DNA from: Lepidodermella squamata
Lineage: Eukaryota > Animalia > Gastrotricha
Direction of reading: 5' to 3'
NCBI GenBank assembly: GCA_047495785.1
Contig: JBLDXI010000009.1
Location: forward strand, 248,001-312,000
Length of the DNA stretch: 64,000 bases
How positions within the stretch are numbered: position 1 is the stretch's first letter; every line of letters begins with the position of its first letter. Position numbers and translations under genes: made by a program. Shown piece after piece: positions 1 through 64,000 of the stretch. The notes under the pieces were generated by a model that was given only the letters and a program-made list of their open reading frames with translations, was not told the origin of the DNA and made no database searches.

Positions 1-3000
1 CAACATTAATAAGGGGACAACATTCTGTACAGCCCTTAGCGCCAATTTTAATTTTTTTCATAAAAGTCTAATAGTTTCAGGGAAATTCAACTGAATGAAA
101 GCGTTGAGAAGCACAATAATAACGTGTCGACTTGGCAGACGAGCGCAACTCGCCACAAAGAGGCATTTCTTAATTTATGCCAAACGTGCTGACGACATTT
201 CGCACAGCGATGCCGCCTGCTGCTATATGAGCCTGCTGGTGTGCCGCTCTACACGTTAGGTTGAATGAATTACCTCGTGATGTATGCGAAATCATGGCTT
301 GCATATTTTCTGCTGGAAGGAATGAAATATTGCTGAGAGAATACCACAGAGCTGCGATTATTTTCTGCTTTTAACTATTTTGTAAAAGCAAATTTGAAGG
401 TCTCACGTGAAAATAGCCTGGTTTATAATAACACGTGGGTACAGGGTACATTAACGATGCGCTGTGGATTCGAATGTTCAATTTTTGTAAATGAATAAGA
501 GTACCTATCCTTTAATGCCTTAGTGCAGCCAATATTTATTCTTATTTCTTAGTCAGCAAAGAGCAGGTCAAACATGCAATCTGCACATTTCGCCAAGGCG
601 ACACTCGATAAACGATTAAACGAGCGCATTTTGAAAGCCCATCTCAATGCTATCAACTTGAACCGGCCGGAACCAGCTAGGTACTTTGAAGCTAGTATGA
701 CGATAGTGACCAATGTGACCAAGGATTAGAAGCTTATTTCGAATTCTGAAAGTCTCGAAGTCTCAAGCAATCCACCGTAAAAAGTGGATATTTGATTCTA
801 TTTCGTTAAGCTCCTCCTAAGGATAGCTGGATTAAGGTGTGAGAGCACCGCCGCCAAGCGAAATTTCAAAAAAAATCTGGAAAATTATTTGAAAAAAAAA
901 TCGGCGAAAATAGACCAGGCGCATATAAAATCATCACGTTAATTAGCCGAAGGCCGTGTCGATGCTAGCGAGCTACCATAATATCGAGCAAGCCATTGAA
1001 AACGAATTCGAATTTTCTTGATAGTTCTGGATAAAAGGTGATGCTATGCATTTTGAGGGAATAATTCAACAAATGTCCCTGCACTTACGGCTTACAGGTT
1101 TATCTGAACGTCCTTTATTCTTCCTACATTCTTCCTCCTACATACGCATGCGTTAAGTAGGTAAGATGGGTTGTTAAAAAACATACTTCGACTTTGAATT
1201 ATCTATATCCTTTTCTTAAACATCACATTTTGCGAATGCAAGAACGACTCTGTGATTGGTAAGCAGCTGAGAGATCGAACGAGGGAAAGAAGAAAGGACA
1301 TCGATGTCATGACTGCTGGGGAGATTACCGAACAGCATCGCATTTAGCATTATTGTAAAATCACAGCACAGAGAAATATTGGACAAGACGGCGTGGTAGC
1401 CCAGAGAGTTTAGACTTTCCTTTAGTGGGACATTTATCAGCGGTATACAACACTACTTGTGGCGCGAACGTAGCCGTGACAGCAGACGGGAGGACGTCGC
1501 GCACAGAAGCGCTAATGAGTGATTAAACCTAATAGGTAATATTAGTAAAACAAGGTGGCCTTGTTGTACGGCTGCTGTATCATATCATTGCCATATCAAC
1601 CTAGTCGCTGTCTTTGTCACTGCCGTTGGTCGGTCGGCACCGCCGTCGCAGGCGTATTAAAACAGTGTCGGTAGCAGAAAGCCGTCAAGTTTGCGCGCCA
1701 AGAGCCAGACAGCTGTCATGCATATAACGTATTATGGGATTCCGTCTCGTCGTGGTCTCATGCGACCCCAGTATTGCTCACAACAAGCGACCTCATTGCC
1801 TGTTTACATAAGCATGTTTCCACCTTGAGACGCTTTACGCCTTAAAGGTGAACACCCTTGGTTTACATCACCATCATCATATAGCGTGTTGATGAGCGAG
1901 AGCGAACAGGAGCGAACATTTCGTTACCATGTCATTTAGACTACGGAAGTGGGCTTCGTGGTGAAGGCAATAAAAATATACCGAAGAAGCTAATAAAAGA
2001 CTTATGGAAGCATGTGTTAATTCTATGTTTTTCCGCTGAAGAGAAGGACAAGAAAACCTTGTAGGTACGCAAGGTGGAAATCTGACATTTTTCTGTTTCT
2101 GTTTAAGTGAGGTTTTTCTCGAGCAATAGCAAAGCGTGGCAATATCCAAGTTCCGCAGTGGCACCGAATTTTCGTTAATTCTAACGCACATTCAATGCGA
2201 AAATGGGATAGGGAATCTCAACTTGAATTTTTCGAGTTCGCAAGTCGATTTTGTGTTATTTGACGAATAATATTCCTTCGAAAGCGAGGCCAGATCAAGC
2301 AGTGCAGTATGCTGACGAAATTTGTGCAAGTGAAGCCAATTTTGAAGTAAAAAAAGCAGAAATGTGACAGAAATGCGCTCTCTATAAAATATCCTTGAAT
2401 TGTCGAAATTTAGGGCCATTTAACAATTTATTTGTGTTGACATGACATGACAAAACATGATATCTGAGAAACTACAGCCAAGTGGACCAAGTCTTTTATG
2501 TACACGACGGAAAGCCGAAGACGTAGTAGAGATTTGCGATGGTCTCCTATTACGCCAAATTACCATTATAATACGACAATCACGGTGGCGCAGCAAATGC
2601 CGATCAGAGCAAAAAAAGGCCCCAACTAGTTTGGGTTAAGCTGATTTCTAAAAAGTTAGCCACTTCCTCGATATTCCCTCATTGCTAGGCATCCAGCTGG
2701 GCCCATTGAACCCAGGTGGTTTACTTTGGTTACTTCAAGCCTGTCGGGCGACATCTAATGATGACCATTAAGCTATACTATAGAAAACAATAACAAGCAT
2801 AACAATCATACAGCGTGTCGTGCAAATAGTCCTATGTCCAAAAAATTTGAACTCTGAAGATTTCATGCTAACCGTAATCTAGTTTCCACGCATAATCGAA
2901 ACCCGCCCAGTCAAACAACGCCAGGGGTCAAAAGTCCTATGTCTACTTTCGCGGTTTTGTTTTCCAGGCCATCATCATCATCACCAAGCGGATGAAAAGT

Positions 3001-6000
3001 CCAGCACGATTTATTCAGTGCGATATGCGAAGCCAAGTTTAAAATAAAAGCTCTATTGCTGACACTAAAAAAATCGAACCAATAATGCCTAAGAAAAGCG
3101 TAAAAAAAGTGCAAAAAAGTATAATTTTGAAAAAATCCCAAATCCCACTTACAGCAGTAACAGTCACAAAAGCAAAATCGGGCCTATGCTATGAACGTTA
3201 TGAACACCACAACAGAGAGAAAGAAAGAACAGTAACAAGAAAAATTGGGCTTATCACCTATGGTCCATCGCCTATGATCGCCCATGATCCCTCCCCGAGC
3301 AGAGAGCGTAAAAGAAGTCAAAGAAGAGTGAACGTTTGCCGAGACCACCAGCAAACAGTCGGTGTTATGATGATAAATTTACGTTGCCGTCTATGCGATA
3401 GATGCGAAATATCCCGTGATATACACGACTTGAGCCATGCGAAAAACATCATCACTCCGCTGCTGTTGAGTTCGTGCGCCTTCTTTGCCGCGCTCGCTTT
3501 GTTCTTTCTTTCGGCTTAGCTCCGCCGCCGTGTTTTGTGTCTCATAAATGCCCCGCTTTGTACATTGTACATCTACAATCACCGTGTGTTGTATATTTTG
3601 GCGTGCCGGCGGTTCCCGTGCTCGCTTCGGACACACATTATGATTCTCAGGCACACTAGATATAATACTGATAATAATATATTAAAAGTAAGAATCATCG
3701 TACGATACGCTGTGACATGGAAGCTATATTATATTGAGAAACATTCTGCCGGCCGAGCGCCGTTTGTGCAGCGCTAAAACCATGCGCCTGCGGCCTGCTT
3801 GCCAATACCTACCTACCTACCCAGCATATTATACATGTGTGGCACGACGACGACGGCTCAGATGCGCCGTGTTTGAGTGTACCATCTTATTATTATTATT
3901 ACTATTATTATAAAGGGCGGTGAGAACAGCTCAGCAGACTATCACCACGACTATTCAACACCGATTGTGTATTCAGTGACTTACCCTAAGGCTGGAGCGC
4001 AAATGGCCTTCGATCTGCAGTAAATACCTTACCCTCATCCTCATTGTCGTCGTCATATATGCTGCTCTGTAGGCCAGTTTGCGCTACGCTTTACCTTCGA
4101 CTTATCATTTTATTGTCATACTACTATATATATCATATAGTCTGCGACCAACGACATCGTTTTACGCTGCAGTAACGATATAATTACTATATTATTAATA
4201 CTTTCCATTTATTACTATTATTATTACCCTGTGCGTATTTGTAGGCGATGCTGGAAGTAGATTTTGCCAAATAATAATGTCAAGGATGACACAGAAAACG
4301 GCGAGCAAAGAGTTCTGATGCTGCTGCTGCTGCTGGAGAGAGGATCCTCAACATCATCATCATCATCGCGCGCCAGTTCGTAATTCTACATTACAGGTTG
4401 CTAAAAAAGCGACGGCACATCATCTTTCCTTGAATAAAAATCCATTCAAGCATTGTATGTACAATATAAGGGAATATTGCGCACATGAAATTATCAGTAT
4501 TATTATTAAATGCCTTACGTAGATGTACCTCATCGAGAGAAACGACCAAGTGTTTGACTGAGAACAAGGTTATGAAGAGGAAATGGCGCACACCAGCCGA
4601 CCGAAAGTCCGCGACCGAAACGCGTTAATTATCGCGCCACGCTTCGTTGACATTCTTTTTTCTCGTGTCCATGCATAATATTTCTATAATATTACCTGTT
4701 TTCTTCCATTCTCCTTCTACCATCGCTTCTTTCATATTAATTTCTTTTATTCTTTCCTCTATTCTTCCACAAAATAATATACTCTATATTATAATCTTCC
4801 AGGTTTCATACCTATATTCCGAATTAATAATAATGTGAGTGCGATTGAAATAACAAAGGAAGGGAAGAAATGATTATAATAATATGACTTGCAGCATCAG
4901 CATCAAATTTTTGACTGCTCTTTCACTGTTGGACAATAAAATAGGACGTTCATGATCTAGCAGAATCGAAGGCGAAGCTGCGAAATATTGGCAAAATCAT
5001 GAGTATGCTGCTGGTTATGCCGGATGCCGGTTCTTCATTGTTGTTCAATGGTGGCAGATATGACACTGAAAATCGGTGGTTTCTTCTCATCATGAATTTT
5101 ATTCCGCATTTTTCGGCATTATATGACACAAATAGGTAACATTTTTGCAATTTCGATGGTCATTACGAATAGCAGGTCCTTATAGGCAAACCTTTCCTTC
5201 GAGTGTCATACTTTTTATATCAATTATTAATGTGAATAAGGGCGCAGTTCAATTGCTTTCTCTCGAAAATATATATATTTATATGTGTGTACATTCGTTT
5301 TTTATGCCGTAGTTTTACCAGCACGATGAGGGCGTCGGACTGTTCTTTCACAAGCGATTATATAATTACATACAGCTCATCAGCTGGCAATTACTACTTG
5401 CGGTGCTCCTGATTCGCAGTAATTAATGATTAGGTTCAAAGATAAATAAGGAGACAATGCAGAGACTATCTCTGTTAATATATTTACAGCAAAAGAAATT
5501 TACATTATTTAATAATATAGTTAAGAACTAAGATAAATTTCATCGACAAGAAGGAAACACCGAAAAGCCAGCACTAACGCAAGTCGCCATTGATGAAGAT
5601 GCGATGGCGAGACTAACAAAACTTGAGGCCAAACATCACCATATAGATATATCTTCGGCATGCAAACCCAGCGTAGTTTCACACGTGGATTCAACGACTA
5701 CACAACGGAGAAATCCAGGAAATCTTCCAAGTAAGAAAAGACATAGGAACTGTACATCCCATACGCGCTTCTTTAGTTAGCCAGAACAAAAAAAGACAAA
5801 TTAAAGATAATATAGTATAAGGCCAAAAAGCCACAAAGAGATTTCGACAGTCCACCGGAAACACACGCACACATCAAGTGATTATTATTCACGAGATAAT
5901 TTGTCAAAAGTAATCACGCCCGTATCTCAGATCAATTGGAAGGCTGCCGCATGAGGCAAGCAGCTCTCATAATGGAAATGTCATACATAACTCGTGTGTG

Positions 6001-9000
6001 TCAATGGTAGCCTGCAGACGATGATTGCGCCTTATTGGCATTCGCGGCACCACGCAGCAAGTCCGCGACTGAAAACTGGTGAGCGGTTTCTACAACACGG
6101 TGGCTTTGCTCCTGTAACCGATTGCCGCCAGATGTCGTCGCGGCCACGGCGGCAGCGACACCGGCGGTCCGATTGCTACCAGAGGCCGATTGCTGATGAA
6201 GTGGGGGGTAAGACATATAGTTATTATTGGAAGCGTTCGTCTTGAAAGGACGCTCTAGATCTTCAGCAGTCCACATTTTTCCGGATGGAGCGGCGACTAA
6301 AATTTACGAAAAGAAGGCATAGACAACCCTAATTGACTGTGAAGCTTCAACTTGCCTTGTGTCGGCGGGTTACCATTGCCATTAGCGCTGGCGTTGGCAG
6401 TTACACTCGAATAGGAAATCGTTGACTGATGTTGGTCGGCTGACTGAGGTTTGCCAGGGCCAGAGCGACCAGCATTCAATGTTGCCCTGTTGCCTGCTGG
6501 AGCAGGCGCCTTGCCAGACGAGACCGTTGTTTCGGGTGGTGAATTTATAGCATTAGGATTTTTCATCATGACCTGCGTAATGATTATTCAAAACAGTGTA
6601 AAATACACAAAACCGTGTGCCGCAAAAACCTGAGTAGGGATGAATGACGCGTTCAATTTCGAGGAAGCTGAAGTCATCGGCTGAGCTGGGGGAGATGGTA
6701 TACGCGACCGCGGTGGGCTGTCAACATGATGTTGGCGGGGCTGCTGCTGTTGTTGTTGCTGCTGCTGCTGAACCGATTGCTGCGGGTGAATTTGCTGATT
6801 GTTGGTGGTATTGGTGGCTGGGACCTGTGATAAAAACAGCTTATTGTGCAAACCGTTACGGCGAGGCCGATAAATTTTACCATTCCTTGGTTGATTCCAT
6901 GAGCAGGCATATTGCTGCCAGGGTAAGGAACTCCAGGGATAAAACCGGGCTGACCTGGTGCTTGGTTGGCGGCGAATGATAGTGGGTTCATGCCCATTCG
7001 GCTGGCCATCAGAGCAGTTGCAGCTGCCGCAGCAGCAGCAGCAACGTTCGCGTTGCTGAAGGCCGGCGGTACGCTGCTGGAAGGACCGCCGGCGCTCGAC
7101 CCTCCACTTACTGGACCGGGAGAGGCCGATTTCGCGCCACCTTGTTGCTGTTGTTGTTGCTGCTGTTGAAAGTGCGACAACGCAGCAGCCATCAAACTGG
7201 CAGCCGCTTGAGGATTCAGTGGCGGCATATTGGGAAAGGCTCCCGGTGGAGGCATCGGGAATGGAGGCCGCATCGGCGCAGAGGAGCCATTATTAGAGCC
7301 ACTTGATCCGGCAGAGTTGGCTTGAGGAAGTCTAGCCGCAGCAGCCGCCTGTGTCATTTTAGGATATTTAAAATAAAAACTAAGGACATTACGGCACAAA
7401 CTAACCTGCTGTAAAAGCTGGGGATAGTATAGAAGCGGTGAAGAAGCAGCGGCAGCAGCTGCCGCAGCAAGCGCTGGTGGGAAACCTGGCGGGAGTGGTG
7501 GTAGGCCGGCTGGAAGCTGCGGCTGGCCACTGTTAGAGCTACCGTTAGATGGACCCGATCCAGGCTGCTGCTGTTGCTGCTGATGGTGTTGAAGAAGGCT
7601 GGCAAATAACAATTTTTGTTGCTGAAGAGCCGCTGCGGCGGAAGCCGAATTGCCACCGTTGGCTGCAGCAAATGCACTCATCATGGCTTGCTGCGCAGCC
7701 GCCAGCTGCATTTGTAGGGCAGCGGCGCTAAGGCCACTTCCGTGAGCCTGCTGAGGCTGATTAGCCGACGACGATGACGATTGAGACTGTGCTGGTTCTT
7801 CATGCTTGTGATGCGTTGGTGCAGCCTGATGGCTACTCGGCGCATTATCGTAGAATGATCTTTGCTGGACAGGAGCGTTTTGGCGCTGGCCGTGATGTGA
7901 GTGTTCTGACTCCGAAGGCTTTTCTTGATGTTTACCAGCCGCTTGTCGTTTCATCAACAAACGGCGCTCCAGATCTTCAACGCTCATTGTCTGGCTGGAC
8001 TGCGGTGAGTTACGACCTGGTTGGACTGAAGGTGCATGAGGAACGTGTTGAGCAGGCAGAGCAGCGCTAGCGCCATTGGATGCCGAAAACTTAGCAAAGA
8101 GTTCATTGGGATTTAGCCCGCGGGGAACCGGGGATCCTGCACCACTGATTTCAGCTGCGTTCATCGATCGCAAAACTGACGGGTCGTTCATAACTGCCGA
8201 TGGGCGATTTTGATGAGGATGAGCTGTGCCGCGTTCAGCTGAATGAGCGTTTTCCAACCAATCTAACAAGGCAATGAGTCATGAATATAAAAACATGAGG
8301 AGCTAGCCGATTACCTTTCAGATTGAGACCTGTTCCTTGATTTCCATGCTGGTTTGAAGCCAAGTTCCTATCTGAAGATTTTGCCATATCATCGTGAAAT
8401 TCAGCCGACGCGTTGTCTGGCATTGCATCTTTCCATACGCTCCAGAGCTTACTGCCAGCAAGTTCAACGGCTATAAGGAATGGTTTGAATTAAATCAGAA
8501 AAAAGGGAAGACTGTCATATACTTACAAGCTTCCGTTGCATTATTTGAGCCACGAGCATTGGATTCGCCCATAGCAGACGCCAAATCGTTCTACCGGAAA
8601 ATTTAACATGTCTGAGCGCGAAATTACCAAATGATTACCTGCAGGGTTGACCATAATAAATATGTGAAATCTGCTTGCTGGCTAGCCGGACGCTCTTTCT
8701 CTTGGGAGCTTGCCTCCCACCCGCCAGATTTGGACGCGGCGTCCGCAGTTTGGTTACCAGGAGTGCCTATTTTCAAATTTTCGGCATCAGGTTCTGAATG
8801 ATCAGTATGTATTCGATCATACGCGCTCGAAATAAATTAGAAGTACTATAAAATACCTTGGTATCTCTTTTCATGCACGTTTTGTCTGTCATCTTCGTAG
8901 TTTTCATCGCCCAAGCTTTCTGCCGGTGATGAAGAGCGGCTGCTGGAGGGCAATTCACCACCCAACTCCATCATCATAAATGGATCTGATGGACCTTCCG

Positions 9001-9995
9001 TAAACCATTCAGGAACAGCATCTCCTGTAGACTGGGTATGTCTCCGGTTTCCGTAGCCTCCGCCTCGATTTCCGAAGCCTCCTCCATATCCTTGACGCAT
9101 GCCCTGTTGATTGAAGAGTGGAGGGGGGAATCTGTTGTTGCTATGCGAATGGCCCTCCAATTCATCCGGGCCACGGTTGCCCATCAGCCCTCTACCTCTG
9201 CCAAAAGATGGCCGATTTTGCCGAAAATCCTGCAATTCTCTTGGGGGCCTGATCATGTCAAAATGGAAAATGAAATTGAGCGCAACAAGTTGCAACTTGT
9301 ATTTACTTGTAAGTGCTAGCGTAGCCTTGACCGAAATCAGCCCTGGGAGCTCCACGCATGGCACCTTGATTTTGAGGTAGACTAGTGCCCATTGGTCGGC
9401 TGCCAGGTGTGAAAAAACCTGGCTGCCTGTTGCCTGGAGCGACAGGAATGTTGTTGCTGGCGTTACCAGTGGTGGTCTGGATTTTCGCCGGAGGATTTAA
9501 ACCCGCCGGGATTTGAGAGCTCCCAGAGGATTCTGTTTTCGGTTGATTGCTAACACCGCAACCTCGAGTCCAAGACTGGCGCTGTTGGGGTTGCAATGAC
9601 GCATCGTCTTTCGATAACACATGATTGTCTTTGATGTCTATGATTGAAATTAACTTAGCTTCAAATGGCAATAAAGCAAGAATGGTCATTACTTCTTTCT
9701 GGTTTAATTGAGCCTAGCTGATCTGGATCAAATTGCTGTTTCCTGCACAGAACAAAATTTTTCGTTCGTTAATCAGTATCTTAGAAGAACATACGCGTTG
9801 TATAATTCAGCTTGTTGAAATCTGCCGATTATTTCGGGAGGAATACCTCTAGCAGCCTCTGAGTCTTTCAAAGTCCGCATAAACGGCTGAAATTAACATG
9901 AATTAAATTAAATCAGTTGATACCATGATACGACTTACACTCGAGTAACGAGTGACAGAAACTGGCTGGCCCTGGAACTTAGCCGATGAAGACAT
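6001..9995 (-). CDS. EIF4ENIF1: eIF4E-transporter (4E-T/Cup/IFET-1 family) translational repressor, multi-exon
   Basis: Exon 1 (9939-9995) MSSSAKFQGQPVSVTRYSS splices over a 52-nt GT-AG intron to PFMRTLKDSE, giving an N-terminal Y-x4-hydrophobic-like motif. VPEWFTEGPSDPFMMMELGG matches the Cup-homology domain (4E-T EPEWFSAGPTSQSETIELTGF). The rest is a long Q/P/A-rich disordered body with SVEDLERR and MWTAEDLER motifs resembling the 4E-T C-terminal SVDELE. Internal exon borders are approximate. Confidence 0.8.
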
Positions 9996-10193
9996 TTGCG
10001 AATTAAATTACTGACATGAACAATTCTAGAGGAAAATGACAATCGCAACAATTTCATGGAGAGCTATGCATCACTGCAATTTTGACCAGCTCACTTCTCG
10101 CTCAATTCTCTCCAGCCGTTTATGAGGCTTATGAAGTGAGGCGAACCCAACGTCACACATGGTACATTAGTCAAAATAATGACAGCTTCAACT

Positions 10194-10540
10194 TTAACAT
10201 TAACATTAACATTAACATGGTTTATTGGTGAGGTCTATTTCTTTAAATGAATTATCAGTATTTCAAAGAGACAAAATATGTGAGCATGTTCTTGGACTAG
10301 TTTTAAGACAACAGCATAGGACGCTAAGAGCTAGGAGCTGCTGAAAAGCTGAATAGCTGTAAAGACTTAAATCTACGACGTTCTAGTGGTTCAAGTCCGA
10401 GAAAAGAGCATTTCTGGTTGAGTTCACATCTTGCAAATAAACAACGAGTAAAATAAGATTTGACTTTTCAAGGAGATTGGCATCTTTTAATTCCCTCGGG
10501 TGCCAAACAGAGGAAGCAAATTCTAGAATTACTCTGAAGT
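10194..10540 (-). mobile_element. 5'-truncated, frameshifted non-LTR retrotransposon (CR1/L2/Jockey-like) 3' end
   Basis: The minus strand reads RVILEFASSVWHPRELKDANLLEK, then after a frameshift VKSYFTRCLFARC...LGLEPLERRR, typical of a LINE ORF2 C-terminus. It is followed by AATAAA (10221-10226) and a (TGTTAA)4 tail (10194-10217). Confidence 0.7.
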
Positions 10541-12350
10541 ACTCCACTTTTCTTTGAAAGGGAACTATTCTAATGTGCCAATCTATCGCTGACCTCTTTG
10601 GGAGCAGGGGAATACACATGTTCTTATTTCCCTCATTCCAATTATTTTTATAGTGAAGCATTGTTATGGCGATGATTTGCGGCGACGGGGAAGCTGCTAA
10701 CCATCAATGAACTGAATTTTGTTGAAATTCATAATGTTTCATTCGGTTGACTAAAGTACGCGCTGCGATCCTGGCAAACCTGAATTGTATTAGACGCACA
10801 CTAATGAAGTCTGTCATACTTTTTAATGTGATTTTAAGCAAGAAGCAAACACTAGAATAAATGATAAAAACCGGGATGATGAGTATGTTGCAAGATTGGT
10901 AAGTTCACATCCACAACGTCTTTCTGTGAATATTTTCTATTAACATTTGTGCGCGGGGTTGAAAGGTTCGCCCATGCACAATGCACAACCAATAGGTTCT
11001 TCAAATGAAACATAACTTTGGCTTAAAAAATGTGCTTATACTGAATCCATTATTCCGGATCGACGAAGCATAGATGTGTTGATGATTATGATTATGATGA
11101 AGATTGTAGCATTTGCACCCTCCGTGAGAAATTGGCCATAATTAGAAGTTCATTCAATGGAAGGGAATTCGCGCGATTTCTGTTAGAGTTAAGTATCAGT
11201 AACCAATCAAAACTTATCATTAATTCGACAAGTGGACAAGTGGCAACTTTTCATGTAACCTTCCAAAGGTTACATTGAATGGATATATAAACCCATTCGC
11301 CAGTTTCCCGACGATAAGCTTGGGCTTCTCAAGGTTTAGAACCTGAGTCGCGGCGGTGGCGATGTTTCACGAGAGTGGTCAAGTTAACAGTTACTAAGTG
11401 AAAAGTGAATAAATATCAAACGAAAAGAGGAATCGATTCAGCTTTTTGCAATTACCTTTTGCAATTGAGATCGATTTCTCGATGTCTTCGACGGAAAAGT
11501 GTCACTCATCTCACATCGCTCTGCTCACGTTTCCCGAGGCGTAATTTCTCATAGGTAATTCCTGCAATTCCACTTTTTCGTCAGCCTAATAGGGTCTAGA
11601 CACTTCTACAGAAAGGAGATGCAGAAGAGTTTTTAAAGGGACTGAGCTTGAATTTCCCCCTTCTTCCTTCAGTTCATTGCTGCTTCAGACAAAGTGATTT
11701 TGGAGATGGATATCGACGCTGCGTTACAAAACTTCGTTGTTTTAAATTTTCGAGATGATTTGTTTTCGAACCTTATAAAATCCTGCTACTTCAACATCCG
11801 CTCTAAGAATATTTATTTTTCTGATTTCCACACGGGAAACAATGATTACAAATTAAAAAAAAATCGGGAAATATTTTTAGTGCGGTGGCTTGACAGTCAG
11901 TTGATCAAACGCGACTTGAAAGAGCCTCGACACCTCGGCGGTCCGACCAGTTCACTGCTGTTAAGCTGATGATGAGTAGCTCGGCGCCTCGACGCTCGAA
12001 TTGTAGCATTAAAAAAACTTGACTGCTGGCTAAAGCCTATATGCGAAGCCATTTGCCAGCCGCGAGAGTTTAAAACTGAGTCGCGAATCGCTTGTGTAAG
12101 CTGGAAAGTTGCAGCTAGAAGCTTTCTTTTATTTTGTGGTTCCTTATTCCTTTATTCGCTTACCTAATTCCCTAGTTTCCTTCATGATTCGAGACCCGCA
12201 TTTTGCTACCATTTTAAGCTTCGTAATACATGTGCGAAATATAATTGTTTTCGTTGCTTACGACTTCTAGTTTTTATGCGAATAATATGACGTTTGATCT
12301 TTCAAGAAGATAAAATTGGGAATTACATGATCGACGATCATTGCTAAGCA

Positions 12351-15300
12351 ATGACAAATAACGATATTTATGCCGGTCATTTACAAAAATGGACGAACTA
12401 CATCAAGGGTTACCAGAAACGGTGGTTTGTCTTACAAAACGGTATTCTTTCGTATTACCGGTCAGTTATTTCCGCGAATTTTCAAATTCAGTGGATTATC
12501 TGTGATTTTTTTTTAGAAATCAACAAGAGGTTGCTCATACGTGTCGCGGATCGATTAACCTCGCCAACGCTTACATTCATTCCGAGGATTCCCAGACATT
12601 TGTGATATCAAATGGTAGTACTCAGTTCTACCTTAAAGCTCAGTCTGACGCCGAGAGGAAAGATTGGGTAACGGTTCTTGAAATAGCGAGGAACAACGCA
12701 ATAAAATTGCAAGAGTCGGGTATTTCGAAGCGTCTGAAATCTTATGCACCTGCTATTTCCTTTATCTTTCAGACGAAGACGGTGACGATATTAGCGATTC
12801 CTCTCGTAGAACAGATGAAATTCAATCATCAATTGCGTCATTGAGGACTAAATTGGACGATCTTAGGACTTGTCATGACTTGATAGTTCGCCAATCCGCA
12901 TCCATGGTTCGAACTATGCAAGATTTGGAGCAGGTGGCAATGGCTGCGTCAAATAATTCTGCAACAGGTATTGTATACCACTCATGACTCATGCCCACAT
13001 CAGACAGCCTCGTTTGCTTTTAGGTGCTAATCCTGTTGAAACGAATCCGCCTCAGATGGAGCAGATTATATCTTGCTTAAGAACTTTACTTCAGAGTACG
13101 ACTATGTTTCGGATTACTTCTCAAGCTATGGTTAATGTAAGTGCTTTAGTGTACTTAAGCATTGGCTGAAATTGCTTTTCAGGCTGCTGGAAGTTACAGA
13201 GAGTTGGCGGAAACCAGCGGAAGGAGGTGGCAACGAATGCTTCAGGCTGAGCACGATCAACGGCAGCGGCTGGAAGAAATGGTACAGGACTTGGCACGAC
13301 AGCAACAGTCTTTAGAAAACGAAGCAAAACAAATTCAATTTGGGGATGGCGCCCAAGGCGCAGCGCGCGATCGGCGGCTTAAGTCGTCCACTAGGGGCGC
13401 ATTGGCCACCTCCCAGGATTCATCAGCTAGAAATATTAACCGAGCTGGCAGTGCAGCTACTCTGGCTGTTTCATCGCCCTCATCTGCTTCTATCAGTGCC
13501 TCCGATTGCACAGATGCTAATCGAGCGACTCGCGAATCGGCACCTGGAGGTTGCCAATTAATTAAATTCATTTAGCGTCATCTATGAATCGATTTTTACA
13601 CATTAGATGAAGAATTTTTCGACGCAGAAGAGCAGCTGCCTGATGAATACAGTGTTGTATTACCCTCTCAAGTATCTGTAAAGTATGCTACTCCGCGGCA
13701 CGTTTCATGACTATTTCCAAGCTCCTTGTTGTTTTAGGCGTCCAAGCAGTGCTGGCGTATCAGATGAAGCGAACCGAACATCTGATCCATCTCGCACTGC
13801 CGCAGCCACTGGCGGCGTTTCCATTCGAGTAGCCGACGATGAAGACACGGACGAGGAGAACCGCACTGCTGTGTCAACCGTACAACAAGTGAAAGTGGTA
13901 CCTTCAGAGAAAAAAGTGAAAGTCGTGATAATCGTGATATTTCCTGAATTTACCAAAATGTTCCTTAAGGTGGCTCGGTTGCGTTCGCAAACGCAATATC
14001 AAGCACCAGCGTTTCCTCGGTCAAGCCGGAAACGGCGAGCAGCTATTCCGGAGAAGCCGAACTCAACTGTATCTTTGTGGGGTATTATGAAGAATTGCAT
14101 TGGCCGTGATCTGTCGAAGATTCCGCTCCCGGTAAGTTGATTTGATGGCCGTCTCATTTGCAAATGACCTCCTGACGTATCAATCTGTAGGTTAATTTCA
14201 ATGAGCCGATGTCAATGTTACAACGACTATGCGAAGACATGGAATACTCGGAATGCTTGGATCTTGCAGCGAAATGCACAGATCCATACGAGCAACTTGC
14301 GTATGTTGCCGCGTTCACTGTCTCAAGCTACGCCAGCACTTCTAATCGAACAACGAAGCCTTTCAATCCACTACTGGGTGAAACTTACGAATTCGATCGA
14401 CGCGATGATTACGGCTGGCGTTACGTTGCCGAGCAGGTATATTAAAGCCCTTTAGAAAATGCACATACACGTCCGTTTGATATCAGGTCAGCCACCATCC
14501 ACCCATGGCCGGAGTGCACTGTGAATCGTCAAATTGGACTTTCTGGCAGGAGCTGAGCTTGTCAAGCAAATTCCGCGGAAAGTACCTGGTGATCGTTCCC
14601 GCCGGTATTAATATCAATTGATTGTGAATTCATCTAACCAGCATTGTTTTCAGGAATGTCTCATTTGAAATTCACTGACGGCAATCATTACACGTTTTCG
14701 AAAGTTACCACGACTGTCCATAATATTATCGTGGGAAAATTATGGGTTGAACACCATGGTGAAATGGACATAGTCAACCACACCACCAGGGATAGTTGTC
14801 ATTTGAAGTTCAACAGCTGGTCGCTTTTCAACGCATCGCAAGCTCGACAGGTAAAATCAATTATATGCTTAAAGTAATAGTCAATTAATGAAAGAATCCT
14901 TTGGTATTACAATCAAGGTGACTGGCGTTATCACGGATGCTAAAGGGCAAGCCAGATATGTTTTGCGTGGCAAGTGGGACGATCGAATGGAGGGCGCAAA
15001 GGTGGAACGCATCCGCCATGGCTCATCTGCGTCTGGCAGTGACCCAGATCAGGTACTGGAGACGGGCGAGTACCGCATTCTCTGGCAAAGAAGGCCCCCG
15101 CCGTTAGTTTGATTGCTTTCTAACACTTCTTCTAGCTTTTATCACTTAATTTTTCAGACCTAACAGTGCGAAAATGTACAATTTCACGCAGCTTGCGATA
15201 GAAATAAACGAAGATGAAGAGGGAGTCGCGCCTACTGATTGTCGAAAGCGGCCTGATCAGCGTTTGATGGAGATCGGTCAATGGGACGAGGCCAACAAAA

Positions 15301-15521
15301 AGAAGCAGGAGCTCGAAGACAAACAACGACAGGCTCGCCGTCAGCGCGAAATTGATGCCGAAAATCTGGCCGCTCAAGGCAGGCAATACCCGGAATACCA
15401 ACCTGCCTGGTTCCGAAAGCAGATGGACCCACTTTCAGGAAAAATCATCCACTTCTTCAACGATGAGTATTGGACTTGCAAAGAGCGGCAAGACTGGTCA
15501 AGGTGCCCGGAAATCTATTGA
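12351..15521 (+). CDS. OSBP: Oxysterol-binding protein (OSBP1/ORP4 type), multi-exon
   Basis: N-terminal PH domain ([28 protein letters not shown]), coiled coil, FFAT motif DEEFFDAEE (exon starting 13607), ORD with [33 protein letters not shown] and the split EQ|VSHHPP fingerprint, and C-terminal [17 protein letters not shown]. Confidence 0.96.
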
Positions 15522-16615
15522 AATGTTCGTTAAAATGTTGCGCCTTTTAAACCGCCACGCCATCATTTGAACTGTCAAAACAGTGTGCTATTACTATTTA
15601 TCGTTCGCTTATTGCCATGTAATTTGTTATTTTCACGCGTGTCATTCTCCTGTGAGAAAGTGATGTAAGTGCTTTCTATCAGCAAGATTTTAAATCAGTC
15701 GTCTGAGTCACGGTTGATTTTTGTAGAATACCACTCCAGAATCATTCATAGTAGAGATGACTTTACTATGGTATGCTACTAATGAATTAAAAGATTGCCG
15801 CGACAAGTTAATTGAACAGCGCATGCAATAGCTTGGTTTCATGGTTTTAGAATTACCTATTTAATACGCGGCGATTGCTCGCTCTTCGAACTAAAATTTG
15901 GTTATGTGTTTGAAATCGCGTGATGAATACTTATCTTCTTTACTAAGGTGGAATTTCTCAATCAGCCTAATTTACATGTACTTGGATCGCTTCTATCGAG
16001 ATTACACGTTGGGAACGTGAATCAGTCGACATGTATCAATTGGGCGTGATTATTCAGCGCTTAAACGTTCGATGTGTCATGCAGGCAATTAAATTTCCTC
16101 GTGAAAACGAATTGTAAAAAAAAATAGCAAAATATTCATGGTTTTCTGAATACCGAATAAACATCTTGAGTATAATATTTATTGGTAATCGCTGCAATAT
16201 TCGTATAAACAGAGTAAAGTAGCTGTCCTCTCGTTAAAAATTTGTTTCCTCTTCCGGCAATCAAAATTTGACTGACTTCGTAACTTGATGTATTCGACGA
16301 TAGCGCGGAAGTGCGATTTCCATTGAACAATTATCATTTCGAACCAATCTATAACCGTCTGCATGTATCCTCTATGAATGACTCACAAAAGATATAATAT
16401 AAATATGATGGAAATTATTTCGCTAATTTTTGGGCTGGAAAAGTGAGTAATTTTATGTCTTCGTCTTCTCTTAGAAAGTTGCCTTTTACATTAACTATCA
16501 TACTGAAAATGGCGATCGAAAAATATTCTGAATGGTTGAACATACTAATTACTAAAAAATAAAATTGGAAAATTGTTGCTTCGTTTGGTGTATTATTGCT
16601 AAGCTTTGGTATCAA

Positions 16616-16793
16616 ATGCGTGGAATCAAACGCCGAAGACTGACGATTCAGCCGATGATAGCGCCGAAGACGTCACTCTCTTGAAAGATGCTGCTGCAGA
16701 TCTTAAAAGTTGGAAAGCTGTGGTGAAACTCGCGGCCTCTGCTACTCAGTGAAATGTGTTAACAACTATCATTAACACTACTGCTACTACTAC
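16616..16793 (+). mobile_element. Degenerate RTE-clade-like LINE 3' fragment
   Basis: Translation RGIKRRR...(frameshift)...ADDSAEDVTLLKDAAADLKSWKAVVKLAASATQ* (TGA 16750-16752) resembles the RTE ORF C-terminus (G.RRRGRP..RW.D.I..D....A.DR..WR..V), followed by a short imperfect (CTA)n tail at 16778-16793. Confidence 0.45.
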
Positions 16794-16910
16794 ATGGTGC
16801 CCAGAACAAAGTCGATGGCAGGCTTCACGTTGAGAAAAGATTATGCTTCAAGTTTTTCGTAGACAAAGGCTTGAATGAATGCAGCCGCCTCCGTGACAAG
16901 GCGTCTGAGG

Positions 16911-16930
16911 TTTAGGGTTAGGGTTTAGGG
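16911..16930 (+). repeat. Short interstitial telomere-like repeat TTTAGGG-TTAGGG-TTTAGGG
   Basis: Directly visible: tttagggttagggtttaggg. Confidence 0.6.
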
Positions 16931-17075
16931 CTGCAGAAAGAACTACGGTTTTCCCGATGCCTCGGTTTTGGCTTAGGTATTTGAGTGGTCTGTGACTACA
17001 GACGAAGCTGCAAACCAAGGTTTTCCAGAAGGAAAACGGGCCGGGCCCTACCGTAACTCTTCAGGAGTTGAGGCA

Positions 17076-17256
17076 GAGGTGTGTCCTTCAATTTATTTTT
17101 GTGAAAGACCAAGATCAAGGACAGGACAGGCCAATTATTTTGATTCAGATACCAAGGCCCTTTCAAGGCATACCAAGGCATTTTGAGAGACCAAGGCAAA
17201 TACCGAAGACCAGACCTTCCCGTTATGGAAATCATCACTTGAACACATAACACCTC
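17076..17256. mobile_element. Possible degenerate MITE (DNA-transposon derived)
   Basis: Imperfect terminal inverted repeat GAGGTGT...TTCAA / TTGAA...ACACCTC, with internal repeated (AC)CAAGGC/CAAGAC-like units; non-coding. Confidence 0.3.
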
Positions 17257-19050
17257 AATTACCTTAATAATTGAGTGCGTATTTTCTTTTTCAGGTACGC
17301 CCAGGTCACGCCCACGCCGTTGCAACCTTCGGTAGCTTCTCGTTTCCGACGAACAGCCGGTCGTCGTCGTCGACTTGTCCGCCAGATAGGTAGTCTGCTT
17401 CAGAGTTCTCCTTGAGTCTAAAATTTCGGGCCTGATCCGACCCGGTCCGGAGTTGAAACCATGTTGAACCAGGCGCATTTTCAGGATTTTATTCTGGTCA
17501 TGAAAGTCCGTCTTTTTTTTTATGAAATTCGCCCCTGTCGTCAAAATCGTTTATTCTTCTCCCTTCTCACTAAAATATCTGTCATTCAATAGACAGTGAT
17601 GGCATAGCAAGTGGCAACATCCCGCCTCCACAGCTAGGTCCGAGATGGGACCCGGGTCTGGGGTAAAATTCGGGTACGATCGTGGTGTAGAAAGTGCTTT
17701 GGCCCGACCGGTGACCGGCGAGCAGCACCCCCGTTGCAAACATTCGTGCTCTGAGATGCGATAGGAGGTCTGCTCATTCTGACGCTTTTTTAAGCTTCAA
17801 GTCTGATCAATTATATTCAATTTTCATTTTAAATTCGACGTTGCGTTTCTTGGAACCTCGGCTCATCCGAAAGTAAAAGAGGCTGTTAAAAAGTCAGCGC
17901 AATAAGAACAGACAAATTTATTGTATTAAGTGTTATCATCATTCGTATTAAACATATCTCATTGAACAACACGTACTAAAAACTACACTCTTGGTAAATC
18001 TGCATAATATAATCGGCATCACTCATCGCCATCACTCGTCACTACTCGATCAGTAGTGTAGTATGGCGCTCCGTTTCTCGAGTGATGAAGAAGTTCCCAA
18101 ACGGTATAATAGCAAATAACATAATATTCATGTTCACACATATAATTTGTACGTGATAATCGTAACTAGTCAGTCATACTGCTGCAAACAGAGAATTTTA
18201 AATAGTTTCAGTACACAATGATTCGGGACGTAGCAAGAAGGCAAAAAAGTCTTTGATGATAGAAAAACGCAAATCGACGTTTGAACACGAAAACTGTTGA
18301 TTGAAAGCAGGTAGAAAACATTCAACACTTCGCCAATGTTATAGTGTTTACATTCACTAGGACACGAAATGGCTGTTACAGCAAATTATATTAGCTAATA
18401 ATGACTCTGCTGGTATATATAATCATCGTAGTTTTAAACAGTTACAGCAATAACATAGTCCAGTAATTAGTATATATGAGCGTATCACGACTTTGCGACG
18501 ATCAGACCGTCGAAATTTTATATTATATATATATATTTATATAGATATGTATGTTTGATAGCCTCGATATCTATGGTTTTACAACAAAGACAGATCGCTC
18601 GATTGAATACACAGGATAAAGAGAGTTTGAGATAGAGAGAGATAGTAAGCGAGAAAACTCAAATCAAATAGTAAATCAAAGCGAAAACACTAGCGAAGTC
18701 CACTACCGCGCGGTCAATCACAATCTCGACATGAATTTGACTAAAATCGCTCGCCCAGTCAGGCGAGCAGCACCGTGTGCGGCGACGGCGAGAAGATACA
18801 TACACATCAAAGTTGGCTAAATGTCCTAAATGATGCATAACCCGAGCGAATGGATCCCGAGTCCGATTACAAATGACAAAAATTTGACTTTTTCCAAAAA
18901 AATTAAAACTTCTTCAATGAAATGAAAAAAGGCACACTTCGGCAGTTGTCATGCAACCATTTCAGGCTGGGGGTCACTCGTTTTGTTATGCGTCATCAAG
19001 TTTGTGGGTATAAAAAAAGTCGCACTAGCGGTCATGATGGGCACACGCTT

Positions 19051-22000
19051 CTATTGTATGCTGCTGTTGCTGCCCCCAGTCGCGGGAATCCGAGCCCAAG
19101 ACAGCAAGGTCCTCATTGGACATGTCGGCACTTTGCGGAGATGCGCCTTAATCCGCAGGTTTCGATCGCACGTCACCAGAACAACGTCTCTCGATATGAC
19201 GGTGCCCGAGCCACCAGCGGTCGCGGTCATCACTGCTTGCCGGTCGCGTTGCTCATTCATCGTGCAGTAGTGAAGGGCGCACGCTAGAATCGAGTCGTCG
19301 TTGCTCATCGGCGTCGAACGAATTTGGTCGCGGAACGCGATTGTATCTACGAAGTTACCCTCAGACGTCATCGCCTTGATTCGCGGGTTACGCCGCGAAA
19401 ATTGCTGTTCGAAGAACGAGAGGGCATCACGAGCCGCTGCTGGTACCAACTCGTCGACGCGCTCATCCTCGCTGAGAGACAGTACGCCGAACTTACCAGG
19501 CCGCGGGCCTGATGACAGCGATTCAAGTTCGGAGATGACAATCAGCGGCAGGACAAGGGTGAAGCGGTTCGACTCGACCACTCTGCGAATCGCGGGCATG
19601 TAGTCAACGATCGAATTGGTGTCCATAACAAGAACGAGCGGCCTAACTTCCATAACGACGTTGCCAGCCGCCACCTGTTCTTCGCGCATCATCAGCTCGC
19701 GTCGGTACTCGTCGTCAGCCCGCTTCCGGTCCGCCTCGGCGACCAACTCTCGCCGTCGTTGCCGCATTGCGTCCAGCTCTGACTCGACTGCCGGGTTTGC
19801 TGGCGGTTGTTTCACAAAATCGAGGAGGGGTGGCGGCAATGGGCCGCTTGCAGGCTGTTGCAGCTGCTGGGATGGCGCTGGCTTTTTCTGCTCGGAGCGG
19901 CACACACTCGACGTCAGGCTGTGGTACATGTTCTGCTCGATGTTGTACTCGAGAACGGGCGATTCGATGCCGCATAGATAGTCGGTCAGTGTTCGGAACC
20001 GTTGTAGTCTCGCGGCAAAGCTTGCAGTGCTCGGGTCGGTACCTGGTACTGTTTCGTAGGCAACCAAGCGAATTTTAACGAAAGGGGCGAAACCGGCGAC
20101 CAGTTCGTCTTCTTCCAGCCTAACGGGCATCAGAGCCTGGTCTAGACCAGTGGCGGCCGAACGCGGGTCTGCTTCGGTAGCAGACGACACGTCGCAGTAG
20201 GCGGTGATGTTGGCGAAGCCGGCGATTTGGGCGAACAGGTCGAGATCGTCGGGACACGCCGTCGGGTCGAGGGCGCACGGCGGTGGGTACCACAGATTCC
20301 GATTGTACATGAGCCAATCAGCGTACAGCTTTAAATTAATTGAAAATATTATTATTTAAAAACTATTTCAGCCATCAAAAATTTACCTTGACACATGGCA
20401 TGAGCCGTCGAAGTGCGTCGAATTTTTTGTCGACAAACAAAATACGAGCGTGGCGAATAATCAAGGCAGCGCAGTCCAGCACGAATTCAACGGCGAAAAT
20501 CTCGGCAAGCGATTTGTTGGCTGATTTCGAATCGGCACAGCTGCGCCATACGGAGAAGAAGTTTAGCAGCGTCAAGCGCGTGAGGCGAGTTGGCGAAAGC
20601 AACGGCAAGTCGACTGTTAGAGCGGCTTCGAGTTCCCACAGGCAACGGCTGGCAGCGTCCGGCAGCGAGTCGAGGCCCACCTTGGAGAAGATGCGCCCGT
20701 GCACGTTCAGAATGCTGTCGATGAGCCGTTGCGTCAGTTGAGCGAGGGGTAACCGCTGCACGATAGAGCCGTAGCGGGTGTCGTCGAGCTCTGCCGCCGG
20801 TGCCCCGGACATGACCGTGCGACGGCCGTCGGTCGCCACCCACACCTCGGAGCGCCGAGCATCGACCGGCAACGATTGCCGGCGACTTCGCTCGGTTTCT
20901 TCGTCGAAAGCCTGAGCAGATTCAGAACGGCGACATGCGTCGTTGAAAATCGCCATCAAGTTCTCAGACACGCTGAGAATCGGGTTCGAAGCCGCGAGAG
21001 CTCGGCAGAAGTAGTACACCGCATCGAGGCGCCGTTTGGTCATCAGCGCGAGAACAGCCATTTGGTTGAATGGATGGCTATTCTTCGGCGCCAGTCTCTG
21101 CGCTGTTTCGTAGTGCAGTTGAGCTGTGTCGGAATCGGCATTGCTGCCCTGGTTGCTGCACGAACAGCGGTACCGAAACAGGTCACCAAGTGAGATGTAC
21201 AGCCTTTGTAGAAGTAACCTCGCACACTTAGTCGATCTGTTAAGAAAAATGTAAATTCATCATTCAAATTTTAAACAAAAAACTAACTTTTTCTCGCCGG
21301 CTTTTTTCACTTCAGCGACAGTGTTCTCTACATTGACGTGGTATTTATCGGCTAGTTTTTCGCACAGATCTTCATAGAAGCGAGCAGTTTCGTCGACGAG
21401 TGCGACGATTGACGGCGCAAACCGCGGCTGACGCAGCTCGAGCAAATTGTAGCGCAGGATCTGATACAACTTGTAAAACAAACCGTTCCACATCGCCTGG
21501 TCGCGATTGTTATCGAGCGCATACGTTGCGTCTGACAGTATCAAATTCGAGTAGAGATTTCTCAAATGCGACAGTGCTTGCTCAATGTAAGTCAAATTCA
21601 GCCCAGACGTGTGAAAATTCACCAAAATGCTGTTCTCAGCCGATTCGATATCAGACAGAATCTTCTGCGAGTGGAACGACGTGATCGCCGCGACAGGCTC
21701 CGCATCACTAGACGCGTGGTTCCTAGCGAAGGGTGACGGTTGTTGGGTCGTGCGAGAGTCGCTTTCTTGATGCTGCATGGCCTGCGAGATGAACAGCAGA
21801 CCGCCGCGGTGGCCGTGACCAGCATCGTCGCCGTTGTGATTGCTCGTCGCCGGGCTGCTCTCGATGTGCTCAGCAGGCTCAGTATAACCACGATTTCCAC
21901 GATGGCCCTTCGAATAACTCGGCTTTTCATTCGATTGGTACGAATGGCTGTTGTTGTCGCGACTCTTACCACCCCGGTATGATGATGAACCGGTGTGTGG

Positions 22001-22906
22001 TCTAGCTGGCAGCGGTCCAGCCAGTAAATCCGGCAATTGCGAAACAATTGCCTCAGCTGCTTTAGTTTGCTCGGCGAGCGACATCTCAGCAGAACCACGT
22101 CGGTTCGGTCTGTTATGTTGCCGACTACTGCCACTACTCGAGCCGCCGTTGCCATTTTTCCGCCTGTCGTTGTTGTAATCATTATTACCGTATGATCGAG
22201 ATCCTGAGCCGTAGTAGCTGTTATAATTATCGCCTCCCGCCTCGTCTTCATAGTAATTATCTTCATTCCGATTCGGCCGAGTCGAACGGCTGGTCGATTT
22301 CGCCGTCCCGCCACCTGAATTTTTCTGCTGCAGTGGCTCAGCCTGATTGCGACGACCGCTCGAACGTTCGCCGCCAGCGCTGTTGTGGAAAGTCCGCCCC
22401 GAGTTCGGTTGCTGCGGTTGCTGAGAATGCCCTCCGTTTCCATTCGGCTGGCGGGGTTTTCGAGGCCGTTCAGCGGTGTGATACTCGCCCGAATCTCCAT
22501 TTCCAGTTTTCCGATTCACTCGCGGCGCACTCTGCTGATAGTGTTCTCCACCGTTATTGCCAGCAGCAGCAGCAGAGTTTTCCGCACCTCCACCCCCTCT
22601 GTGAGGCTTGCTATTCCTCTGCTGGGGTCGGTGCTCCTCATCGTATTGCTGGTGTTGACGATTCGAACGTCCATTATGGCCACCAGATCTAGACTTGGTA
22701 GATTTTTGCACTGGTTCCTCTGCACCTGTTTTCTGGGCTACTGGCGACGATTCCGGCTCTGAATTTTCCTCCCGCTTTTGCCGCGGTACGTACAACTGTT
22801 TATCAGGTCGCTTTGTCCTGTTTCCAGGGTCTGAATTGTTGCCGCGATTGGGCGAATCGGCAGCGTCCGAGGACACCGCCACTTCATTAGCGACTGATGC
22901 CTCCAT
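19051..22906 (-). CDS. SMG6: SMG6/EST1A NMD endonuclease, 3 coding exons
   Basis: N-terminal EJC-binding-like motif KRPDKQLYVP; low-complexity linker; EST1/14-3-3-like TPR region (QAMWNGLFYKLYQILR, LGDLFRYR, PFNQMAVLA, DAVYYFCRALA); C-terminal PIN domain with all acidic catalytic positions (VMDTN, ISELE, NDDSIL, LVTCDRNLRIKA). Confidence 0.95.
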
Positions 22907-23430
22907 AATTCTCAATCTAACAGTTTTTTCAAATGAAAATCTAAAATGAAAGAAACACGTGATTATCAAATAAGATTCAATTATTTAGGAAATTAATGCA
23001 ATGACAAATTATTGTATAGCTACAGCTCTAGGTCGACTGATCATCACGTACATGATAGATATGGCATGAATTGGAGCAAAAAGTTTCAGTAACTGAAATT
23101 GCTGTTGTTGCTGATAAAACCAATAAGAAAACACAGTTCATGATATGACAAAAATTAATGTTATTGAATTAACGCGAGCGAGCGAGCGGCAATAATCTAT
23201 GCAGACAGGACAAAAAACACGAAGAAGATTATTGTTAAAAGAAGATATTACATGAGAAATCGAACATGCAAGGTGACACCGGTGATCGCGCTTTCCTGGT
23301 ACAAAAACAATGAGAGAGTCCAAAGAGCGCTGTTGCGAAGACACGTAGATTGTAAGATCTTGATATTTTTGCAAATTATTACCAAAAGAAGTTGCTAAAA
23401 AAGAAGACTAAGACAAGAGTCATGGCGATG

Positions 23431-26400
23431 TCACTCATCCTCCTCCGGTTCGTTATCTGAAGACGAGGAGTTCTTTTCGGATTCGCTTTCTGAAGACGAA
23501 GAGTCAGAGTCCGAATCAGCTGCTGTAATTTTCGCAGGCAAATTAGGGCGGATGGAAGAAGGGGCATTTGCTTGTGCCTTCGCGCGTTTCAAAGGCGAAT
23601 CGGCCCCGCCCAGAACAGAAAGCGTGATGTTATCATCTTCGTCGTCGTCATCATCTTGACCGTGGCCATTCCCGTTGCTAGTGGCGCCAACAAGGCCTGG
23701 CGGCTTAGGTGCCATGGTCGGGCGCAACACGGTGCTGGTCAGCGCCGGAGTTGTCCAGCCACTACCGACAGAAATGTTGGACAACTTTCGTTTTCCCCTA
23801 CCTCGGCCAGCCACAACCACGGTCGAAGCAGCAGTTGATGGCGGCGCCATCGGGGCAGCTATCATCGTGTCGTCGGCAGTCAAACTTCGAGTGTACGTTT
23901 TCATTGCCTCCAATGTGTCCCCGGTAGGTTGAGCGGACCCTAGGGCAGTGACAGACTGGTCGAGTATCTGCTTCACGTAACCGCGATCCTGTCGCAGGAG
24001 TTTCGGAACAAATTCGTTGAGCAGGTCCAGGTAAGGCAGGTCGGCGGGTACGGTGCCAGGGGCAGTTTGGCGGAAGGCGAATTTGATGCCAGCGACGTGA
24101 AGCGCGACCACTCCCTGGCGGGCACGAGTCGAATCCACGCCGAACGACATGACCAGTTTCCGGGCCAGTTCTCGGGCTGGGATAAGCTCCGGTGCCGACC
24201 GGGAGTACGGTTCCTTGCGATTGCGCATGCACGCCAAATAAACCGAAACCAAGCCGCTGTGCATGGCCTTGCCCGTTTCTTCTTGGCTAATTTCACGGCA
24301 CTTAGCAAGAGTGATTTTAATCAGGTCGTTGTAGTCAGAATTGTTCTTGGCGTAGTAACGAATCAAAGGCACTATAGCAGACGGGTCCAGTTGACCGCAC
24401 ATGATCAAGCGAGTCAGCGCAGCTATGTTGTTACGGCGCGTCGTCAATCGCTCCAAATTCCCAACATCATTTGCTCCGTCATCTGCGACCCCGGTGTGGA
24501 GCGAAGACTGTGATTCGGTGTCGTTAGCGTTATCCCGACCACTGGCGGCGCATTGGGTCATTTGGTCACTGATAAACTTTATAATTGTATCCTGAACACG
24601 AGCGGATGGCTTGTAAACCAGCGGGGCCATGGCCGCTTTTGATTCAACCAGTTGAGATGGGAAAATGAGCAAGGTATCACACAAACACGAGAAAACTGTA
24701 TCGAAGGAGCGCTTGAGCCCGTCAATCTCTAAAACGGCGACTAGCATGTCGATGAATGCTGATTGCAGACGCAAAATGTTTTGCTGTGTATTCAAATCAT
24801 CGGGATAGTTCGATAGATGATGCGTCAGCCAGGCTAGTGATAGATACACACATTTGGCAGCCGCCTCGACGGTCTCGGACTCCGAGCTCGGAATTTTGCG
24901 ATCGGCTGCAAGCCGTAGAATCGTCAGGCAAGGCTCTACTATTTGCCACTTGGTCAGATCGTGGTGCTGGAAGAATGCAGCCAGTTTCCGAAGACAAGCA
25001 AACAGTGTAGCGTAGACCAGTTTTGAGCCGTGGTCACTTGCCCATTCACGTTGCGACAATTCTTGAAACGCATTTTGAAATGTTCCCGTGGTCGAATCGA
25101 GCAAATTATTTCGCGCAATCAAACAACGCGTTGAAATGTTGTACTTATCGTCACAAAATATCTCGAAGGCGCCAGCAACTGCCTTCAAGATGTCGGCATA
25201 CGTATGCCGTTGCACTATATCTGTCAAGCATCGTAAGGTTTGGTCCATGCTACGTTCGAGGCGGTTTTTAGTGTACACGTCGAGATCGAAAAAGGCTGGC
25301 AATTCGAGCAGGAGTGTAATTTTTTCCGAATCAGCGACGAATCGACTGAGCAAAAGAGGAAACGCAGGAATGAGGATTTCACTGAGGCGCCGGCGCTCAG
25401 CCTGCAGTGACTTTTGAGCATCACGAGTCGGCTTAGCATGGTGTTGTTCACGTCCCGGTGGAGGATCGCCGGTGGCAGACTGACGGGCAGCACTTACAAG
25501 AATGTCGACCATTGCTGTACATGGTGATAGGCTAGACGTTGCTTGCGATTCATCTTGATTGATTTCATCGGAGTCATTCATCAGAATCTGCACCATAGCA
25601 TTCCAGTCCCTGAGCATGGGTGAAACAGCCCACAGACTGTCGACCACGTAACTGGCGTGCTGGTGCAAACCCGATTGGACGATGAAAAGCGCAAGGGTGC
25701 GAAGACACTTTGCATTAGGAGAGACAAGTTGTTTCTTTATCGGTTGAGAGGCGCCGTTCGCATTCGAACTAGCGGGCTTGGCCCGTGATCTTGCTGAACG
25801 CCGCGGCCCACCTGGGGTTTCTTGAGCTGAAGAGTCCTGAGACGCAACGCTCGTTTCAGCCACATTTTGCGCCTCATCATTTGCCACGACTGCGCTAACT
25901 TCATTTGGATTAGGCTCAACAGCTTCAGTGAAAAGCCGTCCGTGAACAAAGGCGCCAGCCGCATGGGCAACCTCGCCGTGGCGGGAGAACACTAACTCGT
26001 AAATGGATTCGCATTCTCTCGCTTCGAGAATATCAGGGTATAATTGATCAATTGTTGTAAGGAGACGTGCAGCTTTAACGGCCACTTCATTCTCTTTGTC
26101 GAAAGTCATTTCCACAAAGCGACGTTTGAACCTATGTTGCAAAGATTAAGTTCCACAATTCATAAGCTCATATATTGACCAACCTCCCAGTAAACAGCTC
26201 CAGCTTATGTTTCAGCTCATCGTGGGCGTATAGTGGTTCGAGGGCTTTCAAGCAAGCCAGTCTCACATCGCTGACCTTATCGCTTAATGTCCACCCGATG
26301 TACTTGAGGTAGGAATCGTCCAAGAAGAAAGCCGGGTGTTGCAGCATCCAGCTACCAGCCTAGATAAATCAAGTGATGAATATTCTATTCAATTTTAAAT

Positions 26401-27505
26401 ATCATCCAACCTCCTCCATGCATAGAATGCGAATTTCCGCAAACACGTCGCGGTATCGGTGAATATACACAGCCTTGAAACTTGCTACGATGACTCTTTT
26501 TAGTTCTTCCAGGTTATCTTCCAACTGAAAACAATATAATTTTCTGCACCCCTCAATCAATCAAAATAATATTTACGTTGTTCAGATTCTTCTGGAGAGT
26601 TGCCAGGCGCTCCTTACTAGCTCGCTCACGACTCTTGGCTCGTTCAGCATCGAGTAACCGCTGAGCACCATCAAGGGAATTCTCAACTTTAAGCATTGCA
26701 GACACCAGTGCAGACATCACTTTTAAAACTACGAAGAGGCGTTATAAATATTTTAATCGCGTGAGAATTGACTCGGTATCTTACCAACAAATGTGCCGGT
26801 ATGCCGGAAAGCTCTCACTTGCGAATCGGCCATCGCGCCAAGAAAGCTAGTAAAGCGTTCCAGCAGCACCCCATCGTAAATTATAGAATTTTGACATGCT
26901 TCAATAAGCGCCTTGATGAAGTCCGTCATGGATGAACGAAACTTCTTAAGATGGGGACCCGACATAGCCATAGGATAGAGGCCCCCAGCAGATCCCTCCG
27001 TAAATTCAGTTGTCATGGCGGCCAGAGTATCATGTAACTCCTTCCTCCATATGCTAGATGACAATGGGTTGGGACAGCCGCTAGCTTCAGCTATGAGATT
27101 ATGCAAATCAGAAATAGCTGATTCTTTGTTTTGGTTATATTTCTCGACCCATCGTGCAGCCAAGGTTTTCGGGTTTGCTTTAGGTGCTTTGAGACGAGTA
27201 AAAAGACTAGCGTATCCACCTGAATCCACCAATGTGCTATCTTTAACGTCATAATCAGTAGTCATATCCGACTCCATATTTTCTCGCTTCATTCGAGGAC
27301 GCTTTTTGGGAGAATTATGACCACCGATACTCGGGCGCAGCGGCAGGTCCATTTCATCATCATCGTCAGCGTCATCTATTGCATTGCGGTTAACAGTAGT
27401 ATCGTTAAGAGGCTCTTGAGTTTCAGATGCCAAATTCAGCGATGCCTGTAACTGTTTCGAGATAGATGCAGATGCCGATGCTTTGGCACGCCTATCAGGA
27501 CGCAT
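23431..27505 (-). CDS. STAG1: Cohesin subunit SA/STAG (Scc3 orthologue), multi-exon
   Basis: STAG domain ([31 protein letters not shown]); SCD region ([48 protein letters not shown]); acidic C-terminal tail. The STAG1/2/3 distinction is not meaningful for an invertebrate gene. Confidence 0.93.
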
Positions 27506-28837
27506 TCCTTTAATAGAGGTGCCTAAATAAATAAAAATATCGAACTTGATAATCGTCCTTTCAAAGAAATGCAATGGGCAAGGACACTATGAATGAGCTG
27601 AAATATTAGACCGAGCCTTCGTCGTGTGATCAAAATACTCCACTAAAATAACTTTAACTAAATAATGATAGTTGGATATCAAGATGAGCCTTGGCAGTGC
27701 CCCAGCGATCGAACTCCCTATTGCACAAAAACACAGTACTGGGATGTATCGGTGTTTTACTACGAGGCGTCACTGAAAACAGGAAATGCATAGAAATTTG
27801 CGTATTTCGAGGGACTTTTGGGTCAGGAATTGGTTTTTCAGGGTTTCCAGACTAATTAAACCAAAGGTTATAAGATTTTCCACGTAGACTGCGATGAATC
27901 TGGGCCGATTTTCGATTTTGGGACGCCAGTAGTCGTTCGATTGGAACGCCCAAAACGACTCTTCGACTCTTCCTTCCCTTCTCCTGAGAAAAGGACGCGC
28001 GCTTTTAAATTAATTATATTATTGTTTTATCACTTTCAAAATCTAAAATGACAGATTGTGTTATTTTAATATATATTCGGCGAAAATATTATGAGTGTTT
28101 GGCGGGTTAGATCTTTTTAGAGCGGATGCGTTGCCAGCACTTTTCGTCTTTGCTAAATTGTATTTCGCTTGGCTATGGGCTATTGTTAACTGAAGGCTGA
28201 AGGTCCTTGGCTTATGCGGCGCGACTTTCAATTTGGAGCTTCCAACACGGATACACCCGTAGCCACCGCTTAAGGGCGTAGACGTGGTGGTCATACGCCA
28301 TACTCCACTAATGATTGAATGCTTTGAGGAACCTAGAACCAACGTCCAAATCGTTTGGCGTTTGTCTCCTTTCTCAGTCCGAGCCTGTTATTGCGCTCTG
28401 AAGAAGGGCTGTGCAGTCAGTACAATCCTCCTGGATACTAGTCGGACTAGCCACTACGCTGACCTTTTTGTCATGTCGAAACAAAGCAAAACGAATTCTG
28501 AAATTTGAAATTCTGTGGATCGTGCACCATTGTGGCTCCTTGTTTTTTGGCTTAATGAGACTAGGACTAGGTATGCGTGATAAAAGACCTGCTCGATGGT
28601 GCTTCGGCTTGGATAAATGGTCGCAAACGCTTGGGCTTGAACTCAAATATAGTCGACGGCTACTTGGACGCTTGCTTGCTGTCGGGTTTTGAAAAATGTC
28701 CTATGCAACTGCGTCAACAAAACACTCTTGATTCGATTTCCAATCTTATTGTGTATTTACAACCCTTTAGTGCAAGCGCGCATTCCTTCATGCTCATTTT
28801 TTTAGATGTTAGCTTTATACTGTGTTTAATGTTATAA

Positions 28838-31800
28838 ATGGGAAATAAACTGAGTGGATCTAGCTCATCGAAAAATGCTGTTCTGAGCGGTGGCAGCTCT
28901 AATGGTAGCAGTATTATATTTTCCAAACTCATATATATTTGACGAGTTTATTTTCTGCAGATTTGAAAAGAGTTTTAGCGGCTTTCAAAAGTCTTGCTGG
29001 TCCATCAGATTTTATTTCGAGAGATCAATTTTTGTTCGATGTTTTTGGTGGCTTTTTACCGCCTTGCTTTGGCAATGTAAGTTTATTCCGTCATTAATCG
29101 CGCGATTAGCATTTTCTGATTTTTTTACAGCGCCTTTTTGAGGCCTTTGGTGGAACCAAGAAAGGTGTCAGCATTAAGGATTTGATGGATGGCCTGTCTA
29201 TATTTTTGATAAGCGATCAAAAATCACGACATAAATGTTTGATTATACTTTAGTATTTTGATTTTAATTGAGTTGCGTTTTCCCTTGCAGTTGTATTTCG
29301 ATTTTATGCCGGCGACGGTGATACTCTATATAAAGATGAATTTATGAGAAAACTTCGCGAAGACCAAGACGTCAATAGCTCAACCAGCTTATTGTTTCAA
29401 AACGTGAGGAGTTGCGATGCGATTGCACTTATATATATATATATTGTCTTACTCATGTATAGGATCAGAGCGTCGATTTTTTGGCGTTTTCGAATTGGCT
29501 TCAAAACAACCCGGATGCACTTGACATACACCGCTTGCTGACACAAGGTCTTTCACTGACTACAGCGCCGGAGAAATTTATCCCATCGTTTCATCAAGTT
29601 CTTGCCGGAATCACTCATTGTATGAGGCAAATTTAACTTCGAGTGAAATATTCACGTGTCTTTTGTTTAGTTAATGAAGAAAATGTGGCCTCACTGGAAC
29701 GAACGTTTTGGCAACTAGTTAATTCTTCACCTAGTCACCAGTTTGATTCAGCTGTTTTTGTGAAAATTGTTTCTCCACCGCTTTCTCCTGATGTGGCCAA
29801 GCTGTTGTTTTCTTCGTTCGATGACCGCAAAGACGGCGTGATTGACTTACGGGAGCTTGCAGCTGGCATTTCAGCATGTTGCTACGGCCCAGTCGTTGAA
29901 CGAACTAAATTTATTTTCCGCCTATTTGACACCGACGAGGACGGGCTACTTAAACCAGATGAGATAGACCAAATGTTGACAGCATTACTGAAATCGCAAG
30001 TCTTGATGAGGCCTAATTCCGCCAGCTCATCATCAGGAGGCTCTGTTGTTTTCTTACTATCGGATATAACAACGATAAGGGAGAATATCCTTGCAACTTC
30101 AGCCAATTTGACTGCAGGTGGATCTTCCTTAGGGTTGAATCTTGAGCAGTTCCTCCAGTGGACGCTGACTTGCTCATTGCATCAGCCTTTTCTGGAAATA
30201 TTATTTCAAGTGTGCCATATTGCCTTTGGTCTCCGGCCTCCCGATAAAAAATTCGAGGGAGCTATCATCCGGTCGTACTTGGAACGATGTGATGCAACCG
30301 AACTGATTCCTGGGGATACAATTTACCTGATACCTTTGACATGGTGGACGTCTTGGTGTTCATGGGTCGGTTTGCAGACAAAATCACAAATATCTCGCAC
30401 CTCGTCAATCAAATCACAAAGCAAGCCTAATAACTCGCCAAACTTGAGTAAGCGACCGTCGCCGCAATTTCAATCGTCGAAAGAGGTGTATCAAACTTCT
30501 GTTAGCGATACCAACATAGCAAATAATGGTGATGCTAACGTCGCGAAAGCTTCCGAACCGAATGGATCTATTTCTTCAAACGGTTCTGCATTTCACACTC
30601 CAACAAAGCGGCCTGTTTTGCGACAAGGCCGATTTGTCGCAGCCGCTTCAGAGTTGTTGGACACAAAGCAGCCTAATCAAGAGCAAGAGCCGCCAGAACC
30701 AGGCCAAATAGATACCTCTTCACTTTTATCGAATATGCAAGCTCCGACCGAGCACAACAAAATATGTCTGACACCGGACGCCAGTCGCCCGCTTCGTGTC
30801 CAAATGGCGCCTTTCAGCCCAGGGTACGGTTTCGAAGTTCTACCAGCAAGTGTTTGGCTGGCTTTCCAGGCCTGGTACGGCATCAAAGCCAACACATCAC
30901 CGGTGATTCGTCGCGTCGTCGTTAACACGGTGACTTCGTTGCCTGAAATCGAATACCAACCGATTAGGCTGGCTTTTGTCCGCCAATCTCAACCAGCCAG
31001 TAACCAGTCATTCAATGCTGCACAAGCAGCGGCTGCTAATCAAGCCATGTCATTCGGTATCGGCATCGGCTCGGCGGCTTCGTTCATGAAGTCAGTGTTC
31101 AGTTCGTCTAACAACTACGCCTATCCTTCACCGGGCGGTCCCCACCAGGTCCCGGCCCCGATTCCAACTTTGTCGGGCAGCGTGAGTTCCGCCGATTCTT
31201 CTGCGGCGAATTCTGCTCAGAATACTGCGAACAAGTATTACGATGCAGCTTATGGCTATTACAGCCGTTGCGCTACTCTTGGCGAAGTGATCAAGTCATT
31301 CCTTGGGCGATTCCACTTGCATCAAGACTCGATTCGTCTGTGGCTGCTCAGAAGCGGTAGCCAACAGAATGTCGCGGCGGCGAAACGTGTGCTGATCTGG
31401 TCACCTGGCCAGCCGGACTCGGTTACCCTAGCGCAGGCCTTCACGATTGCATCGGAGGATTTGAATGTGATAGATTTTCGGATTTTGATCGAAGTTGCTA
31501 ACCTTGACCAGTCTTGGCCGGAGGATGCGCATCTGGAAACGAATAGCGTAAACGGGCGCGATTCACCGCGGCCAAGTGACGGCCAGTCAGTCAGTTCCAA
31601 CTCATCAGGTGGCCTAATCGGGTTCCAAAATTTGGGCAATACGTGTTTCCTGAACGCGGCATTGCAGTGCCTGTCAAATACTCCGCCTTTAACTCGCTAT
31701 TTCCTGCGAAATATCCACTTGCACGAGTTGAATATGGCGAACCCTCTTGGTTTCCACGGCTTGATAGCGCTGCGTTACGCCGAGCTGATCGCTATGGTCT

Positions 31801-33791
31801 GGAAAACTGGCTCGCCCAAATCGAACCAGAAACCATTGTCCCCGGCTAAGATCAAAAATTTGATTGCGAAAACGTGGAGCCAGTTCGGCGATAGCGAGCA
31901 ACAAGACGCTCAGGAACTCATGACATTCCTGCTTGATGGCCTTCACGAAGACCTGAATCGGAAGCGGCAAAAAAGTGAAGAAAATGGGGAGGCTGACTCG
32001 GCGCAGAAAGAGCCTGAGCTGAAAGGCGTTGAACTGGCGTGGAAGAAGCACCGCGAGTTCAATAACTCGATTATAGTCGATTTATTCCACGGCCTGCTGT
32101 CGTTCGAAATCAGCTGTCCGCAATGCAGACATGTCAGCAAGACGTATGACCCGTTCAATTACTTGGTACTACCCCTGCCAGTCGACCCTAAAGTCACCGT
32201 CGAATTAACTGTGATTTTCCTGGATGCAACTCGCCAGCCGCTGCGCGTCGGCGTCCGCGTTTCATCCGGCTCGCCGTGCCGCGAAATCTACGACCAATGT
32301 GCCAAAGTGGTGAAGGCGGGCGATGCGAAAATAGACGACCAATTCTTATTAGCCGAAGTGTTCAACGCTGCGGTCGTCCGCTTTTTCGACGCGACTGATG
32401 CACTGGGTCTAATAAACGGCGAACTGGTTTTGTACGAGCTGGGCAGTCGCAAAAAGCAACCTCAATCTGAGCATTGCCACGTCGGTGGTCTGGCTGGATG
32501 TGCGGAGGAGAAGTGTCGCCGCCGCTATGCCGTTTACGACCAGCTGTACGTGCCGATTTCGTGGCGTGATCGCTTCGTCGTTGTTGTTAACCGCCAGCTG
32601 ATTGCTATTCAGAGGTATGTGTTGCCCCAGCTGAACTGGAGGCCGCAGTTTTTCGGCCGGCCTTACATCGTGCCGATGCCTGGTCTCGAAAATGGCTCGG
32701 ACACAGCTCGCCGGCAGCTCTACGACGATATTTGGGCGAGGGCGCAGCGCTACCTGACCCCGAGCGCGAAACAGGACCCGAAATTCGCCGTTGTTCCGAA
32801 CGTTTCCGGCGGCAATTACGCGAGGGATGGCGACTTTCCGCCTGAAAGCGCTGCCCATCCTTTCCCATTCGAGCTATGCAAAGTCACTGGGCCGGCGTGC
32901 CAACGCTGTTCCGTGTGCCCGTGGAGCAATTTCTGCCGCGGCTGTGCCATTTCGTATAACGCGGGGGAGTCGACGGCGGAGAGCCAGGCCGATCAGGTCG
33001 CCGACTTATTCGAGCCGTTTTTGGCCATAAACTGGGACCCTCGGACTATTTTCCTGCATTTCAGCCATCATGCCGAATCAGCTTTTCAACTGCACGAAAG
33101 CGTCGAGGCGTGCCGACGGAAGGACGTCGAACCGCTGTCGCTTACGGACTGTCTGTCGACCTTTTCGCAACACGAACCTGTCGACGGTTACGTATGCGAG
33201 CAGAAGGAGTGCCCGTCTCGCTCCACGCCTGTCACTGCCTCGAGCCACATGTGCCTGGCTCGTTTGCCGCCGATGATGATCGTTCATCTGAAACGGTTTT
33301 TCATGGCTCGCGACGGCCGCTGGATGAAATCGGCGCGGCGCATTAACGTGCCGGTTGAAAGCGACCTCGACCTGGTGGAATACATAGCCAACGAACAAGC
33401 GGGCGCCGCTGCTAAGGGCTCGTTTCGATACAGGCTGTACGCAGCCGTGTGCCACTACGGCGCCCTTCGCAGTGGGCACTACGTGACCTACGCGAAGCAC
33501 CAGCCGTCGGGTGTGTGGTACTTCTTCGACGATACGTCAGTACGGGAAGTCCAGCCGGCTGAAATCGACATGTCCGCCGTTTATTTGCTGTTTTTTGAAC
33601 GTGCCGAGCTCGACTATGACACGCTGCTGCCGTCGATTGACGAATCAGCGACGCCGCCGGCCATGAGCGCGGTCGAGGCGTTGCGGGCTGCTGAAAACGC
33701 CGAGGAACAGCGTCTTGTTGACGCGAAAACTCGAGGGCTGAACAGCGGCGATGCGGCGTCTTCGGGCGCGTCTCGCTGCTCGCTGCAGTAG
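28838..33791 (+). CDS. USP32: Ubiquitin carboxyl-terminal hydrolase 32
   Basis: Spliced N-terminus MGNKLS... (myristoylation-type) with RLFEAFGGTKKG; EF hands (DDRKDGVIDLRE, DTDEDGLLKPDE); DUSP (YLIPLTWWTSW); Cys box GFQNLGNTCFLNAALQCL; QQDAQE; CSVCPWSNFCRGC insert; His box HYGALRSGHYVTY; C-terminal CAAX CSLQ. This is the USP32 architecture. Confidence 0.93.
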
Positions 33792-35041
33792 TAGTAATAG
33801 GAGTTATAGTACATGTATCGGCTGACCTGTGATTTGTGTACAATTCGACTTGTTGTGATTATGGCGTTTTTAAAACAAACGAACTACTCTTCCCAATATT
33901 TTCTATCACGATTACTACAATTATGATCAAGAAACATCGGGTACTTGTATGTATGTGCCTCAATGTGCCACCTTGCGTTTTGTTGTGTCTAAGGAGTCAA
34001 CTGTTCGCTGCTGAAATATACTTATAGCGCTAGCATTCAAATGTAAATCTATTTTACTCACATGATTATTTTTGCACACTGCGGATCAAATTTACGCGCG
34101 CTTGAATCAACTGTAATTCTATTTCGAACGGGTTGTGCTTTTTTCGATTGAAAATTATTGTTACATATAATTGCAATTCCGATACTGGTAATTCACATGC
34201 TATAAGGTGGTTATTCTATTTTTGAGAGAATGAAACAAAATCTTGTATAAGAATTAAATTATTATTATCGTGCTTCACTTAGTAGGAATAGCGAAAGAGA
34301 GATTGTATGCACACATGTTTAATTACACATTCCTCAAGTGAGACAACTTGAATAATATCTTTTTTTACTCACTTTCTGCTGATTTGATATGCTATGAACA
34401 GCGACGATTTTTTTGCTCGTGACAACGAAAAAACAGGTGATTTGTCGTAGGTTAATGATTCGATTTATCGATTCGACAACGATTTATGCAATATTTGTGT
34501 GCAGCCTCGGCTTTATTTTTACCCATGTCAGAAGAAGTGTTATTGTGATTGCGATGCTCGGACGCGTTTATCTCTCCCTTCTATCCGGCCGAAGCTTTTA
34601 CGGCTGTTACTTGCTTAGCAGCCAGGCGTACCGAAAGGCGCGCTTTTTCAGTGAGTTACTATGTTATTGCCGCCAGACGCGCGTACGTCTCATTTTCATT
34701 ACTGCTCCCATAAGTTCGGTCGTTGCAATCACAATCCAACTAATGTTATTACCATGCTACTGAAATGATGATAATGTTGATGAGCGGAAATAAAACCAGT
34801 CCAGGTGGAATCATAATTCGTTGTGTCAGGGTCTGGATATAGTAATCGTTTTACGCTACTGCTGTCATCGTCGCATGACCGCAAGTGTCAACAGTCGGCG
34901 GGGCCATTGTTTGCGACTTCTGGTGCCGGCGCGGCTCACGTCACGCAGTCTGCGCGTAGTAGCGTCGCCCCGCGCAAGTTTCTAATGCCGACGGCCAGTA
35001 GTCTTTTTATAGCAGTTGCATACCATCAGGTACACATTAAC

Positions 35042-36854
35042 ATGAGAGATCAGACCGATTGGGTTTCGTCGTTTAGCTACGGCGGTAACCTTGTTCCCGA
35101 CTGCTTAGAAGCAAAAAATGGCGAGTTGCCAGACGCAGAATCGATACTGGCCGAGTTACCACCGACCAACACCACCGGAGAAGTCGAACACACTTTCAGG
35201 GTTATTCAGATTGGGCGGGCTATGCTTCGACGTCCGCCGCCTTCGACAGCCAGTCTCCAGCTCGTTATTCGAGATTTTTACTTCAACTATCGCCGCTACG
35301 GTTAGAGAAAAGTTTATTAACCATTCTGATATTTATAGGTTCTTTCCCATATTCAATGCCACAGAACAATTCCTCATTATCACGTACCAATAGTTAGTAA
35401 AAACCTTCACCGTCTATGGGGTAGAAGGATTCCAGGGCATTAAGCTCTGTTTTATAGAATTATGCCAATGGGAATGTAAAAAATGACTTGGGCTTCATGT
35501 TTCAGGTTCTCCGGCTATGTCTGCTGAGCACTTTCTAACCGTTAGTTCACACGGAATTATGTTTTCTTCACGAGATACAAGTGGCGAAGTCGAGAAAATC
35601 AACTCATCACGCTACGGCGCTGATGCAATCGTCCAGGCAACAGCAGTTCGGTTCTGTACAAAATCTGACAAACCGTCGAAGAAACAGGCTCAAACTGCGG
35701 GAAAAGCAGAAAAACCGAAATTCGCAAGTGTTTTATTGAACGCTGTTTTATCTCTGGCCGGAAAACGCTCGAAGACGTCAAAAGCCATCAGCGGTCGGTT
35801 TTGCATCATCGACAAGCACAAATTTTCGGCTGCTATGTTTGGGATGCTAGCGGCAGAAGCTGGCGAGAAAGACGGGGCGAAACTACCCGACGGCATGTCA
35901 TTGTCTCAAGCTGGAGAGCAGCCGGGCAGCCAACCACCGTGGTTCCTCGTCCAGCCTGAATTCAACTTCCTAAGCCAATTATACCACCCGCCAATTGTAG
36001 CGTTCATACTGCGTAGACAGCATCGCATTCGGTCGATAGATTTACATGTTTTCGTTTGCTGTTCGGATTCGGACGCGGTTCAGCTGGTGACTTTTGTCAC
36101 GGCGCTGTGTGAGAATGCACGCCAAAGTCAGCGATCTGAGTCGGTGGACGTTGGCGAATCGAGCTCAGTTATTTCTAGCGCCAATTCTCGTCGGTTCAAG
36201 AATAACAGCAATAATAAGCAGTTGGATGACGCTGGGTATTACGAGCGGATGATAGTTAAAGAGGCTGCGAGGGAGGCCAAACTACCGTTCGTCAATCCTA
36301 ATATCGGCTTGTCACCCAGTGGAACGCTGACAACTCGGCACTTGGCATCAAATAAACGTCCGATGAGCCGACTGGCAACACCAAATGTCATTGCTGCATC
36401 TATGGATGATACGAAACCGACAATATTCGACGTTGTCGATAAGCAGCCGTTAGTTAAGCCACTGAAACCCGCTCTGAAGCAGCCGTCAAATAGCGAAAAC
36501 ATGATGATACACAATGGCGAACAAGCCAATGAGCCAGCACGGAGTATATCCGACGAAGAGATAACGCAGGCAACGCTAGATTTACTTCCAACTCTTCAAC
36601 TCGGAGCCTTGCTGCCCGTGAAAGATTCACCGCCTGCATTGAGCCGGCAGCCATCTATGCAGGCGACGAGCTGCCGTCGCGTTGACGAAGACTGCTGGAC
36701 TCAGTCGGAGTTTCCAGAGACGGCGAAGTCATCGCACCGAATTGTTGACTGCACCCGCGAACTACTCAGCTGCAAGAATTCCAACTATGAAGTGGCTTCT
36801 ATGCAAAGTGTTATTTTGTCAGAGGTGCGTAACGCTCTTGGATATATGCCTTAA
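35042..36854 (+). CDS. PTB/PID-like domain protein, uncharacterised invertebrate family (2 exons)
   Basis: Exon 1 has FSYGGNLV (PTB strand-1-like) and splices (about 35301-35506) into LTVSSHGIMF...HPPIVAFILRR...IDLHVFVCCSDSDAVQLV, a PTB C-terminal strand/helix pattern, then a disordered tail. The start could alternatively be 34985. Confidence 0.55.
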
Positions 36855-37217
36855 TCCATTTTCACGTTTCTTAATAAACCAAATATCAAGTTTGTCAAGT
36901 TGAAATGTTTTAACCTCTCAGTTTCGAACTTCTCAGATTGCATTGATATCATATTCTTGAGGGCTTCATTCGAGCGGAAGCTTATTGTTTCAAATGTTTC
37001 AGAGACAGTGGTAACTGGCAGCCAATTATTAGTCAGAGTCAAATATCATATTAGCAATATTGCTTTTATTATCAATTGCAGAAGATAACTATATATAATG
37101 CTAATTCCATTCGATGTTATAAAGTGAAATTCTAGAGGTATATCGGGCTTGCGGCTCAATAACCGAGGGTTCGGAGTTATACCGATGAGCAGGCGAGAGT
37201 GCTAGCTATAGGTTAAG

Positions 37218-40200
37218 CTAGACGTACATGGGGTCGATCAGGTAAACATAAACAATCGAGTCCTGTCGTCTTTTACGATTAAGGCGTCGCAGCAACGGAT
37301 CCACAGATATTTTCTGGCCACTAGTCGGGTAGTAGAGATAACTGTGGACGGGGGTGGCGCGGCGAGAGGTAGCCGGCGACCGCTGACGCCGTTCGACGAC
37401 GCGCGAGCGCATACTGCTGAAACTACTTCGATTGCTGTCTGCTAAATGGTAAATAGGCTTCGGCAACGGTGGCAGTGAAGAAACGCTGGCGCGCGAACAC
37501 GCTCGGAAAAACTCGGATTCAATTTTAGCGAGTGGCGGCTGAGGGATAGCCCAAGCTGGGCGGGTTGTGCGGGTTGTCGCATCCGACGCCATCGACGACA
37601 CCGGCGTTCGAGCGAACACGCTCACCGAACTTGCGGCATCATTTAACGACTGGTCGCTGGACGCGTTGATTGTTGTTATCAAATACGGCAGCTCATCGGC
37701 GGTAGATGGCGGCTTCTGCGGGGTAGAATGCGCGCTCACGGAAATGTACTCTCGCTTCTGAACATGCAGACCCTGCAACAACTCTAGGCGCAGTTCTTCG
37801 TCGTCGAGCTCGGACCAATTTGAGCCATCATCGGTCTCGCAGTCATCGATAACCTCGCTAAGCAGCAAAATATCGTCGTCGAGCAGACGCCTATACGCGT
37901 CGTCTATCATTTTTTCATCATCGTAAGCGGCGAGCATCGAATCATTGACAGCAGGGGCCGCACTATCAGGCGATCGCATTGTCGACGAAAACGAAGCTGA
38001 CGTCACGCAAACGGTAGGTGGAGGCGGCAAACTGGCGAGGGCGATTGTTGCCTGAAGCGCGGCTGGCGACAACTCGATGTCTCGACGGTGCTGGCTGACA
38101 CCGCTGCTGTTGAAATCCTCGAAGCAGCCACCGTCGTCGCTGAGCACCAGATCGGCACAGCTGCTGAGCAGAGCCGCAGCGTTTTCACTCGACGTTGCCA
38201 TTGTCTGACAGCCGGTTGTCGATGCCCCGCCCAGGTTCTCACTGCTGGAAGCTGCCTCGGCTGCCGAGGCCAAAGGCGGTTGCGGAACCTCGAGCAGCCA
38301 GTCTGCTTTTGCAGATGCCGTTTCATCGATAAGGCGTAATGACGATGTGACAAACGCCCGATTCACCATTCGCCCAGCGTGGTTGTTGACAAAGGTTCTG
38401 CATAGCTGTTCGCCATCAGTGGTCGCTGATGACGATGAAACTTCTGAAGCGTACCTTCCGCGCACTTTGAGTATGACTCGTCGAAACCCATTAGCAAACT
38501 TCGAGTAAGGAGACATCTCAGGCGCTTCAACTGATGACGTCGAGACAGTTCTTTGCGAGCTACCTATTCGTTGGATGGCACTTGCTATGCCGGAAGTTGA
38601 ATCAGCGCGCCCGCGACAGCGGAAACAGTAGCACAGAACGCGAATCACCTCGCGCCGAAATCGATGTGCGGATAGACAGAACAGGAAGAAGTGGAGTGCA
38701 AAGTTGGAGAAGAGCAGCAACCGAACCAGGGTGTACAGTAACTGGAAACGTGCGAGGCCGCGGGGCGTTGTAAAAATCGCCGATTGCTTCATCGGCTTCT
38801 CGGCAATGTCGAGGAAAAAAGCTGGCGTAGCCGTGAGCAGAAATTCGATTGAGGCAGCAAAAAGCAGCATTGTTGTCGAGCGCTGGGCATTGTTTGCCGC
38901 CACAGTGCGATTCAAAACTTCGGCAAGTGGCTTCAAGGCGTCGGTCTTGTTCGCCGTCGCCGCCGCCGTCGTAGTCGTTGTCAAGGTTGGCACCGACGAG
39001 CCGTTTAGACGCATAGTGACAGTCGTCGCGAAGGAGCGCTGCGCCATAATCAGAGCCGCCAAAGCCGACGAGGCAGGTGTTAGCGATCGACATGTCGTCC
39101 TAGAATCGCGGGAATGCATTACTCGATCAGTAAAATTGATTAAAACTCACTTCTTCAAGAAAGCGCGCCGCTGCGCCAGTTTTCGAGCGATCGTAATACT
39201 CGACGCCAGCATGAAACAAAACGGCCCAATGACGTACATGGCGAAAGACATCCATGGATGCACGATTCGGTTGTAAATTAGAATTTCGGGAATGTCTCGC
39301 TCGTGGCATTGGGACGTGACAACCGCTATCATTGCCTGTCCAGCTGCCGGGGTTGTACCCTCATCCGATGAGATACTCCCAGGTGGCATCGTAAAATGTC
39401 GATAGAGTGAACCAGTGTCAGTATCATATCCAGTGCTTGGCGCCAAGGTGGTGATTAGACGGTGGGGTATGGTAGTCGAAAATGTTGCACTCGAGGGCGT
39501 GGTTGTTGCGTTCTGCGCGACATACTTGTATTTACGCCCGTACGTGAAGAAGATATGAGCATTGAAGACAGCGAAAAACACACACAACCCTGTAAAAAAA
39601 GTTTGAAGATTTCAATATATGAAAGGTACCATTGGAAAATGACAAATTTAGTCAGAAATTCTTTGAAATCTTTCATCAATTTCAGCTAAGTTTAAACCTA
39701 AAATTATCAAATTTAGCAAATCAGCGAAATAAGGTTTCGAAGCGGATTTAAATTTCGCGGATTTTCCCGAGTTTTAACAAATATTATAACCCAGAAGCAG
39801 CATGCAACGTGGAAACTTACCGACAAAAGCTCGCTTGGCGTTTCGAGGTGTCGAAATGTAATGACATTTGAAAGGAAGAAGAACGGCAACCAGTCGATCA
39901 GCCGAAATCGAGACAATAATCCAAGTTCTACATGAATTGCGACAAAAACGTACTTGGCCATTTAGCCCAGTGCTTTTTCGAGACTTACGTGATGTCCATA
40001 GCACAATATAGCGTAAATCGGTGCAGCTGGCAGGTTAAAAAATGCAATTGACGAATGTCAAAGCCGAAAACAGCTCGTAACCAGTGGCGAGGCAATCCGA
40101 CCCAAAGGCAAATGGTGCACATAACAGCTAAACAGCGAAACAGCCAACTGGCAGCAGTTCTAAAAACAAAATAAGGTAAAATGTTGTTCGAGTTCTAGTT

Positions 40201-40840
40201 TTTTCTATTAATATAAGGATATAATAAAGAAAACGCCTCACTTGTCAGTGAAAGTTTTTCGATGAAGCACGATATAGGTGAGTAGATTTCCGAGGGTTCC
40301 TATTGCCAGCAAAATAGGAAAGATGATGACGATGATGACCCAAGTGGCATCGGACTCCCAGAAGCGAGGAGGTGGCTCGCCAGTTTTGTTGCGCTCCAAT
40401 GCCGCTTCTACGTCTATTACCGCCGTAGCATCGTGATTGATGGTGTGTGTACGCGACACCGGATCCCAATCCTCATCGTACACGGAGACACCCAGGTTAA
40501 TGGCGAAATTGCTGAAGATACTTTCTAGTGAAGTAGAATTTCTCGGTGTCGATAACAGTTGCGGAGGCGGAGAAGTTTCGCCGGCTCCAAGAAGGTACGG
40601 CGCAAGGGGTGGCTCGCTATCGTCATCGTAAGTAACGAAAACTCCTGGAGTAGTCATCGACGGATACACCGAGGCGGCGACATCACTTGGCGAGAGCGCA
40701 ACAACTCGGCTGTTGATGTCGAGCGATCTCGCTAGCATCAGATTCGACGACGTGGTGTTGTCGAATCCCGATAGTGCCAGCTTTTTCGCCGGCGTGGTTC
40801 CGTTACTTATGAATGGGCGAGTTCGCTGACCACGCTCCAT
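37218..40840 (-). CDS. Class A (rhodopsin-like) peptide-type GPCR, FMRFamide/sex-peptide-receptor-like, paralogue 1
   Basis: TM1 FPILLAIGTLGNLLTYIVL; TM3 C..HRF...ISADRLVAV; TM5 YVIGPFCFML; TM6 FLLTATP; TM7 SNFALHFFLFCLS..RFR; very long C-terminal tail. The start codon is uncertain because of a possible upstream acceptor near 40914. Confidence 0.85.
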
Positions 40841-43000
40841 CGAGCTCAGCTCCAAGTAGTCGCTGGTGACGCTGCCCAGCCGCTCGATTACATTAATTAA
40901 AAAATCAGAAATCCTGCATTTACGACAAAAGAAACAACATGTATTGTGGAGTAGGCATCTGGGCACTTAAGGTTGTTGAACTGAAATGCGAAAAGCATAT
41001 ACCGCTTTCCACGTGGAAAATGCGATTAGGCTATTTGCGCGTTATTTTACATATAGGAAGTGCGTTGAATTTCTTTACGCATATCGTAAATATTAGTAAT
41101 GCGAGCAAAGACTTACATATCAATTTTTTGAAGCTGGAAGAAGAAACGGCGACGTAATCGAATCTCGCGTGTTGATTTTTCGTCGTGTTGATGCGCTGTG
41201 TCGAGTTACAAACATGAGCAAAAGGTGACCGGACTGTCAATCATCGAATATGGCATCTAAAAGCCATCGTCGCTAGCAGCGGGAAGATGTCGCAAATAAA
41301 TAGGTAATTACCGTACACGGCTGCATCTTATTATCAGCATCCGCTCTCTTACAAATAATAAGCCTTGTTTTCCATAAAATTGCAGTGACCTAAATAAAAG
41401 GAGATGTTAGACCGGCTGGCTCTCCATTATTATTAGAAAAGGTCACACTGAACGGCGCATTTTTATATTATGATGACATCATTTTGCCACAACTTTTTGG
41501 CCAAACAACAATTTTAAGAAATGATAAAGGAGCATGAGCAAATCTGTGTGACTGGAGAAATCGAAAATTAGATAACAGCTGGGTTTTCCAAGCCGCAAAT
41601 AGTAAAATCCATTGACCGCGCGCGCAGGCGCTGATTGGCCCCAGTGGGACTTGTGAGGGGGTCGACTTCGAGGCAAATAAAGCACCTCATCACTGAGCAA
41701 TTCTACGCAAAAGCTACAAACAAATCAGCGAAAACGTGCCTTCCTCTTATAGCTATGTATCATCCTACAGTTATCAAGTCTTTTATGCTACAGCTATAAG
41801 AGATATGACAGTTTATTAAAGTTGTCTTCTCAAGTGAGACAAAGGGTGCTGGGAGTATGAAATTAGCTAATAAAGCCATCATATAGCACGTGATCTACAG
41901 TTTACATGTTGCGCTTCTGTGCCACGAAAAATGAGAAAGAACAATTGCGGCGATATTTTTGGCTTCATCATTGCACATTGCAGCGTGATTTGATTGAAAT
42001 TTTTTATTCAATCTCATTCACGCCTCGTGGCGTCGCTTCATCGTGACTCGCACGTTTCCCTGAAATGAATTTCAACAATCGGATGTTGAACTACATTTGT
42101 TGTTTTTGTGACAAAAGAGTTTTCAGCAATAATGACTACCGTAACTTTAATACCTGTGAGCGGTGGAAAAATTTGATTCCGCTTCACTGGCCTCATTGTT
42201 TCATGACAAAAAAGTGAGAAAATGCAAATAAAACGTGTTATCACATTTGTGGACAAAAGCGAAGCCTTATTATTTTTGGCGCGTAATTGAGCCACTAAGA
42301 GATGTCCGCATCATAGGCGCCCCGCAAGCACGGCTTCCCGCGTGCGACTTGAAAGCGGAGAAACACCTCAAACGGGTGTAATCCTCTTACGTTTGAAAAC
42401 CAACGCCAAGGTGCGACGCCGAGGTCGCGCCGAAAATCGATCGCGCACCACGCGCAAGTCATAAATTAAGGCGGCGACGGGCATTGATGACAGGACGCCG
42501 GGCTATAAAGGTGACATCGTGATTTCATTACTATGTTCGCATTTTAAATTTAGCCGATCTAAATTAATCGCGCACATAGAGGTCAGCGAATTTACAAGCA
42601 GATGGGAGTGAAATATTACTAATAATAAAGAAAACTCAGCAAGCGACAATGCCATTTGGCATCGCCTGTATATGGTTCGCTCGCCGTCATAGTTTTAAGA
42701 TCCATAAATGATGCATGCCACACGCGCTGCTGATCGAAGTTTCGCAAAAAGTAGCTCTGGACGCGCTTTGTTCTCCTCTGAGGAGTAATATCGCGCCGCC
42801 GACTTGATGACACACTTGGCATAGGCGTTCTTCCGACTATTGCATAGAAGCTGTGAATCCACCACGATTAAGCTATTGAAACTATATTATTGAATCAAGT
42901 GTCAAAAAGACTAAATTGAGCAGCTGAATTAATTTTATTTCACGGTGCGAATTCTAAGAGCAAAAATAAGTACGTAGGTATCAACGTATTAGTGCAAGAT

Positions 43001-45259
43001 TCAAACATCATCTATATAAAGCAACCCGTCAAATGCAGCTCCGGAGCCGAAAATGCCTATAAATACATCATCAGCCATTGACGAAGTTGACGGCCTCTCC
43101 ACCTCGTCTTTTGCGGTTGGTTCGGAACTACGCTTCATACGTGTTACCATTCTATTCAGGAACGAAGCTTTTTGGATAGTCGTTAGCGATGAAGCTGGCA
43201 ACGATAAGCGCCGTAGATAGCTCGCAGATCCATTTGCATGAGACAGCGTCAGTTGCGTTGAATTATTCGACGACGGGATGCGAAGCCGGAAACTGCCTTG
43301 ATAGCGCATTGTGCGCGAGAAAGATTCTGTTCTGATGTATTGATTCCAACGGCACAAAACTTTAGCTACTTCGTTACGAAACCGGTGCGCCGAAAGACAA
43401 AATAAGAAAAAATGAAGTGCGAAATTGGAGAACAACAGCAATCGCACTACGGTGTACAGTAACTGAAACTGGGCGACGCCACGAGGCGAAGTAAATGCAG
43501 CCGATTGTTTCAGTGGCTTTTCGGCTATGTCGAGGAAGAAAGCTGGCGTTGCGGTGAGCAGAAACTCGATTGAGGCGGCCACCATCAGCATTGTTGTTGA
43601 TCGCTGTACGATCAAGTCCGTGCTGCGCTCTTGCGTCGAATTTTCGAGCCGCGCCGCGTTCATCATTGGAAGTGAGCCTATTGTGGACCCCGTGATAGTT
43701 CCTTTCCCGCCCACGACCAGCGCCAAAATAGCCGATTGATTTGATCTTATCGAGGATCTGCAAAAAATGAGAAGGCTAATTATTTTTCGGATCTTGGTGG
43801 GTGCACGAAAATTCTAATTCACAGTTTATGAACTAATGGTAAAAATATCTGCAAACACTATGATCACCTGTTGATGAAGTCTCTTCTTTTCGAAAGCCTG
43901 CGAGCAATAGTCACGCTGGATGCTAGCATGAAGCAGAATGGCCCGATAACGTAGAGGGCGAAGGAAATGCAAGGATGAATAATCCGGTTGTAGAGCACGA
44001 GTTCCGGAGTTTCCCGCTCGTAGCATTCGCTGACAATTTTTGTCTCTACGCTAATTATAGTGCCGTTTAGATAACTGAAATCAATCAGCGGCTCGGTGTG
44101 TAGCTTTGTGACCGTTAGCGTAGACTCGGTTAGAATTATAAGGCTGTTGTTAACAATTTGCGGAAATGGCACAAATGTTATGTTCGAGCTGTATCGCCTG
44201 CCGTAAGTGATGAATATTTGGGAGTTGAACAGGGCAAAAAATATTCCAAGTCCTAAATGTTTTATATTAAACTTGAAAGCCACCAGGTAAATTCAATGAT
44301 ATTACAATTACCTAAAAATGTTCGGGCTGCGTTTCTTGGGGTCGAGATGTAATGAGCTATATAAATTTTAAAAAGCTTTGATATAATGTTTTTGACATCG
44401 CATTCAAAATGAGGGCGGAAATAACAATCGAACCGAACCTAGGTAATGCGTAGGATACTCTACTCATAAACTGTTTGATGTTGTGCTATTTCGGTACTCA
44501 GCCGGAAAAGAAATTAGCGAAATTCCAATACGAAACCTACCTTTAAAAGGGACTATAACAGCTACTAGCCGATCCGCAGAAATCAAAACGAAAGTCCATG
44601 TCCTAAATGGGATGAAGCAATTTAGGGTAAAAGAAGGAATATAGCTGGGTGTAAGACAAACGTGATGTCCATGGCGCAGTAAAGAATAAATCTATGAAAT
44701 TGGCAGATGAGGAAATGAAGCTGGCGAAAGTCGACGCCTATGGCTGTTCGAAACCAATGCCGCGGCAAACCAGTCCACAAACAGATGGTGCACATTACTG
44801 ATAGCATGGTGAACAACCAGCTGGTTGCCGTTCTATAGTCCAAGAAGAAATCGTCCAAGAATTATTGCTCAAGTATTGAAAAGCCCTATTATACCTGTCT
44901 GTGAAGGTTTTACGATGAAGAACGAGATATGTTAGCACGTTACCAACCGTGCCGACGAATAACAAAACCGGGAATAATACGACAATGATGAACCATGTTA
45001 ACTCAGATTCCCAATAGAAGACAGCTGAGCTGGAGGGTAGGCCAGCTACGGCACCTTCGTCGTCCTTTAGCAGCTCTGGCATTAGCGATCCAGAGGTTAC
45101 ATTTACCAATCGGTTTCTATGTCGCGGAGTAACTTCGATGGATGAGGCATTGATGAAATCATGCCGCCGTGCATTGGTACCAACAGCGACGGCGCTAAGT
45201 AAAACCAGGGTGAGAGAAGTTGATGAACATAATCGGCCGAAACGCGTTTGCCGCTGCAT
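43001..45259 (-). CDS. Class A peptide-type GPCR, paralogue 2 (tandem duplicate)
   Basis: Same seven TM motifs (VGTVGNVLTYLVLHRKTF, ISADRLVAV, ASIEFLLTATPAFFL, SNFALHFFLFCLSAHRFR) plus a hydrophobic N-terminal signal-peptide-like stretch LTLVLLSAVAVG. Confidence 0.87.
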
Positions 45260-46206
45260 AATGTCAGAGCCTAATCGGCAGTAAAATACGGCTAAAATTA
45301 AATTTCTGCTAACGTAAGTATTTTCGCAAAAAAATTGCGAAGTTAGGGAAACTGGGATATGGCCTCAAATAAAACTCAATCGCGGCGTTATATTGGCTAA
45401 ATTTAATTCTGGGACAACTGCGATGCACACTTCGTTGAAAAGATGGGAACAGATAATCGAATCGGCAAGAAGAGTGTCAGCTGAATAAAGAAAAGCAGAA
45501 GCTCCCAAACATAGGTCCGACTTCATCTGAGAACCTGCGGCAGAAAATTAAAGACGTCTTGGTGAATATTATTGTTTTGTCGACGCGGCAGCGTAAGTAG
45601 TGCAATCATTCATGCGAACGGGCAAAATAGTAAGTCATATGCACCATCGGCGTCTAATCGGATTTAGCCTGGATGAAAAAGCTCATGACACTGCCGCTGG
45701 TATGCGATAACCGAATTATCTATATCATAAACACGAGGCAGCATATCGGCTATCATATCGACCTATCCCAGACGAAAAGGTGCATCTTCACGAGTGCGAA
45801 AGTCCTCAGCGTTTTCGATGGGTATATATTAAACGGCATATATATCGTCGAGATACCAAGTCGAAGACATTTTACATTCACAAGATAAATCAATATCATG
45901 TCCTCATCAGGAGTTGTTGAAAAAACGAGGATGCCTCTACAGCCATATTTATTTGTCTGAAAATAAAAAAGAAGGTCATGAGACGATTCCTCTAAAACTT
46001 ATCAATTATTCATTAATTTAGTGTTCCCTCTGGTTTCATCTAGTTGCTGAAAAAAATTGAACCGGACGTCTCATGTTAAGCTCATGAGGATAATTTTATT
46101 ACCCATGCATGGACATGAGTCATGAAACAACGCAGCAGACTTTTATTTAATGAATTTACTGCCAATGCCACTCATTTTGCTATGGAAAAGTAGGAGTCGC
46201 ACAGAG

Positions 46207-48093
46207 CTAATATGATAGACATTCAGGTGAATCAGGCTGAATAACCATGCTGACTGGAAGATTCCGGCGGTAACTGGATTTGCAAACATAAGAAGCCGGG
46301 GACTTTCGCAGTATTCTCATTGGCAACGCAAACCATTTGACATCGCCCAGGTGCTTCCGTGCCTCGGCATACGTCATAACTCGAAAAATGTCCCAAGCTT
46401 CCATACAACGTGGACCCACCGATGACGCCCAGATTCCGAATTTATGACAACGAGTGCCATCGTTAAACTGAAACTCGTCTTCCTCCCATATGCACCGGCG
46501 AGGCCAGATATATTCCAGTTTCAGAGGACTAACGGCAGGTGGTGCTGTAGGAACAGCCGCAGGTGCCGGCTTTGGGCGACAAGGGCATAAACAGTTCGAC
46601 GGAGGCGGAGGCAGGTAGCACGAGCAAATCGTCGGAACTGAAGGTGGTAGATAGTAAGAGGCCAAGGCTGGCGATGCAGCCAAGTCTTGCCAATGATGAG
46701 AGCACAGAAAAATATGTCTGTTTTCAGTTTGTTGCTGTGGTATATTAGCCGGAATCGGTTTCGTTGCTAGAGCGCTAGCCTCTAAAACTGACAAAATTTT
46801 GGCAAACTGATATTCCATTTCGGTTGAAAACAAATTAAAGTTCTCCTGATGTGGTCCAAAAATCACCGACTTGCTCATTTCTCTCAGCGCATTATCAGTA
46901 GCAGCTGAATGATACTGGTTAAGCTGATCCATTGTCAACTGCCCTTGCTTGAATTCCCGTAAAAATTGACCCATCGAACTGCAGTAAGCTGCCATTATTT
47001 TTGGTTGTAGTAGCTGCAAGCTCAGATCTGCAGCTATTTCAAATACAGACCGTCCTGTAACAATTTGCTGAATATTCTGGTGATTGCTCGACTGAAAATA
47101 ATCGGCCAAAGCATTCGCGTAGTGTTCCAACTGATTGCACGTGACGTGGCACAATTGTTGAATTATCCCAACGTTGCCGGGGATTTTCTTAGCGGCAACT
47201 AGCAACTGCCCCTCGTTAGATATCAAAGAGTCCGACAAGCCACTGAGCTGTTGCTTGAACAGATCGGGCGTTAATTCAGCTTGGCATAGAGGATAGCTTT
47301 TAGTGGGCTCCTCGAAATTTTCGTCAAGGCACCTCCTCAATTCGGGCATTTGTTGCAGCCACTCGGAGAGCGATTTTGCCGTTCCAGGATTTTGGTCCTG
47401 GATGATGATTGCCAATTGCTGAAAAGGTCGAACTTCGACAAGCTGAGTAATCTGGTTCAGTGCGATTATCGAATAGCGGGAGTACTCTATCAAATGCTAC
47501 ATAGAATTAATTTGATATCAGTATAATCAAGTAATATGGCGAAGAAAAATCTTTAAAACCTGCAAATTGTCAAGGGTAATGGCGTTCAATGGCGCGGGAA
47601 CAAGACAAATCTGTAAGCTGCTAAGGGCGAGGCTAAACGCAAAAGCTTGAGCTGTGGCTGCTCTATTCGATCCATCGGCATAATCGGACGAAACCATAAG
47701 AAATATTGCAGCTCTGCCTTTCACCTCGGAAATAGGTGCTGTTGAAAGGTAGATCCCTGGGAGAACTTGCCATCCATCGAGAGCAACTTCGAACTCGTCG
47801 GCTTCATTATTACCTTGACTATCGCTGAAATTGCGGCGCAGGTTTCTGACTATATCATTAACTAGTCTAGTTTTTTCGCTCTGGAACTGGCCGGTAATTG
47901 ACACGACTACAGGAAAAGATTCAGTCCAAGCGCGGTGGCAAAATATTTCCTTCAACACTGCTCGTTGCAATTCCCATCTGCCGTCTTCAAAAAGCTCAAC
48001 TATACGCGTGAATTTTATTAGAGCCATGATATCCGAACTGGTGAAAAAGTGTTATGTATAGAGTACGTACCGTTTTGGCTCATCAAAATTCAT
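46207..48093 (-). CDS. Atlastin-derived protein with degenerate GTPase motifs and a novel C-terminal domain
   Basis: Collinear with atlastin: VVSITGQFQSEKT (G1), PGIYLS, IFLMVSSD, FAFSLALSSLQI, DNLQ|HLIEYSR (63-nt intron 47497-47559), PFQQLAIIIQD, LFKQQL, VTCNQLEHY, and three-helix-bundle-like RSVFEIAA...HSAATDNAL. The start is 48093 (needs a 33-nt intron) or 48027. Confidence 0.75.
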
Positions 48094-48830
48094 TATCCAT
48101 GGAACCCTAACCGCTGAGTTTTCGGTGCTTCGTGATGCACCGAAATGGTTTTAACGACTGGCAACCATCCAACTTTATATTTGGTACTCGGTCTAAATTT
48201 GAATGTCCATTTCACTTTTATTCATTAAGCACCTTGTGAGCTGTTTTGAAGGCTTTCACAAATGCGACTCCCCTTTTTCAACTTATTTGTTGAGGACCTG
48301 AGAAAAGACCATAAACGCATGATCGTATCTTTCCAATTTTATTTTAAAAGCATGATAGCGCCAGATAGTGTTAAATCACCTTCTTCTTTAAAATCTGCAG
48401 ACACAGATAATACAGGTACGCAGAACTTGCAAGTAAATTCCGCTCAAACTTTCGATATTAACAGAAAAACTCTGCCGCAAAGACAACACAACATGAACAA
48501 ACAACCGTTCCGGTGCAAAGAAGGGTAGTGGTTGCAGTAGAAAACTGATAAAATAACTTCAATTTTACAAATAATAACATAGGTACATTGTATCTGTGCG
48601 ATGAAAGCCTCGCGACGTCATCTCGAAAATCAACAAGAGCCGTCTTTGTCTTTGGACTGAAATCTGTAAATAGCTTATAATACATTCGTAAAAATCGTGG
48701 TTCTATCTCCGCTTCATCTCATTGTTTCAATGTACATTATCTCAAAATGAACACAAGACAGCAACCGGAATAGCTTTGAAGCAGCGAGGAGAAGGACGAG
48801 ACATATAAACACCAGAGAGACTTGGACGAA

Positions 48831-50616
48831 TCAACGCGCGCCCAGGTCGACGTCTGGCTCTGCTTCGTTGTCGTTCTGGGGATTGAAATCGTTCGACAAA
48901 TGGGCTAAATCGCCCTCAGCCGCGCGATGGTGGTCCTCAGAGCAGTACATCGAGCAGATGAGGAATGCAAGTCCACCGAGAGCCAACACGAAAGGCATGA
49001 CGAAGAGCGACAGCTCAAGGCCCATGAAGTTGCTGAAAATGTCTTCGAACTGCGATGGGGCCCATGCATCTGACAGGCCACCGATAATATACGGACTCGC
49101 GGCATCGCCCAGCAAGTGACCGAAGAACATCTGAACAGCCGAAGCGGAAGCTCTAAAAAATTCAACCGTAAATAGAAAATAAAATCAATTTTGTATGGAA
49201 AAAGTACCTCCTAGTGGGAACGACTGTGTACATGATGATGTCGATGACAAGCACCCAATTAAGGCTTAAAAACATGATTGTCAAGAATGTTAGCACCCAT
49301 CCAACCGCAGGAAGCTTGACGATGGTCAGCAGGACGAAAAACATGCACGGTGCTGCGATTATCATTCCCCAGCCACAAATGGCAGCATCGACGCTGTCTC
49401 CGAATCGGCGCCGAAGCAGGTAGGCAGCCACTGTTCCGACAAACACGCTATAAGAACAAGTATTAACCTATATATTTGGGTCACTGAAACTAAATCTTAC
49501 CCCGCAATTCCTGCTCCAACTGTAATAGCGCCGAAAATGTAAGTTATTGTGCTCTTGGACCTGAAGATTAGAGTAATAAAATAAAAAATCAAGGAGAAGG
49601 GCTCAACTTACAAAGCACTGACACCGTGGCCGGCAACTTCGTACGCTCGGAAGAAGAATATAGGGCACCAGAACGAAATGGCGCCAAGGCAAAATGCCAG
49701 GCCAACGAATCCAAGAGTCACGAAAACGAAAGATTTCACCCGCGCAAGATAGATGAGGTCTTCTTTCAGCGACGTCGCTTTCAAGTTGGTTAAACCCTCG
49801 GCTTGGCCGCGGATCGGTTCGTGCACAATGAGTATCAGCATGATGGAGAGGATGAAAATGGCGACTGGGACAGGTACAAAAGCAAATCGCCACGACCCCA
49901 ATCCTGTGGCCACAGCAGGCGCGATAATATAGGAAGCACCACAGCCGAGAGGAACAGCGACACTGTACAGTAGCAGAATCATAGTTCGAGTTGGGCCCGT
50001 AAATATATCGGAAATCACGGTAGGGCACAACGCGGCTGAAAAAAATAGGAAAATCTTAATGAAACGGCTTATTGGGAGCATGATTAACAAACCATAGCTA
50101 GCTTCGCCGACGCCAATCAGCGATCTGAGTAGAAGGAAAACGCCAAATAAATTAGTTGGCACTGCAGCAGCACAAGCCGATATAATAGCCCAGATGACCA
50201 AGCCAAAGGTCATGAGGCGTATCCGGTTATACCGGTCACCCAGATATCCAAAAACCGGCGCAGCCACCCTAAAATTAGAATTTTGTTATACTTATATGCT
50301 AAACTATTACTGTTTCATTTGCGTACATGTAGGAAGCGAAGAAACACGTTTGCAGCAGGCCCGACATGCTGTCATCGACGCCGAACTTCTTCTGAATATC
50401 ATCGAGGATCGAAGCGCAGACGAAACGGTCGACGTAGTTGAAAAAATTGATAAGGAAGAAAATGGTGACAGTAATGATGCGCCGGATACCGAAGCGCCGA
50501 GCCGACAGGACGACTGACCGATAGGTGGCTGTCACGAAATTTGGCCGAGAGCCACCCGTTGCATCGCCGCCCAGCACCAACACGTCGTCATCTTCGGCGC
50601 TCATGCGCGAAGCCAT
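48831..50616 (-). CDS. SPNS1: Spinster-family MFS lysosomal lipid transporter, multi-exon
   Basis: FFLINFFNYVDRF, SGLLQTCF, APVFGYLGDRYNR, RSLIGVGEASY, PTVISDIF, HLLGDAASPYIIG: spinster signature motifs in an MFS topology. Confidence 0.92.
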
Positions 50617-50948
50617 GTCAAATCAATATTGAAAATTACAAAATATCATCTCTAAATAAAACAAAATTTGATAACAGTTTTTCTTTGCTAAAAAACTTGT
50701 CGAGACAATCCAAGAAAAATGAACATTGCTGTTGAAGAATTCTTGTTGTTGCTTATGCGTACATAGAAGGACATGATAACGTGGACGATTAAGAAAGAGA
50801 CAACAATAATAATGATAATACGATCATTGTTCGCGCTAAGGCGACTGAGCAGACGGCATGCGTTTTGAATGTTAGATATGGATTGCTTCAACTATCAAAA
50901 TGGCGTAATCATAATAATTTAACGTAGATGCAAGTCATCTCTCTCGGA

Positions 50949-52459
50949 TCACTTCGGAGGCTGGAAATGAGGAGGAGGGTGGAACATGCCCGGCGGCGGC
51001 GCGAACATGAAAGGCCGCGCCGCTGCGCTCATGTCGGCGTGTTGCTGCTGCTGCTGGTGAGCCTGGTTCGCCAGGGCGCTCATAGCTGCGGCTAACGGAT
51101 TCTGAGACAGGCCCTGGTTCGAAGCCGAACTAGACGGCGTGGAAGCGCCACTGCCGCTAACGGAAGCGACCAACTGCTGCTGTAAAGCCGGCGGCAGCGA
51201 TGACATGAACATCGGGTTCGCCATGTGGGGCGGCAACCCGCCCGGGTGATGCATAGCGCCCGGCGGTGGGCCCAAGATGGGAGACGGCGCTGGTGGATAG
51301 CCGAGAAACATCGCGGCAACTTGCTGCTGCTGCTGTTGCTGTTGACTGTGGGGCGAACTTGACGGCTGAGGAATCGGCCACGGGCTCATCGGAGGGGGCG
51401 GTGGCAGTTGTTGTTGCTGCTGCTGTTGCTGTTGCATCTGAGACTGTTGTTGAGCCTGCTGCTGAGAAGACGCATTGGACGAAGCCGGTGTCTGTGGTCG
51501 GCTGTTTTGTTGCGCCTGTTGAGCGGCAACCTGGGCGGCCAAAGTAGCAGCAACCATCTGAATTTGGAATATCTGGTGGTGCAGCAGGTCGCTAGACATC
51601 GGATTAGCACCAGACATCGGCGATTGCATCGACATCGGCATCTGGAAGCCGCCGCCCGAGCTGCCTGGCATGCCGAGGCCAGGTGGGAACATGGAGCCCT
51701 GGCCGGGGGTAGGTACAGCGCTGGGCGGAGCGAATGGATCGGGTGTTTGCGTCGGCATCATTGGCGTATGAGAAGGCGTTGGTCCCAACGGCCCGGAGCC
51801 GCCCGTTGCTGGCTGAGGTGAGGCGGATGGTGACGAGGCGGGTGAGATCGGTTCGAAAACTGAGACCGGGCCAGAAGGCTGTTTCTGTGGTGGCTGATTG
51901 CTAGCTGAGGTCGATGGAAATGACATGGACGAACTCGAGGCAGACAGCGACGAAGAAGGACCAGCGCCGAAAGCAGCTGAAAAAAGATTACAGCTCTTAT
52001 ATCAAGTTAACTGACAGCCCTACACTCCTTAATTTCTAATTCAATTTGTCAATCATAGACAAATAATAAGAGACGGGACACTCAAGCCATTTCAATACTG
52101 CCGAAATTATTCAAATTTTCCATTTAAAATTCCTCCTTTAGCATATTTTCAAAGAAATTTTCAGAAATTTTCGAATTTCAGCCCTTTCTTTATCCTGCCA
52201 TTGCAACGATAGTTATCATTTGTCTATGATGTCGATAATAGTTGTCTTTTTTGTTTTTTTCAGGTCAAATCAAGTATTGTTGAAAACTAAGGAAATTACA
52301 TGGCATATTGGACATAGAAAATGATCGTTGACTGCTAGACGACGGCTGATTTTGTTGCTGCTGTTGTTGTTGTTGCATTTGTTGCAATTGTTGCATCTGC
52401 TGTATTTGCTGCATTTGTTGATGTTGCTGATTTTGAAATTGCTGTTGTTGTTGTTGTTG

Positions 52460-52490
<31 letters not shown>

Positions 52491-55400
52491 TGTTGTTGTT
52501 GATGATGTTGTTGCTGCTGTTGTTGCTGCTGTTGAATTTGTTGCTGAACTTGTTGCTTAAACGCAGCCATGGCAGCTTGGCTAGGCCCCATTGAATGCAA
52601 ATTTTTCGAATTCGGATTCAAAGGAGGCGGCGACGGTGCCACCGGAGTACCCGGTTGCTGTTGCTGCTGGGGTGTCTTGTTGGCCAGAGATGACAACACC
52701 CCGGCGGGTGGGGTGCCGGCAGTTGCTGCTCTAATAATGTTCTGAAGCAGCTGCGAATGAGCCGGCCCGGTATGACTGGTCGGCGGCTGTGGTAATTGCT
52801 GATTCGGGGTGGAGTGCTGCTGTTGCTGCTGATGAGCGGCCTGCGACGAATTCGGCGGCGGCGAGCTGATTCGGCCAAAGTGCTCGGCAATCAGCTGGTC
52901 CATCAAGATGCGAGTAGTGAGCATTGGTGCCGGCGGCTTGCCCATTTCATTGCTGTTGCTGTTACTGCTCGCGGATGAGGGCTGCGGGGGCGGCGTGGCT
53001 GAGATTGGTCCGCTTGATGGTGCCATGGCGGCTGGCTGTTGACCCGACGAACTCAGAGACCGGGCTACGCGTTGCTGTAAAACAAGTGCATCATTAGCGC
53101 TTTATTGCGCGCAAATCAATCAACGCACACGTCAAATCAAAGGCGCGAGCGGTGAAATCAATGAGCATTGCATACACGCGCACAATATATGTTAAGCTTT
53201 CGGCCTATATCCTCAAGTTTTGTTCTTTCTGCAACAATGATCGACTACAATACGTTTTTGGAGGCGCTGGAGGAGTATCGAAAAAATCCAGGTAAGAATG
53301 GGCTCATTTTAGCCAAAAAATTGTAATTTTTCTCAACCTCAGACGGGTCAACTCAAATAGAAAGCAATCGCGAAACAGCGCAGCCGCAAGTACAGAAGCC
53401 CGAGCCGCAAGCGATAGCAACGCAAAAGCCGGAGAAATCAGCCCAGCAGCCGCAAGAACAGGGTTGTGCTTTCTGCATCAGCAACAAAGAGCGACCGACT
53501 ATTTACAAGAGTCACAGCATCAAAGACGAGCAGGGGCGAGTCACGTGCCCAGTCCTACGCGCCTACATCTGCCCGCTATGCTCGGCAACAGGCGACAACG
53601 CTCACACGATTCGCTACTGCCAACGAACGGCTGTGGGCGCGCGAACAAGCGGGTTTTTACGCACGCCGAGAAACAGCGCTGGGCGTGTTATCCGCCAACA
53701 GAAGCCGTGAATTCAATGTACTAACGCTGCTAACTAACACTGATTTTTAATCAATAAAATATTATAAATACTCACTAAAGGTTGTGCTTGAGCTTGCTGT
53801 TGATGTTGTTGTTGTTGCTGTTGCATCTGAAGTTGCTGGTACTGCAGTTGAAATTGCTGCAACTGCTGTTGCTGCTGCTGAGCCATCTTCTCTTCAGGCG
53901 TCAAAGTTTGCTGTTGCCTCATTTCATTTTCGATACGCTCTAGAACCGATGCTGAAACTATGACCGATTTCGGGACAGACTTGGGCGATTGCCGAGCAGC
54001 CGGGTCTAACGCTTTAGCCGCGTTTAAAATTGATAAACCAGCCTGAGGCTGATGATGCTGTTGTTGCTGCTGCTGTTGCGCGTGCGCTGGAGGCGGCTTG
54101 CTCGGAGGTAAAGCAGCCATGATTTGTTGAAGGGAAACAGTCGGCTCCGTGAAAATCGGAGTGCCATGCGTTATCGAACCCATCGGAGTCGCCAAACGTG
54201 GCCGAGGCGCCTCCTGTGGCGGAGAAGTTGCCAGCAGGGCTGGAGGTGCCGGCTGGTTGAGATTTTTCGTTATAACAGGCGCTTGACTCGACTGCTGTTG
54301 AGGCGTTGGGGGTTTCGGTGCCTCGATTTTGACGGGTACAACAGGCTCTGGTGGTGCCTTTTCTTCAACTTTGATCACCACAATAGGCTGGGTCACCGGA
54401 GCAGGCGGCTGCGTTGGCGCTGGCGTGAACGATTGAGGAGCATTTGGTCTCAGAGTTGACAAACTGCTCAATCCTGGAGCCATGACAGCCTGGCCAGTGC
54501 CAATTCCTCCAGCAGGTGCGGCTAGTAACGACATACCAGGACGTAAAAATGCCGAAGGATGAGGAGTATCGGGCGAAGCACGCTCTCCTGATAGCTGTTT
54601 ATCGATAGCTTCAGCCAGAAAATCTCGGATAGTCGATGGGTTGGGAGGCACAGGCGTCAAAGCAGGAACAGTGCTATCCGGTGACTTGGAGCGCTTTTCT
54701 TGAATTGGCGGAGGCGAAGGTTCGACCGGCCGAGGTTTGTCCACTTCCATTTTCTCGTCCGGCGACTTGAGGGCAACTTTCGGAGAGATCGAAGCAACCT
54801 GTGGCGGCTGCGGTTGCTGCTGAGGCTGTTTTACGGGTGAAATAACTGAGACAGGAGTAGGCTGAATCACCTCAACAGGTGGTTCCGATTCTGTCTTGAC
54901 AACAACGGAAATTTCGGACGAAATCTTGACGGGCTCTTCAACAAGTGGTTTCGGTTCTTCGACTGTTCGAATGACGACTGTTGGCGGCGGCGGTGGCATC
55001 GGATCAGCTGAACTCGTATCCATAGGGGTTACTTCGTTATTTTCACTGGCAACGACATTCTGGTCCTTGGCATCGTCAGCTGGCTTCACCATATCTTCTT
55101 TGTCAACCGTGCTGTTCTCAGCGGTTGCAGCCGCCGAAGCCGCAGCTTTTTCCGCCCGTTCCTGGTTCGCAACCTTCGCCTTAATTTTGCGCTTCAGATC
55201 GACAAGGCGGTCTAAACGCAGATCACACTTTCGGCTGAAGTAGAAATTGCGGCATTCTGAAGCGGTTCTCGTTCCGACCGCTTCACTGACGGCAGCCCAG
55301 TTGCGGCCGTTGTTATAAAGCGCCGTTTTCAGCTCTTCGACCTCATCCGCAGCCCACTGAGCATCCTCGGCAACTGAAACCAGCCAGCTGTTCGTCGACA

Positions 55401-57507
55401 TGCGCTCGCTGGAGTCAGAGCAAGTCTCAGACTCACCTCGGCGCCGCATTTTCCGGCTCTGGCCGTTCTCGCGGTCGTCGCCACCACCAAACGCAGTGCC
55501 AGGCGAGTCAGACATCGCGCTGGCGATGCGCTTCCGGATGCGCTGGAAACAATTGGCACAGCACTGGGTGCCACCAGCGGCTGGGATACCGAATTCGGTT
55601 AAAATATTGTCGCGGACATCTGTGGCCAAGCGCGGCCATTTAGCCGGCAAAGCCTTCAGCCGTGCCAATCGGCGCTTAGGGGTGCGACACGTTGGCAGTG
55701 GGCACTGAAAGAACTTCGAATTCACAACATTGGACCAACAAGAGTGGCAAACTCGAGGATTCGCAGCGGTGTCAATCTCTTTGCAACCATCTTTAACAGG
55801 CTCCTTGGCCTTATTTTTATCCGGTTCTTCCGAAGTAGATGTAGCACTTTCTGTAGCTTTAATTCCAAATAATTCAGATCGAGCTGCATCAACAGCTCGT
55901 GAGTAACTGTAACTTTCCAACTTGATGCCACATGAATGGCATACATGGGATTCAGCTGATTCACCTTCATCTGAGTCTTGTTGTTCAGAAGCAGACGCAG
56001 CAGCATCTTCATTGTCATCCTTTGTTTTGCTCTTCTCCTCTTTATTTCTCTCAGCATTAGCACTACCGGCAGCAGCACCCCGCCTGGGCAATGTTTGTTC
56101 AGCATCCGTGGATTGGCTAGCGGTCTAGAAGATAAACACAAATATGACTTCAACTACTCGAATAGCTCTTAGAAGGTCAAACCTGAACACGCATCAAAGT
56201 TTTCGTCTTTGGACGAGGTCGAGGATAACGCTTAACCAAAGCTTTGTAGCCTTGTTGATGCTTTGTTGCATAATAATAGTGAACGCAATCCGAGACGGAC
56301 TTTCTCGGCAAAGCAGCCGCAATCGCAACAAAATCTTTGGGACGCTGAGCGAATTTTTCGCGGAAAACTGCTCGATCCCTATCAGTCCACTTGCTTCGAG
56401 CTGTGCTTTGCCAGCGTTGGAAAACGAGGTACGGGTCTTTCATAAACCCATTGCGATTTATCAAACGGCAACGATCTTCTGGGCCAAGCATCGTAGGAAC
56501 GACACACGCTGCGGTTCGCATGCGTTTCTCCTCTTCCTCTTTCTCTTGCAGATTGTCAAGGATTTGATCAATGTCGACGTCACTTTTGGCAAATCCTGTA
56601 GCCGTAACATTTCTGGCTCCTAATCGCTGACAGCGCTCGCGCTCCTCGCGCTGTTTACGTAGCTCAGGAAATATCTTCTCGAAATACTCACGCGTTTTTT
56701 CACGCTTGGCCCTGGTGAAGTGCATAAAATTATACAGCTTTTCGAAGAGATTTAAACGCTAAATTACTTCCGCTTTGGATCATTCTCAAATTCTTCAACA
56801 GTTCGAAGCCACTGTTCGTGAAGTTCGTCATGCTGCTTTGCGAGGATTTCTTCCTAAAATCGTGAAATCGTGAAACCAAGTATAATCAGTGATGACCAAT
56901 TTACTTGTTTAGCTTCGTTTTCAAGTTTTCTCTTGATCATTGAGACTAGTTTTTGCTTGAAGCCATTCGCGAATCTAACATTTGAATAATAAGTTTGAGA
57001 GAACGTAACTGGCCTTGAGGTTTTACTTTGCGCGGATCTCTTGAAGCTGTGGAATGTCTGCAGGTTGATTGTAAAGAGGCTGTTTTACAATCAGAAAATC
57101 AAATAAAGAAATGATAATTTAGCAATAAAATATACCAATGCAGAATGTGATGCAGCCAGAAAAGAATGCTGCTGCTGCGCTTTTCTCTGTAAATTTCGAT
57201 GACAGCTCAAGAGATTATGTCACAAACTGTAAAATATTTACCCTGTTTTCAGCGTAAACTCTCATTATAAAATTATTGTCGACGTTTATTTCATCTTCGA
57301 GCTTGGCGGATGATAAAACTTCGGGATCATATACGCGCAGCCCATCTTCCAAAGATTTCTATAGCAGCGAAATGAGTTAATGCTTTATTCACAATTCACA
57401 CGCCAAGAAATACTTACATGTCTCTGCCTAACCGTTTCAATTTCAGTTTTGAGTGCAGATATTTGCACTTCTATCAGGCTTAATTCTTCTTTCTCTTGAA
57501 AATACAT
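50949..57507 (-). CDS. NCOR1: Nuclear receptor co-repressor NCoR/SMRT (SMRTER/GEI-8) orthologue, multi-exon
   Basis: GPS2-interacting region (VYAENR, PLYNQPAD, REYFEKIFPELRKQRE); SANT1/DAD (WTDRDRAVFREKF..PKDF..KSVSDCVHYYY.TK); SANT2 (W...E...L...GRNWAAVSEAVGTRTASECRNFYF); GSITHGTP motif; CoRNR-box-like TIRDFLAEAI and TTRILMDQLIAEHF; FEPISP. The 5' end is approximate, since small upstream exons are possible. Confidence 0.9.
52351..52555 (-). repeat. Coding CAG/CAA polyglutamine tract in NCoR
   Basis: Visible (TGC/TGT)n runs on the + strand; they translate to long polyQ runs in ORF 52265..53026. Confidence 0.9.
53113..53191 (+). promoter_or_regulatory. Candidate nanos proximal promoter with three AAATCAA motifs and a TATA-like element
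   Basis: AAATCAA at 53113, 53134 and 53155 (21-bp period); AATATATG near 53184; lies 46-124 bp upstream of the nanos ATG. Confidence 0.35.
53237..53710 (+). CDS. nanos: Nanos (double CCHC zinc finger), 2 exons, 140 aa, nested antisense in an NCoR intron
   Basis: Exon 1 53237-53291 (MIDYNTFLEALEEYRKNP), intron 53292-53342 (gtaag...ctcag, 51 nt), exon 2 53343-53710. Exon 2 encodes CAFCISNKERPTIYKSHSIKDEQGRVTCPVLRAYICPLCSATGDNAHTIRYC, which is exactly C-x2-C-x12-H-x10-C-x7-C-x2-C-x7-H-x4-C, followed by TPRNSAGR and TGA. It is absent from the ORF track because the ATG is in exon 1. Confidence 0.95.
53753..53758 (+). terminator. Candidate polyadenylation signal of nanos
   Basis: AATAAA 43 nt after the nanos stop codon, in AT-rich sequence just inside the host intron boundary (53775). 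Confidence 0.5.
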
Positions 57508-58722
57508 CAAGTGATAATCAATCTATACAAATTTCAAAGTCGATACGTCGAAACATGAAAGCTAAATGATAATATATAACCCATATTATTAACGTATTCA
57601 TGCTGTGCGCGTTTGAAAATTGGAAATCCGCCACAACCATAAAGGCAAGTAAGTTTAAACTATCAACCAGCGGCACGGGGCATAAGAAGGCAACTTCTTA
57701 ACCTTATTATTCTTCGCAGTGATTACAATTAGATTGGGAGCATGGTATGAACTCAGATGTAGGGGGAAATTAATGACTAAAAATGCCACCCTTTCAAACC
57801 AAGTATTTCCCGAATCTTTTATCCTAGCATACTCTACTCTCTCTCACGATCTTCAAAACGTTAATTTCATAACTAGCTAAGAAGCTTAGCTCAAGAATAA
57901 AGGATATATATCAATATATCAAATAAGAAATTCATGGCCAGTTGAACGGACGCGGTAGAGATTTCTCGGGCAACCACCTATTTCCCATTTAGGTCATTTA
58001 TCAGCGGACTCTCTAGACCCCTCAAAAACGGAAAGACTGATTCTGCTGGCGCACAAGAATGAAGAGACCAACGGAATTCAAAACTGCATTAATTTGATAA
58101 TGATGCTTATTAAAAAACTCAATTTTCGCGTAGAGCTGTTAAAACAAATTTTGAAATAATAATTCCAGATATCATTATCTGACTGCTATCTGCTGCGAAT
58201 GCGAATCGGTGTTTGTGAACTTGCTATGAACGCGTAGTGCTCACTAAGTTAGAGACCGCCCGACATCCCACATGACTCCAAGTCGTACCAATAGTAAGAA
58301 GATTGCGTTCCGCATTAATCTTAGCTTTGCTACCAGTTGTGGCGCTTCCACCCATTAAGCTAACAGGCAATCACTTCGAGATCGTTTCATTCGCTTTCAG
58401 CTTTCAACTTTCAAGCTGCAATCGACAGTAATTGTAAATGCTGGCGCGGGGGACTGGCACGTGCCTATTCGAAGATATTCGTAGATTAGAGGCTGGCTTG
58501 AGTCAGACGGATATTTACTTTATCCAGCTAAAGTAGCGCTTTTAAGACGTGTTTTTTTCATGTACTTCGAGGAAATCAGCGATGAACAAGCTACTGCGAT
58601 GTTGTAGTTCTACTTCATATCGATTTTGCGTCTGCATCTATACCAGCCAGATCTGATGTGACTAGCTTCGAATGCTGACATTTTGTCATTCTCGTTTTAC
58701 AATGCTTCTATTGTTTTTTAGA

Positions 58723-61700
58723 ATGGCGGAGGACGTCAAGCATGTCTTGCAGACTTGCTTGGAATTACATAAAATGATTGATGCCATATCACTAGCAATC
58801 GATCAGCTTAGGCAGCAACAATCAAGCTCAACTGGAAATGACCGCCTTACCGAAAGCTTCGCAGATAATTACACACGTAAAATGCTGGAGGATAACGAAG
58901 TAATCGCTGTGTATTCTGAGTCAGTCGTGCTCTTACTTTTTTGTTTTCCTTCCTATTCTTATAGACCAATATGCTCAAGTTTCTTGGTCGCTATCTCTCT
59001 GAAAAAGAAAAACTTCATAAGCTTAATGTCTCATCTTTACCTGATTCTATTTCGAGCTTCCCTTCGTTCTATCAATGGCTGAAAATCGTGGGTGTTATTA
59101 ATACGATGGTTTGTATTTGTTTTTTATTTGCTCATCTTTTGAGTACGATGAGGATTGTTTTTGTGACACAGGATTCGAATGCATCTGATATTCTTTCGTT
59201 GCCAGTGGAGGATATTTTATGGAAGTCAACCGGCGATGAGATGATAGAGAAGTTATGCTGCTCAGCAACTTTTACGCCTCCCGAGTCCAATGCTTACGTT
59301 CTTCGTACGATAATGACAGCTACTAAGAACCTTCGATATTGCATAAGTCAGTAGAATTTCAATTCAAATTGCCTGATTTTATAGAATGATTTCTAGATTG
59401 TCTACGCACAAATACATATTGTGATCCTGACAAGTTGTCGTGGTCTCACACGGAGGTATCGGCATCGCAAATTCAGCGAAATATGTCTACTTCGTCAAAT
59501 AAATCTGCCAAATCTAATAATAATTTCAACAAGCAATCATTGGTAGCTGGATCGTTGAATCCAACCAATATCCGCGCCAAGAATAAGTAAGTTTTCCATA
59601 TAATTTCGACATTCCATTTTCGCAACTGTTATACGTCTAGTTTGAATCCAAATGATCCGGTAGCCTTAATTTCCCAATTGGTGGCCGAAGCTGAAGTTAT
59701 CAGTCCTTTACAATGTTCCGACAATCTGAGACCTCGCATTGCCGCTGTGCAGGCTTCCGAAAACAGTGCTACAATGCCATCTGGAGGAACCATTCCAAGG
59801 CGCTCTCTTACCCCAAGAGATGCAACCATTAGCACGCTCAATTCCAGTGATGCCGAGGAGCAACTAGCTTTGCGGACTTGGAAAGATATTGACGGAGTAG
59901 TGAGGCGTTACTCAAATACTAATAAAGGCAGTAAACGCAAAGGTTTATGGGACAAATTTATGACTTGGTCAGCACGACGGCATCTCCGCTCAAGTAGCAA
60001 ATCAGGCAAAGCTACGTTGGAAAGAGGCCCATCGCTGGTAAATGAACGAACCAATTATGTAGGCCCGCCGCGTCGCTTAGTGTCTGATCCTGGTAAGAAT
60101 GAAAGCAATCAGCCGATATCGCCATCTATTCTAACTGGAAAGTCGAAAACCCCTCCCGCTAATACTTCAGAAAATTCTTCGAGCCACACGATGCGTTGTA
60201 TGATACATGTATTCACTGGGCATCGCGTATTTCTTCACAAATGTGATTATTGCCATCGTCCAATGGCTTTCTCGTGCGTAATATGCACACTCTGCAGGTA
60301 AATACTGTTTTTTATCAATATGCAACTACCTAAAACTGATTTATTTCACAGAATGCGAGTGCATTCTTCTTGTGCCACCAACTTGCCGAAAATTTATTTG
60401 AACTCATTCAAGATGTCTAGCAGTAGTTCTTCCAAACTATATTCATCTACGATTGATTCGTCTCCATCTCCACAACCTGCAGTGGTATTTCAGTCTCCGT
60501 CGCCCATTGAGAATTTGTCACCTCCGTCGCCCCCACCATCACCCCCTTCTCAAGTGCTCCCGCCTTCCAACATTCCTCATGCCGAAACGGTCGCTGAATC
60601 CGCTATCGCAAATTTTGATTCTGATGGAGAACTATTACCGGCTATGTCTGCACCCGCCTTCCCGAAGTCTCCAGGCTACTACGCTCGCCAGAATGGGGAG
60701 CCGAACACTGGTGAGAGGCAAGGTAGCATAGATAGTGCTGATGGTGGTGGAATTTTCGTTTTCCCGCGTCGCAACACTGAAGCGGGCGCTTCAGCAGCTA
60801 TTGCCAACATACCTGAAGAAGGAACATCACCGCCTAGCTCACCTAGCTACAATTACTCGACAAGCTTTTCGGCCGACAAGTCGCGTGTAGATTCGGCAGG
60901 TTCATCCGGTGATTACCAAATGTCAAGTCCGCAGGGTTTCATGAACAGCACCACGGTATCGACACCAGCCAGTTATGCTGAGGGACGAAGACAATTCCGC
61001 CGACCCACTCGGATGAGCACAGTAAATATTTTGAACTGCTGTATACTGTTTAATATAGATCTAACCTATTTTTAGTTTTCCGAGTGGTCTGTTACGCTCA
61101 AGGAATGGCTTATTCCGTTCAGCGAAGTCACACGCGAACCGAAGCCCATTGTCAGAGGTCATTATACGACTGTTTATCGTGGAATATGGCACGGCGATGT
61201 TGCCGTGAAGGTTTTTCACGGCCTCGAAGAAAACGAGGAGAGCAATAAGGCCCCGTTTTTCAGCTCGGAGCAGTTGGTTCGAACCTTCCGTGACGAAGTA
61301 GCCATCTTACCACATACGCGTCATGAAAACCTTGTGCTATTTCTGGGTGCCTCTATCGATAATGAACAGCTTGTTATTATGTCGACATTCTGCAAAGGTC
61401 GCACCCTAGACTCGGTGATCTTCGCGAACGGCTATAGCACCGGCAACGCATCTCGGTCTGCCAGTGCCGGTGGCAGTGGCAGTGCAAGCAGCACGTTGCA
61501 CCACAATGTGACTTCTCCTCAGGGAAATAATGACCAGTACTCGACGATGCTGAGTACAGCCGATAGCCTGTTGTATTCGGCCACGCAAATCGCCCAGGCA
61601 GTGGCATATCTGCACAATAAGGGCATTTTGCACAAAGACCTGCGGCTGCGCAATATTTTTATTGAGGCTAATGGCCGAATTTTACTCTCTGACTACGGCA

Positions 61701-62335
61701 TTTTCAACGCGACCCGCCTGGCGACAAATCGGCATCCTGACGTGCTGTTCCTTTCGCGAAGCTGGCTGTTCTGCTTGGCGCCCGAACTTGCCCGCTCGCT
61801 AACCATCTCGCCGGCCACATTCGCTCTGCCAGATATGAACCTACCGTTTTCAGAGAAATCTGACGTTTTCTCGTTTGGTTGCGTTTGGTTCGAGCTGCTG
61901 CACCGTTCACCGGCGGTTCAAAACACATCGGAGGACTGCCATGTAATAATTTATGAGCGCGGTACTTGTAGGATGCCTGAATCTCGCACGCCTCCGGTTG
62001 TGATGGGCTTGCCCATGGAAAATTGTCACGAGCTTCTTTATGCCTGTTGGGCTGATGACCCTAATGACCGGCCCCGTTTCGCAGACATTATCACTTCTTT
62101 GGAAAAGTTGTCTCCCCTATTGGCCTCAGCCGCGGCTGTTGGCATTTCCGGCGGTGGAATCGCGGCCAACTCGCACAGTCGGACGAACCGTTCACACCTC
62201 GGCTCGTCTCATCGGTTCGCCCATCACCCTATCCGCTCACCCTCGCAGCCGCTTCGAGGCGGTTCCGCCCGCGGCCCTCGCGGGAATATTTATGGCATGG
62301 AAACTCTCACCGTCGATGATCACTCGCAAAAATAA
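58723..62335 (+). CDS. KSR: Kinase suppressor of Ras (KSR) scaffold/pseudokinase, multi-exon
   Basis: CA1 CC-SAM (QTCLELHKMIDAISLAIDQLR; FPSFYQWLKIVGV), C1 domain (H..F....CDYC.....C..C...VH..C), ERK-docking FxFP (IFVFP), SVTLKEWLIPF, WHGDVAVK, TRHENLVLFLGA, LHKDLR, SDYG, WLFCLAPE, SDVFSFG.VWFELL. Confidence 0.9.
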
Positions 62336-63429
62336 CAAAGAATGACCTATGATTTCCCCTCAAGGCATCGAATATTTGTATTCATATGAAATATACTTAT
62401 TGTATGTGTGCGTTGTTAGCCAATGGATTCCATTGAATCGTTACGGGAAACATTGTTTTGTGTTCTCCGATGCTTATCCTGCTAATATAAATATTATTAA
62501 TCGAGCTGGTATTACCACTGCTATCACAATAACTTATTCTTCTACGCTGCATTCTTTCGACGTCTCGCCTTTTTTGCTGCTAATTCGGCACAAAAACCCG
62601 GCCTTCAGCTTCAAAGAAAAACTCGCTGCTTATTCCTACCAACACGAAACTGTTGTTTTCGCTGACTGACAACTGATGATACCTTGAACCAGTAATTACC
62701 TATGTCTCTATCTTTTGTGCGAAAGTAACCCGCAAAACGTGCCATATCATAGGATCGAATCTTGTGGTTGTTGAACGATTATTTTCTCATTTTTATTCAC
62801 TTGTCTGTATCGACTTGATGGAAAACATGCTTATTTAGTGCCACAAAACTACTTTATGTATGCTGATTCTTGTGCGACACCTGTGCTGATTCTTTGGGAC
62901 GAATTTTCTCTTGAAGCGGTCCATCGCCGATGAAGTTGACGCTGCCTGATAACATCTACTAGCTGTTACTATGTTGTTATATATAAGTTTTGCTGATTCA
63001 ATTTTGTGATCCACTCATATTTTAGAATCCGAGAATATCTTTTTAGAGTATGTTCTGACTGCTGGTAGGCTTATTGTAATTTTATGTGCTTGACTTTTAC
63101 ATGAATATTTTATTTGTATCGGGTGATGGAGAAATTCCTAACGGTGGTGTTTTACCTAAACTCATAACTGCTTGAATCAATTTATCTGCCTGAAACAACG
63201 ATTTCCCAGTTAATTTAATATTAATCGGATTCAATAATATTTCCACAAGATTTTGGCTTATTTTGTTGTATGAAATGATATAACGATAAATTGTTGATAA
63301 TTTAACTGAAAGGGTTGAATAAAGTTCTAGAATGATAACAAGAATCGGAATTATCCATCACCATTTTATTCAAAAATAGCTTAGTTCATAGTGGTATAAA
63401 ACAGATGCAACACACCAAACGAGATGACA

Positions 63430-64000
63430 TTAATCAGTCGGTTTCAATTTGAGAGGTGAATAAGGTATTGGTAGAACTTGACCAGACGCTAAATGACTGT
63501 TGTCAAATTTTCGACAAATGTGGGAGCAGCCGACAAGGAAAGGGATCGAAGCTACCAGTATGATAGAGGTCATCAACAGGCGATAGCTGATCAGTCGACA
63601 TGTCTCCTGCATAAAATAAGGATTGGCAAATTATTATCGTAGTCAACGATATATTAGTGAAGTTAACGCACCGGAGCAAGGTAAGGCGAGTACTTATCAC
63701 CGTCGGATATGAATGTTGGAGAAGCCAATACGCCACCATCCTTGCATACGCGGCGCTCAGAGCCAGCACTTAATTCACCGAGAACACCATCTTTCACGAC
63801 GTGCGGAGCAATAATTGGCCGCAAAACCCTATAAGTAGTGTTTACATCAGCAAACATTTCGACCGGATCTTGATCGTTGAGACACTGTTCATGATGCCTA
63901 AAACGAAAGTTTGCGAGGGCGGTTATAGCGAAGCGCAATATCCTCACCCCTTTGTTGGAAGGAAAGTGCTCGAACCCGAAATGTGAACGCATGTTGATAG
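63430..64000 (-). CDS. Partial gene (3' exons) of unknown protein with C-terminal transmembrane helix
   Basis: Open exons separated by plausible short GT-AG introns (gtgagg...ttttag; gtgcgt...atgcag). The last exon ETCRLISYRLLMTSIILVASIPFLVGCSHICRK...KPTD* contains a hydrophobic helix. The gene runs off the window. Confidence 0.5.

Follow-up and report, generated by a model that had tools for sequence, protein, structure and literature searches.

A complete nanos gene lies antisense within an intron of the NCoR/SMRT co-repressor gene of the gastrotrich Lepidodermella squamata

The window analyzed here is a stretch of 64,000 nucleotides from the genome of Lepidodermella squamata (GenBank assembly GCA_047495785.1, contig JBLDXI010000009.1, positions 248,001 to 312,000 of the forward strand), and coordinates are counted from its first letter unless another contig is named. 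A gene for the nuclear receptor co-repressor NCoR/SMRT lies on the minus strand, modelled from 56710 down to its stop codon in the exon 50949..51976 and with small exons further upstream, and one of its introns holds a complete, two-exon nanos gene on the plus strand. In the feature list below, L011 is a 5204-bp ENA metagenome contig from a relative and X2 is a run with spliced RNA, identified by a joint at 56710/56767 with CT..AC ends (a minus-strand GT..AG intron).

56711-56766, minus strand: host upstream intron, spliced in an X2 contig
56183..56710, minus strand: host exon with deacetylase-activating domain (DAD) and SANT1 (PDB 4a69_C, the NCoR2/SMRT DAD, E 6.5e-19, chain residues 4-94)
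53776..56124, minus strand: host large exon with Cys-rich region, SANT2 and disordered P/Q-rich body (Myb_DNA-binding, 32.2 bits)
53075..53775, minus strand: host intron holding nanos, 701 nt, phase 0, GTGAGT..TTACAG
52300..53074, minus strand: host exon downstream of nanos, with two CoRNR-like motifs and then polyQ (in-frame model; tblastn to L011, E 1.8e-4)
52862..52927, minus strand: CoRNR-like motif 1, PMLTTRILMDQLIAEHFGRISS (compare NCoR ID1, ..HICQIITQDFAR)
52706..52765, minus strand: CoRNR-like motif 2, PAHSQLLQNIIRAATAG (compare NCoR ID2, LEDIIRKAL)
51977..52299, minus strand: predicted second long host intron, 323 nt, GTAATT..TTTTTTCAG, in frame
50949..51976, minus strand: host last exon with stop codon (in-frame model; C-terminus ..PPHFQPPK common to L011)
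53237..53291, plus strand: nanos exon 1, 55 nt, 18 codons and 1 base, from translation; N-terminal motif MIDYNTFLEALEEYR
53292..53342, plus strand: nanos intron, 51 nt, GTAAGA..CCTCAG (GT..AG)
53343..53710, plus strand: nanos exon 2 including the stop codon, with linker, zinc finger and RNSAG tail (translation and Pfam)
53465..53623, plus strand: zf-nanos domain, two CCHC fingers (Pfam PF05741)
53753..53758, plus strand: AATAAA, likely nanos poly(A) signal by pattern scan, putative in function, 17 nt before the host 5' splice site

The nanos coding sequence (53237..53291 joined to 53343..53710) comprises 140 codons followed by TGA and spans 474 nt. The splice is needed, as exon 1 read on without it closes 11 codons further on. 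An alternative start is possible at 53189, where an in-frame ATG lies 16 codons ahead of that at 53237; similarity to the nanos of the relative starts at the Met at 53237, which lies 162 nt from the host acceptor. A mobile-element origin of nanos was considered and rejected: the gene bears no sign of a transposon or of retrocopying, is not flanked by inverted or direct repeats and matches no Rfam family.

Both CCHC fingers of the product are canonical, with the spacing CX2CX12HX10C-X7-CX2CX7HX4C and starts at CAFC and CPLC. Pfam zf-nanos (PF05741) matches at 90.1 bits (E 1e-25, profile positions 1-53 of 54) against a gathering cut-off of 27 bits, and the locus scored 91.6 bits in a genome-wide search; the perfect Nanos double-CCHC finger claimed in an earlier, sequence-only reading of the window is thereby borne out. 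The N-terminal 17 residues, M-x-D-Y/F-x-T-F-L-E-x-L-x-E-Y-R, are identical to those of the relative at 10 of 17 positions, and in L011 this motif is contiguous with the rest of the coding sequence. The NOT1-interacting motif (NIM) of vertebrates reads F-x-x-W-x-D-Y-x-x-L (PMC4003280), and of this the window motif has only the D-Y and a hydrophobic residue at +3/+4, the F and W being absent. Judged by its residues, the motif resembles the NIM in position and in aromatic, hydrophobic character and is not a canonical NIM. By analogy, the product is most likely an RNA-binding partner of Pumilio and would recruit CCR4-NOT, repressing mRNAs in germline or stem cells. We infer this molecular function, and likewise the expression of the gene.

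On the host side, the model built from 56710-56183, 56124-53776, 53074-52300 and 51976-50949 stays open for 1559 codons. The large exon finds its best match in P0002 on L011 (46% identity, E 1.8e-93), and exhaustive HMMER searches gave as its named relatives the 'nuclear receptor corepressor 1' of ticks, a scorpion, Limulus, Timema, a springtail, molluscs and a hemichordate. The exon downstream of nanos encodes ..TRILMDQLIAEHFGR.. and, 45 residues on, ..HSQLLQNIIRAATAG.., the same order as ID1 and ID2 of NCoR, for which the CoRNR consensus is I/LxxI/LI/LxxxI/L/F, with HICQIITQDFAR in ID1 and LEDIIRKAL in ID2 (PMC7840129). Each window motif misses one anchor of this consensus: position 1 of motif 1 (MDQLIAEHF) is M, and position 9 of motif 2 (LQNIIRAAT) is T (A in L011). 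The corresponding exon of L011 has ..ARNLMDNLIHRHFG.. and ..HSQLLQQIIDVAA.., so that 11 of 16 residues of motif 1 and the L..II of motif 2 are conserved, and in the alignment of window and L011 both stand out as blocks of identical residues where the rest of the exon is diverged and of low complexity. They are near matches to the consensus, not proof of CoRNR function. Searches against PDB peptides gave no matches to the motifs, which as queries are too short to score, and the whole exon matched only low-complexity, Q-rich proteins. Pfam found no GPS2/TBL1-interaction region (PF15784) on the small upstream exon pieces, each scanned alone. According to this gene model, the 701-nt intron separates the NCoR body (DAD/SANT1 and SANT2) from the exon coding for the CoRNR-like motifs.

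A Cys-rich block lies between SANT1 and SANT2 (55520-55790, minus strand, large-exon residues ~113-200; ..CHSCWSN..CPLPTCRTPKRRLARLKALP..CCANCFQRIRKR). It has no Pfam match, and it is through this block that most invertebrate NCoR proteins (ticks, Limulus, Timema, hemichordate) match the large exon; it could represent a zinc-binding module of invertebrate NCoR that has so far gone undescribed. The predicted 323-nt host intron (51977-52299) contains no evident gene or RNA family. Elsewhere in the window there are two very long coding exons: a single exon on the plus strand (29643-33788) that is open for 1382 aa and encodes the EF-hand, DUSP and UCH domains of a USP32-like deubiquitinase, and an exon on the minus strand (23434-26142) of 903 aa for the HEAT part of cohesin SA/STAG. 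A 69% identical relative of the cohesin was found only in an ENA metagenome (P0185), and the one other match to a cohesin probe came from a frog.

The intron that holds nanos has its minus-strand donor ..CCTTTA|GTGAGT at 53776/53775 and its acceptor TTTTACAG|CAACGC at 53075/53074, and the host junction across it is in frame (..AQPL|QRVARS..). The sequence-only reading had described a complete nanos antisense in a 701-nt NCoR intron, with a coding span of 474 nt and an in-frame junction, and our coordinates agree with it throughout. It had also called the intron over ten times the usual length, which holds against the other introns hereabouts (51, 56, and 58 or 64 nt) but not for the host as a whole, where the predicted 323-nt intron means that long introns are not unique to the one bearing nanos. 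Contigs of X2, mostly at least 99% identical, cover the host exons on either side, and depth is zero in every bin across 53079-53723.

The sequence-only reading had proposed looking for the pair in relatives and for further nanos copies in the genome, and had named a neutral dN/dS as a sign against its view. For relatives, L011 is the one contig from which conservation of the nesting is read. On its plus strand, six-frame reading and tblastn place the large NCoR exon, a 908-nt phase-0 intron (2623-3530), an exon beginning RPGGRSL... and a last exon ending ..PPHFQPPK. A nanos coding sequence (3171-2709) lies on the opposite strand within this homologous intron and is oriented as in the window, its 3' end adjoining the host donor and its 5' end toward the host acceptor, with an AATAAA ~9 nt from the donor. 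Between the two host introns, no conserved non-coding blocks were found above shuffled controls. The L011 nanos is uninterrupted at the site of the window's intron, while its own intron, of 70 nt, splits the finger, which means that introns were gained or lost after nesting and say little about origin. This weakens the argument, made in the sequence-only reading, that the internal intron speaks against a simple retrocopy. On the strength of the shared layout, the antisense nesting is old and inherited from a common ancestor with at least one diverged relative. Just past the nanos stop, the window reads UGUACUAA (53715-53722) where L011 (~2696-2689) has UGUACAUA, a perfect Pumilio-type UGUANAUA on the nanos-sense strand; in what would be a very short 3' UTR, this site may act as a small regulatory element or be due to chance.

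The nanos proteins of the window and L011 are identical at 74 of 124 aligned residues, and at 59 of 75 (79%) over finger and tail. Over this latter part pN is 0.167 and pS is 0.893, a saturated value from which no pN/pS ratio can be computed, although the constraint is still plain. Conservation extends to the tail (TAVG..TS.FL.T.RNSAGR) and the N-terminal 17 residues and not to the linker. On these comparisons, nanos is not neutral and is under strong purifying selection. Two alleles are present in X1, the only run that holds the whole stretch, whose type is not on record and which we read as DNA from its unbroken intron cover and two-allele pattern. Over 53271-53429 the second allele has 13 base differences and 3 indels in 160 nt (~8%). 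All three indels fall within the nanos intron, with the AG kept, and the six exon changes (2 synonymous, 4 non-synonymous) are all in the linker, leaving the finger unchanged. The X1 flanks at 52950-53300 and 53400-53973 are without differences, and high heterozygosity is thus sharply local to the nanos intron and linker.

Further nanos copies do exist. The 121-Mb genome has four zf-nanos loci, among which only the nested one has the canonical second finger CX2CX7HX4C. The genome search placed the other three as follows.

C55:291112-291261: nanos-like paralogue (L002/L008)
C15:4925840-4926044: nanos-like paralogue (L003/L009)
C13:1315912-1316118: nanos-like paralogue (L004/L010)

In all three the second finger is shortened to CX2CX4HX4C, and in two there is an intron between the fingers. 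In each, an upstream exon ends W..W.I.TAPGCPRK and a conserved LALDQLFENKRRWREKF directly precedes the first finger; the three may form a lineage-specific family derived from nanos. By finger spacing, the nested gene is the single canonical nanos orthologue of the genome.

The reach of the nesting appears narrow. No nanos was found within the NCoR loci of Limulus (with 8.4 kb of N in the locus), the springtail Orchesella or the beetle Hypothenemus. A word-index search started from nanos returned one distant metagenome protein (P0001 on L007) and a scan of JGI metagenomes six further distant loci, all without NCoR flanks. More distant NCoR genes on L012 and L013 lie on contigs that end before the relevant region, and a search for relatives through the last host exon, swamped by low complexity, yielded none. 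With no nanos in the other NCoR loci and no NCoR flank at the seven distant nanos genes, the nesting is a lineage feature, seen in two species so far. Among named species the best NCoR matches are arthropods, closer relatives turned up in metagenomes only, and no nematode SL1 was found. The NCoR locus of Hypothenemus hampei (L022, 34260-35508) has an annotated antisense BTB-domain gene inside an NCoR intron, which means that NCoR hosts nested genes in other lineages too.

Other explanations of the locus have to be weighed. The minus-strand exons on either side of nanos could belong to two genes, as the sequence-only reading had itself considered: an NCoR without receptor-binding motifs and a Q-rich gene starting from the ATG at 53026, with nanos in the intergenic space. 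That ATG opens a 253-aa ORF, and the exon-exon joint is without a direct read, but a 125-letter X2 contig on 52956-53074 extends 48 nt beyond the ATG and ends exactly at the predicted acceptor. Its 6 overhanging letters do not fit the intron and are too few to place, and the 53776|53074 joint is thus supported indirectly. Moreover, the downstream exon of L011 has no ATG ahead of the first CoRNR-like motif and hence cannot start a separate gene, the window exon carries CoRNR-like motifs typical of the NCoR C-terminus in the order ID1-ID2, and the junction is in frame, phase 0 and at the homologous place in both species. Two genes are therefore very unlikely, and we conclude from the in-frame phase-0 junction, the X2 contigs and the L011 structure that the flanking exons are one NCoR/SMRT gene spliced over nanos. 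We give next to no credence to the nested nanos being a remnant that is silent or decaying, for example an old retrocopy, with the three other nanos-like genes doing its work. No nanos transcript was seen, as X2 contigs have no depth on nanos and no run recorded as RNA holds it, and the 4 non-synonymous against 2 synonymous allele differences in the linker would fit decay. However, the reading frame is unbroken, both alleles retain the splice sites and agree throughout the finger, pN falls far short of pS in the comparison with a relative whose silent sites are saturated, and the nested copy alone has the canonical CX2CX7HX4C second finger.

The nesting could also be functional, with nanos transcription or its antisense 3' end hampering NCoR transcription or the use of the host donor. 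Cells expressing nanos would then have less NCoR, or a truncated NCoR without the CoRNR exon, and a co-repressor would be uncoupled from nuclear receptors in the germline. Several features would suit such an effect: the layout is retained across a divergence at which synonymous sites are saturated, in both species only ~9-17 nt separate the host donor from the putative poly(A) signal of nanos, so the end of the nanos mRNA should reach the exon-intron boundary, and the intron falls exactly between the NCoR body and the receptor-binding motifs, so that an unspliced transcript would give a CoRNR-less protein, host read-through ending after 13 codons in the window and after 8 codons in L011. X2, in addition, covers NCoR and not nanos. 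Yet no truncated form of NCoR turned up, the two introns have no conserved non-coding block in common, and retained nesting with short spacing is expected without function in a compact genome. Coupling is also not a general requirement, as the NCoR genes of Limulus, springtail and beetle lack nanos. We consider functional nesting improbable. In its more specific form, the NCoR 5' splice site would be overlapped by the 3' end of nanos and blocked when nanos is transcribed, so that germline or stem cells make CoRNR-less NCoR. This would tie a repressor of translation to a switch of isoform in a co-repressor of transcription, and we hold it to be distinctly improbable. Regulatory coupling of nanos and NCoR, as put forward in the sequence-only reading, is speculation for which we found no evidence. 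We infer that coupling is probably absent and think it quite probable that this is an ordinary nested gene: the sole canonical nanos, with its own promoter and poly(A) signal, antisense in a phase-0 NCoR intron and with no interaction shown. The intron is 701 nt long rather than ~50-65 nt because it holds a gene. The nesting probably persists because an enclosed gene is hard to move undamaged in a compact genome, not through any shown interaction of the two genes.

The locus is a trap for gene prediction. The mechanical ORF list of the window has no entry in the nanos frame and a gene caller run on the L011 contig also missed the nanos of the relative, just as the sequence-only reading had anticipated when it warned that automated annotation would probably drop the gene. 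With a 55-nt first exon and a site inside another gene, nanos would be missed by ORF-based or overlap-averse pipelines, and since the genome has no other canonical nanos, an annotation without it could wrongly suggest nanos loss in a poorly sampled lineage. That reading had further supposed the arrangement to be undescribed. This stands for the pair, as a full-text literature search found no paper on nanos nested in NCoR, but not for the class, nested antisense genes being well known; intronic genes make up ~6% of Drosophila genes (PMC3786989). Nanos in NCoR adds one case to a class of arrangement common in genomes and no new mechanism, and matters mainly for annotation. The pair is a clean synteny marker for the lineage and a possible test case for the regulatory consequences of long-retained antisense nesting.

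Compared with the Nanos family (Drosophila nos and vertebrate NANOS1-3), the window gene encodes a complete zf-nanos domain, in which the two CCHC fingers are canonically spaced. Its product is likewise short and disordered in its N-terminal part, and has at the N-terminus a short conserved motif in which aromatic and hydrophobic residues abound. The gene differs in that this motif has neither the F nor the W of the NOT1-interacting motif of vertebrates and in being nested in NCoR; to our knowledge, the nanos genes of human, fly and worm are not. The host resembles NCoR/SMRT (NCOR1, NCOR2, Drosophila Smrter and C. elegans GEI-8) in its DAD and SANT1, its SANT2, the length and disorder of its body and, toward the C-terminus, CoRNR-like motifs in the order ID1 then ID2. 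It differs in departing from the CoRNR consensus at one anchor per motif, in its very Q-rich tails and in the Cys-rich block between the SANT domains, which other invertebrate NCoR proteins have too; a GPS2/TBL1-binding N-terminus was not detected in its small upstream exons. As a nested gene, nanos is like 2mit in intron 11 of Drosophila tim2, a complete opposite-strand protein-coding gene in an enlarged intron of a larger host. The nanos-NCoR pair differs from such cases in being absent from the literature searched, and in a nesting that is conserved at a divergence with saturated silent sites.
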